A DNA stretch of 64,000 nucleotides. Origin: Dehalococcoidia bacterium. GTDB taxonomy: Bacteria > Chloroflexota > Dehalococcoidia > Lucifugimonadales > UBA6952. The position numbers were made by a program, and so were the translations under genes. Every line of letters starts with the position of its first letter. Position 1 is the stretch's first letter. The notes below the pieces were generated by a model. It was not told where the DNA came from. It was given only the letters and a program-made list of their open reading frames with translations, and ran no database searches. Location: contig JAKUQA010000001.1 in NCBI GenBank assembly GCA_022450525.1, positions 18,897-82,896 of the forward strand, given 5' to 3'. Positions 1-64,000 of this stretch are shown one piece after another.

Positions 1-1367
1 TCCAAAGAACCTAACATGGCACGGTGAACCATAACAGGTCGAGATCTTTGTCCATCCTCATTAACGTACTCAAGATCGAATCGCTCTGGTAAAGAAAAGT
101 CTAATTGAATTGTTCCTAATTGCCATTCTCTTCCCAAAGCATCCGGTACAAAAAAATCTACCTTGGGACCATAAAATGCACCCTCGCCAGGAAATGCTTT
201 GAAATTAATATTATTATCTTCCAAGCATTTTTGAAGTTTCGACTCAGCTTTATCCCACATTTCTTCGTCACCAACTCTTTTATCTGGTCGTAATGATAAA
301 GCTATTCTAACATCATTAAAATTGAATATATCATAGGTTTGTTTAAACATTGCAATTAAAGAATCAATTTCATGATCTACCTGATCTATTGTACAAAATA
401 TATGAGCGTCATCCTGAGAAAACGGCCTAACTCGAGTCAAACCTTGTACAACACCTGATCGTTCAAATCTATGTAATCGTCCAAAATCTGCCACTCTAAA
501 TGGTAGCTCTCTATATGATCTTAAACCTGATTTATATAAAACTGCATGAGCTGGACAATTCATTGGCTTTATACCAAACTCTCTATCTTCAGCCAAAACA
601 AAATACATATTATCCTTATAATTATCGTAATGTCCTGATTGCTTCCATAAATCAGTCGAAAAGATTTGCGGTGTAATCACTTCTTGGTATTCATATTGAT
701 GATATAGTTCACGTACATAATTAATTAATTCGTTATAGATTATTGTTCCTTTCGGCAAGAAAAATGGACTAGCAGGTGCTATTGGATCCATAAAAAATAA
801 ATCTAATTCTTTTCCTAAAACACGATGATCTCTTTTTTTTGCCTCTTCGATTAATTCCAAATGATTATCTAATAACTTTACTGAATCAAAAGCTGTACCA
901 TAAATTCTTTGCATCATAGGTCGTTTTTCATCGCCCCGCCAATATGCACCAGCAACTGAAAGGAGTTTGAAAGCTTTTACATCTTTACTTGAATCAACAT
1001 GGGGTCCAGCACAAAGATCTTGAAAACCACCATGTTCGTAAATTGAAATATCTTCATTTTTGTCAATTTCTTCTATAATCTCTAATTTAAATGGTTGTTC
1101 AGAGAACAAATCTAAAGCTTCACTTCTTGTAATAATTAGTTTTTCAAAAGAAAGATTCTGATCAATTTCTTGTTGCATTATTTTTTCAATTTCCTCTAAA
1201 TCAGTTTCTGATAATCGTTTATCTAATACAAAATCATAGTAAAATCCATCTGTAATTACCGGACCAATACCAAATTTTGTATCTGGATATAATTTACATA
1301 CAGCAGATGCCATTATATGTGCAGCTGAATGCCTTAATGCGTGATATTTATCATCTTGTTCCAACAT
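1..1367 (-). CDS. thrS: Threonyl-tRNA synthetase, partial (C-terminus lies beyond the window start)
   Basis: Not in the supplied ORF track because it runs off the edge. Minus-strand translation from the ATG at 1367 gives MLEQDDKYHALRHSAAHIMASAVCKLYPDTKFGIGPVITDGFYYDF ... MNCPAH ... RPVMVHRAMLGSL. These are ThrRS editing-domain (HSxAH) and class II catalytic motifs. An in-frame stop lies 16 codons upstream of the ATG. Confidence 0.9.
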   Translation of the reverse strand, partial: MLEQDDKYHALRHSAAHIMASAVCKLYPDTKFGIGPVITDGFYYDFVLDKRLSETDLEEIEKIMQQEIDQNLSFEKLIITRSEALDLFSEQPFKLEIIEEIDKNEDISIYEHGGFQDLCAGPHVDSSKDVKAFKLLSVAGAYWRGDEKRPMMQRIYGTAFDSVKLLDNHLELIEEAKKRDHRVLGKELDLFFMDPIAPASPFFLPKGTIIYNELINYVRELYHQYEYQEVITPQIFSTDLWKQSGHYDNYKDNMYFVLAEDREFGIKPMNCPAHAVLYKSGLRSYRELPFRVADFGRLHRFERSGVVQGLTRVRPFSQDDAHIFCTIDQVDHEIDSLIAMFKQTYDIFNFNDVRIALSLRPDKRVGDEEMWDKAESKLQKCLEDNNINFKAFPGEGAFYGPKVDFFVPDALGREWQLGTIQLDFSLPERFDLEYVNEDGQRSRPVMVHRAMLGSL

Positions 1368-1547
1368 ATTGTCTATGTTCCAAAATCCTCTTGTTTCAAT
1401 ATTTGTTTTAATTATTTATATTAGATATAAAACAACTACACAATTCTATCACATTATACAAATTTAATTTTTTGTTAATTGATTAAAAAAAACTAATAAC
1501 TTAATATAAATTAGCTAAACCAATTTTACTTTATCTACTGGACGATA

Positions 1548-2906
1548 ATGCGTTACAAAGAAGCACTTAAAGATTTAATGAGCCTAACTGATTTTGGGAT
1601 TATTTCTAATAACAATACTGCCAAAAAAAGACGTTATGATTTAAATAGGATTATTAAATTTTCTAGTTTATTTGGAAATCCTGAAAACTCTTCTCCGAAC
1701 GTACACATTGCTGGTACGAAAGGAAAAGGAAGTACTGCAGTATTTATCTCATCGATATTAGAAACTGAAGGATACAAAACAGGATTATTTACTTCACCAC
1801 ATATTCATAAACTTACCGAGAGAATTCAAATTGGAGGCAAAGAAATATCCAAAACAAAATTTTCTAAATCATTTTACGAAATGTGGCCTGATGTTCAACT
1901 ATATAATGAACAAAATCCTAATAACCGGATAACGTTATTCGAATTTTTAACTATTTTAGCTTTTTATATTTTTGATAAAGAAAATACTGATATCAATGTC
2001 ATTGAAGTTGGTTTAGGGGGAAAGTTGGATTCTACCAATATTCTTACTCCACATATTAGTATTATTACATCTATCAGCTTGGATCACACCAGAATATTAG
2101 GAAATACATTACAAGAGGTAGCGCTACAAAAATCTGGAATAATTAAACCAAATAAAATGACGGTTATCGCACCGCAAAAACCTGAAGTTTTAAAAATTAT
2201 CAAAGAAGTCTGCGAAGAAAAAAATAATCAATACATTGCAATTCAAGAATCTTGTGAAATTACTCCAATAAAAAAATCAAAAGATTTTCAAACATACATT
2301 TTAGATTCTGAATTTGGAAAAAATTCATTGACAATTCCCCTTCTTGGAGATTATCAAATAGAGAATTCCGCAACAGCATTTATAGCTGCAAAATTATTGC
2401 AAAAATCCAATTTCCCTATATCTGATCTATCTATAGAAAATGGATTTAAGGAAACATATTGGCCATGTAGACTCGAAAAGGTTTCTAATGAACCTTTGAT
2501 TATATTAGATGGAGCTCACAATCCATACTCAATAGAAAAAATGATACAAGCTATATATGATTACTACACTTTTCGTAATATCACAATAATCTTGGGGACA
2601 TCAAAAGATAAAGATATTAAAGATATGGTAAAAGTACTTTTGGATAATGATAAAGGTAATGCTAGGTATATTGCCAGCCATTCTAGACACCCCAAACATA
2701 CTCCAACAAATATCATTCAAGATACTTTTAAACACTTCGGTATCACCATTCCAGGCGTAAATTCAATAAAAAAATCCATCGAAATAGCAAAAAACACATC
2801 AGAACCTGATGATTTAATTCTTATAACAGGATCCTTATTTATTGCTGCAGAAGCTCGTGAAAAAATATTAGGGATTTCTAAAGAAAGCTATATATTTAAT
2901 TCTTAA
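1548..2906 (+). CDS. folC: Folylpolyglutamate synthase / dihydrofolate synthase (Mur-ligase family)
   Basis: P-loop HIAGTKGKGST, SPHIHKLTERI, DHTRILG and LDGAHNP motifs. Length 452 aa. Confidence 0.85.
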   Translation: MRYKEALKDLMSLTDFGIISNNNTAKKRRYDLNRIIKFSSLFGNPENSSPNVHIAGTKGKGSTAVFISSILETEGYKTGLFTSPHIHKLTERIQIGGKEISKTKFSKSFYEMWPDVQLYNEQNPNNRITLFEFLTILAFYIFDKENTDINVIEVGLGGKLDSTNILTPHISIITSISLDHTRILGNTLQEVALQKSGIIKPNKMTVIAPQKPEVLKIIKEVCEEKNNQYIAIQESCEITPIKKSKDFQTYILDSEFGKNSLTIPLLGDYQIENSATAFIAAKLLQKSNFPISDLSIENGFKETYWPCRLEKVSNEPLIILDGAHNPYSIEKMIQAIYDYYTFRNITIILGTSKDKDIKDMVKVLLDNDKGNARYIASHSRHPKHTPTNIIQDTFKHFGITIPGVNSIKKSIEIAKNTSEPDDLILITGSLFIAAEAREKILGISKESYIFNS

Positions 2907-2970
2907 TACATTACTTCTCAATTCATAATCTTTATCATATACTACAAATTGTGTCACTTTTATTTATCAT

Positions 2971-4245
2971 TTGAAGATTTTGATGGTCGCGAATGTGAAT
3001 ACTAATTCTGGTAGAGTTGTAATTACTGGTATGGGAATCATTTCTCCTCTTGGAAATGATGTAGATACCTTTTGGGATAAATTAATACACGGTACATCTG
3101 GAATAGGACCTATGACTCTTTGCGACACTACAGATTACCCTTGCAAAATTGCTGGAGAAGCATCTGAATTTGATCCACATGAGTTTATTGAAGCTAAAGA
3201 ATCCAACCGTTTGTCTAGATTTATTCAGATAGCTATTGCTTCAGCTCTTATGGCTGTTGAACATAGCCAATTAAACCTAAGTAAAATTGACCTTAATAGA
3301 ACCGGAGTTATATTGGGAAACGGTAATGGCGGATTCCCAACATTAGAAAGCTCAATGAGGACTTTAGTATCGAGAGGAGGGTCAAAAATATCTCCTTTCT
3401 TTATACCAACTGTCCTTCCCAACATGGCATCTGCAGCTGTAAGTCGATTTATCAAGGCTACAGGTTATAATGCCACAATAGCAACTGCCTGTGCAGCTGG
3501 AACACATGCTATAGGAGAAGCTGCAGAAATAATCAAACGTGGCACAACAGATATTATGATAACCGGGGGAACTGAAGCAGGGATTAGTCAATTAGGCTTG
3601 GCCGGATTTTGTTCAATGCGAGCCCTCTCAACATATGATGGAGATCCTACTAAAGCAAGCAGACCTTTTGACAAAAATCGCGATGGGTTTGTGCCTGCTG
3701 AAGGTTCAGGAACTCTTATATTAGAAGAACTCAATCATGCATTGAATAGAAACGCTACTATTTATGGGGAAATAATTGGTTTTGGTGTTTCTTCAGATGC
3801 ATTTCATCCAGTTCAACCAGAACAAAATGGACTACAAGCTGCAAATGCAATGTCTTTGGCCCTTGGTCAAGCAAATTTACTTCCTAGAGATATTGACTAT
3901 ATCAATGCACATGGCACCTCTACACCCTTAAACGATATGATTGAAACTAAAGCAATTAAACGTGTATTCGGAGACGATGCAATTAATACACCAATAAGCT
4001 CTACCAAATCAATGATTGGTCACGCTCTTGGAGGAGCAGGTGCAATGGAAGCAATAGCATGTATCCAAACCATAAACTCAGGAATAATCCACCCAACGAT
4101 CAATTTAGATACACCAGATCCGGAATGTGATCTAGATTATGTTGCAAATGAATCTAGATGCTCTGATGTATATAATGTTCTATCAAATTCATTTGGCTTC
4201 GGCGGGCAAAACTCATGCATCATATTACAAAAATATAGAGATTAA
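2971..4245 (+). CDS. fabF: 3-oxoacyl-ACP synthase II (KAS II)
   Basis: RVVITGMG N-terminus, active-site ATACAAGTHAIG, NAHGTSTPLND, GHALGGAG and FGFGGQN. The true start is probably the ATG at 2983 rather than the TTG at 2971. Confidence 0.9.
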   Translation: MKILMVANVNTNSGRVVITGMGIISPLGNDVDTFWDKLIHGTSGIGPMTLCDTTDYPCKIAGEASEFDPHEFIEAKESNRLSRFIQIAIASALMAVEHSQLNLSKIDLNRTGVILGNGNGGFPTLESSMRTLVSRGGSKISPFFIPTVLPNMASAAVSRFIKATGYNATIATACAAGTHAIGEAAEIIKRGTTDIMITGGTEAGISQLGLAGFCSMRALSTYDGDPTKASRPFDKNRDGFVPAEGSGTLILEELNHALNRNATIYGEIIGFGVSSDAFHPVQPEQNGLQAANAMSLALGQANLLPRDIDYINAHGTSTPLNDMIETKAIKRVFGDDAINTPISSTKSMIGHALGGAGAMEAIACIQTINSGIIHPTINLDTPDPECDLDYVANESRCSDVYNVLSNSFGFGGQNSCIILQKYRD

Positions 4246-5021
4246 GATTCGGGACTTAAATATTTCGGAGCACGATTTTCTAACTCTTTTTGTTTCAAAT
4301 ATATCCACCATTTTATTATATAAAGCGATAAGAGAATTGAAACAAAAAACAAAATTAACAACATACCAATTAACGTTGCTGATTCCACCCAAAATTGGGT
4401 GGGAAATAATCTAATTAAATTAGATGTTAGGGGATTTAAAATCCATTTATCATTACTGAAACTTAATTGATGAAAAATAATAAAAAGCTGATTAAATGCA
4501 ATACTTGATATTACACCGAATAGTAAAACTAACGAAATTGCAAAATAGCTTGTTATATTTATCAAGGAAATTATTTGCCGCGCATACCCCCCACCAGACA
4601 TAAAAAAACCTACAGTAAGTACTAGCATTACATATATTATTAATCCTTCTTGTATTCGATATAAAAATTCAAGTAAATTTTTCACATCCTTCATATGATC
4701 TATTTCTCTTTGAGTAAATACATTTACAATTTCACCATTTATATTTTGTTTTTTAACATCAAGAAATTCGTCTTCTGAATTAAAATAACTAATAATATCT
4801 AATGCAATTTCAGATAGTTGAATACGTGTGAACGGTAACTTTTCTGCATAACCACCTGCATACTGTTTGGCCTCATAGACTCTATGTCTATCAAATCCAT
4901 TGTCATACCAATCCAAAGAATTAAATGCTATTCGCACTAGAAACAAAGTAGCAATAAATGTAATACTAAATATAAAGAGTACTTTATATAATATTCGAAA
5001 TGGCTTATCTAGAATAATCAT
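4242..5021 (-). CDS. Integral membrane protein, TIGR01906/DUF1461 (Lit-like lipoprotein intramolecular transacylase family)
   Basis: N-terminal TM helix, an extracytoplasmic segment with the EIDHMKDVKNL motif typical of this family, then several C-terminal TM helices. Confidence 0.55.
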   Translation of the reverse strand: MIILDKPFRILYKVLFIFSITFIATLFLVRIAFNSLDWYDNGFDRHRVYEAKQYAGGYAEKLPFTRIQLSEIALDIISYFNSEDEFLDVKKQNINGEIVNVFTQREIDHMKDVKNLLEFLYRIQEGLIIYVMLVLTVGFFMSGGGYARQIISLINITSYFAISLVLLFGVISSIAFNQLFIIFHQLSFSNDKWILNPLTSNLIRLFPTQFWVESATLIGMLLILFFVSILLSLYIIKWWIYLKQKELENRAPKYLSPES

Positions 5022-5086
5022 GTAAAAATGTTATTTCTATTTGTATAACTAGTCAACAATTCATTAATTAACTGTAGGAAATAGAT

Positions 5087-5872
5087 ATGATAAATATAAA
5101 TCCAACTGAACAATTTTCAGATCTTGTCAACTTAATACAAACTCTGAGAGGACCTAACGGCTGTCCCTGGGATAAAGAACAGACACATGAAAGTTTAAAG
5201 TCAAATTTGATTGAAGAATCGTATGAAACACTGAATGCTATTGATAATAATGATCAACAAAATTTATCAGAAGAGCTTGGTGATGTTTTGCTTCAAATTC
5301 TTTTTCACTCCGATATTGCAGAAAAAAATGATGAATTTACAATAAATGATGTAATTTATAGTTTACAAAAAAAACTCATAGAACGACATCCACATGTATT
5401 TAGGTTAAAAACCTCGCTATCATCAAACGAAGTTGTATCGCAATGGGAAGAAATAAAAAAACAGAATTTATCTTCAAAAGGCTTAACTTCTGCTTTAGAT
5501 TCAGTTACCCCCAATTTACCTGGCTTAATGTATGCCACCAAAATTCAGAGAAAAGCTGCTTCCTATGGCCTTGATTGGAAAGATATAGATGGTGTAATAG
5601 AAAAATTGCAAGAAGAAATATTGGAATACAAAAAAGCTGATACAAAAACATCCAAACAAGAAGAACTTGGGGATATATTTTTTACTTTGGTAAATTTCGC
5701 TAGATGGATCGATATAGATTCTGAAATAGCTTTACAAGAAAGTACGTCAAAATTTATTACAAGATTTAAACGAATTGAAAATTATTGCACTAGAACAGAA
5801 ACAAAATTTAATGAATTATCTTTTGAAGAGAAAGAAAATCTTTGGGAAAAATCAAAAAGTACCAAAATATAA
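5087..5872 (+). CDS. mazG: Nucleoside triphosphate pyrophosphohydrolase MazG (tandem MazG domains)
   Basis: LRGPNGCPWDKEQTHESL, EESYE, ELGDVLLQI, HPHVF and a second EELGDIFFTLVN repeat. Length 261 aa. Confidence 0.85.
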   Translation: MININPTEQFSDLVNLIQTLRGPNGCPWDKEQTHESLKSNLIEESYETLNAIDNNDQQNLSEELGDVLLQILFHSDIAEKNDEFTINDVIYSLQKKLIERHPHVFRLKTSLSSNEVVSQWEEIKKQNLSSKGLTSALDSVTPNLPGLMYATKIQRKAASYGLDWKDIDGVIEKLQEEILEYKKADTKTSKQEELGDIFFTLVNFARWIDIDSEIALQESTSKFITRFKRIENYCTRTETKFNELSFEEKENLWEKSKSTKI

Positions 5873-5874
5873 TA

Positions 5875-7032
5875 TCACATTGAGTGCTGAAATATTTTCC
5901 CCTCTGTACGTATGGAAGGTGCTATAACTAAATCTGCCTGTTGCATTTCTTTAATATTATATGCACCACACATTCCCATTCCTACCTCTAAGGCCCCAAT
6001 GAGATTTTGAGTCCCATCTGTGCGACTTGATGGTCCGTATAAAAGTTGTTTTATAGAACCTTTCACTCCTGCATTTATTCTAATACCCCTAGGCAAGGCT
6101 GGATGAGGAGTAGCCATTCCCCAATTAAAACCTCTACCAATTGCTTCTTCAGTTTGAGCAAAAGGGGTACCGATCATTACTCCATCAGCACCAGAGGCAA
6201 TTGATTTACACAAATCACCACCTGTTCTGATACCTCCATCTGTGAATATTGGTACATATTTGCCAGAATCATTATAATACTGCTCTCTTGCAGCAGCACA
6301 TTCCATAGTTGCTGTTACTTGTGGCACACCAACTCCAACTACTTCTCTTGTTGTACAAGCAGCTCCTGGACCTACTCCCACTAATAAACCATCAATACCA
6401 CAATTCATAAGTTCTTTAGCAGCACCAAATGATGCACAATTACCAACTAATAAAGGTACTTTGACAATTTCTTTTAACGTATCGAAATTTAATCCTACAT
6501 TACTTTTTGAAAGATGCCTTGCAGTTGTCACCGTTGCTTGTATCACAACTAAATCAGCTCCAGCATCAACTGCAACAGGGGCTAGTCTTTTAGCATTTTG
6601 CGGGGTAAATGATACTGCACAAATTGCACCTTGGTCTTTAATTTGTTTGATTCTTACAGCAATCAATTCTTCTCGAATAGGTTGTGCATATATTTCTTGC
6701 ATCAAATTCGTAGCCTGTGTAGCATCAGAATTGACAATTCTATCAATTATCTCATGGTAGTCTTCATATCGTGAATAAATACCCTCAAGGTTTAGAACCC
6801 CCAGTCCGCCCATTTGGCTCATTAATATTGCATATTCGGGAGACATAACGGCATCCATAGCAGAAGCTAACACAGGAATATCGAGTTTGTATTCTCCAAT
6901 ATAAACACTTAAATCAGTTTGATCTGGATTAATTGTGATCTCACCTGGCACAATCCCGACATCTTCAAACCCATAAGCATGGCTTATAGTTTTAAATTGA
7001 CTCGATTGCCCAAAATTATCCGACACAACCAC
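5875..7032 (-). CDS. IMP dehydrogenase-family protein without CBS domains (GuaB3-like)
   Basis: TIM-barrel IMPDH motifs: GFEDVGIVPG, GGLGVLN, VGVGPGAACTTR and DGGIRTGGD. Length 385 aa with no CBS insert. GTG start preceded by AAGGA. Confidence 0.75.
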   Translation of the reverse strand: MVVSDNFGQSSQFKTISHAYGFEDVGIVPGEITINPDQTDLSVYIGEYKLDIPVLASAMDAVMSPEYAILMSQMGGLGVLNLEGIYSRYEDYHEIIDRIVNSDATQATNLMQEIYAQPIREELIAVRIKQIKDQGAICAVSFTPQNAKRLAPVAVDAGADLVVIQATVTTARHLSKSNVGLNFDTLKEIVKVPLLVGNCASFGAAKELMNCGIDGLLVGVGPGAACTTREVVGVGVPQVTATMECAAAREQYYNDSGKYVPIFTDGGIRTGGDLCKSIASGADGVMIGTPFAQTEEAIGRGFNWGMATPHPALPRGIRINAGVKGSIKQLLYGPSSRTDGTQNLIGALEVGMGMCGAYNIKEMQQADLVIAPSIRTEGKIFQHSM

Positions 7033-7132
7033 TATCCTTCATATTTCAAGAAAATTAATAATGTGTATATTACTACAATTTCGAATTCCGTAATAGTCTG
7101 TTTTTAATATCGTATATAAAATTTATTGATAT

Positions 7133-7161
7133 TTGACCAAAGATGTAATGATTGATAGTAT
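7133..7161 (+). promoter_or_regulatory. Candidate sigma70-type promoter: TTGACC-N17-TAGTAT, with TG 2 nt upstream of the -10
   Basis: Hexamers read at 7133-7138 and 7156-7161. The site lies in the divergent guaB3-like/dmpA-like intergenic region. Confidence 0.4.
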
Positions 7162-7260
7162 CTACTGGCAGTCCACATCTGGGATGAGCAAAGATAGTCT
7201 TAAATTGATAACTACTGCTAGGATCTTTTACAACCTAGACAGATAAAATATAAATATCCC

Positions 7261-7285
7261 AGCGGCTCAATAGAGTCGTTTTTTT
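7261..7285 (+). terminator. Intrinsic-terminator-like hairpin plus T7 run, 23 nt upstream of the dmpA-like start (candidate attenuator)
   Basis: CGGCTC-AATA-GAGTCG forms a 6-bp stem with one G-U pair (7263-7278), followed by TTTTTTT (7279-7285). No upstream plus-strand gene exists for it to terminate. Confidence 0.45.
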
Positions 7286-7308
7286 ATTTAAATTAGAAAT
7301 GAATATAA

Positions 7309-8307
7309 ATGAAAATAGGAAAAATAACAGATATTAAGGGAATAACCGTAGGTCATTATACTAATAAAGAAAAAGGCACTGGTTGTACTGTACTTCTTTG
7401 TGAAAACGGAGCTACAGGTGGTGTAGATGTTAGAGGAACTGCACCTGGAACAAGAGAAACTGATTTATTAAAATCAGGTCAATTGGTTGAAAAAATCCAT
7501 GGAATATCTCTAAGTGGCGGAAGTGCGTTTGGTCTTGATACAGCAGGTGGTGTAATGAGATATCTTGTAGAAAAAAACGTTGGATATAACATTGGAACAA
7601 ATGTCATACCAATTGTTCCTAGTGCTATTTTATTCGATTTGAACCTAGTGAGTAATGATTTCAGCCCCGGTATAACCGAAGGTTACACAGCAGCAAAAAA
7701 TGCATCTATTGAATTTGAAGAAGGCAGTGTTGGAGCTGGAACCGGAGCTACTGTATCCAAAATGTTAGGATGGGACATGTGTCTCAAGGGGGGTATTGGA
7801 AGTTATTGTATAACCTTAGATAATGGTGTACAAATTGGTGCAATTGCAGCAGTTAATGCGTCTGGAGATATAGTTAACCCAAAAACTGGAACCCACATAT
7901 CAAAACCCTTCGATAGAAAAAATAAAACTTTTGATACCTATGTAGATTCTTTATTAAATTCATCCATACCATCAGATAATAAAGATCAAAATATTAGAGA
8001 AAACACAACATTAGGTATAATCGCTACTAATTTATGTTTGGATAAATCCCAAACTAACAAACTTGCAGAAAGAGGACAAGATGGATTTGCCATGTCCATA
8101 CAACCATGCCATATGCCAGGCGATGGTGATGTTGTTTTTTCAATATCTACGTGGGAATCTCAACAAAATGTCGATAGATCAACCCTTACATCAATTTATG
8201 CCCTAGCTCCTATAGTTATGTCTGAAGCAATTATTCGAGGCGCTACACTTGCATCATCTCTAGGTGGGGTACCTAGCTCTAGCGAAATAAAATTATCGAA
8301 AGATTAA
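7309..8307 (+). CDS. Peptidase family S58/P1 (DmpA/BapA-type aminopeptidase)
   Basis: ITDIKGITVGHYTN, TGCTVLL, GGVDVRGTAPGTRETDLL and the self-processing/nucleophile region ENTTLGIIATN. Confidence 0.75.
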   Translation: MKIGKITDIKGITVGHYTNKEKGTGCTVLLCENGATGGVDVRGTAPGTRETDLLKSGQLVEKIHGISLSGGSAFGLDTAGGVMRYLVEKNVGYNIGTNVIPIVPSAILFDLNLVSNDFSPGITEGYTAAKNASIEFEEGSVGAGTGATVSKMLGWDMCLKGGIGSYCITLDNGVQIGAIAAVNASGDIVNPKTGTHISKPFDRKNKTFDTYVDSLLNSSIPSDNKDQNIRENTTLGIIATNLCLDKSQTNKLAERGQDGFAMSIQPCHMPGDGDVVFSISTWESQQNVDRSTLTSIYALAPIVMSEAIIRGATLASSLGGVPSSSEIKLSKD

Positions 8308-8308
8308 A

Positions 8309-9142
8309 ATGAGAACATCAATAACAGATATTAAGAAAAAAAAACATTCATCTTTTTCTATGTTAACAGCTTATGATTATTCAACAGCTAAAATTGTTGA
8401 ATCCTCTGGAATAGAAATTATATTAGTTGGCGATAGTCTTGGACAGGTTGTGCTTGGGTATGACACCCCTGTTATGGTAACAATGGATGATATACTTCAC
8501 CATTTACGTGCTGTTGTCAGGGCAACTTCTAAAAGCCATATAGTTGCTGATATGCCCTTTTTAAGTTATCAAACTGATGAGTCTACTGCTATAAAAAATG
8601 CCGGAACTCTATTACAAAAAGGAAATGCTCAATCAATTAAACTTGAAGGTGGAGAATCTATAGCTGAACTTGTGAATAAAATGGTCAAAATTGGCATACC
8701 TGTAATGGGGCATATTGGACTCACACCTCAGTCAGTCAATCAGTTTGGTGGATTCAAAATTCAGGGAAAAAATGTTACGGAGGCATCAAAAATAATTAAT
8801 GATGCCTTATGTTTAGAAGAATCAGGTGCCTACTCAATTGTATTAGAAGGCATACCTACAGAAGTAAGTAAAATTATTACTGAAAAACTTTCAATACCAA
8901 CAATTGGTATTGGGGCTGGTCAATATTGCGATGGCCAGGTTCAAGTAATACACGATATTCTAGGATTATATCCTGATTTTAGCCCAAAGCATGCCAAACA
9001 ATATATAAATCTCAGTGAAATTATACAAAATGCAATAAAAGAATTTATCAGTGATGTTGAAAATAAATCCTTTCCAAATAAAACAAATTCATCTTTTCTC
9101 AAAAACGAAGTTGCAGAAATAATGAAAAAAAATTTCTCATAA
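8309..9142 (+). CDS. panB: 3-methyl-2-oxobutanoate hydroxymethyltransferase
   Basis: MLTAYDY, ILVGDSLG, VADMPF, IKLEGG and IGIGAG motifs. Confidence 0.92.
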   Translation: MRTSITDIKKKKHSSFSMLTAYDYSTAKIVESSGIEIILVGDSLGQVVLGYDTPVMVTMDDILHHLRAVVRATSKSHIVADMPFLSYQTDESTAIKNAGTLLQKGNAQSIKLEGGESIAELVNKMVKIGIPVMGHIGLTPQSVNQFGGFKIQGKNVTEASKIINDALCLEESGAYSIVLEGIPTEVSKIITEKLSIPTIGIGAGQYCDGQVQVIHDILGLYPDFSPKHAKQYINLSEIIQNAIKEFISDVENKSFPNKTNSSFLKNEVAEIMKKNFS

Positions 9143-9146
9143 ATTT

Positions 9147-9977
9147 ATGAAGATAATAAAATCTATACCACTGATGCAAAGTATATCCAATAAAGCCCAT
9201 AAACCTGTTGGCCTAGTTCCAACGATGGGTTCGATACATGAAGGTCATATCAAATTAATCAATGCTTCAAAAAAACAAAACACTACTACTATAGTTACTC
9301 TATTTGTTAATCCAGCACAGTTTGCGGAAAATGAAGACTTTCATACATATCCTAGAAATTTTCAAAAAGATAAAAAACTACTATCTGATTTAGGAGTGGA
9401 TATATTATTTGCACCAGAAACCTCACAAATGTATCCCAGTGGATTCCAAACTAGTGTGATTAATGATCGTTTAAGCTCTGTACTTGAAGGTGAAAAGAGA
9501 CCTGGTCACTTCAGAGGAGTTTCAACAATTGTTTCCAAATTACTAAATATAACAAAACCCAATAATGCCTACTTTGGTCAAAAAGACTTCCAGCAACTAC
9601 TAATAATCAATAAATTAAATAATGATCTAAATCATGGAGTAAAAATCGTATCAATTCCGACAGTACGCGAGAAGGATGGACTTGCTTTAAGTAGTAGAAA
9701 TATCCATTTGAATCAAAGCGAACGAAAAACAGCAAATAAAATATACGCTTCATTAAAACATGCTGAAAGCTTATACTTGAATGGAGAAGTAAATTCAGAT
9801 TCTATTATTTATGCTATTCAAACATACCTTTTAAAAGAATCATTAATAAAAATTGAATATATTAGTATTCGTGATAAATTTACTTTTGAGGATGTATCTA
9901 CCGTTATGCCAGGATCAATTATATTAATTGCAGTTTCCATTGGCAAAACAAGGCTTATTGATAATTTAATAATTTAA
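9147..9977 (+). CDS. panC: Pantoate--beta-alanine ligase
   Basis: VPTMGSIHEGH, FVNPAQF, GQKDFQQ and REKDGLALSSRN. Confidence 0.92.
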   Translation: MKIIKSIPLMQSISNKAHKPVGLVPTMGSIHEGHIKLINASKKQNTTTIVTLFVNPAQFAENEDFHTYPRNFQKDKKLLSDLGVDILFAPETSQMYPSGFQTSVINDRLSSVLEGEKRPGHFRGVSTIVSKLLNITKPNNAYFGQKDFQQLLIINKLNNDLNHGVKIVSIPTVREKDGLALSSRNIHLNQSERKTANKIYASLKHAESLYLNGEVNSDSIIYAIQTYLLKESLIKIEYISIRDKFTFEDVSTVMPGSIILIAVSIGKTRLIDNLII

Positions 9978-9986
9978 GGAAAGTTT

Positions 9987-10778
9987 ATGAAAATATTACT
10001 AACAAATGACGATGGCGTTTATGCCCCAGGAATATGGGCTGTAGCAAATGCGTTGTCTGAAAACCATGAAATTTCAATCGTTGCTCCAAATAAAAACTGT
10101 AGTGGAGCTGGTTGTTCTATTTCCCTATTTACCCCAGTTACGATAAATTGTTTAAATGATTTGCCAAATTCTAATATCAAATTTCCTTGCTACGCAACCA
10201 GTGGAACACCTGCCGACTCAGCAATTCTCGGGCTTGAAACATTAATTGGAAAAGTAGATTTAGTGATTTCTGGTATAAATAATGGAAGTAATTTCGGTGA
10301 CGATGTTGTCTTTTCTGGAACAATTGGAGCAGCCCTACAAGGATATGTAAGAAAAATACCTTCAATTGCTCTTTCAATAGGTTCCTTAACACCAGATGAT
10401 TTTGAAATCGGTGCAAAAGTTGCGACATTAATGGCCGAAGTATTTGAATCAAAGATATATGAGGATATATCTTTACTCAATATAAATTTACCAAATAAAA
10501 AACTCTCTGAAATAAAAGGGATAACACAAGCTAACTTAGCTGATCGAGTATATTCAGATTCAATAAATGTGGAAGATTTCCGAACACAACGTTTTCATTG
10601 GGTTACGAGAACTAGACCTGATTGGGATGAGACAGAAAATACTGATGTCTGGGCAGTACGAAATGATCTGATCTCAATTACACCGATGACAAGTAATTTA
10701 AGTATTGAAAAAAATCCAGAAAATCTTTCATCTCTATTAGATTATTTAGCACTTCATCTTGGAATTCCAAAGAAATGA
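9987..10778 (+). CDS. surE: 5'/3'-nucleotidase SurE
   Basis: MKILLTNDDG, SGINNGSNFG and SGTIGAA. Confidence 0.9.
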   Translation: MKILLTNDDGVYAPGIWAVANALSENHEISIVAPNKNCSGAGCSISLFTPVTINCLNDLPNSNIKFPCYATSGTPADSAILGLETLIGKVDLVISGINNGSNFGDDVVFSGTIGAALQGYVRKIPSIALSIGSLTPDDFEIGAKVATLMAEVFESKIYEDISLLNINLPNKKLSEIKGITQANLADRVYSDSINVEDFRTQRFHWVTRTRPDWDETENTDVWAVRNDLISITPMTSNLSIEKNPENLSSLLDYLALHLGIPKK

Positions 10779-11834
10779 TTATAAGAGAATAACTACCTCT
10801 TCATCATTAACTTTGAATTTAGTTCCGTATGGAGTGGACATTTCTTGCATTTTAGAAACAACATCAGGTAGATCTGATGGTTTCCCAAATACTGGAGGTC
10901 CATTACCATCAATAGTTCCAGGGATAAATGATAGCTGAGAAATTTTACCATCTTTTATCAAGCATTTTGAAAATATTGCCATAAATTTCATTTCTTTAAA
11001 ATCCGCTAAGTCGTGTACAAAATTAGCCAAGGAATAAAAAATAGCTTTTCCGTTATATATTTCAATTGGTTGTGGTTGATGAGAATGGTGTCCTAAAACT
11101 AAATCTACTCCACAATCAATAACAAAATGTGCCATTTCTTTCTGATATTCCATTACTTCCACATCCCCTGGTCCAGCACCTGGATGTAATTGATATGGAG
11201 AAAGCCCCCAATGCCAAGACATTACCACTATATCTGCTATTTCCTTAGCTTTTTTAATATCTTCAGCAAGTTCATCACGGTATTTCCCGCGATCAGGAGT
11301 AGTACGAATTATAGGGAACCATCCTGGATTTGAATGTACTCGTGTGGTTGGTTCATATGATGTATATATCGGGTAAAAAGCAACACCTGGTGTGTCAATA
11401 GTTGCCCCCATGTCTGGCGTACCAACAGATGTTCTACAAACAAAAGCTACTTTAACTCCATTTTTTTCAATTAATGCTGGCTTTCTTGCTTCTTCAAGAT
11501 TGTGTCCGGCACCAGCATGTATAACGCCTGCTTGATCTAATACTTCTACAGCTCTGATTAATGGGTCTAGTCCATGATAAGTATTAGGGTTATTTGCTTG
11601 ATTCATAACATTAAATCCAGCTTTTAGATATGAATCAAGAACCGATTCATCAGAACGAGGGAGAGTAACTCTATCATATGGAGATAGATATTTTGCATCT
11701 GCAAGTACTGTTTCTAAATTACAAAATGCTATATCAGAATCTTGAGTTAGATGTTGTACTGATTCAAAAGCCGAATCAGGATTAGGCCTGCCAACGTTAG
11801 TATCTCCCACCATTATCATTTTTACTTCACTCAT
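10779..11834 (-). CDS. CapA-family metallophosphoesterase-like protein
   Basis: MVGDTNVGR, NLETV, ANNP, GHHSH and SLANF motifs typical of the CapA/PGA_cap family. Confidence 0.65.
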   Translation of the reverse strand: MSEVKMIMVGDTNVGRPNPDSAFESVQHLTQDSDIAFCNLETVLADAKYLSPYDRVTLPRSDESVLDSYLKAGFNVMNQANNPNTYHGLDPLIRAVEVLDQAGVIHAGAGHNLEEARKPALIEKNGVKVAFVCRTSVGTPDMGATIDTPGVAFYPIYTSYEPTTRVHSNPGWFPIIRTTPDRGKYRDELAEDIKKAKEIADIVVMSWHWGLSPYQLHPGAGPGDVEVMEYQKEMAHFVIDCGVDLVLGHHSHQPQPIEIYNGKAIFYSLANFVHDLADFKEMKFMAIFSKCLIKDGKISQLSFIPGTIDGNGPPVFGKPSDLPDVVSKMQEMSTPYGTKFKVNDEEVVILL

Positions 11835-11856
11835 ATTTAACTCCCATATCTCCTAA

Positions 11857-13008
11857 TTAAATAAAATCTTTCGACTTCATAAATTTATATAGTCTACTTA
11901 ACCCTTCTTTCATGTCATCTGTTGTACCAGCATATGAAAATCTAATTGTTTCATTACCTCGCTCTGCATCAAAATCAAAGCCTGGAGTTATAGCAATACC
12001 AGCTTCATCCAAAATATCACGAGCAAATTTAAAACTATTATTACTAAATTTACTAATATCTGCGTATATATAAAAAGCACCGTCTGGTGGAGCAATTTCA
12101 GTGAAGCCGGCTTTAGCCAATCCCTCAATCATTAAACTGCGATTTTCACGATAGACTGACATGTTATATTCTAACTCATCTTTGGCATCCATTGCAGCAA
12201 TTGCAGCCACCTGACTGACATGTGGAGCACAAATAAACATATTTTGTACTATACTTTCTATTTGACGAATATGATTTTCAGGAACAATTATCCATCCTAT
12301 TCGCCAACCTGTCATAGAAAAATATTTTGAAAATGAATTAATAACGTAACAGTCATCTGTTATCTCTAGCGCAGTAACTGCTTTTTTTTCATACTCAATA
12401 CCATGGTATATTTCATCACTTATAAACGAAATGTTATTTTCTTGAGATATATGTATCAAATCTGATAAAGATTTGTAATCAAGCATTGAGCCAGTTGGAT
12501 TTGCAGGAGATGCAATCAAAAACCCCGAGAGGTCATTATTTGGTAAATTTTGTGGTAAAGGCTGAAATCGATTTTCCATGATTGTCTGGATGGTTACAGG
12601 TACTAAATCAAGTGCTTTAAGTATTTGTTTATAGCTAGGATATCCCGGAGCTGCTATGCCTACTCTATCTCCTGAATCAAAAAGAGAAGTAAAAGATGCT
12701 ACAAATGCACTGGAAGAACCAGGAGTAATGGCTATTCTCTTTGGATTTATATCTACGTTATACCATTCCCCATATAATTCAGAAATACGCTTACGTAATT
12801 CTGGTAAACCTAAAGCAACTGTATATCCTAAATTGTTCTTGGTCATGGATTCGACTACAGAGTTTGTTGCTTGTTTTGGTGCAGGAGTACCAGGCTGGCC
12901 TACTTCCATGTGAATAATTCTTCTTCCAGATTCTTCTGCTTCACGTGCAGCTTCCATAACATCCATAACTATAAATGGATCAACATTACCACGTTTTGAA
13001 TTTTTCAT
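11857..13008 (-). CDS. Class I/II PLP-dependent aminotransferase (aspartate-aminotransferase-like)
   Basis: PGYPSY, ASPANPTG and the SFSKYFSMTGWRIGW PLP-lysine motif. Length 383 aa. Confidence 0.8.
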   Translation of the reverse strand: MKNSKRGNVDPFIVMDVMEAAREAEESGRRIIHMEVGQPGTPAPKQATNSVVESMTKNNLGYTVALGLPELRKRISELYGEWYNVDINPKRIAITPGSSSAFVASFTSLFDSGDRVGIAAPGYPSYKQILKALDLVPVTIQTIMENRFQPLPQNLPNNDLSGFLIASPANPTGSMLDYKSLSDLIHISQENNISFISDEIYHGIEYEKKAVTALEITDDCYVINSFSKYFSMTGWRIGWIIVPENHIRQIESIVQNMFICAPHVSQVAAIAAMDAKDELEYNMSVYRENRSLMIEGLAKAGFTEIAPPDGAFYIYADISKFSNNSFKFARDILDEAGIAITPGFDFDAERGNETIRFSYAGTTDDMKEGLSRLYKFMKSKDFI

Positions 13009-13037
13009 TTAAGAACCTAGCATTAAGAATTAATTCA

Positions 13038-13066
13038 TTGTAAATCGATGTTATTAAGTTTAAAAT
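13038..13066 (+). promoter_or_regulatory. Candidate promoter for tRNA-Arg: TTGTAA-N17-TAAAAT
   Basis: Hexamers at 13038-13043 and 13061-13066. The -10 ends 9 nt before the first tRNA base. Confidence 0.45.
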
Positions 13067-13075
13067 AGCCCTTCA

Positions 13076-13151
13076 GCCCCTGTAGCTCAGAGGATAGAGC
13101 AACGGTTTCCTAAACCGTGTGTCGTGCGTTCGAGTCGCATCAGGGGCACCA
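13076..13151 (+). tRNA. tRNA-Arg (anticodon CCT), CCA encoded
   Basis: Hand-folded cloverleaf. Acceptor GCCCCTG/CAGGGGC, D-arm GCTC-AGAGGATA-GAGC, anticodon arm ACGGT-TTCCTAA-ACCGT, variable loop GTGTC, T-arm GTGCG-TTCGAGT-CGCAT, then discriminator A plus CCA. Confidence 0.93.
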
Positions 13152-13154
13152 AAT

Positions 13155-13189
13155 TTACGTAAGATATTATTTTAATCTATCCTACGTAA
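13155..13189 (-). terminator. 12-bp stem-loop overlapping the stop codon of the 113-aa HAD gene; possible terminator or 3' stabiliser (no U-tract)
   Basis: TTACGTAAGATA (13155-13166) and TATCCTACGTAA (13178-13189) flank an 11-nt loop. The single mismatch on the plus strand becomes a G-U pair in the minus-strand RNA. Confidence 0.35.
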
Positions 13190-13523
13190 TCCAAGGTTCA
13201 TCTAACCCCTCTTGCTCCCACAAAAAATCAAACCCAGCTTGTTTAGCGTATTGTTGGTCTATTTCAGTATCACCTATATGATAATACTTATCTGCTGGAA
13301 ATTTGGTTTTTATATCTGGAAGTTGATGCTTTGCAGAAACGAAGCTTACCTCAATATCAAATCTATCCCAAATATTCTGTTGAACGGGAAGAGGGCGATC
13401 AGAACTGCTGCCTATAATGCATCCATGTTCTTTTGCTTTCTTTACCATTTGCATAGTAATTGGTCCTGGCGGATCGCCTGCTTCCAATGTTCCGTCTATA
13501 TCAAAACTAACTAATACTTTCAC
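13182..13523 (-). CDS. Minimal cap-less HAD-superfamily hydrolase (113 aa)
   Basis: Motif I is FDIDGTLE, motif II is GSSSD, and motifs III/IV are K...GDTEID. Confidence 0.6.
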   Translation of the reverse strand: MKVLVSFDIDGTLEAGDPPGPITMQMVKKAKEHGCIIGSSSDRPLPVQQNIWDRFDIEVSFVSAKHQLPDIKTKFPADKYYHIGDTEIDQQYAKQAGFDFLWEQEGLDEPWIT

Positions 13524-13533
13524 TTATAATCCC

Positions 13534-14823
13534 TTATGATCCTTGGTGGCTACTATACATAACAAAGCCACATGCATCAGGGGTGTTACTTCCTGCTAGA
13601 GCAATTTCAGCTTTAACATTAACTTGTCTTGGTCCAGCAGTTCCTCTCAACTGTTCAATACTATCGCTGTGAAGAGCAGATCTCGTACGACCTGTGCCTA
13701 GATTTCCTCCACTAGATAAAAATGGATGTGGCCCTTCAACTCGTATGTCATCGGCATAAAAGTCATGAGCTTCACCACGCCCTACACCATGCCATTGAAA
13801 ACCTTCAAGGAATTGTTGTGTAAAGGTTGCATATCCATCATATGGATTAAAAATATCTACGTCTTTAATATTAACACCAGAACCTTCTTCCATTTTTCTA
13901 GCTAAACTAGATACAGCTTCTTGATGTTCATCCAATGTTGCCATTGTACTTCTACCACGAACACTATTTTGTGCGTGGTTTAATATATAAACTGGTTTTT
14001 GTCGTAGTTTTTTTGCTTTCTCAGCAGTTGTGAATATGAAAGCTGCACATGCCATAACTGGTCGATCGCAATCATATACAACTAAAGGCTCTTCTACTAC
14101 TCGCCCGTTAAGATAATCCTCTTTAGTCAATTGATATGGTTCATGCAATGAATAATATGACCAAGGAGTAAGTAATCCGTTTCGTCTCTGATTCATTACA
14201 AAAGGTGCCAAAGCTTCATGAGATGTATTATATCTTTGGCAATATTGTTGAAATACTATTGCATTATTAAACATAGCACCAGATTGATAACCCCATGGTA
14301 ATGTAAATGCATTACCGCCCTTAGCTTCATTACTATTATTAGCTGGATTATTATGGCCATAACGTCCAGATAAATTAACCATTGGATACCAACATACTAA
14401 AGTTTCAGCCATTCCATCGCCTACAGCTTGAGCTGCCATACCAAGCATAGGGCCAATATATGGAGCGTCAGATTCAATATATTTTACATTTTTTAACCCT
14501 AATTCTTTTTGAATAAATTCTCCAGAACAGTAGGTCAAGCCATCTTCAGTATCATATGGAGGTGCAAAATATGGACGTGGAGCCCAGGTTTGCTCTGCTC
14601 TTGTTTCTTTACTTGTCATCAATCCATCTATTTCATCAAGGCCAATTCCCGCATCGGAAATGGCTTTTAAAATTGATTCTTTACTTGTGCCACCACATGA
14701 TCTTTCAAGATCGACTCCATCCCATCGACGTTGTATGTATGATTGTCCCCAACCAACAACTGCAACTTTACCCCTATGTTCCCAAAGGCCCATTCCTTCC
14801 TTATCTCTTTGCCAGTTTGCCAT
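13534..14823 (-). CDS. Thiolase-fold (SCP2-thiolase/Ltp-like) protein, divergent
   Basis: Length 429 aa with thiolase-like layout: KVAVVGWG N-terminus, DCDRPVMACAAFIFT, NPYDGYATF and SSGGNLGTGRT. It is paired with a DUF35 gene immediately upstream. Confidence 0.55.
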   Translation of the reverse strand: MANWQRDKEGMGLWEHRGKVAVVGWGQSYIQRRWDGVDLERSCGGTSKESILKAISDAGIGLDEIDGLMTSKETRAEQTWAPRPYFAPPYDTEDGLTYCSGEFIQKELGLKNVKYIESDAPYIGPMLGMAAQAVGDGMAETLVCWYPMVNLSGRYGHNNPANNSNEAKGGNAFTLPWGYQSGAMFNNAIVFQQYCQRYNTSHEALAPFVMNQRRNGLLTPWSYYSLHEPYQLTKEDYLNGRVVEEPLVVYDCDRPVMACAAFIFTTAEKAKKLRQKPVYILNHAQNSVRGRSTMATLDEHQEAVSSLARKMEEGSGVNIKDVDIFNPYDGYATFTQQFLEGFQWHGVGRGEAHDFYADDIRVEGPHPFLSSGGNLGTGRTRSALHSDSIEQLRGTAGPRQVNVKAEIALAGSNTPDACGFVMYSSHQGS

Positions 14824-14892
14824 GACTTAATTCCTTTCTTGTCTAAATATAGCTCTATCTTTTCGATAGGCATATATCTCGTAGTTGTTAAA

Positions 14893-15333
14893 TTATCCTA
14901 TCACTCGCCATTCTGGGACAAGTTGTCGGCCAACTTCCACAGATTCATCAAATATAACTTCAACTGCTGCACCTACAGGTACTTCTCCAGCAGGGGTTCC
15001 TGGAAGATTAGAAAGAAAATTTAACCCAGGATCTTCATCCAACGTTATAATTGCAAAATTTATTGGCTGTGCACCTCTAAATCCTTTAATTCTTGAATCT
15101 TTAATAACCAAATAAACATCAATGTGACCTTTACCTTCAACCTCTTTCCAGCCTAAGGGTTCGGTAGTATCGCATTCATTGCATTTTTCTTTAGGAGGGT
15201 AAATATTGAGGTCACAAGGGCCACAATGTTGTACTACTAGTTTTTTTTCATTAGCTGCATCCCAAAAAGGTTTTGCCCAATCAAATGGAACTGGTACGGG
15301 ACGTTCTAACCCATCTATCATAGACATAATCAT
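14893..15333 (-). CDS. DUF35 protein (zinc-ribbon plus OB-fold)
   Basis: PFWDAANEKKLVVQHCGPCDLNIYPPKEKCNECD is the rubredoxin-like 4-Cys knuckle, followed by an OB-fold-length C-terminus. Confidence 0.75.
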   Translation of the reverse strand: MIMSMIDGLERPVPVPFDWAKPFWDAANEKKLVVQHCGPCDLNIYPPKEKCNECDTTEPLGWKEVEGKGHIDVYLVIKDSRIKGFRGAQPINFAIITLDEDPGLNFLSNLPGTPAGEVPVGAAVEVIFDESVEVGRQLVPEWRVIG

Positions 15334-15477
15334 TCCTCCTTTGTTTATAATCTATAACCTATCAACACTTCAACTTCACAAGTGGTGCCAACTAGTTTAC
15401 ATCTGTATTTATCTATATTGCAACAACAATTAGTGATTATCATCATAAACATTATTAAAATATTTCAATTAAAACAC

Positions 15478-16374
15478 TTATATCGTTGCAAATATTTCTA
15501 TTGTTTGAGGAATTACGTCAACTTTAATCGGAGTGTTTCCGATTATTTCACCGTCTACATTCAATATATTATTTTTTTCTGTGAATATTGAAAATTCGTT
15601 CGATTGGTAGTACGTAACCTCTGGTTCAAATATATGAGTACCCTTATATAATTTAGGCAGAACCGATAATAATCTCAATCTACTTATTTCATGATCCACA
15701 ACTACCACATCTATTAAGCCATCATCAATCTTAGCTTTCGGCGCCATTTTCATCCCTTTACCTACATGTATAGAATTACACCCTATGATGAACATAAATT
15801 TTGTATCTATTATTTTATCTTGTATTTTAAGAATAGCTTTTCTGGATTTTTTAAATAAAATTTCAAACAACGCAGCCAGAGTATAACGTATTGGACCAAT
15901 CCATCTGATATTTTCTGCTGTTAGCCCTACGTCAGTCACCATGCCCCATCCAATTAAATTTATCCCATAACGTATTTCATCACCCATTTGTAAACGCATA
16001 ACATCTATTAATCGGGTTTCATTAGATATGATTAAATTAACAGCTTTTACTGGGTCTACTAAATCCAAATCGTGCATAAAGGAATTACCGGATCCAGCGG
16101 GTATAATACCTATTGGAATTTTTTTCTGATCACTTCTATTCAACAAACCATTGATAACTTCATGAAAAGTACCGTCTCCACCAATTATTAAAAGTCCATT
16201 GTATTTTGTTATATCAAATTCTCTAGCTATATTTTCAGAATGACCAGAATAATCTGTTTTTATTATATCAATTTCTATATCTGACTCTATAAAAAGAGGT
16301 TGGATTTTTTCTAGTATTTTTAAACCTTGTTTTTTGCCACTAAATGGATTAACAATAAGTATAAATTTCATCAT
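15478..16374 (-). CDS. Diacylglycerol-kinase-family lipid kinase (YegS/DagK-like)
   Basis: IVNPFSGKKQG, IIGGDGTFHEV, IPAGSGNSF and NVDGE. Confidence 0.8.
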   Translation of the reverse strand: MMKFILIVNPFSGKKQGLKILEKIQPLFIESDIEIDIIKTDYSGHSENIAREFDITKYNGLLIIGGDGTFHEVINGLLNRSDQKKIPIGIIPAGSGNSFMHDLDLVDPVKAVNLIISNETRLIDVMRLQMGDEIRYGINLIGWGMVTDVGLTAENIRWIGPIRYTLAALFEILFKKSRKAILKIQDKIIDTKFMFIIGCNSIHVGKGMKMAPKAKIDDGLIDVVVVDHEISRLRLLSVLPKLYKGTHIFEPEVTYYQSNEFSIFTEKNNILNVDGEIIGNTPIKVDVIPQTIEIFATI

Positions 16375-16392
16375 AAAATCCTTAATATTTAC

Positions 16393-17316
16393 TTATAACA
16401 ATTCGACAATGGCGATACCTTGTTCTCCAGCAACACAATAAAATAAATATTCTTTATTATTTGTTTTGAAGTAAGCTGGATCTCTCAACTGATGAACTTT
16501 ATCCATTATGGCACCACGTGCTGAAGGAACCAAAGGCATATCAAACCCTTCATATTCCATTTCAGGTTTTAAAACAACACGAGACTCAGATTCTTTCCAT
16601 TTTGACCAATCATGACCTAATTCTATGTTTGAAAAATATATTTGCTCTGGACAGTCGTGAGCGTTTGTATAAAACACAGTAAGGATATTTTTATCCAACT
16701 TTAATGCGCAATGCCTCATCTGTGGTGTGAATAACGAGTGTCCTTGTTCAAAATTTGTAATTCCATCCTTTGAGCGATATAGTACTCCAGGCATACCAAT
16801 TGCATAATAATAATCTTCATAATGAAAAACTCGAAAGTAAGAATTACCTAAGATTTCGGGTTGAGGTGTAAAATTCAAACCATCTTCAGATAATGAAACT
16901 CTCGTTAGTTGAGGAGTACCTTGTTGCCTCAAACCAGTACTGTAATTTGGATCTGAAAGTTGGTCTGTAGGAGTTTCAACAAATACTGGAGATTCATACC
17001 CATGATAATACATCCGTATTTGTTTATTTTCATTGTCTATATGTACATCCGGTGATGCTATATGTCCAAAAAATAAAGAATTTTCTATTTGTAGTGTTCC
17101 TGATTCATATATTCTCCAAGGACCTTCTATAAAATCTGAATATGCAAGCCGAATATATTCTCCATTATGATGTGCAAAATATAAATAATATTTCGCTAAA
17201 GGGTTAGATATCCATTCAGGAACTTCTATAATTGATGGGCCATTAATATTTCCACCAAGATCTGGGAAAGATTTATTAGCAATTATAGGTTCATTCAATA
17301 TCCTTTTCGCCTGCAT
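16393..17316 (-). CDS. Predicted beta-propeller, glycoside-hydrolase-like protein (family not resolved)
   Basis: NGPSIIEVPEW...YYLYFAHHNGEYIRLAYSD..GPW resembles GH43/GH117-like propeller proteins. This rests on recollection only. Confidence 0.3.
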   Translation of the reverse strand: MQAKRILNEPIIANKSFPDLGGNINGPSIIEVPEWISNPLAKYYLYFAHHNGEYIRLAYSDFIEGPWRIYESGTLQIENSLFFGHIASPDVHIDNENKQIRMYYHGYESPVFVETPTDQLSDPNYSTGLRQQGTPQLTRVSLSEDGLNFTPQPEILGNSYFRVFHYEDYYYAIGMPGVLYRSKDGITNFEQGHSLFTPQMRHCALKLDKNILTVFYTNAHDCPEQIYFSNIELGHDWSKWKESESRVVLKPEMEYEGFDMPLVPSARGAIMDKVHQLRDPAYFKTNNKEYLFYCVAGEQGIAIVELL

Positions 17317-17323
17317 ATTATTT

Positions 17324-18058
17324 TTACTCCTTTATAAAACCTACTGCTGTTGATAGATATAAATGGGCATCATTTTCAATCGAAAACGCTTGTCCTTTTT
17401 GTAATCTCCCATCACCCCAATAGTTTGACTGGATATTATTACTGTTTTTTAAAAAAATTCTTTCAAATGAATATCGTCCTTTGTAGGATAAAAATTCTTC
17501 AGATCCTTGGAATGTTATATCACATATTTCAACACCACTTATCATTCTAAAAGGGGAGCAACCTACACTAATCGCTTCACCAAATGGATTCTTTATATAA
17601 ATAACTGATTCAATAACAGAACTTGAATATGAATCCACAACTATAACTGTTCGAATTTGATTATTTTCTACAGAAATACTAAGACCTTCTAAGCTAGGTC
17701 CATATTGATTTGGGTCTGGTGTTGGTAAAGGCGTAGGAATAGGTGTAGCCGTTGGAGTAGCCGTTGGAGTAGGTGTAGCTGTTGGTGCTAGTGTTGCAAT
17801 CGGGGTCAACGTTGGTGTTGGGGTTGGGACTGGTGTTTCTGTGGCTAAAGAAATAGGAGTGGAAGTTGGAGATGCCCCAGGAATTAGAGTAACTGTAGGT
17901 TTTACAATCAGAGTTGAAATCGGTGTAGGAGACAGTTTAGTTTCATTATCACTAGAATCTTCAACAATTGAATATCCAACAATATCATCACCAAAAAATA
18001 ATCGATTAATTGAAATTAACACTACAACTATGAGTATAATTCCGGCTATATATCTCAT
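17324..18058 (-). CDS. Membrane-anchored Pro/Thr-rich protein with a C-terminal domain of unknown function
   Basis: N-terminal TM helix (IAGIILIVVVLISI), then a roughly 70-aa PT linker (TPTPTLTPIATLAPTATPTPTATPTATPIPTPLPTP), then a roughly 130-aa domain with 2 Cys. Confidence 0.6.
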   Translation of the reverse strand: MRYIAGIILIVVVLISINRLFFGDDIVGYSIVEDSSDNETKLSPTPISTLIVKPTVTLIPGASPTSTPISLATETPVPTPTPTLTPIATLAPTATPTPTATPTATPIPTPLPTPDPNQYGPSLEGLSISVENNQIRTVIVVDSYSSSVIESVIYIKNPFGEAISVGCSPFRMISGVEICDITFQGSEEFLSYKGRYSFERIFLKNSNNIQSNYWGDGRLQKGQAFSIENDAHLYLSTAVGFIKE

Positions 18059-18064
18059 AAACTA

Positions 18065-18886
18065 TCAACTTAAGCTATTAATAAAGTTATCGAGATGTAA
18101 TATAACCTCTTTCGGATTTTCATCTAGACACCAGTGTCCACCATTAGAAATTTGAACAAGATCACAATTTGGAATAATTTCGTTCATCTTTTGTGCAACT
18201 TCCAAACGTAATAGAGGTGATTCACTACCCCTAATTATTAAAGTTTCTACCTCTATTTTTGGCAAAATATGCCATGCTTCTGGTCTTTCATATTCTAAAA
18301 CTATTTGACGATCTCTTTTCCAAACTCGACCACCATTTGGTAAAGGATTAGTCATAATTTCAGCGAGATGATTTAATATTTCTTCACTTGTTTTTGGTTC
18401 TCTAGATCGTAATCGTTCTACAACTGATTGCAAATCATCCCATTCATCACTTTCTTCCCGATATCTAACAAACATATTTCCTGATCCAGGATTCACAGCA
18501 TCTGGATCCATGTCAATAATTACTAAACCAGAAACCCTAGAAGAATCATTTGCTGTGTGAGTAAAAGCGTATTTACCACCGGCAGAATGCCCAATTAAAA
18601 CGACGTCTTTTAAGTCTAATTCTTCCAAAAATCCCTTTACATCTTGAACATATTTATCAAATTGGTATTGACCAGGGACCCAATCACTATTTCCATGACC
18701 GCGAGCATCAACTGCAAAAACGTGATAATTTCCTGAAAGCTCTTTTGCAATATGATCCCAATTTCTAGCAGTATCTTGCAATCCATGCAAAAGTACTATA
18801 TTTCTTCCTTCCCCTCCCCAATCTACATAACCAATATTAATACCATTAATTAGAACAGTTTTATTTTCGCCCAGTGTATTAGCCAT
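18065..18886 (-). CDS. Alpha/beta-fold hydrolase
   Basis: HGLQD oxyanion region, nucleophile elbow GHSAGG and C-terminal GGHWCLDE (His). Confidence 0.8.
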   Translation of the reverse strand: MANTLGENKTVLINGINIGYVDWGGEGRNIVLLHGLQDTARNWDHIAKELSGNYHVFAVDARGHGNSDWVPGQYQFDKYVQDVKGFLEELDLKDVVLIGHSAGGKYAFTHTANDSSRVSGLVIIDMDPDAVNPGSGNMFVRYREESDEWDDLQSVVERLRSREPKTSEEILNHLAEIMTNPLPNGGRVWKRDRQIVLEYERPEAWHILPKIEVETLIIRGSESPLLRLEVAQKMNEIIPNCDLVQISNGGHWCLDENPKEVILHLDNFINSLS

Positions 18887-18894
18887 ATTAATTA

Positions 18895-20157
18895 TTATCC
18901 TTTCTTATTCTTAAGGAAATTTTCATTTAATCTCAATAACGATTGACCTAATAGTCTTATTCCTAAAACTATATCATCCATACTTGTCCATTCTTCTGGA
19001 CAATGACTTTTGCCTTCTAAACAGCGAATAAAAACCATACCTGCAGGAGTAATAGGTGCAATCCGCGCTGCATCATGCGACGCGCGACTTGGTAAATATT
19101 TTATTGGTATAGATAAATCTGTGAAAGCACTTTTCACAACATCTTGCATAAATAATGGTAAGGGTACAGGATCTTCTAGATGATCCCATGTTAGTTTAGA
19201 TTCTATTTTTCTCTTTTCTGAAATCTTTTCTACTTCTTCCTCTAAAGACTTTCTTACTAGAACCAAAGATTCTAAATCTGTACTTCTAACTTCCACACTC
19301 ATATCAACTTGGCCAGGAACAACATTAATCATATTAGGACTAACATTCATCCACCCCACCGTACCTACATTTTCTTCCGACATGCCCGTAGTCGTGACAA
19401 TTTTTTCAATAGCTATAACTAATTCTGCAGCAGCAACTAATGCATCTTTTCTATCTGGCATTGGTGTAGCCCCAGCATGTTCTGGTTGACCTATAAACTG
19501 TACAGTTCCTCGGCAAGGTCCAGCAATAGCAGTAACTATACCTGCAGCTAATTCTTCTTTTTCTAAAACTGCTCCTTGTTCAATATGTAATTCTAAATAT
19601 CCAGCAATCTGCCCTAAGGCTCTTTTTGCCTTGGATATATTTGAAGAATCACCTCCCAAGTCATCTATTGCTTTATGAATTGTTTCTCCAAATGGAGTAA
19701 TCACTCCCTCTAAATCTTTTTGAGTTATATCTCCTGCAATTATGCGACTTCCTACAGGACTTATAGGGACCGTTGGTTCTTCGCAAGTAAAATCTACGAT
19801 TTCCAAAGGTAGTGAAAGTTCAATATCTGAGTCCTGAAGACATCTAGCAATTTCAAGAGCTCCTAATACCCCCACTATACCATCAAATCTACCTCCCTCT
19901 ATTACTGTGTCGGAATGTGATCCCATCATAAATACTTGATCACCATCTCCTCCTCGTCTGCCAATAAGATTTGAAGCTGCATCATTATATACATCTAGCC
20001 CTGCTGCCCTAAATTGGTCAGCTAACCATTTCCTAGCTTCTTTATTTTGTAAAGAAAACGCTCGCCTTGTCCAAGGCGCCTCAGGATCAGTAAATGTTTC
20101 TAATATTTTAAAATCATTCTCTATTCTTTCAGGTTTGATCTCTAATATCTCATCCAT
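18895..20157 (-). CDS. M20-family amidase of the hydantoinase/carbamoylase type (allantoate, N-carbamoyl-amino-acid or beta-ureidopropionase-like amidohydrolase)
   Basis: GSHSDTVIEGGRFDGIVGVLGALE, ELHIEQG and HAGATPM. I place the start at the ATG at 20157 (MDEILE), which is preceded by AAGGA. The ORF-track start at 20196 is probably too long. Confidence 0.75.
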   Translation of the reverse strand: MDEILEIKPERIENDFKILETFTDPEAPWTRRAFSLQNKEARKWLADQFRAAGLDVYNDAASNLIGRRGGDGDQVFMMGSHSDTVIEGGRFDGIVGVLGALEIARCLQDSDIELSLPLEIVDFTCEEPTVPISPVGSRIIAGDITQKDLEGVITPFGETIHKAIDDLGGDSSNISKAKRALGQIAGYLELHIEQGAVLEKEELAAGIVTAIAGPCRGTVQFIGQPEHAGATPMPDRKDALVAAAELVIAIEKIVTTTGMSEENVGTVGWMNVSPNMINVVPGQVDMSVEVRSTDLESLVLVRKSLEEEVEKISEKRKIESKLTWDHLEDPVPLPLFMQDVVKSAFTDLSIPIKYLPSRASHDAARIAPITPAGMVFIRCLEGKSHCPEEWTSMDDIVLGIRLLGQSLLRLNENFLKNKKG

Positions 20158-20273
20158 AATTATCCTTACTAATACTATTTTTTGAAAACAAAACAAAATC
20201 TAGATACAATAACACATACTACTAGTAAAATTTAGTACAGTAAATATAATTTCTAATTTTAATTAAGGGGGGA

Positions 20274-20762
20274 ATGATGCCGTCTTTCCAAGTTGTTTCA
20301 AATACTGATTTAATGGAAGTTGATAATGCGATCAACAATGTTTTACGTGAAATTAAAAATAGATTTGACTTCAAGGGTTCTAATTGCAACATCGAAAGGT
20401 CTGAACACACCATGACAGTTACAGCAGATGACAATATGAAATTATCCCAACTTGATGATTTAATTCAAACAAACTTTATTCGAAGAGGAATAGATCAAAA
20501 AGCATTAGATTTTCAGACTGCAGATAAAGCAACAGGTGATTCATTAAGGCAACAAGTTATCATTAAAAATGGGATAGACAAAGAAACTGCTCAAAAAATA
20601 ACTAAAGCAATAAGAGGTACAAAAATTAAAGTTCAAACTGCTATAGAAGGTGAAGAACTTAGAGTATCGGGTAAAAATAGAGATGATTTGCAAAAAATCA
20701 TCCAATTTATTAAGGATATGGAAATTGATCAACCTTTACAGTATGTAAATTTTAGAGATTAA
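20274..20762 (+). CDS. yajQ: YajQ-family nucleotide-binding protein (UPF0234)
   Basis: MPSFQVVS..DLMEVDNAINNV.REI..RFDFKGS is the typical N-terminus. Length about 160 aa. Confidence 0.85.
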   Translation: MMPSFQVVSNTDLMEVDNAINNVLREIKNRFDFKGSNCNIERSEHTMTVTADDNMKLSQLDDLIQTNFIRRGIDQKALDFQTADKATGDSLRQQVIIKNGIDKETAQKITKAIRGTKIKVQTAIEGEELRVSGKNRDDLQKIIQFIKDMEIDQPLQYVNFRD

Positions 20763-20774
20763 TTAGGGATATAA

Positions 20775-22619
20775 ATGGCTATCTTGTCGACTTCAAAACT
20801 TCATTTGCATTATGGCGATATACCTATACTATCTAACATAAATTTAGATATAAATAAACGCTCTAGAATTGGACTTGTTGGGGCTAACGGGACTGGAAAA
20901 ACTTCATTAGTAAAGATTCTAGTTGGCGAGACAGATTTTCAACAAGGAGAGTTACTATTACAGAAAAATTTATCCATAGGTTATGTCCCTCAAACTGCCG
21001 AAGATATAAAATCTTCTTCTGTCAAAGCACATATTATGCATGTTTTTCAAAATATACTCGATTTAGAACATGAAATAGAAGATAGTTCAAAAACTCTGGA
21101 AAATAATAATAATCCTACAACTCAAAATACTCATCTCAATCTATTACATGAATACGAAATGATAGGTGGATACAGATACATAACCGAATTTAATAAAACC
21201 GTTACAGGGTTAAATCTAACATTAGATGTTCTAGAAAATTCCTTTAATTCTGCTAGTGGTGGTGAGAGAACAAAAGCAAATTTAGCAAAAGCTTTATTGC
21301 AAAAACCTGACTTGCTTATATTAGATGAGCCAACAAATTACCTGGATTTTGAAAGTTTACGATGGTTAGAAGACTTTATTAACCATTATGAGTCAGCAGT
21401 CTTAGTTGTTTCTCATGATAGACACTTTCTTGATCAAGTGACTACATCAATTTGGGAACTAGAAAACCAATCAATTACTACTTATCCTGGCAATTATACT
21501 AAATATAAAAAACTTAAGGCTGAATTTATATTGAGGCAGCAAAAAGAATATGATTCTCAAAAAGCATTTATAGAAAAAGAACAAGCATTTATAGATAAAT
21601 ATAGAGCTGGCCAAAAATCAAGGCAAGCTCATGGCCGAGAAACGAGATTAAATAGAATTCAGTTATTACAAGCACCAAATAAAACTCAGTCAATAAATTT
21701 ACCTGATCTAGAAACTAAGCGAACTGGTAGAGTTATTTTAAGCACACATGAAGCAAATGTTGGATTTATAGAAAAAAATAAAGAAACAGTCTTATTAACT
21801 GTTTCTGACATAGAATTACTTCGAGGAACTAAGACTGCTTTTGTAGGTAAAAATGGTATTGGTAAGACTACTTTCTTAAAAACTATTGTCGGAGAAATCC
21901 CCCCTTTAAATGGCATAATTAATTTTGGGCACCAAATATCATATGGATATGTAGATCAAAATTTATCATTTATTCCTGAAAATGTTGATGTATTAACTGC
22001 TTTTTTAGACGCAAAAAACATTCCAATAAACGAAGCACGCAGTTATCTAGCACGTTTTTTATTTATAGGTGAACAAGTTTTTCAAAATGTAGATTCATTA
22101 AGTGGGGGACAATTAACTAGATTACAAATTGCACGAACAATGATTCAAAATCCTAATTTTTTAATTTTGGATGAGCCAACAACACATTTAGATATCCAAA
22201 GTAGAGAAGCAATGGAAATAGTATTACAAAATTACGAAGGGGCAATATTATTTGTATCTCACGATCGTTTATTTATTAATAATATTGCAGAACAATTACT
22301 AATTGTAGAAAACAATCAGATAAATTTATTTAAAGGAACTTTCAACCAATGGGAAGAAATTACCAATAAATCTAATATAAAAAAGGGGAAAAACACTAAT
22401 CAGAATAACAAAAATAAATCTAAAAAAATAAACAAATATAAATTTGAACAACAAGAAAATCTTATTAAAGATTTAGAAAAGAAACTAAAAAATCTCGAAA
22501 TTAAACTAAATAATGCCACTAAAACACAAAATATTTCAGAGCTAACTGAATTTGGTCAGCAATACACCCTTATCGAAAAACAACTGAGTGATGAATTAGA
22601 AAAATGGGTGAATTTCTAA
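20775..22619 (+). CDS. ABC-F family ATPase (two ABC domains, no TM domain, Lys-rich coiled-coil tail)
   Basis: Walker A motifs GANGTGKTS and GKNGIGKTT. Signature motifs SGGERTKANLA and LSGGQLTRLQIA. Walker B motifs ILDEPTNYLD and ILDEPTTHLD. Confidence 0.88.
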   Translation: MAILSTSKLHLHYGDIPILSNINLDINKRSRIGLVGANGTGKTSLVKILVGETDFQQGELLLQKNLSIGYVPQTAEDIKSSSVKAHIMHVFQNILDLEHEIEDSSKTLENNNNPTTQNTHLNLLHEYEMIGGYRYITEFNKTVTGLNLTLDVLENSFNSASGGERTKANLAKALLQKPDLLILDEPTNYLDFESLRWLEDFINHYESAVLVVSHDRHFLDQVTTSIWELENQSITTYPGNYTKYKKLKAEFILRQQKEYDSQKAFIEKEQAFIDKYRAGQKSRQAHGRETRLNRIQLLQAPNKTQSINLPDLETKRTGRVILSTHEANVGFIEKNKETVLLTVSDIELLRGTKTAFVGKNGIGKTTFLKTIVGEIPPLNGIINFGHQISYGYVDQNLSFIPENVDVLTAFLDAKNIPINEARSYLARFLFIGEQVFQNVDSLSGGQLTRLQIARTMIQNPNFLILDEPTTHLDIQSREAMEIVLQNYEGAILFVSHDRLFINNIAEQLLIVENNQINLFKGTFNQWEEITNKSNIKKGKNTNQNNKNKSKKINKYKFEQQENLIKDLEKKLKNLEIKLNNATKTQNISELTEFGQQYTLIEKQLSDELEKWVNF

Positions 22620-22626
22620 AAGTTGA

Positions 22627-24588
22627 TTAAAACTCAGCATTTATTGCCGCATCATATCTTGCCATACAAGCTTCTAAGACAATTTCAATGTCATCATTAA
22701 GAAGATATTTCTGATCTACTAATTTTTTTGCTGATATGCGTACCAATTCAGAATATTTTTCTCTAGACTCATATCTTTCCTCTAAAGATCGTCTGGAATC
22801 TTGATTTTTTTTCTTATTGGCTTTTGTATTAGCAAAGGCAACAGAAATACCTTTCATAGGTATAATATCATCTGGAGAACCTGAATCTGGATGACGCAAA
22901 TTCCAGCCTGTGTGCGTACCAACTGGAACTTCTAAATCAGGCAAACGAATTCCACCGAGTTCATTTCCATCTGAATCAATGTTTGCAACATAATTTTGGT
23001 AGCGTCGGCCTTCTATTACTGGATAAAATCCTATCCCCAACTGAAAATGTTCATCCTCTTGTATTTCTCTAATTCCCCATAATTTATTTAGACTAGGATT
23101 TTCAATTCCTGGTACCATTGTAAATGCCTCCATGAATTCTGAAGGTAAAATTGCAGTACCATTATCAATGGAAGGATTTTTGCTAAGTGGTGGCTCAATC
23201 CCTTGTTGTACCCAAAGATCTAAATTTATAAGAGCAGCTCTCAAAAGTGGCCGATAGTCAACCACATTAAAAGTATATCTACCATTGACTTCATGAGCTC
23301 CTCCTCCCACTACAACCGTTTCTTCACCTAAATATCCAGCACCATGTTGTGTACCTGAAAAATGATACCTCCTAGACTCAGACGCTTGTTCTAAATCATA
23401 TCCATTCGGATGTATGTGGGCTAGAGATCCATCACCTCTCCAGTATTCTGAAGAAGAATTAGTATATATAATTTTAGGAACCTGATTTAATACTCGTAAT
23501 TTATTCAGTAATCCATCTTTTTTACCAGAATATATATCTTCAGAATCATTATCATCAAAAGGAAAGGTATGTCCAAAACCCGAAGCTGCTTGTTGCGAAG
23601 GCTGAGCAAACCTATGATTAAATTCACCCATACGACTTCCACCTACATGTGGAAGCATAGCATCGAATGCGATAGATCCATTTTCATCTGAATTCAAACC
23701 TAAATATAACAAATGCCTCAGCATTCGTGCTGTTTGAGAAACTCCATACGCATAAACATATTTAAACTTATTCCCAAATTGATTCACACTATTATCACTT
23801 TTCAAAAAAGATGCTGTATCTCGTAAGGATAGTAACCCGGTACCAACCACAGGTGCGATTTTTGGATGATACGACACATAATAATATTTACCAGGAATAA
23901 ATCCTTCAGGAAAATAAATATGATCTTGGTCAGGTTTAATTGTGCCATTTTCCTCGATTGCAAAATGCCATCTAGATCTATCTATTAGGGTATCCGGACC
24001 ATCTTCCCAATCTCGTACAATAAGTTTTGCGGTGTTATCGTCTAAATCTGCTACAGAGTATGGTATATGAATTCTATTTGCTAGCAACGCCCCAGTATGT
24101 ACAACATTAGGACTAATTTGTACGACAGTTTCTCCAGGCAATTCAAATTCTTCCATGTCCACATATGGAGGAATTAAGCCTAATAATTGTTCACTTTCTA
24201 CAACATCCCACTGCCAACCTATTGAAATCACCGAAAAACCATGACTCAGTAAAAAACCATCTCCTTCTGGTTGATCAGCTACATCAGATCGATTAAACGT
24301 TGGAATAACTCTCGCCCTTCCTCGATTTACTACATCAACAATAATTCTTTCACTTGCTTTGGTATTATCTTCAGGAGTAACCAATATAAACTTAGAAGAA
24401 AATTGCACAAATCCATCTGAATCCCTAGGAGCTAAGTCTAAATCTTTGATAGATAAATTTGCTGATATTGTTGGATCAACTTTAAAATCTAGATATCCCT
24501 TCAATTCAACATATCGTCCATATTTGCCATATGATTTACCCTTAGCATATATTTCTCTTGAATTTATTCTTACTCCACTAAGCGCCAT
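22627..24588 (-). CDS. Large (653 aa) cytoplasmic protein, alpha/beta-hydrolase-domain-like family
   Basis: No signal peptide. Possible nucleophile elbow YGVSQTA. The C-terminal segment SLEERYESREKYSELV...LL.DD resembles proteins I recall annotated as alpha/beta hydrolase domain-containing. Confidence 0.4.
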   Translation of the reverse strand: MALSGVRINSREIYAKGKSYGKYGRYVELKGYLDFKVDPTISANLSIKDLDLAPRDSDGFVQFSSKFILVTPEDNTKASERIIVDVVNRGRARVIPTFNRSDVADQPEGDGFLLSHGFSVISIGWQWDVVESEQLLGLIPPYVDMEEFELPGETVVQISPNVVHTGALLANRIHIPYSVADLDDNTAKLIVRDWEDGPDTLIDRSRWHFAIEENGTIKPDQDHIYFPEGFIPGKYYYVSYHPKIAPVVGTGLLSLRDTASFLKSDNSVNQFGNKFKYVYAYGVSQTARMLRHLLYLGLNSDENGSIAFDAMLPHVGGSRMGEFNHRFAQPSQQAASGFGHTFPFDDNDSEDIYSGKKDGLLNKLRVLNQVPKIIYTNSSSEYWRGDGSLAHIHPNGYDLEQASESRRYHFSGTQHGAGYLGEETVVVGGGAHEVNGRYTFNVVDYRPLLRAALINLDLWVQQGIEPPLSKNPSIDNGTAILPSEFMEAFTMVPGIENPSLNKLWGIREIQEDEHFQLGIGFYPVIEGRRYQNYVANIDSDGNELGGIRLPDLEVPVGTHTGWNLRHPDSGSPDDIIPMKGISVAFANTKANKKKNQDSRRSLEERYESREKYSELVRISAKKLVDQKYLLNDDIEIVLEACMARYDAAINAEF

Positions 24589-24606
24589 AATAGATCTCCC
24601 TACAAT

Positions 24607-24927
24607 TTACAGTTTCTCTTGGGCTCGTTTAATTCCACCAATAATAAGATTTTTTGGAGGCATGGGTTTCCATCCATCTAATGTATTATAATATCGGCAA
24701 CCTGAAGTATATTCTTCAGGTTCTTGGGGCCCATACTCGATATCCACTCCATTTGTTCTAATTGTTGGACATCCTAAGCTTTTTTTCTCTTTTGCATCTT
24801 CGAAATCTCGTGTTTCTACAGTTTGATATCCCGTACTAACACCGCATTCTGCTAAACATTCTTCCATCAACTGTAATATTTCATCTGTATGATCACAACT
24901 GGGTGACATATATACAACAATATCCAT
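24607..24927 (-). CDS. Small Cys-containing thioredoxin-fold-like protein (DUF2703-like)
   Basis: Length 106 aa. The pattern VYMSPSCDH...LGCPTIRTNG.DIEYG...SGCRYY resembles the DUF2703 layout. There is no CxxC motif. Confidence 0.35.
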   Translation of the reverse strand: MDIVVYMSPSCDHTDEILQLMEECLAECGVSTGYQTVETRDFEDAKEKKSLGCPTIRTNGVDIEYGPQEPEEYTSGCRYYNTLDGWKPMPPKNLIIGGIKRAQEKL

Positions 24928-24930
24928 TTT

Positions 24931-25203
24931 TTATCCCCCATATCTCCAATAATTATAGCGCTTCTTTTCGATAATTATATTCATTACCTGACATGCTACA
25001 AAACCTACAACTGAACCAATAATTATTCCTATGAATGAATATGACAAATATACATATATCACACCGGGATCGTTCTTTAAATCACTTCCCTGAATATATA
25101 CGTAAGTGAACATAGTTGCTATCAAGCCACCAATTGTAGCACCAACTAATATAAATAAAAGAAAAACTAAACACCCTTTAAAAAAATCAACTCCAGATTC
25201 CAT
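24931..25203 (-). CDS. Small membrane protein (90 aa, 2-3 predicted TM helices)
   Basis: Hydrophobic stretches CLVFLLFILVGATIGGLIATMF and LSYSFIGIIIGSVVGFVACQV. Only 3 nt separate it from the next gene. Confidence 0.5.
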   Translation of the reverse strand: MESGVDFFKGCLVFLLFILVGATIGGLIATMFTYVYIQGSDLKNDPGVIYVYLSYSFIGIIIGSVVGFVACQVMNIIIEKKRYNYWRYGG

Positions 25204-25220
25204 AATGAAAGTATAGGTAA

Positions 25221-26435
25221 TTACTGCCAGTAACTCAATATACTTTTATTCGTTAATATTTTTTTGACTATATTTCTCGTCCCGTTTAAAACAAGAATAG
25301 ATGTATTTATTGTGATAGCTATGGGTGGACTCGTGAAACCAGCTAATACTCCCAACATAAAACCTGATATTCCTGTTGCCCCCCAAGTTAAAATCTGAAA
25401 GCTAACAACTCGACCTCTCATTACATTAGGTACTATTGTTTGCATCAAAGAATGTAGCACTACTTCGTATGTTGCAACTGCTAAAAATACCAAACAATAC
25501 AAAAGCATCGACAATAATAAAATTTTTGACCAAACAAAACCTATCAAGAATAAACCAAATAAAATATATGTTAAATATAATATTAGCGTTCGGTTTTTTT
25601 TAATTCGATAATTAGATAATACTAACGTAGAAATTAATGCTCCGACTTGCCCAGATGCTAAAATATAACCAAGTTCTACAGAACCTCCTCCTAAGACATA
25701 TTTAGTTACTACCGGGACCATACTTTCATGTGCCCACCCAAAAACTTCAGAACTAAGTCCCAAAAGTAATAAAGAACGAATTCGTTTATTTTGTTTTATA
25801 TATGAAATCCCGTCTCTTAATTCTTGTATTGATGTGCGGTTACCATCAGTTATATTTTTAGATATACTCGGTAATCCTAACATTAATATCACACTAGAAA
25901 TAAATGCACATATAGACATTAATAAGTAAGTTGATTCAAACCCGTACCTATCAATTAAATTACCGCCAATAGCTGTAATGAAGATACCGGTAATAGTCAT
26001 ACAAGAAAAATTGATTGCCGTGGCACGAGAAAGATCTTTAGACCCCACCAAATCCATAGTAATTGTGCCGCCACACACAAATCTAAATGATGTACAACTT
26101 CCATCTATAAATGTAGTGAGTAACAAAATCCATATATTAATACTTCCTGTCCAAATAAAAAGCACTACTACAAGAAAAGTTATAGATAAAATAAAATGAC
26201 TGAGTGCTAAAATCTTTTTTCTATCCACCCTGTCGACGATTGATCCAGCTAACAAACTAGTAATAAGCATTCCTAGCCCACCACAACCTGCAGCTAAACC
26301 GACAAATATTGTTGAATCTGTTAAATCCAAAACTAACCAACCATTAGACGTAACAAATAACATTAGAGTTATATCTCTAAATGTTTGTGCAAAAACAAAG
26401 GTTCGAAAATTTCGATTTTTTAAAATTAAATCCAT
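25221..26435 (-). CDS. MFS transporter
   Basis: About 12 hydrophobic segments and a GSIVDRVDRKK loop motif (MFS D-R-x-x-R-like). Length 404 aa. Confidence 0.8.
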   Translation of the reverse strand: MDLILKNRNFRTFVFAQTFRDITLMLFVTSNGWLVLDLTDSTIFVGLAAGCGGLGMLITSLLAGSIVDRVDRKKILALSHFILSITFLVVVLFIWTGSINIWILLLTTFIDGSCTSFRFVCGGTITMDLVGSKDLSRATAINFSCMTITGIFITAIGGNLIDRYGFESTYLLMSICAFISSVILMLGLPSISKNITDGNRTSIQELRDGISYIKQNKRIRSLLLLGLSSEVFGWAHESMVPVVTKYVLGGGSVELGYILASGQVGALISTLVLSNYRIKKNRTLILYLTYILFGLFLIGFVWSKILLLSMLLYCLVFLAVATYEVVLHSLMQTIVPNVMRGRVVSFQILTWGATGISGFMLGVLAGFTSPPIAITINTSILVLNGTRNIVKKILTNKSILSYWQ

Positions 26436-26477
26436 GAATAATTCTTTGTAAATCTTGTGATGAATTGATGATTCAAT

Positions 26478-26858
26478 CTATTGAGAAACATTTATGTATA
26501 AATTCTCAGTTTTAGCAGCAGCAATAAGGTCATTTAAATGAAGGTTTTTTATTTTATGAGTCCACCACTTAATAGTAACTTTACCCCATTCTGTAATTAT
26601 TAAGGGATGATGTCCTTCTTCTTCTGCCATGTCTCCAATTAAATTAGAAAATTCTAAAGCAGATTTAAAATTATTAAATTTGTATATTCTCATTAATTTA
26701 GGAATATCATCTTCCTTAACAAGATCCCAATCATCAGATGTTTGTAAAAATTGATGAATCAGTCCATCATCAGCCTTGGGAGCTCCTCTATCACAAGCAA
26801 CACATTTTTGATTAGCTAATTCTTCCATTTTTCCTCTTTTATCTGATTTATCTGACAT
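26478..26858 (-). CDS. phhB: Pterin-4a-carbinolamine dehydratase (PCD/DCoH)
   Basis: W.L......L.R.YKF.NF..A..F.N.IG..AEEEGHHP...WGKV.I.W.TH pattern. Confidence 0.85.
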   Translation of the reverse strand: MSDKSDKRGKMEELANQKCVACDRGAPKADDGLIHQFLQTSDDWDLVKEDDIPKLMRIYKFNNFKSALEFSNLIGDMAEEEGHHPLIITEWGKVTIKWWTHKIKNLHLNDLIAAAKTENLYINVSQ

Positions 26859-26872
26859 TTTCTAATACTATT

Positions 26873-26903
26873 CGTTTATTATAATATATATTAATAATAA
26901 ACG
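26873..26903. promoter_or_regulatory. Perfect 10-bp inverted repeat CGTTTATTAT-N11-ATAATAAACG in the divergent phhB/adaptor intergenic region
   Basis: Arms at 26873-26882 and 26894-26903. A TATAAT hexamer (26880-26885) overlaps the left arm. Confidence 0.3.
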
Positions 26904-26922
26904 TTAAAAGAATTGAGTAAGT

Positions 26923-29076
26923 ATGAGTACAAACATAGATATTGACTCTTTATTGTCCGGGAAAAACCCTAACCGCTTCAGAAAAGTTCTTATATTTCTT
27001 GTAGTGATATCTTTAATAGGGTCTTATTTTATATATGATTATATAAATAATGACAATGAAAAAGCTGTTTTTGAAACAATAACAACAGAACATATAGTTG
27101 AAAAAACTAACTTAACTACAACCGTTGAAGCAGCTTCAACAATTATCGCAAAAGAGCAATTACAAACCAAATTTAATACATCTGGAACAGTTTCCGAAAT
27201 ATACGTTTCAATTGGAGATAATGTAGAAAAAGATCAACCATTAGCTAAATTAATAAACAATGATTCTGAAAGAACCTTAAATCGTGCAAAGATTTCGCTT
27301 CAAGAAGCAGAATTAATACTTCAAGAGCAAACACAGCCTCTTTCTGCACTGGAAACAGCATCTAATAGTCAATCTATCATAACTGCGCAATCTCAGGTGT
27401 TAAATGCTCAAATAGCATTGGATAATATACTTGCTGGGGCTACAAATTTACAGAAGTCTTCGATGGAATATGATCTTGCTACCGCTAAACAACAAGTTAA
27501 TAACGCCAAAATAACCTTAGAAAATTTGACTAAATCTAACCTTGAAACAGCCACAAATATCAGCACACAAGAAAAAGCTGTGATAACAGCAAGTCGACAA
27601 CTAGATACTACATTGGCTAGTCTAAGAGTAGCCAGACAAAACTATTGCACATCAAATCAAACCTCAGGTGTTGATGTGTGTGGATCAGATGATATTCCAC
27701 TGACTGATATAAAAGTAGCGGCTTTAAACAATCAAATTAATAACGTGAATGCTATTACTAACAATTTATATTCATTAACAACATCTTTGTTACAATCTGA
27801 CGCATCCTATAAAAACGCTTTAGATAATCATAAATTGCAAAAACAACTATTAGATGAAGCTAAAGTAAGTTCTCAAGAATCTTTAGATGTAGCAGAAAAA
27901 CGATTACAAAATAAAAATGATCAGAATACCGACTTATTAGCTGAACCAACAACTGAGGAGTTACAGCAAGCAAATAACACTTTAGATCAAGCACAAGCTT
28001 CTTTAACAGTAGCAAATGCTCGCAATACTGAAGACCTAGCTGGCCTTAGTGAAATAGACATTAAACAATTACAATTTTCTATAGAAAAAGCAAAAATTAC
28101 TCTAGAAGAAGCTGAAGAAACCATAAATGACCTAACCCTAAAAGCACCATTTACTGGAACTATTGGGAGTGTTGATATAGTTCTTGGCCAAAATGTAACT
28201 GCAAACACAAATGCTTTCATACTATCTAATTTAGATTCGATAAGTATAGATATGAATATATCTGAAACAGATTTACCTAATATAAAAACCGGACAGTTTG
28301 GTATAGCAAACTTCAATGCTTTGCCAGAACAATCCTATCTCTTTGAAATATCAACCATAAGTTTTATCCCAGAAGTAAGCCAAGGTGTTGTTTCTTACCC
28401 AGTAAAAGCAAATATTATTAATAGGAATAATATTGAATCTTTAAATATGGAAAACTTACAACCTATTCTGACTTCCTTAGGAATTTCAACCGAAGAAAGA
28501 ACTGAAGGAAGAACTGAAGGAAGCGGTAATAGAAATGAAGGTTTACAAAAACTACAAGCATGTGTGGAAAAAGTCATTGGCACCTCTATTTCAACTCGAA
28601 GAGATATAGCAAATCTAACACCTGAACAAAGAACTCAAATACAAGAGGCTGGATGCCTTGAACTAATGCAATCTGGTGGCAATAGATCTGAACGAGGCGC
28701 AAATAGATCTACACAACAAGTAGATTCTTTTAGAAGTTTATTAAATACGACACCCCCTCATATTGGTATGAATGGCTCAGTAACAATAATAACTGAGATA
28801 AAATTAGACGTCTTGGTGGTACCTTCAAAATCAATTAAAGAAGATGACGGAAAATCTTATGTTCTACTACAAAATGAAACAACCAAAACTTCCGAAAAAC
28901 AATTTATCACCACTGGATTTACAGATGTTTCTCAGACGGAAATTACTTCTGGTCTTGAAGAAGGAAATATTATATTGATTGAATCACAAATAGTATCATC
29001 CACCGCAGATACCGCTGGGGAAAAGGAAAAGGAAGATACATCTCTTGAAACACCCAATATCAGAAGAATACGATGA
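26923..29076 (+). CDS. Membrane-fusion/periplasmic-adaptor protein (HlyD/MacA/YknX family), unusually long at 717 aa
   Basis: N-terminal TM anchor (VLIFLVVISLIGSYFIY), lipoyl-like halves (GTVSEIYVSIGDNVEKDQPLAKL ... LKAPFTGTIGSVD), beta-barrel and membrane-proximal parts. Its stop overlaps the start of the ABC ATPase. Confidence 0.8.
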   Translation: MSTNIDIDSLLSGKNPNRFRKVLIFLVVISLIGSYFIYDYINNDNEKAVFETITTEHIVEKTNLTTTVEAASTIIAKEQLQTKFNTSGTVSEIYVSIGDNVEKDQPLAKLINNDSERTLNRAKISLQEAELILQEQTQPLSALETASNSQSIITAQSQVLNAQIALDNILAGATNLQKSSMEYDLATAKQQVNNAKITLENLTKSNLETATNISTQEKAVITASRQLDTTLASLRVARQNYCTSNQTSGVDVCGSDDIPLTDIKVAALNNQINNVNAITNNLYSLTTSLLQSDASYKNALDNHKLQKQLLDEAKVSSQESLDVAEKRLQNKNDQNTDLLAEPTTEELQQANNTLDQAQASLTVANARNTEDLAGLSEIDIKQLQFSIEKAKITLEEAEETINDLTLKAPFTGTIGSVDIVLGQNVTANTNAFILSNLDSISIDMNISETDLPNIKTGQFGIANFNALPEQSYLFEISTISFIPEVSQGVVSYPVKANIINRNNIESLNMENLQPILTSLGISTEERTEGRTEGSGNRNEGLQKLQACVEKVIGTSISTRRDIANLTPEQRTQIQEAGCLELMQSGGNRSERGANRSTQQVDSFRSLLNTTPPHIGMNGSVTIITEIKLDVLVVPSKSIKEDDGKSYVLLQNETTKTSEKQFITTGFTDVSQTEITSGLEEGNIILIESQIVSSTADTAGEKEKEDTSLETPNIRRIR
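28498..28521 (+). repeat. Perfect 12-bp tandem duplication (AGAACTGAAGGA x2) inside the adaptor insert, encoding RTEG-RTEG
   Basis: Read directly at 28498-28509 and 28510-28521. Confidence 0.9.
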
Positions 29077-29765
29077 TAAAACTCGAAAATATCACAAAAG
29101 AATACATAACTGATGCAGGTCCAGTAAAAGCCCTGAATGGAATTGATTTATCAATTCCAGACGGAGAAATTATAGCTATTACCGGACAATCAGGATCAGG
29201 AAAAAGTAGTTTAATGAACGTTATAGGATGCTTAGATTCTCCAACTTCTGGAAGGTATTTTATTGATACCGCAGATATCGGCTCATTATCTGATTTTCAA
29301 TTATCACGACTGCGGGGTAAGATTTTTGGATTTATTTTTCAAAGTTATAATCTACTACCACGCCTAACTGCTTTGGAGCAGGTTGAATTACCCTTGATTT
29401 ATCAAAAAGATCCTAACAGAAGAATAAAAGCAGCCACTGCATTAGCAATGCTGGGATTAGCAGAAAGAATATACCATACACCTAATCAACTTTCAGGTGG
29501 AGAACAACAAAGAGTAGCAATAGCAAGATCCATTGTTATAAACCCCAAGATCATTCTTGCTGATGAACCCACTGGTGCATTAGATACAAAAACCAGTACT
29601 GAAGTTATGGATATTTTGATTAAATTGGCTAAAGAACAAGGAATAACTATTGTTTTAGTTACTCATGAACCACATATTGCATCTTTAGCTGAACGACAAA
29701 TAAAGATGAGTGATGGAAATATTACCGAAGATTCATACACAAAAAATAATGGTTTGGTTTCATGA
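29073..29765 (+). CDS. ABC transporter ATP-binding protein (MacB/LolD/YknY type)
   Basis: GQSGSGKSS, LSGGEQQRVAIARS, LADEPTGALD and VTHE. Confidence 0.92.
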   Translation: MIKLENITKEYITDAGPVKALNGIDLSIPDGEIIAITGQSGSGKSSLMNVIGCLDSPTSGRYFIDTADIGSLSDFQLSRLRGKIFGFIFQSYNLLPRLTALEQVELPLIYQKDPNRRIKAATALAMLGLAERIYHTPNQLSGGEQQRVAIARSIVINPKIILADEPTGALDTKTSTEVMDILIKLAKEQGITIVLVTHEPHIASLAERQIKMSDGNITEDSYTKNNGLVS

Positions 29766-31015
29766 GTTTATTTGATGGGTTTTTAACTGCATTTAAAGCA
29801 ATAAGTGCAAATGGTTTAAGAAGCTTTCTTACCATGTTAGGTTTACTTATCGGTGTTGGTTCAGTAATCATTCTGATATCCATTGGGCAAGGAACTCAAG
29901 CAGGGATTAAAGAAGAAATTACTAATCTTGGTACAGATTTATTATTTATTAGCCCTGGTTCATCTTCTGAAGCAGGAGTTAGAGGTCGCCGAGGTAGCGC
30001 TCGAACATTATTTGCAGAAGACGTTCTAGCCATACGTGAAGCTAATTTACCTGGAGTAGAAGCCGCTGCTCCACAATTAAATATAGGAAATGCCCAAGCA
30101 ATTGTAGGGCCCTTAAATCAAGAGATAGACCTAGTTGGTACCGATAGTGATTATCTTAAGGTACGAAATTTATCCTTATCTGAAGGATCATTTATTTCAT
30201 CAAAAGACGTTTCATCAGGTTCTTTATATATGGTACTAGGTTCAAATATTGCAAATGCTCTATTTCCTGAAGAAAATCCTATAGGAAAAACAATTCGAAC
30301 TTCATTTTTTAATGGAAGAATTTCATTCAACTTTAAGGTCATTGGGGTATTGCTACCAACTGGAGGAGAAAGCGTACAAGATGATTATGTTTTCATACCA
30401 GTCAGTTCCGCACAAAAGCGATTGAAAGGTCTGCAAAACATCTCAGGAAAAACAATTATAAACCAAATAACTATCAAAACTTCACCAAATATTGATCAAG
30501 AAACAGTTTCTGAATTTATAACAGAATTTTTAAAAAGGCATCATCAAGTTGATGAACCTGATTTTACTGTAACAAGCCAAACCCAATTATTAGAAACAGT
30601 TAATGAAATCGGAACAACCATATCGCTATTACTGGGTAGTATCGCCGGAATATCGTTATTTGTTGGGGGAATTGGAGTTATGAATATAATGCTTGTGTCT
30701 GTAACAGAAAGAACAAGAGAAATAGGTATCAGGCGAGCAATTGGTGCGACAGGGCCAGATATTGCACTTCAATTTCTTATAGAGGCACTTGCTCTATCAA
30801 TTTTGGGGGGTATTGCAGGTATATTAATAGGAATCACTGGATCAACATTATTGAACGGGTATCAAATTGCTGATACTCCTTTGATAACGATTATTACCCC
30901 TTGGAGTATAATTCTTGCTTTTACTGTAGCTTCTTTTGTTGGTATTGTTTCTGGTTTATATCCAGCATGGAGAGCATCATTACTAGATCCAATAACAGCT
31001 TTACGAAACCAATAG
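29762..31015 (+). CDS. ABC transporter permease, FtsX/MacB type with a large extracytoplasmic domain
   Basis: TM1, then a roughly 250-aa external domain, then three C-terminal TMs. Also MLVSVTERTREIGIRRAIGA and YPAWRASLLDPITALR. Confidence 0.9.
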   Translation: MSLFDGFLTAFKAISANGLRSFLTMLGLLIGVGSVIILISIGQGTQAGIKEEITNLGTDLLFISPGSSSEAGVRGRRGSARTLFAEDVLAIREANLPGVEAAAPQLNIGNAQAIVGPLNQEIDLVGTDSDYLKVRNLSLSEGSFISSKDVSSGSLYMVLGSNIANALFPEENPIGKTIRTSFFNGRISFNFKVIGVLLPTGGESVQDDYVFIPVSSAQKRLKGLQNISGKTIINQITIKTSPNIDQETVSEFITEFLKRHHQVDEPDFTVTSQTQLLETVNEIGTTISLLLGSIAGISLFVGGIGVMNIMLVSVTERTREIGIRRAIGATGPDIALQFLIEALALSILGGIAGILIGITGSTLLNGYQIADTPLITIITPWSIILAFTVASFVGIVSGLYPAWRASLLDPITALRNQ

Positions 31016-31078
31016 AATAGATACAAAATAAGCATAAAGTATTTTACAAATTAAAAGTAAAGATTTATAACATTCGTT

Positions 31079-31897
31079 ATGAGATATTTTATAAAACACT
31101 TTTTTGAAACCAAATCACATTATTTCGCATCTTCAATAGCTTTCTGGTTATTCTTTTCCATGTTTCCAATTATATTGCTTATTGGGTCAGTAGGAGAATA
31201 TACAACACAAGATAAAGATACTCAAATGCTTTTGGTTGAAGGTTTTATTAGCACGATAATTCCAGCATTCTCTCAAGAATTCATAGAAGTACAAATACTA
31301 AATTCTGCACAAAATAACCAAATTGGCAGTCTTCTAGGAATGATTGGATTGTTAATAACTACTTTAAGTGTCTTCAGTGCTATTAGAAACACATTTAATT
31401 ATGTATGGGGAATCGATCATGAAGGACCATCTTACATTTCAAAATGGTTAATTGATATTAAAATGCTTTTCTATACCTATATTTTTATCTCTATATTAGT
31501 TCTATTAAATAGTTCTACTATTTCATTTATCCCAACAATTCATTTCAAAATTTTCACTTTTCCCACAATAGATCAGGATACTAATTTTTTTATTTGGATA
31601 CTTATTATTACAACTAAACTAATATTCACAAGTTTGGCAATGTATTTGGTGTTTCGAGCAGCTCTATATACTAAAGTGAAACCATTATTTATATTTTATG
31701 GATCTTTTGTTGCTAGCTGTGGTGTTCATCTATGTACAACAATACTTAGCTGGTATTTTGAAATTAATCCACAAATAGAAATAATTTATGGATCTCTTCA
31801 ATCAGTAATCTGTTTATTAACTTGGTCATATGGCATTGCTATATCGATCAATATTGGATCCTTGACTGCTAAAATACTACATTTCAAAAATCTATAA
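31079..31897 (+). CDS. YihY/BrkB-family membrane protein
   Basis: SSIAFWLFFSMFPIILL and later hydrophobic segments give about 6 TM helices. Length 272 aa. Confidence 0.6.
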   Translation: MRYFIKHFFETKSHYFASSIAFWLFFSMFPIILLIGSVGEYTTQDKDTQMLLVEGFISTIIPAFSQEFIEVQILNSAQNNQIGSLLGMIGLLITTLSVFSAIRNTFNYVWGIDHEGPSYISKWLIDIKMLFYTYIFISILVLLNSSTISFIPTIHFKIFTFPTIDQDTNFFIWILIITTKLIFTSLAMYLVFRAALYTKVKPLFIFYGSFVASCGVHLCTTILSWYFEINPQIEIIYGSLQSVICLLTWSYGIAISINIGSLTAKILHFKNL

Positions 31898-32866
31898 TTA
31901 TGGGATAAGAACTACTTTACCAGTGGTTTTTCGCGAGCCCAAATCATCCTGTGCTTGGGCTGCTTTAGAAAGAGGTAAAGACAAACCTATTCTCACATTT
32001 AACTTTCCCTCTTCTATCCATTTAAAAATATCTCCCGAACGCCAATTTAATTCGTCTCTAGACTGCATATAAGCTCCCAAACTAGGTCGTGTTAAGTATA
32101 TAGAACCTTTTCTATTTAATAACTGAGGGTCTACTGGAGGTACTGCACCACTTGATTGACCATAAAGAACCATATATCCACGAGATTGTAGACAGTCTAT
32201 GCTCCCATCAAATGTAGTATTACCAACAGAATCATAAACAACTGGCAATCCCTTTCCATTGGTAATTTTGCTTACTTCGTCCACAAAATTTTGCTTAGTA
32301 TATATAACCACTTCATCTGCACCTGCTTCAAGTGCTAATTGTTTTTTTTCTTCTGTTGAAACCGTGGTTATAACTTTAGCTCCAATATTTTTTGCCATTT
32401 GTATAAGGAGTAACCCAACTCCTCCAGCGCCTGCATGAATTAAACATGTGTGCTCTGGCTGTAATTCAAATGTAGAATACGCTAAATAATGGGCGGTCAT
32501 TCCTTGTAAAATTGATGCAGCAGCTATGGTAAAATCAATACTTTCTGGGACTGGAACAACAGTATTTTCTGCAACCTTAGTATATTCAGCATATCCACCA
32601 CTGGCCATAGAATATGCAACCTTATCTCCAACTTTAAAATCTTTTATGTCTTTACCTACTTCTGCAATTATACCGGCACCTTCTGAACCTGGAATAAATG
32701 GTAAATCCATAGGATATGCTCCAGATCTCTGGTAAATATCAATAAAATTAACACCTATAGATTCATGTTTTATCAAAACTTCGTTACTAGATATTGAGGG
32801 GATATCTACATCCGTATAATTTAAAACCTCACTCCCGCCAAATTCTTTCACTTGAATCGCTTTCAT
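31898..32866 (-). CDS. qor: NADPH:quinone oxidoreductase (zeta-crystallin-like MDR)
   Basis: GVNFIDIYQRSGAYP, HAGAGGVGLLLIQ and GKVVLIP. Start placed at the ATG at 32866, preceded by GGAGGA. The ORF-track TTG at 32878 would read through that RBS. Confidence 0.85.
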   Translation of the reverse strand: MKAIQVKEFGGSEVLNYTDVDIPSISSNEVLIKHESIGVNFIDIYQRSGAYPMDLPFIPGSEGAGIIAEVGKDIKDFKVGDKVAYSMASGGYAEYTKVAENTVVPVPESIDFTIAAASILQGMTAHYLAYSTFELQPEHTCLIHAGAGGVGLLLIQMAKNIGAKVITTVSTEEKKQLALEAGADEVVIYTKQNFVDEVSKITNGKGLPVVYDSVGNTTFDGSIDCLQSRGYMVLYGQSSGAVPPVDPQLLNRKGSIYLTRPSLGAYMQSRDELNWRSGDIFKWIEEGKLNVRIGLSLPLSKAAQAQDDLGSRKTTGKVVLIP

Positions 32867-33010
32867 AAAATCCTCCAAAACTATTGTAAAAACTCTCGAT
32901 AAATATTATGGTTCTAAGGTTGTAAATACAAGCATCTATACCCACATTAGGAGTCAATTATAAAAACTAAACACCGATTATATTATGGATGGGTAATTGT
33001 AGCTGCCATT

Positions 33011-34207
33011 ATGCTATCTAGTACCGGGTCTGGCACAATGATGCAATTTGGATATACAACATTTATTAAACCTATGTCGGTTTCTTTAAAATGGAGCAGG
33101 GCAATAATTTCGCTTGGAATGTCTTTTCGAATAATTGTCGGTGGTCTATTAAGTGTATTGATAGGTCCAATAATAGATCGATACGGTATAGGCAGGATTA
33201 TGTTTTTTTCTGGATTGACTGCTTCGCTCTGTACCTATTTAATTACCAAAGTATATTCTCCATGGCAATTCCTCGTCCTTTTTGGAATAGCTGGAGGATT
33301 TGCTTCAGCCGGGGCAGGTGAATTTGCTATCGGATCAGTTATTCCTAAGTGGTTTATAAAAAAACGTGGAAAAGCCTTAGCTTTTGGAACTATGGGTGGA
33401 GTATTAGTCGGTGTTTTTATAACACCAATTATGGCTATCTTAATGGATAACTACGGATGGAAATACGGATGGTTTTTTATATCAGGATTTACCTTAATAA
33501 CAATAATTCCTGCATCGTTTTTTATGAAAAGAAGGCCTGAAGATATCGGATTACTACCCGATGGTATTCCAATGGATAATAACTATCAAGAAGTACATGT
33601 AAGTAATAATGAAATATCAGAAGGATATAGTGCAATGAAAACAATTGTTTTCTGGCAGTTAATTATTGCTTTTAATCTTAATGGACTTGCTATAACAGGT
33701 ATAGTTGTTCATGAATTGAGTTATCTACTAGACAATAACTTTTCTGCATATACTGCAGCTTTAATTGTTAGTATACATGCTCTCTCCGGCATAGGTGGAC
33801 GATTCGTTTGGGGATATTTTGTAGATAGAATTGCAGTGAAATACTGTTTAGCAATTTCATCTTTTGGAGCAGCATTAGCAACAGTTATCTTGCTTCAGGC
33901 AACATCTATACCGGTAGCTTTACTCTTTGCTATTATCTATGGATTAAATATTGGAGGAGAACAATTGTTAAATGCAGTTGCTTGGTCAGAATATTTTGAC
34001 AGAAATATCCTTGCTACTATAAGAGGATTTAGCTTGCCTTTTCAATTATTAAGTAGAGCAGCAGGTCCATTTATTGCAGGTCTTCTATTTAGCATTAATG
34101 GATCTTATTTAATCCCATTCAGTTTGTTTATTATTACATTAACTTGCTCAAGTTTAATGTTTCTAAGTATAAATAAACCTAATTTAGATCACTCATTACG
34201 AACGTAA
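33011..34207 (+). CDS. MFS transporter (oxalate/formate-antiporter-like); the true start is probably upstream at a non-ATG codon
   Basis: About 12 TM segments. The in-frame upstream sequence encodes ...KHRLYYGWVIVAAI, which looks like the missing first half of TM1 (see findings). Confidence 0.8.
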   Translation: MLSSTGSGTMMQFGYTTFIKPMSVSLKWSRAIISLGMSFRIIVGGLLSVLIGPIIDRYGIGRIMFFSGLTASLCTYLITKVYSPWQFLVLFGIAGGFASAGAGEFAIGSVIPKWFIKKRGKALAFGTMGGVLVGVFITPIMAILMDNYGWKYGWFFISGFTLITIIPASFFMKRRPEDIGLLPDGIPMDNNYQEVHVSNNEISEGYSAMKTIVFWQLIIAFNLNGLAITGIVVHELSYLLDNNFSAYTAALIVSIHALSGIGGRFVWGYFVDRIAVKYCLAISSFGAALATVILLQATSIPVALLFAIIYGLNIGGEQLLNAVAWSEYFDRNILATIRGFSLPFQLLSRAAGPFIAGLLFSINGSYLIPFSLFIITLTCSSLMFLSINKPNLDHSLRT

Positions 34208-35394
34208 ACCAAATACAAAAACAGCATAGCAAATAATGCACATACCGAAGAAGTAAAAAATCCTATAAACCAACCTAATTCATTCCGTCCAAAAATATCT
34301 AATATTATCCCAAATACTAGGGGTGAAATTGCAGCTGTGCCAAAAGCAAATATTGTATGTACTGCCAAACTAGACCCTAATTCCTCAGGTTTAGCGTTTT
34401 CTGTAATTAACGTAGTATATATTGCCGAATCAGAACCAACAAACAACGTCCAAATAAACCCAATAATAATCGCAAAGATTATTGGCAATAAAACCGTCAA
34501 ACCAATAATCAAAGAAAGCACACTACTAATAGCAAGTATAACTATTGCAATTTTTGCTCTATTTTTCCCATCGGAATATGATGCTCCAAGAAGAGGAGTA
34601 AACGACGCAACAATAGATATAATTCCAGCTATTGTTGCTGCTAGGGAAGCACTAGAATTTAATCCTGAACCAGATTCGATATATAAGTATGCCAAAAATA
34701 CAGGAAACCACATTCTCATTATGTATAACTCCCATGCATGCATTGCATAACTAAATGAAGCAACAAATAATTTTTTATTTAACAAAACTTTAGGATTTAT
34801 AAATGCAGAACCAGGATTTGTTGGAAGAAGGTCAATTTTAATAATAAAAATTAATGCTAATAAAACACTCATAATAGAAATACACGAAACTAATAAATAA
34901 ACTGTTTCCCAAGACAAAATAAGTAATAAATACCCTGCTAACAATAAAGAAAGGCCACCACCTGCATAAAACCCTGTTACATATAATCCAATTGAAGAGC
35001 CTCTCGACTCAGCAGATGTGTTCTGCCCAATAATTTTTTGACCAATGACATAGACCCCAGAAAATGCTGCTCCACTTATGAACCTTAATAACAATGCCGA
35101 AAGTAATCCATTTGCAAATATACTAAAAGCAAGATGTGAAAATGCAGAAACAGATACAGCAAAAAAGAGAGTGTTTTTCGTTGAATATTTATCTGATATT
35201 GGAACCAATAAAATAGCCCCTAATACATATCCCAAAAAATAAACCCCACTGATTGCACCAACTTCAGTATTTATTAAGCCCCACTGTTTTTCAATCAAGG
35301 GTATAGATGCAACAAAAGTAGCGAAAGGGAACAAGCTAAATAACAATATAGCTGTTAATAAAAATACTATTGGGTTTCTTAATGAATTCAGCAA
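34189..35394 (-). CDS. MFS transporter
   Basis: Length 401 aa with 12 hydrophobic segments. Its 3' end overlaps the convergent MFS gene by 19 nt. Confidence 0.8.
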   Translation of the reverse strand: MLNSLRNPIVFLLTAILLFSLFPFATFVASIPLIEKQWGLINTEVGAISGVYFLGYVLGAILLVPISDKYSTKNTLFFAVSVSAFSHLAFSIFANGLLSALLLRFISGAAFSGVYVIGQKIIGQNTSAESRGSSIGLYVTGFYAGGGLSLLLAGYLLLILSWETVYLLVSCISIMSVLLALIFIIKIDLLPTNPGSAFINPKVLLNKKLFVASFSYAMHAWELYIMRMWFPVFLAYLYIESGSGLNSSASLAATIAGIISIVASFTPLLGASYSDGKNRAKIAIVILAISSVLSLIIGLTVLLPIIFAIIIGFIWTLFVGSDSAIYTTLITENAKPEELGSSLAVHTIFAFGTAAISPLVFGIILDIFGRNELGWFIGFFTSSVCALFAMLFLYLVYVRNE

Positions 35395-35451
35395 ATTAAT
35401 TCTCTTTTCAATCTAAACCAAACCTAACATAAGAAAAAAATATTCACAAGT

Positions 35452-35480
35452 TTGACAATAATGAGGAACAAAGATAAAAT
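35452..35480 (+). promoter_or_regulatory. Candidate promoter of the rpsP operon: TTGACA-N17-TAAAAT
   Basis: Hexamers at 35452-35457 and 35475-35480, about 38 nt upstream of the rpsP ATG. Confidence 0.5.
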
Positions 35481-35517
35481 TTCCTTTCTAGCTCATATAG
35501 TACTAATAAGGTTTTAC

Positions 35518-35757
35518 ATGCTAAAAATAAGATTAAAACGTGTTGGCGCAAAAAAGCAACCTTCATATAGAGTTGTCGTAGCTGATTCTCGCGCTCCAAG
35601 AGATGGAGCATTTATTGAACTCGTTGGAACATACGACCCTAAAACTGATCCACCCACAATTAACTTAAACCATACTAAAATAGATGAATGGATTGCTAAA
35701 GGAGCTCAGCCTTCTGACGCAATGAAAAGTATTCTTAACCAAACTACGAAAGAATAG
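35518..35757 (+). CDS. rpsP: 30S ribosomal protein S16
   Basis: [30 protein letters not shown]. The ORF-track start at 35452 adds a spurious 22 aa that overlap the promoter. Confidence 0.93.
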
Positions 35758-35771
35758 AGGGTTGGTTTATT

Positions 35772-36002
35772 ATGAAAGAACTCGTTGAATACATCGCTAA
35801 ATCCTTAGCTAGTAACCCAGATGAGGTGGTAGTGGAGGAAGAAGAGGACGACGAAGGTAAGGTTATTCTTAAACTCACAGTGGCTGAAGAAGACAAAGGT
35901 AAATTAATAGGCCGTGAGGGAAGAGTTGCTCAAGCAATAAGAGTTCTCCTAAGAGTAGCTGCAGTTAAAGCAGGAACCAGAGTTAATTTAGAAATTCTCT
36001 AA
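35772..36002 (+). CDS. KH-domain RNA-binding protein (UPF0109/YlqC family)
   Basis: Length 76 aa. KGKLIGREGRVAQAIRVLL contains the GxxG KH motif. It sits in the conserved position between rpsP and rimM. Confidence 0.85.
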   Translation: MKELVEYIAKSLASNPDEVVVEEEEDDEGKVILKLTVAEEDKGKLIGREGRVAQAIRVLLRVAAVKAGTRVNLEIL

Positions 36003-36008
36003 CCTTTA

Positions 36009-36506
36009 ATGATGGAAACAGATCTTGTAGCTGTTGGTCAAATTTTTTCTATTTTTGGTATTAAAGGCCAAGTTAAAGTTAGGCCTCTTTCTGATGTTGC
36101 GTCTCGGTTTGCCACTGGCAGCAAAATAATATTGAACAACCAAGAAGTATTAATTCAAAAAGCTTCTAAACAAAAGTGGTACTACATATTACTACTAGAT
36201 AACTGCAATACCCCCGAAAAAGCAAAAACACTTAAAGATAAATTTATTTACGTAAAACCTTCACAAACCCCACATCAACAAAATGATACGTATTATTATT
36301 ATGAATTAATCGGTTTGGACGTTTTAAACATTAACCAAGAACATCTAGGCACAATATCTAATATTCTCACTACTGGTGCAAATGATGTCTATGTTATAAC
36401 AAATGATAAAAATGAAGAAATTCTCATACCTGCTATAAAGTCGGTAGTTCTTGAAATAGATATCAAAAATCAAAAAATGACTATAGACCAACCTAGTTGG
36501 CTATAA
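36009..36506 (+). CDS. rimM: 16S rRNA processing protein RimM
   Basis: VGQIFSIFGIKGQVKV, YYYYELIGL, GANDVY and EILIPAI. Confidence 0.88.
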   Translation: MMETDLVAVGQIFSIFGIKGQVKVRPLSDVASRFATGSKIILNNQEVLIQKASKQKWYYILLLDNCNTPEKAKTLKDKFIYVKPSQTPHQQNDTYYYYELIGLDVLNINQEHLGTISNILTTGANDVYVITNDKNEEILIPAIKSVVLEIDIKNQKMTIDQPSWL

Positions 36507-36914
36507 AGGCTCAAACATAGGTACGTGAATTTGATTTGTTGCCTGAACAAATGTTACTTTTACATCCATACCAATTGTGACACTTTTAGGGTCGCAATTA
36601 ATTATATTAGTAAATAATTTAACTCCTTCATCAAGTTCAACTAAAGCTAGTACATACGGAACTTCTTCATTAAACCCTGGAGTCCTATTTTGATAAGTAA
36701 TTGTGTAAGTCCAAACTTTTCCAGTACCTTTAGCCTCAACATAATCTATTTCTTTGGACCAACATCCTGAACAAAATCCTCTGGGATACCATTGATATCC
36801 ACAAGGTTCACAATGCTGAATCATCAAGTGCCCTTTTCTCGCAGCATCCCAAAATTTTCTAGTTTCTCCTGTTATAGTTGGTAAGGGTTTTTTCCATTGA
36901 CTTTGGTTTACCAT
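36501..36914 (-). CDS. DUF35 protein (zinc-ribbon plus OB-fold)
   Basis: FWDAARKGHLMIQHCEPCGYQWYPRGFCSGC. Its start codon directly abuts the stop of the upstream thiolase-fold gene. Confidence 0.8.
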   Translation of the reverse strand: MVNQSQWKKPLPTITGETRKFWDAARKGHLMIQHCEPCGYQWYPRGFCSGCWSKEIDYVEAKGTGKVWTYTITYQNRTPGFNEEVPYVLALVELDEGVKLFTNIINCDPKSVTIGMDVKVTFVQATNQIHVPMFEPL

Positions 36915-38087
36915 TTAATCACCTCCTAGAATAATAGTGCCGCCACTATGCCTATCACCTAACGCGCCACCTGTTCCATGTGCCAGAACGAGATTACAAT
37001 TTTCAACTTGTCTTGGAGTACCTGCAAAATCCCCTCGAAGTTGCCTTGTGGCCTCTATAAGTAAAAACATACCTCTCATACCTGGATGATTCGAAGAAAG
37101 CCCCCCTCCATCAGGATTTAGGGGTAATTCTCCTCCTAATTCAATTCTTCCACCACTTACAAAGTCTCCGCCTTCACCTTTTTTACAGAATCCTAAGTCC
37201 TCTAAAGTTTCAACAACGGTAATTGTAAATGAATCATAAATCATAGCCATGTCTAAATCTTTATGTTTTACTCCTGCCATTTCCATTGCTGGAGCCCCTG
37301 TTTGTGCGGCAGCAATGTTAATCAAATCTCTCTTGCCAGCACCTTGATGTGCTATAGCTTCAGCCATGCCTAAAACCCAGGCAGGCTTAGTTTTACAACT
37401 TCTTGCAACTTCAGGAGAAGCAACAACAACTGCGCCTCCACCATCAGAGATAATACAACAATCATTTAAATGTAAAGGGTCTGAAATAACCCTTGATGCC
37501 AACACATCCTCAACAGTTATGGGATCTCTAAATAATGCATTGGGATTTAATCCAGCATGTTTTCGCATAGCAACTGCAACTTCTGCCAACTGTTCACTTG
37601 TTGTTCCATATTGGTGCATATGTCTTCTAGCAATCATGGCATATAGCCCAACTGTTGTTTTTCCATATAGATCTTCGAAACTTCCTGGTACGGGATCGGA
37701 AAGAGTTGATCCATTTCGAGCAAATCCTCCTGTTCCAACTAATGTGCCAGTCACTCGGGGAGTTGAGGCATATACTATTACAGCACAATTGATTCTTCCT
37801 GCAGCAATAGCAGTTACCGCGTGAGATAAATGAAATTCAAAAGATGCGCCACCAACAGTCGTAAAATCTGCATATTTAGGCTGCATATTAAGATAGTCAA
37901 CCAAATTATATCCACTTAATCCACCAGCACTAAAAATAGCATCTACGTCTTTTTTTTCCAATCCTGCATCTGCTAAAGCCCCGATAATACTTTCTGCCAT
38001 TATTAAAGTTTCACTCTTATCAGGAGCATATCTAACTGGGTGTTCATAAGCACCTACAATTGCAGCCGATTTGCGCAAATCTGTCAT
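36915..38087 (-). CDS. Thiolase-fold protein (SCP2-thiolase/Ltp-like)
   Basis: AAIVGAYEHP, DCCIISDGGGAVVVAS, LNPDGGGLSSNHPGMRGM and AHGTGG. Length 390 aa. Confidence 0.75.
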   Translation of the reverse strand: MTDLRKSAAIVGAYEHPVRYAPDKSETLIMAESIIGALADAGLEKKDVDAIFSAGGLSGYNLVDYLNMQPKYADFTTVGGASFEFHLSHAVTAIAAGRINCAVIVYASTPRVTGTLVGTGGFARNGSTLSDPVPGSFEDLYGKTTVGLYAMIARRHMHQYGTTSEQLAEVAVAMRKHAGLNPNALFRDPITVEDVLASRVISDPLHLNDCCIISDGGGAVVVASPEVARSCKTKPAWVLGMAEAIAHQGAGKRDLINIAAAQTGAPAMEMAGVKHKDLDMAMIYDSFTITVVETLEDLGFCKKGEGGDFVSGGRIELGGELPLNPDGGGLSSNHPGMRGMFLLIEATRQLRGDFAGTPRQVENCNLVLAHGTGGALGDRHSGGTIILGGD

Positions 38088-38185
38088 ATAAATCCTCCAC
38101 TACTTTTTCTCTATTGCCTGATAGTATCACTCAGCAAGTTGTTATTTACAATAAAAGAATCTGAATAATAGGGACATTTTTTACA

Positions 38186-38223
38186 AATAGAGGGCACTCA
38201 TAATATTTTAAGTACCCTCTATT
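38186..38223 (-). terminator. Strong 13-bp stem-loop 27 nt downstream of the groEL stop (terminator or 3' stabiliser; no U-tract)
   Basis: The minus-strand RNA AAUAGAGGGUACU-N12-AGUGCCCUCUAUU has 12 Watson-Crick pairs plus one G-U. That position is a C-A mismatch on the plus strand. Confidence 0.45.
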
Positions 38224-38249
38224 GATATATTCATTATTAATCCAGTGTA

Positions 38250-39881
<1,632 letters not shown>

Positions 39882-39905
39882 TTATTTTTTCTATTACCTA
39901 ATGAA

Positions 39906-40199
39906 TTATCCTACTATAGCAAGTATGTCTGACTCTCTAAGTACTAAATAATCCTCGCCTTCTTCTTTGAGTTCTGTACCAGCATATTTTGAATAAACAA
40001 CTATATTACCCACTTTTACTTCAAGTTCTATAGTTTTACCATCATCTGTTACTCTACCTCTTCCAACTGCAACAATTTCACCTTCTTGTGGTTTTTCCTT
40101 TGCAGTATCGGGTAGTACTAACCCTGAACTAGTTACTTCTTCCTTTTCGATAGGTTTTACAACTACTCTATCGCCAAGTGGTTGAAAAGATCGGTTCAC
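39906..40199 (-). CDS. groES: Co-chaperonin GroES
   Basis: [35 protein letters not shown] start behind AAGGAGGA. Confidence 0.95.
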
Positions 40200-40276
40200 A
40201 TTTTCCTCCTTAAATACAATAACAACTTTACGTACGAAATCAGCAAACGGACACGCCAGAAGCTGATCAGACTGAT

Positions 40277-40305
40277 ATATTATTACCTATAGAAAGTTGT
40301 GTCAA
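40277..40305 (-). promoter_or_regulatory. Candidate groES-groEL promoter: TTGACA-N17-TAATAT (minus strand)
   Basis: On the plus strand TGTCAA lies at 40300-40305 and ATATTA at 40277-40282. This leaves a roughly 70-nt leader. Confidence 0.5.
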
Positions 40306-40429
40306 GATTAGAAAAATTAACATTTTGAATTACACCAAAATAGATTAAAAATATACTTTTTATGTTACAATAGTAATCCCAAATTTTCCGGTTATAATTT
40401 ATATTAACTTTTATTTACAAGGAGTAATT

Positions 40430-41485
40430 TTGAAAACAAAAGCAGCAGTTCAATTTACCTTAGATGGGCCATTAGAACTTGTCGATTTAGAAGTTCCTGA
40501 TCCCAGTGAAAATCAAGTAATAGTAAAAATGTACTCTAGCGGGGTCTGTCATTCACAACTTCACCAAATGGCAAACCCAAACCTTCCCAGACCACTTGTA
40601 CTTGGCCACGAAGGCACTGGAATTGTTACAAAAACTGGTAAAAATGTTTCTCATGTTTCTGAAGGTGATCATGTAATCGTTACGTGGGTTAAGCGAGTCG
40701 AAACACAAGGATCTATACCTGCCGAACTTACTGGTGCTTCGTATCATGAAACCCCGGTTAATGGAAATGTTTACACTTTAGGTGAAGATGTTTTAACAAA
40801 TAGCGATTATGTGGTACCCATTTCTAAGGAATATCCAACGGATATATCTTGTATTGTTGGATGTGCAGTTTTAACAGGTGCAGGAGCAGTGATAAATACT
40901 GCACAAGTAAAACCTGGTGAATCAGTTGCAGTATTTGGAGTTGGCGGAGTTGGATTATGCGCAATACAGGCAGCTTCTATTAGCAAAGCAAATCCAGTGA
41001 TCGCTGTAGACCTAGATAGTGAAAAATTAAAATTTGCACAAGAATTTGGAGCAACTCATTTAATCAATGCGTCTGAAAATGATCCGATTGAACAAATTAA
41101 AGATATCACAAATGGCGGCGTAGACTATGCCTTCGATGCAATTGGTGTCAAAATCACTAACGAGCAAATTCTTGAATCTACTAGATCAGGTGGTTCTGGA
41201 GCAAATAATCTTGGAGGAACATCTGTGTTAATAGGATTACCACATGGCAATCACACAATGTCCATTCCACCTAGATTATTTGTTGGTGGTCAAAGACTTT
41301 ACAGAGGAAGTTTAGGGGCAACATACCCTGATACCGATTTCCCAATGTTCCTAGATTGGTATAAAAATGGACAATTCCCACTCGACAAACTAATCACCAA
41401 ACGATATAAATTCGATGAGATTAATGAAGCATACGAATCACTATCTAATGGAGAAATTCTTGGTAGATCTATTGTTGTGTATTAG
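40430..41485 (+). CDS. Zinc-dependent alcohol dehydrogenase (MDR family)
   Basis: GVCHSQLH and GHEGTGIV are catalytic-Zn ligands, and GVGGVGL is the Rossmann motif. TTG start behind AAGGAG. The 4-Cys structural-zinc loop appears absent. Confidence 0.8.
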   Translation: MKTKAAVQFTLDGPLELVDLEVPDPSENQVIVKMYSSGVCHSQLHQMANPNLPRPLVLGHEGTGIVTKTGKNVSHVSEGDHVIVTWVKRVETQGSIPAELTGASYHETPVNGNVYTLGEDVLTNSDYVVPISKEYPTDISCIVGCAVLTGAGAVINTAQVKPGESVAVFGVGGVGLCAIQAASISKANPVIAVDLDSEKLKFAQEFGATHLINASENDPIEQIKDITNGGVDYAFDAIGVKITNEQILESTRSGGSGANNLGGTSVLIGLPHGNHTMSIPPRLFVGGQRLYRGSLGATYPDTDFPMFLDWYKNGQFPLDKLITKRYKFDEINEAYESLSNGEILGRSIVVY

Positions 41486-41497
41486 AGAAAGGGAGAT

Positions 41498-42517
41498 ATG
41501 CCAGAAATTTATCCTCTAGAATGGTCAAATGAACGATTAAAAATACTCGACCAAACTAAGCTTCCAAAAGAACAAGCGGTAATTATTGCAAATAATTATG
41601 TTGATGTATTAGATAGTATCAAATCTATGTCAATTAGAGGTGGGTCTGTTCTTAGCATTGCAGCTGCATATGCTTTGACTTTAGCTGCAAAGAGTGTTTC
41701 TACTAATGATGTTCAAAAATTTTTAGAATATCTAGAAAATATCACTTATGAAATTATCAATTCTCGACCATCTATGTCTAGTTTATTGAAAGTCATTGAT
41801 AAAATTTTTGGTAAATTAAGTTCACTCTCAACTGTACAAGAAATGAAAGATTTTGTGCAAAGCGAGGCTGAAAAGATACATAAAGAAGATCTATCTATTA
41901 ACTATCGAATAGCAAATTTCGGTGAAAATCTAATATCTACCGGACAAACAATATTAACTCATGGTAATACTGGAGCACTAGCAACTTCTGGGTATGGCAC
42001 AGCTCTAGGTATAATACGAAAAGCATATGAATCTGGGAAAAAGATTAATGTTATTGTGACAGAAACCCGTCCATTTTTACACGGCGCAAGGCTAACCACA
42101 TGGGAGTTAGTACAACTAGGTATACCAACAAACTTAATTGTTGATTCAGCAGCAGGCTACATGATGGTAAATAAAAAAATTGATTCTATTATTGTAGGAG
42201 CTCAAAGGATAGCGAAAAACGGTGATTTTGCAAATGAAATAGGAACTTACTCACTTAGCGTAATTGCTCAAAACAATAACATCCCATTTTATGTTGCAGC
42301 CCCGACATCAATAATTGATACGGAGTCACCAGACGGGAGTTCTTTCCCGATTGAAGAACGAAACAGGGAAGAAGTTATAAACTTTAATGATTCAGAGATA
42401 TCACCTAAAGCCATCTCAGTATCAAATATAACAACAGACATAACTCCTTGTGAAAATATTTCTGGATTTATTACTGAGTCTGGTATAATATATCCACCAT
42501 TCAATAATACTTATTAA
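41498..42517 (+). CDS. MtnA/eIF-2B-family protein (methylthioribose-1-phosphate-isomerase-like) with non-canonical active-site residues
   Basis: LDQTKLP, THGNTGALATSGYGTALG, ETRPFLHGARLTTWEL, GAQRIAKNGDFANEIGTY and FYVAAPTS. Confidence 0.8.
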   Translation: MPEIYPLEWSNERLKILDQTKLPKEQAVIIANNYVDVLDSIKSMSIRGGSVLSIAAAYALTLAAKSVSTNDVQKFLEYLENITYEIINSRPSMSSLLKVIDKIFGKLSSLSTVQEMKDFVQSEAEKIHKEDLSINYRIANFGENLISTGQTILTHGNTGALATSGYGTALGIIRKAYESGKKINVIVTETRPFLHGARLTTWELVQLGIPTNLIVDSAAGYMMVNKKIDSIIVGAQRIAKNGDFANEIGTYSLSVIAQNNNIPFYVAAPTSIIDTESPDGSSFPIEERNREEVINFNDSEISPKAISVSNITTDITPCENISGFITESGIIYPPFNNTY

Positions 42518-42548
42518 TCAAGTTTATAAAAAGTACAAGGAGAATTTT

Positions 42549-42884
42549 ATGAGTTCTAATACAGGCGAACCATTCCAAAGAATCAATATAGACACTGCAA
42601 AGGAGAAAATTGATAGTGAAGAATGTACAATTGTCGATGTTAGACAACAAGACGAATGGGATAGTGGCCATGTGAAAAATGCAATACATATACCAGTTGA
42701 TGAAATTCTTTCAAAAATTGATCAGCTACCTGATTCTGGACCTTTATTGTTCATTTGCGCAGCAGGAGTAAGGAGTGCTTTAGCATGTGAATTGGCAGCA
42801 TCTATGGGTATAGAATCAGAAAGATTGTTTAATATAGAAGAAGGAACTCCGTCCTGGATAGCCAAAGGCTACCCAGCAGAGTAA
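42549..42884 (+). CDS. Single-domain rhodanese sulfurtransferase
   Basis: VDVRQQDEWDSGH and the active-site loop CAAGVRS. Confidence 0.85.
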   Translation: MSSNTGEPFQRINIDTAKEKIDSEECTIVDVRQQDEWDSGHVKNAIHIPVDEILSKIDQLPDSGPLLFICAAGVRSALACELAASMGIESERLFNIEEGTPSWIAKGYPAE

Positions 42885-42909
42885 TTAATTAATTAGAACT
42901 GAGGTAATC

Positions 42910-43215
42910 GTGAATAAAACAAAACGCGTATCTTTAATGAAGAGACGAAAAAGATCAAATAAGTTGCAGATAAAGACTAGGTTAGAAAATCCAGTTATAA
43001 AAACCAGAGCCCCTGCACGAACAAATCGTAATGAAATAGTAGAAACTGTCGCAGAAGTTAAAAAACCTGCTGCTACCAAAAAACCTGCTGCTACCAAAAA
43101 AGCAGCTACTACCAAAAAAGCTGCTACTACGAAAAAAACAACTGCGAAAACTACTACTGCGAAAACTACTACTGCGAAAAAAACAACAAAAAAAGAATCG
43201 ACTGATAAGTCTTAG
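42910..43215 (+). CDS. Highly basic Lys/Ala/Thr tandem-repeat protein (histone-H1-like tail)
   Basis: GTG start 5 nt after GAGGT. By my count 32 of 101 residues are K or R. C-terminal repeats: KKPAATKKPAATKKAATTKKAATTKKTTAKTTTAKTTTAKKTTKK. Confidence 0.6.
   Translation: MNKTKRVSLMKRRKRSNKLQIKTRLENPVIKTRAPARTNRNEIVETVAEVKKPAATKKPAATKKAATTKKAATTKKTTAKTTTAKTTTAKKTTKKESTDKS
43060..43176 (+). repeat. Coding tandem repeats: four 18-bp units (AAAAAACCTGCTGCTACC x2 perfect, then two variants) followed by 15-bp units (AAAACTACTACTGCG x2)
   Basis: Read directly. The units begin at 43060, 43078, 43096, 43114, 43132, 43147 and 43162. Confidence 0.9.
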
Positions 43216-43311
43216 CCTTTTTTATGTTTCAAAGAAAATGATTGCTCGTCTTAAATAGTAATTTAATATGCTACCAGCTATTTGTGTAAAAATTTTCCCT
43301 AGGAGTAATGA

Positions 43312-44580
43312 ATGGCATCTAATATGATAGAAAATGATATCGCAAATCACGAATTATCTAACGTTGGAATTGAAAGAATTAATTGGGCTGCAACAGATAT
43401 GCCTGTACTTAATTCGATTAAAAAACGATTTGATAAAGAAAAACCTTTAAAGGGAATAACAATTGCTGCATGTCTACATGTAACAACAGAAACTGCAAAT
43501 TTAATGATCACCTTACAAAGTGGAGGAGCAAACGTATTACTCTGTGCTAGCAACCCTTTAAGCACACAAGACGACGTTGCTGCAGCATTAGTCAAAGAAT
43601 ATGGTATTTCAACATTTGCAATAAAAGGTGAAGATAATGACACATATTACAAACATATAAAATCCACTCTTTCATCCAAACCTAATATAACTATGGATGA
43701 CGGAGCAGATTTAGTTTCTGTAATACATAACAACCCTAAGGAATACAGTACCTCAATCGTTGGAGGTACTGAGGAAACAACCACTGGAGTTATACGATTA
43801 AAAGCCCTATCTGGTGAAAACAAACTAATATATCCAATTATTGCAGTAAATGAAGCTGCTACTAAACATCTTTTTGACAATCGATACGGAACAGGCCAAA
43901 GCACACTAGACGGAATCACAAGAGCAACAAATATACTTTGGTCTGGCAGAAAAGTTGTAATCGCTGGATATGGATGGTGTGGAAGAGGTATTGCTTCAAG
44001 AGCTAGGGGACTAGGTTCAAATGTTATCGTGACAGAAGTTGATCCTACGAGGGCACTAGAAGCAATAATGGATGGTTTTTCTGTAATGCCTATGGAAGAA
44101 GCTTCCACTATTGGAGATATATTTATAACTGCTACTGGGGGAATAAAAGCAATTGACACAAACCATATGATAAATATGAAAGACGGAGCAATTATAGCTA
44201 ATAGTGGGCATTTTAATGTTGAAATTAATATTCCAGGACTACAAGACATATCTTCATCTTCCAAAGTTACAAGACAATACATCGAACAATTTACTGTACG
44301 AGATAAAAAAATAAATTTACTTGCAGAAGGGCGATTAGTAAATCTTGCCGCTGCTGAAGGACATCCTTCTAGTGTAATGGATATGAGTTTTGCTAATCAG
44401 GCGTTATGCGTAGAACATATAATTAAATTTAGTGAAAAATTATCAATTTCTGTTCATGATGTACCAAAAGAAATAGATGAAGAAATAGGAAGACTCAAAT
44501 TATCCACCATGGGTGTATCTATAGACAATTTAACTCAAGAACAAATTAAATATCTACATAGCTGGACTACAGGAACTTAG
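43312..44580 (+). CDS. ahcY: Adenosylhomocysteinase
   Basis: GTEETTTGV, DNRYGTGQS, the NAD motif GYGWCGRGIA, GHFNVEI and LAEGRLVNLA. Confidence 0.95.
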   Translation: MASNMIENDIANHELSNVGIERINWAATDMPVLNSIKKRFDKEKPLKGITIAACLHVTTETANLMITLQSGGANVLLCASNPLSTQDDVAAALVKEYGISTFAIKGEDNDTYYKHIKSTLSSKPNITMDDGADLVSVIHNNPKEYSTSIVGGTEETTTGVIRLKALSGENKLIYPIIAVNEAATKHLFDNRYGTGQSTLDGITRATNILWSGRKVVIAGYGWCGRGIASRARGLGSNVIVTEVDPTRALEAIMDGFSVMPMEEASTIGDIFITATGGIKAIDTNHMINMKDGAIIANSGHFNVEINIPGLQDISSSSKVTRQYIEQFTVRDKKINLLAEGRLVNLAAAEGHPSSVMDMSFANQALCVEHIIKFSEKLSISVHDVPKEIDEEIGRLKLSTMGVSIDNLTQEQIKYLHSWTTGT

Positions 44581-44592
44581 AAAGAGAGAAAT

Positions 44593-45795
44593 ATGGTATC
44601 TACTTTTAATGATTCAAATAGTTTTTTGTTTACATCTGAATCTGTAACTGAAGGCCATCCAGATAAAGTTTGTGATCAAATATCTGATGCTATTTTAGAC
44701 TCAGTATTAGCGCAAGACCCTAATGCACGAGTAGCATGTGAAACATGTGTAACTACAGGATTAGTAATTATTATGGGTGAGATGACCACTAAAACGTACG
44801 TCGATATTCCTGATATTGTCCGCTCAACACTAAAAAATATTGGATATACTGATGCTGAATTTGGAATAGATTACAACACATGCGGTGTAATGGTTTCAGT
44901 AAAAGAACAATCTCCGGAAATCTCTTCAGCTGTAAGTAAATCTCTTGAAGCACGACAATCCAAAAATGAAAATGAAAATGAAACAATTGGGGCAGGAGAT
45001 CAAGGCATGATGGTAGGGTATGCTTGTAATGAAACTGCTGAACTTATGCCATTGCCAATTTCTCTAGCTCATAAATTAACAAGAAAACTTGCTGAAGTAC
45101 GAAAAAGTTCTACTTTAAATTATTTAAGGCCAGATGGAAAATCTCAGGTTACTGTAGAATATTCACATGGTAAACCTAAAAGAATACACACCATTATTCT
45201 TTCTGCTCAACATAGTCCAGATGTAAAATATGATCAACTAGAAAAAGAATTGCGATCATTTGTAATTGAGCCCATAATACCCAAATCCATGATTGATGAA
45301 TTTACTGAAATAAAAATCAATCCCTCAGGTCTTTTTGTATTAGGAGGACCGAATGCGGATACCGGCCTTACAGGTAGAAAGATTCTAGTGGACACATACG
45401 GTGGAAGCGCTCGTCATGGAGGCGGAGCCTTCTCTGGGAAAGATCCTACAAAGGTTGACAGGTCTGGTGCATACGCAGCAAGGCATGTAGCCAAAAATTT
45501 AGTTGCTGCCGGTATTGCAGAACGAGCTGAAGTGCAAATTTCGTATGCAATTGGTATGGCAAAACCCATATCAGTCAGTGTCGAAACCTTTGGAACATCA
45601 AATCTATCTGATGACAAGATATCTGAAATTGTGAACACATACTTCGATCTTCGGCCCCAGGCTATAATAAATAATATGAATCTCAGAAATCCTATATTTG
45701 GCCCAACAGCTTCATATGGGCATTTTGGTAGAGATGACTTAGATTTACCTTGGGAATCAATTGATATTGCACAATTAATTAAAGAGCATTTGTAG
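44593..45795 (+). CDS. metK: S-adenosylmethionine synthetase
   Basis: [32 protein letters not shown] and [19 protein letters not shown]. Confidence 0.97.
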
Positions 45796-45803
45796 GAGAT
45801 ATT

Positions 45804-47204
45804 TTGGATATCAAATTTGGAACAGATGGCTGGCGTGACATTATGGGCCAAGGATTTAATATTCAAACAGTTAGAGAATGTATTCAAGGTCTATCAAATT
45901 ATTTGATTAATACAAATCAAAATAATAAACCAATTATAGTTGGATACGATACAAGAAAAGATTCTGATTTTTATGCGAAAGAAGTAGCAAAAATATTGAC
46001 TGCCAATTCAATACCCTGTCTCTTATCTGATAAATTTTCACCAACACCTTCTCTTAGTTTTGGTGTAATCGATCAAAATGCAGGTGGGGCTCTAATAGTT
46101 ACTTCAAGCCATAATCCTTATAACTGGAATGGAATAAAATACAAGTCTGAATATGGGGGAAGTGCTTCTTTAGATGTGATTAGACAAGTAGAAAAAGAAA
46201 TATCTAAAGTAAACTCTAATATCGTAACTAAATCTAAAAAATATCTATTATCAACTTTTGATCCAAAACCAAACTATATTGCTAATATAAAAAAATTCGT
46301 TGATTTGGAGTTAATTAATTCATGTAATTTAAATATTCTTGTAGACTATATGTATGGTGCAGGAATAGGTTATTTAGACAACTTCTTTGATAATAATCAA
46401 ACAAGTGTCACTGAATTACATGAACACCCTAACCCATCATTTCCAGGTATGGGCCAGCCAGAACCTATACCAAAAAATCTCGAGAAAATGCAAATACAGC
46501 TATTAGAGAATAATTATGATGTCGGAATTGCTTTTGATGGTGATGCTGATAGACTTGGGCTTTTTGACGGTGAAGGAAATTACATCAATACCATCGAAAC
46601 TTTTGCACTTATTATTTTACATTTATTTGAAAATAAAAAATTATTTGGCGGCATCGTTACTTCTCTAACTATGGGGAGTATATTTACTAAAATAGCTAAA
46701 TATTTCAATGTCCCAATTATAGAAACTGCTGTTGGATTCCCCCACTTATGCAAAGCTATGATTTCTCAAAATGCCCTACTTGCTGGAGAAGAAAGTGGTG
46801 GATATGCCTTTAAATTTCATGTACCTGAAAGGGATGGGATATTAAGTTCGTTACTAATTCTTGAATTATTGGCAACAAGCAAAAAAAGTTTACAACAACT
46901 TAAGGATGAAATGTACGATAAATTTGGAAGAACCTTTTTTGGGAGATCTGATTTAACGTATACAGCAGAACAATCTTCTTTTATTCTTAACAAATTAAAA
47001 AATATAACAATAGAAAATATAGATAATAAAACTATTATATCCACATCTGATACGGATGGTGTTAAATTTTACTTAAAAGATAAATCTTGGGGTACAATAC
47101 GAATTTCAGGAACAGAACCATTAATAAGGATTTATGCTGAATCGAATAGCCAGTATGAGGTTACAAATATAATAAACGAATTAAAAGATTACATATTTTG
47201 TTAG
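45804..47204 (+). CDS. Phosphoglucomutase/phosphomannomutase family protein
   Basis: FGTDGWRD, the active-site loop TSSHNPYNWNGIK, FDGDADR, GEESGG and RISGTEP. Confidence 0.88.
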   Translation: MDIKFGTDGWRDIMGQGFNIQTVRECIQGLSNYLINTNQNNKPIIVGYDTRKDSDFYAKEVAKILTANSIPCLLSDKFSPTPSLSFGVIDQNAGGALIVTSSHNPYNWNGIKYKSEYGGSASLDVIRQVEKEISKVNSNIVTKSKKYLLSTFDPKPNYIANIKKFVDLELINSCNLNILVDYMYGAGIGYLDNFFDNNQTSVTELHEHPNPSFPGMGQPEPIPKNLEKMQIQLLENNYDVGIAFDGDADRLGLFDGEGNYINTIETFALIILHLFENKKLFGGIVTSLTMGSIFTKIAKYFNVPIIETAVGFPHLCKAMISQNALLAGEESGGYAFKFHVPERDGILSSLLILELLATSKKSLQQLKDEMYDKFGRTFFGRSDLTYTAEQSSFILNKLKNITIENIDNKTIISTSDTDGVKFYLKDKSWGTIRISGTEPLIRIYAESNSQYEVTNIINELKDYIFC

Positions 47205-47208
47205 GAGA

Positions 47209-48270
47209 TTGTTGAGGAATTCAGATTATTTAGATCAGTTTAATATATATGACACTTATGATTCCACTAAATATATTCAAAGAATAGCAAATACTACTGA
47301 ATTATTTCAGGATGGAATTAATGCAAAAGATGTTAGTAACATTCTAATTGATCCTAAGATTACATCAATTTACTTTATGGGAATGGGGGGGTCAGGAATT
47401 GGTGGTGATGTATTTATTGATCTAATCAAAGGTCAATTGAAAATACCTATTGAAACAATTAAAACATGGGATATACCTAACTCAATCAATGAAAACACCT
47501 TAGTGTTAATTTGCTCCTACTCAGGAAATACCGAAGAAACAATAAAAATGTTTAATGATTCGATTAATAAAAAGGCTAGTGTAATAATTATTTCACAAGG
47601 AGGAGATTTAACTAACATAGCAAAGCAACAAAAGATTCCTTTAATAAAAATACCCAATATTCTCGAACCAAGAAGTTCCTTAACTTTTGTATTGGGTGCC
47701 CTTATCGCAGTTTTTTCCAAAAATAATTTAATTGATATAAATAACGATCAGATAAATGACTGTCTTAGCATAAACAAAAGCTTGATTGATGGTTTGCAAA
47801 AGCAAATTCCATCTTCCCAAAATCTAGCAAAAAATATAGCCACTAAAATTATAAATACTCTTCCTATTATTATAAGTGCTGACTATCTTTCATCTACAGC
47901 AAATCGATGGAGAACTCAACTAAATGAAAATAGCAAAACAATTGCACTAACAGATAATTTACCTGAAATGTTTCACAATTCTATTGAAGGTTATGAATCA
48001 AAGGTTTTCAGGCAAACAAATCCTTACTTTATCTTACTTACATCAAATTTATATCCTGAACTAGTTATCAAGAAATTTAATCAGCTGAAAAGTTTGTTAA
48101 AGGAACACAATCTGCCATATAGAGAAATAAATGCAGTTGGTAATAATAAACTTAGTCATCTATTTTCTTTATTAACCCTTGGGGATTATATAAGCTATTA
48201 TTTAGCAATAGCTAATAAAATAGATCCTCATCATAACCCTATTATTACAAACTCAAAAAGTAATATTTGA
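47209..48270 (+). CDS. Bifunctional phosphoglucose/phosphomannose isomerase (SIS-domain, archaeal-type PGI/PMI)
   Basis: Two SIS-like halves: GMGGSGIGGD and SYSGNTEET. Length 353 aa. Start is the TTG at 47209 or 47212. Confidence 0.7.
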   Translation: MLRNSDYLDQFNIYDTYDSTKYIQRIANTTELFQDGINAKDVSNILIDPKITSIYFMGMGGSGIGGDVFIDLIKGQLKIPIETIKTWDIPNSINENTLVLICSYSGNTEETIKMFNDSINKKASVIIISQGGDLTNIAKQQKIPLIKIPNILEPRSSLTFVLGALIAVFSKNNLIDINNDQINDCLSINKSLIDGLQKQIPSSQNLAKNIATKIINTLPIIISADYLSSTANRWRTQLNENSKTIALTDNLPEMFHNSIEGYESKVFRQTNPYFILLTSNLYPELVIKKFNQLKSLLKEHNLPYREINAVGNNKLSHLFSLLTLGDYISYYLAIANKIDPHHNPIITNSKSNI

Positions 48271-48284
48271 ATGTAAAAGCGTAT

Positions 48285-48680
48285 CTATCTCTTGCTATAC
48301 TGTTGAGCCTTACGAGCTCGCTTAAGACCATATTTTTTTCGCTCTTTGATTCTAGAATCTCTGGTCAGTAATCCATTTTTTTTGAGAACTGGTTTGAGTT
48401 CTTCATCCATAGCAACTAATGCTCTTGCAATACCATGCCTAATTGCACCAGCCTGACTAACAATACCACCACCAGCAACCTTAACTTGAATACTACACTT
48501 ACCAATATTATTAGTTACATCCAATGGCCTATTAATCATAGTTTGCCATGTATCCCAACCAAAAGCTTCAGTAAAAGGTTTGCCATTAACAACTACGGTA
48601 CCAGGTTCTTTAAATAATTTAACCTGAGCTATAGATGTTTTTCTTTTACCAACACCATGATAATATTGTTCTTTAGCCAT
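48285..48680 (-). CDS. rpsI: 30S ribosomal protein S9
   Basis: GVGKRKTSIA ... LTRDSRIKERKKYGLKRARKAQQYSKR. Confidence 0.96.
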   Translation of the reverse strand: MAKEQYYHGVGKRKTSIAQVKLFKEPGTVVVNGKPFTEAFGWDTWQTMINRPLDVTNNIGKCSIQVKVAGGGIVSQAGAIRHGIARALVAMDEELKPVLKKNGLLTRDSRIKERKKYGLKRARKAQQYSKR

Positions 48681-48697
48681 TATGTAGTCTCCTATTT

Positions 48698-49135
48698 CTA
48701 ACCGTTTGAAATTTGTGAATTATGAGGATGCTCTTGAGATGGATAAACTTTTAAACGTTTAAACATTTGTCTACCGATAGAATTCTTCGGCAACATTCCT
48801 TTTACTGCATTATATATAACTTTTTCTGGAAGTGTTTCCATCAACTTTGACAAGGATCTTTCTTTAAGTCCCCCAGGATATCCTGAATGATGATAATAAA
48901 CTTTGTCTTCGATTTTATTTCCTGTAAGGGCGATATCTTTTGCATTTATAACAACGACAAAATCACCAGTTAATAAATGAGGAGAATATGTTGGCTTATC
49001 TTTACCTTGAAGTATTACGGCTACTTTTGATGCCAATCTACCCAGAGGTTGCCCGGTTGCATCAATTAAATGCCAATTTGAATCTAAAGATCCACTTTTA
49101 GCTGTATACGTTTTTTTTCTTTTAATAATAGTCAT
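48698..49135 (-). CDS. rplM: 50S ribosomal protein L13
   Basis: WHLIDATGQPLGRLAS.VA..L.GK.KP.YSPH. Confidence 0.96.
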   Translation of the reverse strand: MTIIKRKKTYTAKSGSLDSNWHLIDATGQPLGRLASKVAVILQGKDKPTYSPHLLTGDFVVVINAKDIALTGNKIEDKVYYHHSGYPGGLKERSLSKLMETLPEKVIYNAVKGMLPKNSIGRQMFKRLKVYPSQEHPHNSQISNG

Positions 49136-49886
49136 ATTGAAACATATCCTTGTATTTAACTTTTAATAGAACTAATCCACACGCAGGTAATGTAGGAATA
49201 TTTGGTCTAAAGGCATTATTATCAACATCCATGAGTTTTTCGACATCGTCTGTATCAAATTTATTCAAACCAACTTGATATAATAAACCGGCAGTTCTTC
49301 TTACCTGGTGAGGTAAAAACGCATTGGCTTCTAAATCAATGTGTAATCTTTCATCATCCATATTTATACTTACGTCCATTAAATTTCTAACTGTACTACC
49401 CTCATATTTTCCACATAGGTTTACAAAATCATGTGTGCCTTTTAGAGAAAAAAGCGCCTTTGTCATTTTATCAACATTTATATCCCGAGACACACGATAC
49501 GCATATCTTTCTGATAGTGGAGATCTGGTAGATCGATTTAAAAAAGTATATCTATACCTTCTACTGATTGCATCTCTTCTAGGACTAAAATTTATCGGAG
49601 CTTCATATGCTTTTTGAATTGCAATATCAGATGGTAAAAAGTGATTTATACCAGATTCTATATCTTGAATATCCAAATTGCTATTGGTAATAAACGAAGC
49701 CATTTGTCCTTTCGCATGAACTCCGGTATCTGTTCGACCTGCACCTTCTATTCGTTCATTTGAAAGATTTAAATTATTCAACGCATTTTCTATCTCACCT
49801 TGTATTGTGGGAAAATTTGGTTGAAATTGGAAACCGTAATACTTAGTTCCATCATATTCAATTAATAATGCGATTTTCCTATCCAT
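49122..49886 (-). CDS. truA: tRNA pseudouridine(38-40) synthase
   Basis: IEYDGTKYYGFQ.Q and the catalytic GAGRTDTGVHA. Overlaps rplM by 14 nt. Confidence 0.92.
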   Translation of the reverse strand: MDRKIALLIEYDGTKYYGFQFQPNFPTIQGEIENALNNLNLSNERIEGAGRTDTGVHAKGQMASFITNSNLDIQDIESGINHFLPSDIAIQKAYEAPINFSPRRDAISRRYRYTFLNRSTRSPLSERYAYRVSRDINVDKMTKALFSLKGTHDFVNLCGKYEGSTVRNLMDVSINMDDERLHIDLEANAFLPHQVRRTAGLLYQVGLNKFDTDDVEKLMDVDNNAFRPNIPTLPACGLVLLKVKYKDMFQYDYY

Positions 49887-49897
49887 CCTAATCCTTT

Positions 49898-50248
49898 TTA
49901 CACCAATTCCAGTATAGCCATAGGTGCATTATCACCTTTCCTGTTTCCTATTTTGAGGACTCTGGTGTAACCACCGTTTCTTTCATTATATCTAGGACTA
50001 ATATCCTCAAAAACTTTTGAAACAACCCTACTATCAGGTATGAAAGACATTGCCTGCCTTCTATCATGCAAAGAACCTTTTTTACCATAAGTAATCAACT
50101 TTTCGACTAAAGCTTTTGCCTCTTTGGCTTTCGCTTCTGTAGTAGTAATTCTTTCATTAATAATTACAGACCTTACCAAAGACCGATATAAAGCCTTTCT
50201 TTGGTCAGCTGGTCTATTAAAATGTCTGCCTTTTATCCTGTGTCTCAT
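49898..50248 (-). CDS. rplQ: 50S ribosomal protein L17
   Basis: MRHRIKGRHFNRPADQRKAL ... GGYTRV.K.G.R.GD.A. Confidence 0.96.
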   Translation of the reverse strand: MRHRIKGRHFNRPADQRKALYRSLVRSVIINERITTTEAKAKEAKALVEKLITYGKKGSLHDRRQAMSFIPDSRVVSKVFEDISPRYNERNGGYTRVLKIGNRKGDNAPMAILELV

Positions 50249-50259
50249 ATAAAACCTCT

Positions 50260-51279
50260 TTACTCTTCAGTATTTTCCTCGTCTGATGATTCTGTATTTT
50301 CAGCATTCTCTTCAGGAAGAAGGTTAAGTTCTTTTAATTTGTCGAAGAGCTCGTCCATAGACTTTTGTCCAAAGTTCCTAATTTGCATTAGTTCAGATTT
50401 ATCTTTTTCTAATATTTCTCCAACACGATTAAGTTTAGCTCTTTTTAAACAATTCAAAGTTCTTGCTGATAAACCTAATCCATCAACAAGACTATTGTAT
50501 ATCTCAGGAGGGACAGAAGAATTTGCACTACTAGAAGTATCTTCTTCTCCACCTTCTGTAATCGTAGTTCCAATTGTTGTTAGTAAAGTTGCGCTTTTAA
50601 CTAAAATATTCCCTGATTCAATAAGGGCTTCAGAGGGCATAATAGTACCATCTGTCCATATTTCAACAATTAACTTTTCATAATCCGTAACTTGACCTAC
50701 TCTCATTGGTTCTACTGCATAACTGACTTTAGAAACTGGTGTAAAAATAGAATCTACAGGCAAAACCCCTATTGGATATCCATCATTACTACTTGCAGAA
50801 ATATATCCTGCGCCTTTTTCAACATTAAATTCTATGACTAAATGTGCATCAGGTGAATCTAATGTTGCAATATACAATTCAGGATTTACAATTTCAAAGT
50901 CACCGGGCACCATGATGTCGCCAGCAGTAATAACTCCTTCCCCAGAAACATCTAGTCTTAATTTTCCTGGGCGATCAGATAAAGCTTTTATTCTTATTTC
51001 TTTAAATTTAAGTAATAATTCAAAAACCTCTTCACGAACGTGGGGAACAGAAGTGTATTCATGAGAGACTCCATCTATCTTGACCCAAGTTATAGCAGCA
51101 CCGGGTATAGATCCAAGTAGAACTCTTCTGAGTGGATTACCCAAGGTCATACCATAACCTCTATCTAAGGGGCCAATAGAAAAACGGCCATATCTTTCGT
51201 CTTCTTCATCGACTAGTAATACTGGGATTACCGCCATAGAATCGTTTAATTCTTCTTCTGTTGATGGCATCATTGCCAT
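50260..51279 (-). CDS. rpoA: DNA-directed RNA polymerase alpha subunit
   Basis: GPLDRGYGMTLGNPLRRVLL and the C-terminal domain LGLSARTLNCLKRA. It has an acidic C-terminal tail. Confidence 0.96.
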   Translation of the reverse strand: MAMMPSTEEELNDSMAVIPVLLVDEEDERYGRFSIGPLDRGYGMTLGNPLRRVLLGSIPGAAITWVKIDGVSHEYTSVPHVREEVFELLLKFKEIRIKALSDRPGKLRLDVSGEGVITAGDIMVPGDFEIVNPELYIATLDSPDAHLVIEFNVEKGAGYISASSNDGYPIGVLPVDSIFTPVSKVSYAVEPMRVGQVTDYEKLIVEIWTDGTIMPSEALIESGNILVKSATLLTTIGTTITEGGEEDTSSSANSSVPPEIYNSLVDGLGLSARTLNCLKRAKLNRVGEILEKDKSELMQIRNFGQKSMDELFDKLKELNLLPEENAENTESSDEENTEE

Positions 51280-51308
51280 GATTTCCTCCTGTCATTACAA
51301 GAATTTAA

Positions 51309-51899
51309 TTATCTTGAGTAAAACTCCACAATTAATCTGGTATCTATAATTAATTCAACGTCACTGAGCGTTGGCTCAGATAACACTTCACCAGAAAATC
51401 GATTTGAATCAACGTTTAACCAAGTAGGAACTACTGATTCAAATCCAGAGTTATCTGTCGCATTTTTTACAATATCAGATGATTGAGAACTTTCTTTCCA
51501 CGTGATTTGATCACCGGTTTTCAATTGATAAGAAGGGATATTAACCTTCTTGGAGTTCACCTGTATATGACCATGGCTAACATATTGACGAGCCTGAGGT
51601 CTTGTTTTAGCAAAACCAAGTCTATATACAACGTTATCTAACCGATTTTCGAGCAGTTGTAGTAACCTGTCTCCAGTAACACCCTCGAGGTTTGAAGCCT
51701 TTATATAATAGTTACGAAACTGTCGCTCTAAAATTCCGTAAAGATACTTAGCTTTCTGTTTTTCTCGCAATTGAAGTCCATAATCAGAGAGACGTCGCCC
51801 CCTACCAGTACCAGTTCTCTTAGTATCAGGTTTTCCGTTCTTTAATGGTAATCCAAACCGTCTATTTTTTTTATTTTTAGGACCAGTATATCTTGCCAT
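51309..51899 (-). CDS. rpsD: 30S ribosomal protein S4
   Basis: MARYTGPKNKKNRRFG and an S4 domain. Confidence 0.96.
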   Translation of the reverse strand: MARYTGPKNKKNRRFGLPLKNGKPDTKRTGTGRGRRLSDYGLQLREKQKAKYLYGILERQFRNYYIKASNLEGVTGDRLLQLLENRLDNVVYRLGFAKTRPQARQYVSHGHIQVNSKKVNIPSYQLKTGDQITWKESSQSSDIVKNATDNSGFESVVPTWLNVDSNRFSGEVLSEPTLSDVELIIDTRLIVEFYSR

Positions 51900-52289
51900 T
51901 TATACCCTCCTCTTTTTTGGAGGTCTACATCCATTGTGTGGAACAGGAGTAACATCACGAATACTGTTTACAGCTATACCTGATGATTGTATAGCCCGTA
52001 TTGCTGCTTCTCGTCCTGCACCAGGGCCTTTAACCATAACATCGATTTCTCTTAAACCATGTTCCATACCTCTCTTAGCAACAGCCTCTGCTGCTCGCTG
52101 GGCAGCAAATGCAGTACTTTTTCTTGCTCCTTTAAATCCAACCATTCCAGCACTTCCAGATGCAATAGCATTACCTTCCAAATCAGTCAAAGTAATGATG
52201 GTATTGTTAAAGGTTGAGGCAATATAGGCATTACCTTTTGGTACAGATTTTCTATCTCTTCTTCTAGGCCTCTGACGAGATTGTGTCAT
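51900..52289 (-). CDS. rpsK: 30S ribosomal protein S11
   Basis: [11 protein letters not shown] and [13 protein letters not shown]. Confidence 0.96.
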
Positions 52290-52304
52290 TGTTTCTCCTT
52301 ATAT

Positions 52305-52685
52305 CTATTTCTTTATTACTTTCTTTTTATTTGCAATAGTTCGTTTTCCGCCTTTTCGGCCTCTTGCATTGGTTTTTGTTCTTTGTCCTCTCACAGGAAG
52401 TCCTGTTCTGTGGCGCACCCCCCGATAGGTACCAATATCAATTAATCGTCTTATATTCATATTTACTTCACGTCGTAGATCTCCTTCAACTGTGTGATCT
52501 TGATCCACAATTTCTCTAATCTGTTGAAGCTGAGAATCCTCAATATCACCTATTTTGGGATTTCCTTCCAAACGAACTTGTTTTAGTATTTTGGAAGCAG
52601 CCGTTGGACCTATGCCATAAATCATAGTAAGTCCCAACTCTATTCTTCTATTATCAGGTATATCTACACCAGCTATACGAGCCAT
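52305..52685 (-). CDS. rpsM: 30S ribosomal protein S13
   Basis: MARIAGVDIP and YRGVRHR.GLPVRGQRTKTNARGRKG. Confidence 0.96.
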   Translation of the reverse strand: MARIAGVDIPDNRRIELGLTMIYGIGPTAASKILKQVRLEGNPKIGDIEDSQLQQIREIVDQDHTVEGDLRREVNMNIRRLIDIGTYRGVRHRTGLPVRGQRTKTNARGRKGGKRTIANKKKVIKK

Positions 52686-52706
52686 GTTTCCTCCTTACAA
52701 GATTAA

Positions 52707-52823
52707 TTAACCTTGTTTTTGTTTGTGTCTAGGTGTTGTTGGACAAATAACTTGCACAACGTTATTTCTTTTAATTATTTTACATTTGTCGCATCTTTTT
52801 TTTACAGAAGCTCTGATTTTCAT
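52707..52823 (-). CDS. rpmJ: 50S ribosomal protein L36 (38 aa, CCCH zinc type)
   Basis: Not in the ORF track because it is too short. Minus-strand translation gives [38 protein letters not shown]. It lies between infA and rpsM. Confidence 0.93.
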
Positions 52824-52831
52824 TTTTTCCT

Positions 52832-53050
52832 CTATCTAAATCTAAAAGTAACTCTTCCTCTAGTTAAATCATATGGAGAAAGTTCAACTAAAACTTTATC
52901 TCCAGGTAAAACCCTTATGTAATTCATTCTCATTCTTCCTGATATATGAGCTAAAACCTCATGTCCATTTGCTAGTTCAACTTTAAACTGTGCATTTGGT
53001 AATGTATCTATTACTGTCCCTTCTACTTCTATTGTTTCTTTTTTTGACAT
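52832..53050 (-). CDS. infA: Translation initiation factor IF-1
   Basis: IEVEGTV...[22 protein letters not shown]. Confidence 0.96.
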
Positions 53051-53071
53051 ATTCTCCCTTAAATCCCACCC

Positions 53072-53842
53072 CTACGTTAATACTTCTGGACCATTTTCTG
53101 TTATAGCTACAGTATGTTCCCAATGAGCAGCGAGGCTATTATCGGCAGTAACTATTGTCCATTCATCATCAAGAGTGCGAGTTTTCCACGTACCTAAAGT
53201 AAACATAGGCTCTATTGCTATAACCATCCCTGGCACAAGCCTAGGTCCGCGTCCAGCCACACCTACATTTGGAACACTTGGTTCCTCATGTAGAGATCGT
53301 CCAATACCATGGCCAACAAAATCTTTTATTACTCCATACCCTTTCGAATCACCTATATTTTGTACAGCTGATGCAATATCGCCAATTCTATTCCCTGGAA
53401 TTGCTTTGGCTATTCCTGCCTCCATAGCTGTTTTTGTGTCCAAAACTAAATTCTTAGTTTTTGCATCTGATTCGCCAATGATCAAAGTAATAGCAGTATC
53501 GCTATAAAACCCTTCAACAATTGCTCCTTGATCAATACTAACAACATCTCCTTCTTGGAATTTCCTATCTCCAGGGATTCCATGAACAATTTCATTGTTT
53601 ATTGAAATACAAAGAGTGCCTGGAAATCCTCTATATCCTTTAAATGCTGGTATGGCCCCCATGCTCCTTATTTGATTTTCTGCAATAAGGTCTAACTCTT
53701 TTGTTGTCATACCGATTTGTATTTCTTTTTTAATAATTTCTTTTGTGCCAATAGCCACTTCTCCAGCACGACGCATAATATCAATCTCTTTCTGAGATTT
53801 TATTATTATTCCTTGTTGTTGTGCTCCTAAAATTATATTCAC
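53072..53842 (-). CDS. map: Methionine aminopeptidase type I
   Basis: Metal ligands in VSIDQGAIVEGFYSDTA, GHGIG, IEPM and WEHTV. Confidence 0.94.
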   Translation of the reverse strand: MNIILGAQQQGIIIKSQKEIDIMRRAGEVAIGTKEIIKKEIQIGMTTKELDLIAENQIRSMGAIPAFKGYRGFPGTLCISINNEIVHGIPGDRKFQEGDVVSIDQGAIVEGFYSDTAITLIIGESDAKTKNLVLDTKTAMEAGIAKAIPGNRIGDIASAVQNIGDSKGYGVIKDFVGHGIGRSLHEEPSVPNVGVAGRGPRLVPGMVIAIEPMFTLGTWKTRTLDDEWTIVTADNSLAAHWEHTVAITENGPEVLT

Positions 53843-53900
53843 TCTTTTTTCCTTTTTACCGAGAAATGGTATTGTACATCAAAGTATCAATTAATCCAAA

Positions 53901-54551
53901 TCACTGATTTATACCTAATTTCATTTGTATTTCAGATTCAACCATATCAACATTTTGTTCGCCATCTACACTAATCAAAATGTCTTTATTATTATAGTAA
54001 TCCACTAGTTGCTTGATTAAAGGAATCTGCGTTTTTAATCTGTTTTCTACTACTTCAGGTAAATCGTCCTTCCTTTGTGATAAAGCGGGTTTATCGCATT
54101 TTGGACAATTTGAATCTATTCCTCCAATAGCAGATTTTGATAAAATAGCATTACATGTCTTGATAGTACAGATAACTCTATCAGAAAGCCGTTTTACTAA
54201 TTCATTTTCTGCAACCTCTATATATACAACGCAATTTATTTGGCCATTAACCGCTTTATGTAAACTTTCGGCTTGTTCCAATGTTCTTGGAAACCCATCT
54301 AATATAAAACCGTTATTGCAATCCTCTTCCCCAATTCTTTGAAGAATCATATTTATTGTTGTGTCATCTGGCACTAATGCACCTATACTCATATATTTAT
54401 TAGCCTCAATACCCAATTCTGTTTTATTGCTTAAATGAAAACGAAACAAATCACCCGAGGAAACCATGGGAATACCAATGGTATCTGAAAGTATTTGTGC
54501 CTGGGTCCCTTTTCCTGCTCCTGCTAAGCCCAAAAAAATAATATTATTCAT
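53901..54551 (-). CDS. adk: Adenylate kinase (Zn-lid type)
   Basis: GLAGAGKGTQA, GFILDGFPRT and a lid containing C..C....CPKC. Confidence 0.94.
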   Translation of the reverse strand: MNNIIFLGLAGAGKGTQAQILSDTIGIPMVSSGDLFRFHLSNKTELGIEANKYMSIGALVPDDTTINMILQRIGEEDCNNGFILDGFPRTLEQAESLHKAVNGQINCVVYIEVAENELVKRLSDRVICTIKTCNAILSKSAIGGIDSNCPKCDKPALSQRKDDLPEVVENRLKTQIPLIKQLVDYYNNKDILISVDGEQNVDMVESEIQMKLGINQ

Positions 54552-54552
54552 A

Positions 54553-55908
54553 TTAATTCATAAACCCTTCATAATTTCTCATAAGCAATTGAGATTCCAA
54601 TTGACGTAATGTGTCAAGAGCAACACCGACAACAATCAATAAACTAGCAGAGCTTAATTGAATAGCCTTTATATCGGTTATTAATGTTGCAAAATATGGC
54701 ATTACTGCTATAAGCCCAAGAAATATAGCGCCACCCCAAGTTATACGAATAATTAATCTATTAAGGTAATCTCCAGTAGGTTTTCCTGGTCTGATACCTG
54801 GTATAAAACCCCCATTTCTTTGCAAAGTAGCAGGAAGATTTTGCTGTTGAAACATAATCATGGTATAGAAGAACGTAAAAGCTACGACTAATATAAATAC
54901 AAACAACCAATACCAAGCCGTATCAGGAGAAAACGTAACGGTAAAAAAGTTAGCTATTTTACCACCAATTGATTCACTTGTGGGATCGGCAAAAAACGAT
55001 GCAAGAGTTGCAGGTAAAATCATTATTGAAAAGGCAAATATTAAAGGAATCATACCTGCAGAATTTACCCTTAGCGGTAAATAACTTGTTCCTTGCTGGC
55101 GATACATACGACCCCCACGGAAGGAACTCCGTCCATATTGTACAGGAATTCTTCTCTGTGCCTCATTAAATAAAACTATCAAAAAGACAATAACTAAACC
55201 TAATATGACTAAGGTTAAAAGACCGCCCAGATTACTATTTCTTTGTATGAATCCTTGCCCGATCACTGTTGGAAAATTTGCTACTATTCCAGCAAATATA
55301 ATTATTGATACACCATTACCGATACCATGTTCGGTAATCAATTCACCAAGCCAAACTAAAAAAGTTGTTCCAGCTGCTAGTGATAACAAAATAGCAATAG
55401 TGTCTAAGCCAAATGTCGAACTAAATGACTCCTCACTAATACCTCCAAGTCGCTTCATTAAAGTTAATTGACCATATCCTTGTGCTATAGCTATTGGTAT
55501 CATCATATAATGAGTTATTTGGTTAATTTTTTGTCTACCCTGTTCACCTTCTTTTGCAAGGTTTTGTAAATATGGAATTACAGGGTTCATTATTTGCATA
55601 ATAATTGAAGCAGTAATATAAGGGTAAACACCAAGAGAAATAATACTTAGGGATCTAAGCCCACCACCACTAAAAAGATCAAAAAATCCTAGTAATTGAC
55701 CTGTAGGATCACCTTGTTCAAATAGACGACTAATCATTCCTTTATCAACATTAACAACCGGAACATGGGCTAAAGCCCTAAAAACAAATAACATTCCAAT
55801 TGTAAATAATATTTTAAATCTTAAATCGGGTGTGCGAAATGAATCAATCAACGCTTGTAACAACGCTGGTCTTCCAGGACCTTTATTTCTTGACGCTGAA
55901 GTAGTCAT
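54553..55908 (-). CDS. secY: Preprotein translocase subunit SecY
   Basis: Ten TM segments, GVYPYITASIIMQ, GNGVSIIIFAGI. Located in the spc operon. Confidence 0.96.
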   Translation of the reverse strand: MTTSASRNKGPGRPALLQALIDSFRTPDLRFKILFTIGMLFVFRALAHVPVVNVDKGMISRLFEQGDPTGQLLGFFDLFSGGGLRSLSIISLGVYPYITASIIMQIMNPVIPYLQNLAKEGEQGRQKINQITHYMMIPIAIAQGYGQLTLMKRLGGISEESFSSTFGLDTIAILLSLAAGTTFLVWLGELITEHGIGNGVSIIIFAGIVANFPTVIGQGFIQRNSNLGGLLTLVILGLVIVFLIVLFNEAQRRIPVQYGRSSFRGGRMYRQQGTSYLPLRVNSAGMIPLIFAFSIMILPATLASFFADPTSESIGGKIANFFTVTFSPDTAWYWLFVFILVVAFTFFYTMIMFQQQNLPATLQRNGGFIPGIRPGKPTGDYLNRLIIRITWGGAIFLGLIAVMPYFATLITDIKAIQLSSASLLIVVGVALDTLRQLESQLLMRNYEGFMN

Positions 55909-55910
55909 AG

Positions 55911-56354
55911 TTATAACAGCTCTATCTTTCCTCCAGCATTTTCAATAGCATTTTGGGCTTGTTCGGAAAATTTGTGTGCTTTAACAGTTAGGGCAATATC
56001 GATTGTTCCTCGTGCCAAAACTTTTATTTTTGTTTTTTCGTTTTTTATCAACCCTTTTGCTTGAAGCTCTTCTAATCCAACAGTACTACCAGACTCGAAA
56101 GAATTTAAAGATGAAATATTTACAGGGTGGTACTCAGTCCTAAATTTATTAGTAAAACCCCTTAGCATAGGTAGTCCCTTAATCATTGATAACTGGCCAC
56201 CTGCAAATCCTCGTTTGATTGATCCGCCACTTCTTGATTTTTGGCCTTTCATGCCCCTAGTAGCATAATTTCCCATTCCGCTACCATTACCTCTTCCAAC
56301 TCTTCTTCTATTACGTTTCGAACCATCGGCTGGCTTTAATTCATGTAGCTTCAT
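55911..56354 (-). CDS. rplO: 50S ribosomal protein L15
   Basis: MKLHELKPA.GS...RRRVGRG.GSG.G. Confidence 0.95.
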   Translation of the reverse strand: MKLHELKPADGSKRNRRRVGRGNGSGMGNYATRGMKGQKSRSGGSIKRGFAGGQLSMIKGLPMLRGFTNKFRTEYHPVNISSLNSFESGSTVGLEELQAKGLIKNEKTKIKVLARGTIDIALTVKAHKFSEQAQNAIENAGGKIELL

Positions 56355-56560
56355 GAGTCACCTTTCTTTCTTTCTGTAACGGCAACATCCTCTACGGATA
56401 ATAAATGTTTAACTTTATGAACCATCCCATTAATCGTGGGAGAACTTTCATGAATAACATTCTGATTTAATTTTCTAAAACCTAAAGCTTTGACAATTTT
56501 TCTTTGGTTTTGAGGCAAACCAATTGTACTTCTAACTAAAGTTATCTTAATTTTGGACAT
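56351..56560 (-). CDS. rpmD: 50S ribosomal protein L30
   Basis: MSKIKITLVRSTIGLPQNQRKIVKALG. Start placed at 56560. The ORF-track N-terminal extension overlaps rpsE. Confidence 0.9.
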   Translation of the reverse strand: MSKIKITLVRSTIGLPQNQRKIVKALGFRKLNQNVIHESSPTINGMVHKVKHLLSVEDVAVTERKKGDS

Positions 56561-57068
56561 CTTCAGTGCCTCCATTTTCGATTTCCTCAGTATTGTTGTT
56601 ATTTTCACTTAATTGGCCTAGGGCAGAAATAGTTGCCCGTACTACATTTATTGGATTTTGGCTTCTTAAAGACTTTGCAACAACGTCTTTAACACCACTT
56701 TGTTCTAAAACCGCACGCATGGAAGCACCAGCGCGGATACCTGTACCTTGTGGAGCTGGTTTAATAATTACCTGCGCAGCACCATATTTTGCTTCAACTT
56801 GATATGGAATTGTAGTTTCTTTTAAATCAAAACTAACAAGATTTTTTTGTGCAACAGATGTGGCTTTCTGTACAGCATCAGGTATTGCTTCAGATTTACC
56901 TAATCCAACTCCCACTTTCCCCTTGCCGTTACCAATCACTACTAACGTTCTAAAGCTGAGGTTACGACCACCTTTAACTACTTTAGCAACTCTTTTAATA
57001 TCAACAACTTTCTCGGAGAATTCAGGTTGATAATCTTGCTGATTTGTATTATTTCTATTGAATGTCAT
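56547..57068 (-). CDS. rpsE: 30S ribosomal protein S5
   Basis: VVDIKRVAKVVKGGRNLSFRTLVVIGNG.G.VG.G.GK. Confidence 0.96.
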   Translation of the reverse strand: MTFNRNNTNQQDYQPEFSEKVVDIKRVAKVVKGGRNLSFRTLVVIGNGKGKVGVGLGKSEAIPDAVQKATSVAQKNLVSFDLKETTIPYQVEAKYGAAQVIIKPAPQGTGIRAGASMRAVLEQSGVKDVVAKSLRSQNPINVVRATISALGQLSENNNNTEEIENGGTEDVQN

Positions 57069-57424
57069 TAAAACTCAATTCCTCCCTCTCTAGCACCATC
57101 TGCTAAAGATTTAATTCTACCGTGATATTTATAACCACCTCTGTCAAAAACAACCTTACCTATTCCTGCTTTTTTAGCAAGTTCGGCAATGTTTTTACCA
57201 ACAGTAAATGCAACTTCAGCTTTTTTTTGATCACCAGTATCGAGTTTTAAGCTTGATGAAGCTACAATAGTATTACCCAATGAATCATCAATGATTTGGG
57301 CGTAAACATTATTTAAGCTTCTAAACACGGTAAGTCGTGGCCTATCAGACGTACCTATTACTTTTTTACGCACTCTTGCATGTCTAGAAACCATTTGTCC
57401 TTTTTTTGTTGTTATTTTAGCCAC
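57068..57424 (-). CDS. rplR: 50S ribosomal protein L18
   Basis: (GTG)[35 protein letters not shown]. Start placed at the GTG at 57424. The ORF-track extension to 57556 overlaps rplF. Confidence 0.9.
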
Positions 57425-57962
57425 CGCTAGCTCCACTCTTTCCGGCTTTTCTTCTAACTTGTTCACCTTGGTAACGAACACCTTTGCCAGTATAAACATT
57501 AGGTTTACGTAATTTTCGGATATTTGCTGCAACTTCACCAACAACTTGTTTATCAATACCCTGTATTTTAATTAAGTTGTTTCCTTCTAATTCAAAAGTT
57601 ATTCCTTCTTTAGGTTGTACATCAATCGTATGTGAATAACCTAATTGCAAATTAACTCCTTTTCCTGATTGCTGAACTCTATATCCAACACCAACGAGTT
57701 CCAATGTTTTTTCAAAACCTGAAGAAACTCCTTCTACCATATTTGCAACAAGTGACCTTATCAAACCATGAAGAGCTTTATGCTCTTTTAATTCGGTTTG
57801 TCGGGACACCAAAACTTGGTCCTCTTCTTGTGTGAGGACAATTCCATCATTAATATATTGAGAAAGCTCTCCTTTTGGCCCTTTTACCGTGACCAAGCTT
57901 TCAGCTATCTCAATTGTTACACCCGAAGGTATTTGTATTGGTTTATTTCCTATTCTTGACAT
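57417..57962 (-). CDS. rplF: 50S ribosomal protein L6
   Basis: [15 protein letters not shown] and the two-domain L6 pattern. Confidence 0.96.
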
Positions 57963-57984
57963 TTGTTCTCCTTAGTTGAACTGT

Positions 57985-58380
57985 TTACCAAACATGGCAA
58001 AGCAATTCTCCTCCAATTCCTTTTTTCCAAGCCTGTTGACTTGTCATAACCCCTTCGGGGGTAGAAATGACTGAAATTCCCCTTGAACCAAAAAACTTGG
58101 AAAGTTCTTTGTTATTCATATAAACCCTTAAACCTGGTTTGCTAACTCTTCTTAGACCTTCAATGGCAGGTTTATCGCTGTCGTATAACAAACCTATTTG
58201 TAATCTTTTCTTATTTCCATCCACAGAAACTTCATAATTATCAATAAAATTACTTCGTCTCAATATTTCAAGTATCGATACTTTTAGTTTAGAGTGAGGA
58301 GTATCAACTTTCTCACGTCGAACTAGAATACCGTTTCGTATTACTGTTAACATATCAGCTATAGGATCTGTCATACTCAC
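57985..58380 (-). CDS. rpsH: 30S ribosomal protein S8
   Basis: MTDPIADMLT.IRNG. Confidence 0.96.
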   Translation of the reverse strand: MSMTDPIADMLTVIRNGILVRREKVDTPHSKLKVSILEILRRSNFIDNYEVSVDGNKKRLQIGLLYDSDKPAIEGLRRVSKPGLRVYMNNKELSKFFGSRGISVISTPEGVMTSQQAWKKGIGGELLCHVW

Positions 58381-58387
58381 TTAGCAC

Positions 58388-58693
58388 CTACCAACTTGCT
58401 TTTCTTATACCTGGGAGTTCGCCTCGAAGGGCTAGCTCTCTAAATGTAATTCTTGAAAGTCCAAAATGACGAATGTAACCACGAGACCTACCAGTTACGA
58501 AACATCGATTCTTTTTTCTTGTTGAATGAGAGTTTTTTGGAAGTTTTGCCATGTTTAGGCGGGCTTGTTGCCTCTCATCCCAACTCAAACTATTATCTAA
58601 TGCAATAGCACGATTTGCTTCCCATTGATCACTGTATTTTTCAATCATTCTGGCTCTTTTTTTATCTCTTTCGATACTAGCTTTTCTTGCCAT
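58388..58693 (-). CDS. rpsN: 30S ribosomal protein S14 (long, non-zinc form, 101 aa)
   Basis: NRC..TGR.RGY.R.FGLSR..FRELA..G.LPG..KASW. It has a single Cys, so no zinc ribbon. Confidence 0.95.
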
Positions 58694-58704
58694 TTTCTAC
58701 CTCG

Positions 58705-59283
58705 TTAATTTTGACGATTTTGATTTTGTATGAAAGGAAATCCCATCAACTGTAATAATCTTAATGCCTCTTGGTCTGATTTTGCTGATGTTACAACAGT
58801 AACCTGAAAAGATCTTAATTTATCTATTTGGGCGTAATCTATTTCAGGAAATATTACTTGCTCGTTAATTCCTAAAGAATAATTACCTCTACCATCAAAG
58901 GATTTCGTAGGAATACCTCTAAAATCTCTAATTCGAGGTAGGGCAACATTTATTAATCTATCTACAAATTCATACATTCGCTTAGATCGCAAAGTAGCCA
59001 TAACTCCTATGCTCATACCTTCGCGAATCTTGAAACCAGCTAATGAATTTCTTGCTTTTGTAACAACAGGTTTTTGTCCAGATATAGTTGAAATCATTCT
59101 TACAACTGATTCAATAGCATTTGAATTAGTTAGAGATTCTCCTACTCCAACATTGAATACGACTTTTTGTAGTTTTGGAACTTGCATAGGGGATTTATAC
59201 CCAAATTCTTCAATCATTTTGGGCATAATATCCTGACGATACATATTTAATAAAGTTGGTGTTGTTGCTTGTTTACTTGTCAT
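58705..59283 (-). CDS. rplE: 50S ribosomal protein L5
   Basis: VVFNVGVGE, GQKPVVTKA and RDFRG. Confidence 0.96.
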   Translation of the reverse strand: MTSKQATTPTLLNMYRQDIMPKMIEEFGYKSPMQVPKLQKVVFNVGVGESLTNSNAIESVVRMISTISGQKPVVTKARNSLAGFKIREGMSIGVMATLRSKRMYEFVDRLINVALPRIRDFRGIPTKSFDGRGNYSLGINEQVIFPEIDYAQIDKLRSFQVTVVTSAKSDQEALRLLQLMGFPFIQNQNRQN

Positions 59284-59285
59284 AA

Positions 59286-59600
59286 TTATTGATCCACCAT
59301 TTCACTACATAAATTACAAACTCTTACTTTTTTCCCATCTTCAAGAATGGTGTATTTAATTTTTGCCCCTTTATTACATTTAGGGCACATTAACTGAACC
59401 TTAGATATATCAATAGATGCCTCTTTAGTTATAATTCCTGATTGTCGCATGTCGGCATTGGCTTTCATATGTCTCGAAACCATATTTGTTCCTTCAACAA
59501 TAATTTTTGAGTGTTTTGGAAAAACTTGTTGAACCTTACCTGTTTTTCCAGCATCTCTTCCAGATAGTATTTTAACTTGATCATCTTTTTTTATTTTCAT
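59286..59600 (-). CDS. rplX: 50S ribosomal protein L24 (with a C-terminal CxxC...CxxC)
   Basis: MKIKKDDQVKILSGRDAGKTGKV is the KOW domain, followed by CPKC...CNLC. Confidence 0.95.
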   Translation of the reverse strand: MKIKKDDQVKILSGRDAGKTGKVQQVFPKHSKIIVEGTNMVSRHMKANADMRQSGIITKEASIDISKVQLMCPKCNKGAKIKYTILEDGKKVRVCNLCSEMVDQ

Positions 59601-59969
59601 TTACAATACCTCCGGAGCTAGGGATACTATTCGAGTAAAGTTTTTCTCTCGTAATTCTCGAGCTACTGGGCCAAAAATTCTTGTGCCTCTTGGGTTTTGA
59701 CTCTCTGTTAATATCACAGCAGCATTTTCATCAAATTTTATATATGATCCATCTTTTCTTCTTATAGGAAAAGCTGTTCTCACTATAACAGCCTTAACCA
59801 CATCGCCTTTTTTGACTGCGGCTCTAGGTTCTGCTTCTTTTACAGAAGCAACAACAATATCACCCACATAAGCGTATCTTCTTCCAGTTCCTCCTGGAAC
59901 ATTAATACATTGGATCGATTTTGCTCCTGAATTGTCTGCTACTTTTAATTTTGAGTATGTCTGTATCAC
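59601..59969 (-). CDS. rplN: 50S ribosomal protein L14
   Basis: [17 protein letters not shown]. Confidence 0.97.
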
Positions 59970-59978
59970 TTTTTCCCT

Positions 59979-60296
59979 CTACTCGCCTTCTGCTTGGCTA
60001 TCTAAAGTATTTTCTTCAGTCAATGGCGAAAGATCTTGTTGATTCATTTCGCTCTTTTTATTAATATTCAAGACCCTCCATCGTTTTGTTTTAGAGATTG
60101 GTCGTGTTTCTATAATTGAAACATTATCGCCCACAACACAGTCATTATTTTCATCATGTACATTATATTTAGATACTCGACGAATTCTTTTACCATATAT
60201 CCTATGTTTTTGCATTCGTTCAACCTCAACAAGTATACTTTTATGCATCTTATCGCTTACAACTGTACCTATTCTAATTTTTTTATTTTTTTCCAT
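59979..60296 (-). CDS. rpsQ: 30S ribosomal protein S17
   Basis: GTVVSDKM.KS..V.VER...H..YGK. It has an acidic C-terminal extension. Confidence 0.94.
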   Translation of the reverse strand: MEKNKKIRIGTVVSDKMHKSILVEVERMQKHRIYGKRIRRVSKYNVHDENNDCVVGDNVSIIETRPISKTKRWRVLNINKKSEMNQQDLSPLTEENTLDSQAEGE

Positions 60297-60499
60297 TATT
60301 GTTCCTGCCCGAGTATTTCTCTTTCACGTATTACCGTATTTAACCTTGCTATTTTCTTTCTAACTTTACTTATTTGAGAAGTATCATTTAATTGGCGCGT
60401 GGCAGCACCAAATCGAAGTGCCATTAATTCCTTATGACTATCTTCCATTTCCTTTGATAAATCTTCTCTATTCATTTTTCTTATATCTTGAACATCCAT
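60296..60499 (-). CDS. rpmC: 50S ribosomal protein L29
   Basis: LMALRFGAATRQL.....I..VRK.IAR..T. Confidence 0.93.
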   Translation of the reverse strand: MDVQDIRKMNREDLSKEMEDSHKELMALRFGAATRQLNDTSQISKVRKKIARLNTVIREREILGQEQ

Positions 60500-60523
60500 T
60501 ATTAATCCCTACTACATTATTGA

Positions 60524-60946
60524 TTAAGCAGTATATAAATCCTCTTTACCTACAGTTTTTACTTTTATAGGAAGTTTTTGCGAGGCAAGCCATAAAGCAT
60601 CTCTCGCAACATCTTCAGAAACTCCAGCTACTTCAAACAAAACTCTTCCAGGCCTAACGACAGCTACCCACTGATCCACAGCCCCTTTTCCTCCTCCTTG
60701 TCGAGTTTCTAAGGGTTTGCTTGTAACCGGTTTGTCAGGAAAAATACGAATCCAAACTTGACCACCCCTTCGAAACCTTCTAGTAATAGTTCTTCTTGCA
60801 GCTTCAATTTGTCTCGCGGTTATAAAGGCTCTTCCAATAGCCTTCATACCGAACTCACCGAATGTTATTTGGTTTCCTGCCTGAGCATTACCTTTTCTTC
60901 TACCCCGGTGCATTTTTCTATATTTAGTTCTCCGTGGTTGTAACAT
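60524..60946 (-). CDS. rplP: 50S ribosomal protein L16
   Basis: [19 protein letters not shown]. Start placed at 60946. The ORF-track extension to 61045 overlaps rpsC. Confidence 0.93.
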
Positions 60947-61694
60947 TACCTTCCTCCAAAGAAGCTTCAGTCTGTTGTTCTTCATTTTCATCAGATGGAA
61001 CATTAGATTGAAGAGTGAAGCCAATAGGCCCCAAATCTGAGTCATTATTATTTTCTGTGTCAGTTATTTCACCTTTAAATATCCAAACCTTGATACCAAT
61101 CTTTCCAAAGGTAGTATTTGCCTCAGCTACCCCATAATCAATTTCGGCTCTTAGGGTGTGTAATGGAACTCGTCCAACCATTACTTTTTCCTTTCTGGCT
61201 ATTTCTGCCCCACCCAGTCTTCCCGAACATAATATTTTTATTCCTTCAGCACCTGATTGCATAGCTCTAGTAGAAGCTTGTCTCATTGCTCTTCTGAACA
61301 TAACTCGATGCTCGAGTTGATCAGCGACATTTCGTGCTAATAATGAAGCGTCCAATTCAGGCTGTTTAACTTCATAAACATTTACCTTGGAAATTTTACC
61401 TGTCATTTTTTCAATTTCTTCTCTCAATTGATCTATTCTAGTTCCACCACGACCGATAACTATACCAGGTCTTGCAGTATGTAGGGTAACAACAAGTTCA
61501 GCTCCCCTTTCGATATTAATTTTGGAGATTCCTGCATCTTGGTAATTAACTCGCAATAAAGACCTAATCTTCAAATCTTCTTCAACAAACTGCTTATAAT
61601 TTTCAGACTTGGAAGCAAACCAAGATGAATCCCAAGTTCGTCCACCTTTAATTATTCCTAATCTAAATCCTATTGGATGTGTCTTCTGACCCAA
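60924..61694 (-). CDS. rpsC: 30S ribosomal protein S3 (with a roughly 40-aa acidic C-terminal extension)
   Basis: [14 protein letters not shown] and a KH domain. The tail reads DTENNNDSD...[11 protein letters not shown]. Confidence 0.96.
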
Positions 61695-61695
61695 T

Positions 61696-62031
61696 CTAGG
61701 CCTCCTCGTCTACAATTACTGTTAAATGGCTAGAAAATTTACTGACACGCCCTGCACGTCCTCTAGCCATAGGTTTAAATCTTTTTATAGTAAGTCCCTT
61801 GTTAGCAAAGATTGTAGATATAACCAATCTGTTAGGATTTAACATATCGTTATTCTCTGCATTTGACGCAGCTGATTTCACTGCTTTATATACGTGCTGA
61901 GCAGAAGGACTTGGATAAAACTTAAGAATGTCTAACGCATCGTTAACATTCTTACCTTTAACCATATTTGCTAACAATTGTATGCGTTTATGGGATACCC
62001 TAATATTTTTAAAAATAGCTTTAGTTGGCAT
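61696..62031 (-). CDS. rplV: 50S ribosomal protein L22
   Basis: RVSHKR..L.A..V.GK.V..AL.IL.F and RAGR..K...H. Confidence 0.95.
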
Positions 62032-62032
62032 A

Positions 62033-62317
62033 TTACCTCACTCTTGAAGATTGTTCAGATTTAGTAACATGGCCTCTATAAGTCCGTGTAGGAGCAAATT
62101 CCCCCAACTTATGTCCAACCATATTTTCTGTGATAAATATTGGAATATGTCTTCTACCATCATGCACCGCAATAGTAGAACCAAGCATATCAGGGATGAT
62201 CATCGAAGAACGTGACCATGTGCGTATTACTGTCCTGCTGTCACTCTGCATAACAGACGAAATTTTCTTTAATAATTTTGGGTCAACAAAAGGCCCTTTT
62301 TTTATCGATCTTGACAT
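62033..62317 (-). CDS. rpsS: 30S ribosomal protein S19
   Basis: [12 protein letters not shown] and [12 protein letters not shown]. Confidence 0.97.
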
Positions 62318-62327
62318 TTCTTATCAC

Positions 62328-63158
62328 CTATTTTTGATATCTTCTTCTTACAATAAACACATCAGTTCTTTTATTTTTTCTAGTTCTGTGGCCAAGGGCA
62401 ACTTTTCCCCAAGGTGTTTTAGGATTCTTTAATCCTATTGGAGATCTTCCTTCACCACCTCCATGAGGATGGTCTCGTGGGGTCATTGCAGAACCTCTAA
62501 CGCTTGGTCTTCGACCAAGATGTCTATTTCTTCCAGCTTTTCCAGACTTAATATTTTTGTGTTCTAAATTTCCTAACTGCCCAACAGTAGCCATACACGT
62601 ATTAAGAAACTTCCTCACCTCACCTGATGGCAACCTAACGAGTGTGTATTTTTCTTCTTTAGCAAGAACTTGTGCTGAACCACCAGCACTTCTTACTATT
62701 TGTCCACCCTGTCCTGGCGTCATTTCTATATTATGTATTATTGTTCCGTTAGACACTGAAGAAAGAGGCTTTGCATTTCCTGCCCTATCTTCAGCTTCTG
62801 GGCCACTCATAACAACATCTCCAACATTTAGTCCATTAGGAAGAAGAATGTATCTTTTATCTCCATCAACATAATTTACAAGAGCTATTCTTACAGAACG
62901 ATTAGGATCATATTCAACAGTTACAATTTTACCAGGAACCCCATAATTATCCCGTTTAAAATCAATTAAACGATATGTTCTTTTGGAACCTCCACCTCTA
63001 TGTCTGGTAGTAATTTTACCCCTATTATTTCTCCCCGCTCTTTTCTTTAAACCTTTTGTTAATGATTTATGTGGGGTTTTGGACGTAAGGGTACTAAAAT
63101 CCGGTAAAACGGAACCTCTTCTAGATGGTGTTGTGGGTTTAAAAGTTTTTAACGGCAT
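62328..63158 (-). CDS. rplB: 50S ribosomal protein L2
   Basis: GRNN.G.IT.RHRGGG.KR.YR.IDF and [13 protein letters not shown]. Confidence 0.97.
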
Positions 63159-63161
63159 CAG

Positions 63162-63449
63162 TTATGCTCCCTCAAAGATTTCAATTCTGTCACCCGGTTT
63201 GAGAGTAACAATTGCTTTTTTCTTATCTTTTGATCTGCTGTAATTTTGACCAACTCGCTTAACTTTTCCTCTATTCATAGTAATGTTTACAGACAAAACA
63301 TTAACATCAAAGGCTTTTTCAATTGCTTCTTTGACAATAATTTTATTAGCTGTGGGTGTGACTTCAAAAACATATTTACCTTGTTCTTGCAACATTGTGC
63401 TTTTTTCAGTAACAACGGGTTTTAATAAAACATCGTAAACACTACTCAT
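63162..63449 (-). CDS. rplW: 50S ribosomal protein L23
   Basis: LKPV.TEKS.......KYVFEV...ANK..VK.A.EK.F.V.V..VN. Confidence 0.95.
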   Translation of the reverse strand: MSSVYDVLLKPVVTEKSTMLQEQGKYVFEVTPTANKIIVKEAIEKAFDVNVLSVNITMNRGKVKRVGQNYSRSKDKKKAIVTLKPGDRIEIFEGA

Positions 63450-64000
63450 TTGAGGACTCCTTAGAATTTGATGTTTTCGCCCATATTCTTTCGGCTTCTT
63501 TAATTCCGCCCAATGAAATCAGCATATTATTTGAAGAAATAATATCTAACACATTCAATTTGTTAGCTTCAATTAATTTTATATTTTTAATATTTCCAGT
63601 AGCTTTCAATATGTTTTCATTTTTGCCTTCAGTGACAATTAATGTTTTTTCAGATATACCCAGAGTTGATAATAAAGCTATGGTATCTTTAGTTTTTGGG
63701 GTTAGTTCATCCAAAGAATCAATTATCATAAGCTTTTCATCACGAACCTTATCCGATATAGAGCTTCTGATAGCTAATTGTTTCATTTTCTTAGTTATTT
63801 TTTTATTATAACTTCTTGGTTTTGGTCCAAATACAACTCCACCACCTTTCCATTGTGGAGCTCTTATTGATCCTTGTCGTGCACGTCCTGAGTGTTTCTG
63901 AATACGTGGCTTAATTCCTCCACCGGATACTTCTGAACGTGTTTTTGTGCTACTGGTACCTTGTCGCGCATTGGCTAGTTGCCTCACTATAGCTTGATGA
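63442..64000 (-). CDS. rplD: 50S ribosomal protein L4, partial (N-terminus beyond the window end)
   Basis: The reading frame stays open to position 64000 (...HQAIVRQLANARQGTSSTKTRSEVSGGGIKP..QKHSGRARQGS). The M in the ORF track is an internal GTG (Val). Confidence 0.94.
   Translation of the reverse strand, partial: HQAIVRQLANARQGTSSTKTRSEVSGGGIKPRIQKHSGRARQGSIRAPQWKGGGVVFGPKPRSYNKKITKKMKQLAIRSSISDKVRDEKLMIIDSLDELTPKTKDTIALLSTLGISEKTLIVTEGKNENILKATGNIKNIKLIEANKLNVLDIISSNNMLISLGGIKEAERIWAKTSNSKESSNE

Follow-up and report, generated by a model that had tools for sequence, protein, structure and literature searches.

The gene at positions 41,498 to 42,517 of the window (the whole stretch of 64,000 nucleotides of Dehalococcoidia DNA that was analysed) encodes a full-length MtnA/IF-2B protein of 339 amino acids in which both catalytic residues of the family are replaced. 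The reading that we favour, with a probability of roughly 0.55, is that this MtnA-like protein is a pseudoenzyme that derives from MtnA and has been kept for a role other than isomerisation, probably one in binding. The features discussed below are listed in Table 1.

Table 1. Features of the MtnA-like gene and its neighbourhood, with positions in the window.
Feature	Position	Strand	Basis
Zn-dependent alcohol dehydrogenase (ADH; class I/III-like), ending 12 nt upstream of the MtnA-like gene	40430..41485	+	Profile matches; clade-specific adjacency
Purine-rich Shine-Dalgarno-like AAGGGAG inside the 12-nt gap between ADH stop and ATG	41489..41495	+	Read from sequence
MtnA-like gene, IF-2B/MtnA fold, positional orthologue of mtnA	41498..42517	+	HMM scores, AF2 model, synteny
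R47-G-G-S-V-L-S53 for the invariant RGAPAIG anion/backbone-binding loop; Arg47 and Gly48 kept	41636..41656	+	Comparison with relatives
R90-P-S-M-S-S95 for RPTAVN; Arg90 kept	41765..41782	+	Comparison with relatives
Gly156 (GGT) in place of the catalytic Cys (Cys160 in B. subtilis, Cys168 in human)	41963..41965	+	Alignments; GGT/GGC/GGA among clade loci
His195 (CAC) in place of the invariant RPxLQG Gln (1-phosphate ligand Gln166 of the P. horikoshii R15P isomerase)	42080..42082	+	Comparison with relatives; ligand role PMC5789824
Gln236 (CAA) in place of the catalytic Asp (Asp240 in B. subtilis, Asp248 in human)	42203..42205	+	Alignments
Glu247 (GAA) in place of the invariant ANKIGTY Lys (Lys215 of R15P isomerase, a ligand of phosphate and sugar)	42236..42238	+	Comparison with relatives
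N310-I-T-T-D314 for NPAFD	42425..42439	+	Comparison with relatives
Single-domain rhodanese, directly after the MtnA-like gene	42549..42884	+	Profile match, synteny
Small basic protein with Lys/Ala/Thr-rich tandem repeats, conserved cluster member	42910..43215	+	Sequence, synteny
ahcY, metK, PGM/PMM-family mutase and PGI/PMI; remainder of the co-directional cluster, which meets rpsI head-to-tail	43312..48270	+	Profile matches, synteny

The MtnA-like protein belongs to the IF-2B superfamily, as it matches PF01008 with 271.6 bits (E 9.3e-81) over profile positions 2-280 of 280. It scores above the cutoffs of the MtnA equivalog TIGR00512 (358.7 bits, cutoff 279) and of NF004326 (366.4, cutoff 271). 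It falls below that of the R15P isomerase model TIGR00511 (194.1 bits, cutoff 314.1), whose Cys and Asp it also lacks. By sequence it is not a member of the a/eIF2B group, with 118 bits against a cutoff of 339 for NF006210 (aIF-2B alpha) and 38.8 against 249 for NF004994, and the eIF2B chains in the PDB gave weak matches only (E 1e-20 to 1e-12). The AlphaFold (AF2) model of the protein (pLDDT 92.9, pTM 0.90) consists of a helical domain at the N-terminus and a Rossmann-like domain at the C-terminus. In HMMER alignments with four solved MtnA structures, among them an ungapped one of residues 7-332 with B. subtilis 2YRF, Gly156 falls at the Cys of the H/I-C-N motif and Gln236 at the Asp of G-A-D-R. 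As the AF2 model superposes on 2YRF/2YVK with a TM score of 0.92 and an rmsd of 1.9 Å (Foldseek), no alternative register is plausible. The residue correspondence on which the original prediction was built is thus sound, and the shifted register with a Cys and an Asp/Glu that it had allowed for was seen neither in the alignments nor in the model.

Translation confirms the Gly and Gln codons that had been reported at the catalytic positions, where residues 154-158 read T-H-G-N-T and residues 234-238 read G-A-Q-R-I. The alteration of the RGAPAIG loop to RGGSVLS had also been recognised; the changes extend further than originally described, to the Gln and Lys ligands and the RPTAVN and NPAFD motifs. 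In R15P isomerase, Arg22, Arg65, Gln166 and Lys215 hold the 1-phosphate, and the C135S and D204N mutants are inactive (PMC5789824). Mapped through conserved motifs and offsets, this Arg/Arg/Gln/Lys site has two of its four putative 1-phosphate ligands replaced in the MtnA-like protein (Gln199 by His195 and Lys251 by Glu247), with Arg47 and Arg90 kept. Position 247 is Lys in 110/110 of the nearest relatives outside the clade of the MtnA-like protein (the window clade) and Glu in every clade member; Gly156 is likewise present in every member. Most clade members have Tyr or His in place of Cys318, the sole Cys of the protein, which rejects this residue as a relocated catalytic Cys. Intact in the protein are 75 of the 96 family-invariant positions, including the cleft-lining loops THxN, ETRP, NGD and GT. 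In human MRI1, C168S and D248A each abolish activity as single mutants, in vitro as well as in cells (PMC2758758). With the catalytic Cys and Asp replaced along with two of the four 1-phosphate ligands, the MtnA-like protein has most likely lost the ability to isomerise MTR-1-P.

The residues found here are rare outside the window clade. Among its 110 nearest outside relatives, Cys occupies the 156 position in 107 and Asp the 236 position in all 110, and the combination C/Q/D/K at 156/195/236/247 is found in 146/150 diverse representatives of 50%-identity clusters. The description of (H/I)-C-N as usually invariant fits most of the nearby family, in which the Cys is not strictly invariant, as three otherwise canonical relatives carry Gly or Ser. 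In one protein that lacks the Cys, P0024, mtnP is still next door, which means that the Cys can be lost ahead of the pathway or that this subfamily depends on it less. A search for orthologues with the Gly/Gln pair, as had been proposed, uncovered a clade with conserved neighbours: the variant is carried by about 10 protein clusters from many ocean samples, and 28/28 additional members of these clusters that were read have kept its motifs; they stem from independent samples in JGI, ENA, Logan, Tara and NCBI assemblies. Every full-length clade member read has an intact ORF, and the Gly156 codon differs synonymously among clade loci (GGT/GGC/GGA). The earliest-branching lineage, represented by P0009, still has Gln at position 195, and at position 236 it is polymorphic for His (CAT) and Gln (CAA) among 99%-identical sequences; CAT is an intermediate of the two-step path from GAY to CAA. 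A second homologue search with P0009 as query found no new cluster at 52%-78% identity, and a metagenome scan for further members gained only P0009-type loci.

By position, the MtnA-like gene is the orthologue of the canonical Dehalococcoidia mtnA. The conserved cluster in Dehalococcoidia is mtnA-mtnP-rhodanese-hyp-pfkB-ahcY-metK-pgm; in the canonical relatives (L020, L105, L107 and L044) it reads mtnA-PNP_UDP_1-rhodanese-...-ahcY-metK-PGM up to rpsI, with mtnP between mtnA and rhodanese, and in larger-genome relatives mtnA overlaps the start of mtnP. The mtnP product is MTA phosphorylase, which makes the substrate of MtnA. The order in the window clade is ADH-MtnA-like-rhodanese-hyp-ahcY-metK-PGM-PGI up to rpsI, so both mtnP and pfkB are missing from the cluster in this low-GC lineage (window GC 32-37%). 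In the P0009 lineage ahcY has been deleted from the cluster as well, and the MtnA-like gene is kept. The Zn-ADH that ends 12 nt upstream and the rhodanese, ahcY and metK genes that follow are present as first described. The sulfur and methyl-cycle context that they were taken to indicate is real as far as these neighbours go, but it is ancestral synteny common to canonical mtnA and offers no clue to a new function. The informative part of this context is the missing mtnP, which follows mtnA in relatives.

A tblastn search of the 64-kb window and of L001, L010, L011 and L014 turned up neither PNP nor PfkB homologues. Among the ORFs at 1.5-33 kb and 40-48 kb, Pfam scanning revealed no Aldolase_II, RuBisCO-like, ARD, MtnK-type kinase or other salvage gene; ORFs at 33-40 kb were named via the syntenic locus L010 only, and 48-64 kb holds the ribosomal cluster. 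No gene that supplies the substrate (mtnP, mtnN plus mtnK) and no downstream salvage or DHAP-shunt gene was found in the scanned parts of the window or within 10 kb on either side of related loci. Methionine salvage and polyamine synthesis have been reported absent from euphotic SAR202 (PMC11245477), and streamlined SAR202 genomes are below 2 Mbp and 40% GC (PMC11994032). Across a tally of 8-9 lineages, the observed association between mtnP loss and Cys loss is suggestive (one-sided Fisher p about 0.04-0.07, by hand arithmetic). The ADH is the sole neighbour new to the clade, and its adjacency, with the same 12-nt gap, holds across the deepest split of the clade. It shows generic class I/III Zn-ADH similarity only and scores below every equivalog cutoff. 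A promoter and terminator scan of 39.8-48.5 kb gave counts at or below shuffled expectation.

The MtnA-like gene is maintained by strong purifying selection. Within the clade its dN/dS is 0.10-0.15, including pairs at dS about 0.9-1.2; the neighbouring genes have values of 0.04-0.09 (ADH), 0.07-0.11 (rhodanese), 0.05-0.075 (ahcY and metK) and 0.13-0.15 (PGM). We considered an acceleration of the whole protein after loss of function and rejected it, as its divergence ratio relative to relatives (1.83) is ordinary next to those of rhodanese (1.84), metK (1.71) and PGM (2.88). Across the deepest split of the clade, the 51 retained family-invariant sites show 0 non-synonymous versus 23-28 synonymous differences, whereas the 16 replaced sites that were formerly invariant have an omega of 0.28-0.44, or 2-4 times the gene average. 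This means that the scaffold is frozen and the old catalytic sites are relaxed. With an omega below 0.5, the 16 replaced sites are still partly constrained. Some replaced positions drift within the clade (49 is G/L/V, with Leu in the majority subclade and Gly in the protein studied here; 259 is N/D/Q/K/E), and all members share Glu247 and a new Lys/Arg at 240. The contrast between H195/Q236 and Q195/H236 had suggested that exactly one His is needed at 195 or 236; this was rejected, as L023 and L024, which are 99% identical to P0009, carry Gln at both.

A second clade (P0202 and P0352-P0354; loci L103, L104 and L106) carries S/E/D/L at 156/195/236/247 and lacks mtnP at the same syntenic locus. 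Like the window clade, it has lost the Cys, has replaced the phosphate Gln and Lys, has changed Pro54 and Asn99 to Ser, and is under strong purifying selection, with an MtnA dN/dS of 0.085 at dS 1.06. Unlike the window clade, it has Ser, Glu, Asp and Leu at the four positions, retains the Asp and has lost Arg90 and His155; pfkB is kept, the ADH neighbour is absent and the genome has 45-47% GC. Its proteins are 57% identical to their nearest canonical relatives and 45-46% identical to the window clade. Judged from these sequences, the second clade is a case of erosion independent of the first.

A pseudoenzyme could have arisen as follows. The starting point would be the mtnA of methionine salvage, an MTR-1-P isomerase gene in a streamlined, low-GC marine lineage of SAR202/Dehalococcoidia. 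Both mtnP and pfkB have been deleted from the cluster, so that by the local evidence the substrate is no longer supplied, and the MtnA protein has lost its catalytic Cys and Asp as well as two of its four 1-phosphate ligands. Purifying selection has nevertheless kept the protein intact, freezing the two-domain fold and the majority of the family-invariant scaffold residues. Function by binding rather than turnover would be its most likely mode, and the anion-binding cleft may survive, as Arg47, Arg90 and Asn246 and the surrounding loops are retained. From all this we infer that the MtnA-like protein is inactive and has a binding or regulatory role. Retention of the gene in a streamlined genome, whereas adjacent genes were deleted, favours such a role. 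Other observations weigh against a pseudoenzyme. Inactivity is deduced from mutants of homologues, P0024 lacks the Cys and has mtnP, and beyond a 64-kb window the genome may still hold mtnP, mtnK or another mtnA.

The most serious alternative, which we hold to be possible at about half the weight of the pseudoenzyme, is that the remodelled cleft (Gly156, His195, Gln236, Glu247, Lys240, Ser50/92/95 and Thr312/313) catalyses a different reaction. Candidates are an isomerisation or other conversion of a sugar without a 1-phosphate, or of another sugar phosphate. The partner could be the ADH encoded 12 nt upstream, whose persistence across the deepest split could mark a new two-step pathway. Strong purifying selection is expected under this alternative too, and the retention of 75/96 invariant positions and the cleft loops would also fit a working enzyme with altered specificity. 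The fixed Glu247 and basic residue 240, together with the residual constraint at the 16 replaced sites, point the same way. The DSSP strands 237-239 and 244-247 of the model suggest that 236 and 247 may be cross-strand neighbours, and Glu247, across this predicted beta-hairpin from 236, could be a relocated catalytic carboxylate. However, most replaced positions are untuned, as exemplified by the drift at 49, by the five residues found at 259 and by His and Gln at 236 among sequences of 99% identity, and the replaced sites evolve at 2-4 times the omega of the gene. No His is required at 195 or 236, as L023 and L024 illustrate, and neither a thiol nor an obvious second acid/base is conserved. 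The S/E/D/L residues of the second clade, with its loss of Arg90 and His155, also show no convergence on a new constellation. The original prediction had left open a pseudoenzyme, a ligand binder or a different chemistry. As selection maintains the protein, this was the right set of options, which the present evidence weights rather than separates.

It is improbable that the MtnA-like protein is still an MTR-1-P isomerase that works through other residues or another mechanism. Its scores above the TIGR00512 and NF004326 cutoffs, the public annotation and the three otherwise canonical relatives without Cys (one with mtnP adjoining) fit such an enzyme. However, a single substitution of either catalytic residue kills human MRI1 and R15P isomerase, and here the Cys and the Asp are both replaced, as are the Gln and Lys phosphate ligands. 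In addition, mtnP is gone from the cluster, the scanned parts of the window hold no salvage gene, and euphotic SAR202 is reported to lack the pathway (PMC11245477).

Equally improbable is a functionless leftover of salvage that awaits deletion or disruption, even though the pathway partner has gone, erosion has reached catalytic and ligand residues with relaxation at the former catalytic sites, and several relatives show the same erosion. A relic is not expected to hold a dN/dS of 0.10-0.15 over dS >1, to leave 51 invariant sites free of any amino-acid change, or to have an intact ORF in every full-length member read. Streamlined genomes of 1-2 Mbp also hold on to the gene, having cleanly lost mtnP, pfkB and, in one lineage, ahcY from the same cluster, and the second clade is under the same constraint. 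A sequencing, assembly or frame artefact, or a pseudogene, is ruled out for practical purposes by the same motifs in about 10 clusters and 28 further members of independent assemblies, the synonymous Gly156 codons, the CAT intermediate and the dN/dS, in line with the original view that the variant is no sequencing error.

Among known systems, the MtnA-like protein is closest to bacterial MtnA/M1Pi (B. subtilis 2YRF/2YVK and T. maritima 1T9K), with which it shares family, length, the two-domain fold, the M1Pi-type N-terminal sheet, 40-42% identity and TM scores of 0.90-0.92. It differs from them in lacking the catalytic Cys/Asp and the phosphate Gln/Lys, in its altered RGAPAIG, RPTAVN and NPAFD motifs and in having no adjoining mtnP. 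R15P isomerases (T. kodakarensis 3A11 and P. horikoshii 5YFJ) have a homologous fold and homologous active-site positions, with a Cys/Asp pair that is essential by mutation; here TM scores are only 0.6-0.8, the RuBisCO/AMP-phosphorylase context is missing and the pair is absent. Human MRI1 (MRDI) is a true MtnA with a second function that does not depend on catalysis, as cell invasion is still promoted by its C168S and D248A mutants, which have no activity (PMC2758758). This demonstrates that an MtnA scaffold is able to carry a non-enzymatic role. However, MRI1 has intact catalytic residues and a second role that belongs specifically to eukaryotic signalling.

The precedent for a fold of this family turning from enzyme to binding or regulatory protein is the non-catalytic PF01008 group, eIF2B alpha/beta/delta and archaeal aIF2B. 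In a/eIF2B subunits the catalytic Cys has become Ala or Gly and the 1-phosphate ligands are lost, and the eIF2B-alpha pocket still binds sugar phosphates and AMP/GMP (PMC5789824; PMC4787765). The MtnA-like protein resembles these subunits in kind and not in membership, in that catalytic residues are lost and the fold and part of the pocket are kept. It differs by its independent origin inside the bacterial MtnA branch and by the M1Pi-type N-terminal sheet that it retains. Bacteria are not known to have an eIF2 that could be its partner. A literature search found no paper on an MtnA pseudoenzyme.

Public records name the MtnA-like protein S-methyl-5-thioribose-1-phosphate isomerase, which is probably wrong. 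As it passes the equivalog cutoff, PGAP- and IMG-type pipelines give it this name, and metabolic reconstructions would credit the abundant euphotic SAR202 with a salvage step that is very probably missing. The transition would be a clean and datable example of an enzyme becoming a pseudoenzyme, with an ancestral state, an Asp-His-Gln intermediate, partner loss and an independent replicate at one syntenic locus, and it falls in the very fold that yielded the eIF2B regulatory subunits. Genes kept in streamlined genomes of 1-2 Mbp are usually needed, and a conserved dead enzyme in such a genome points to an unrecognised function of the MtnA scaffold. More tentatively, MtnA in SAR202/Dehalococcoidia may have a second function, independent of catalysis, that alone keeps the gene after salvage is lost, with at least two independent marine conversions to a non-catalytic protein that binds a metabolite or a partner. 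If so, bacteria would recently have repeated the transition from enzyme to regulator behind eIF2B alpha/beta/delta, and the protein might sense a SAM-derived or sugar-phosphate metabolite for the methyl-cycle genes that are always encoded alongside it.

The 339-aa translation of the MtnA-like gene matches the protein quoted in the original prediction and belongs, over its full length, to the IF-2B family (PF01008, 271.6 bits). It exceeds the NCBI model cutoffs for MtnA, the methionine-salvage MTR-1-P isomerase (TIGR00512, 358.7 versus 279; NF004326, 366.4 versus 271), and falls under those for ribose-1,5-bisphosphate (R15P) isomerase (194 versus 314) and archaeal IF-2B alpha (118 versus 339). 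When the protein is aligned by HMMER with MtnA proteins of solved structure (T. maritima 1T9K, A. fulgidus 1T5O, B. subtilis 2YRF and P. horikoshii 6A34), Gly156 falls at the Cys of (H/I)-C-N and Gln236 at the Asp of G-A-D-R, as had been read from the sequence, and residues 7–332 align without gaps to B. subtilis MtnA. The AlphaFold2 model is confident (pLDDT 92.9, pTM 0.90) and superposes on B. subtilis MtnA with a TM of 0.92 and an rmsd of 1.9 Å, so another alignment register is not credible. The sole Cys in the protein, Cys318, is not conserved in close relatives.

We compared the window clade, the close orthologues sharing these motifs, with the 110 canonical relatives nearest to it. In ≥95% of those relatives 96 positions are conserved; 75 of these are unchanged in the clade, and the replaced ones lie in substrate-contact motifs. 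The changes to the Cys, the Asp and the RGAPAIG block that had been predicted all stand, but the altered set is wider. In B. subtilis numbering, Cys160 is replaced by Gly, Gln199 by His, Asp240 by Gln or His, Lys251 by Glu and Ala244 by Lys or Arg, and Glu263 is variable; RGAPAIG has become RG[G/L/V]S[V/I][L/I][S/G], RPTAVN has become RPS[M/V]xS, and NPAFD has become NITTD. The R15P isomerase of P. horikoshii binds the 1-phosphate through Arg22, Arg65, Gln166 and Lys215 and contacts the sugar through Asp204, Asn214 and Lys215; its C135S and D204N mutants have no activity (PMC5789824). Human MRI1 is a true MtnA and loses its activity, both in vitro and in cells, with either C168S or D248A (PMC2758758). 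With these R15P-isomerase ligands mapped through conserved motifs and alignment offsets, and with homology and secondary structure as the guide to pocket geometry, the window protein has both catalytic residues and two of four phosphate ligands replaced and keeps Arg47, Arg90 and Asn246. We put the probability that it is not a working MTR-1-P isomerase at about 0.85–0.9.

A search of 5.8 billion proteins recovered about ten 90%-identity clusters of the window clade, 78–99% identical, with the nearest matches beyond it only about 52% identical. H-G-N is present in every cluster and G-A-Q-R in all but one, which has G-A-H-R; the variant motifs recur in all 28 additional cluster members that were read. 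The sequences come from ocean metagenomes, Tara Oceans assemblies and NCBI genome assemblies, and NCBI and JGI label the proteins 'S-methyl-5-thioribose-1-phosphate isomerase' of SAR202 cluster or Dehalococcoidia bacteria (e.g., MQG84956.1, MCH2522054.1). The GC content of the window (32–37%) fits genome-streamlined euphotic SAR202, which have <2 Mbp and <40% GC (PMC11994032).

Gene order is uniform across the whole clade: groEL/groES (opposite strand), then ADH, MtnA-like, rhodanese, small basic protein, ahcY, metK, PGM/PMM and PGI/PMI, then rpsI-rplM-truA-rplQ-rpoA (opposite strand). Higher-GC Dehalococcoidia with canonical C/Q/D/K at positions 156/195/236/247 (catalytic Cys and Asp, phosphate-site Gln and Lys) have mtnA, PNP_UDP_1, rhodanese, hypothetical, (PfkB), ahcY, metK and PGM, followed by rpsI. 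As these relatives have the same cluster, the window gene is the positional orthologue of mtnA. Their PNP gene overlaps the mtnA end and starts with GGSG and RHG motifs, typical of MTA phosphorylase, and we take it to be mtnP, which supplies the substrate of MtnA. Both mtnP and pfkB were removed from the cluster in the window lineage: tblastn found no PNP or PfkB homologue in the 64-kb window or four related loci, and Pfam scans of window ORFs at 1.5–33 kb and 40–48 kb found no salvage or DHAP-shunt gene (ORFs at 33–40 kb are named only via the syntenic L010 annotation, and 48–64 kb holds the ribosomal cluster). Methionine salvage and polyamine synthesis are reported to be prevalent in deep-ocean SAR202 and absent from euphotic SAR202 (PMC11245477). 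Judged by this local evidence and by published work, the pathway that would feed MTR-1-P isomerisation is probably gone. The Zn-ADH, 12 nt upstream as predicted, is new to the window clade and conserved across its deepest split. In the earliest-branching lineage of the clade (P0009), only about 64 codons of a broken ahcY are left, and the MtnA-like gene is intact, as are rhodanese and metK.

Coordinates of features in the window and at related loci
Feature	Location	Strand	Description
MtnA-like gene	41498-42517	+	window gene
Gly156 codon	41963-41965	+	GGT
Gln236 codon	42203-42205	+	CAA
Small, very basic ORF	42910-43215	+	GTG start, 101 aa; conserved N-terminus, NKxKRV..(M/L)K.R (common to sister copies, by eye); no Pfam match, no tblastn match to sister copies; all relatives have an ORF here
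C-terminal tandem repeats of that ORF	43060-43187	+	15- and 18-nt; Lys/Ala/Thr-rich, histone-H1-like composition; diverge fast
PGM/PMM-family mutase	45804-47204	+	unusually divergent, 41–43% identical to Dehalococcoidia orthologues (72–77% among themselves); best NCBIfam match archaeal-type GlmM, under cutoff; specificity change possible
Thiolase-like (Thiolase_C_1) and DUF35/ChsH2 OB-fold pair	13534-15333	-	named from window Pfam scans
Second, separate such pair	36501-38087	-	named from syntenic L010 annotation
Broken ahcY (N-terminal codons), P0009 lineage	L023:11850-12000; L024; L025:3720-3884; L026:1573-1764		between small basic protein and metK
P0011	L017:10001-11116		Cys to Gly; GADR to GADH
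P0012	L022:5428-6531		Cys to Ser
P0024	L018:4917-6017		Cys to Gly
P0202 clade	L103:10001-11083; L104:5593-6675; L106:2062-3162		marine Dehalococcoidia, 45–47% GC

Pairwise Nei-Gojobori dN/dS of the MtnA-like gene was 0.10–0.15, including pairs with dS of about 0.9–1.2 (ADH 0.04–0.09, rhodanese 0.07–0.11, ahcY 0.06–0.07, metK 0.05–0.075, PGM 0.13–0.15). Its distance to canonical relatives, scaled to their mutual divergence, is ordinary (1.83 versus rhodanese 1.84, metK 1.71, PGM 2.88 and ahcY 1.47). Across the deepest split of the clade, 51 retained family-invariant sites had no non-synonymous and 23–28 synonymous differences, and omega was 0.28–0.44 at 16 replaced ex-invariant sites, 0.06–0.12 in the N-terminal sheet, 0.16–0.19 in the helical domain and 0.09–0.13 in the Rossmann-like domain. 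The scaffold is therefore frozen, and the ex-catalytic and ligand positions are among the fastest-evolving of the protein. The Gly156 codon varies synonymously between loci (GGT/GGC/GGA). Relatives encode the Asp as GAC, and the path from Asp to Gln (CAA) passes via His (CAT), found in the earliest-branching lineage. Position 49 is G, L or V, position 259 holds five different residues, and position 236 is His or Gln between 99%-identical sequences. One His being needed at 195 or 236 was rejected, as two loci have Gln at both. Selected and folded, and presumably expressed, the protein persists in a kind of genome from which unused genes are discarded; the gene is very probably functional.

C/Q/D/K is found in 146 of 150 diverse representatives of 50%-identity clusters. 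The exceptions include P0202 (S/E/D/L), which with P0352–P0354 forms a second small marine clade, 57% identical to its nearest canonical relatives, at the same syntenic locus, likewise without mtnP and with a dN/dS of 0.085 at dS 1.06. It also has Arg90 replaced by Asn and His155 by Met or Phe. These MtnA orthologues with an eroded active site form a second clade, independent of the first; a retained but eroded MtnA arose twice. Among the 173 nearest relatives, three otherwise canonical Dehalococcoidia proteins (P0011, P0012 and P0024) lack the Cys and fall in two separate spots away from the window clade (simple NJ tree, no bootstraps). Each has 1–3 further invariant-position changes, and the adjacent mtnP is gone in P0011 and P0012 and present in P0024; they may represent early stages of the same erosion. 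At the syntenic locus, the Cys is missing from every lineage without mtnP (window clade, P0011, P0012, P0202 clade), and 4/5 lineages with mtnP keep it (Fisher one-sided p about 0.04–0.07, hand-calculated from very few lineages). Two further representatives, P0259 (A/Q/Y/R) and P0307 (S/E/C/D), depart from the canonical residues at the catalytic and phosphate positions, which suggests that eroded MtnA homologues are also found sporadically outside SAR202.

Judged from sequence, the window protein appears to be, broadly speaking, a pseudoenzyme derived from MtnA. The original prediction had offered a pseudoenzyme, a ligand binder or different chemistry. The last is a serious rival, as a new activity, perhaps linked to the ADH that is specific to the clade, could use Glu247, which is invariant in it. 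The replaced positions are relaxed and drifting, and the P0202 clade shows no convergent residue set, which disfavours a new active site that is finely tuned. The two arginines and what remains of the cleft loops are absolutely conserved, which argues that the cleft is still in use. For both reasons, we favour binding of a metabolite or a partner over catalysis, and the protein is probably non-catalytic rather than newly catalytic. A catalysis-independent function of human MRI1 (PMC2758758) is a precedent for a non-enzymatic role. Within the same fold, the branches of the eIF2B alpha/beta/delta subunits and of aIF2B are precedents for binding without catalysis. Eukaryotes and archaea are well known to have non-catalytic PF01008 members; our literature searches turned up no account of an MtnA orthologue in bacteria whose catalytic residues were lost under selection. 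Public annotation takes the clade proteins as the enzyme, which matters in practice for metabolic reconstructions of SAR202, and the clade offers a tidy natural model of the transition from enzyme to pseudoenzyme.
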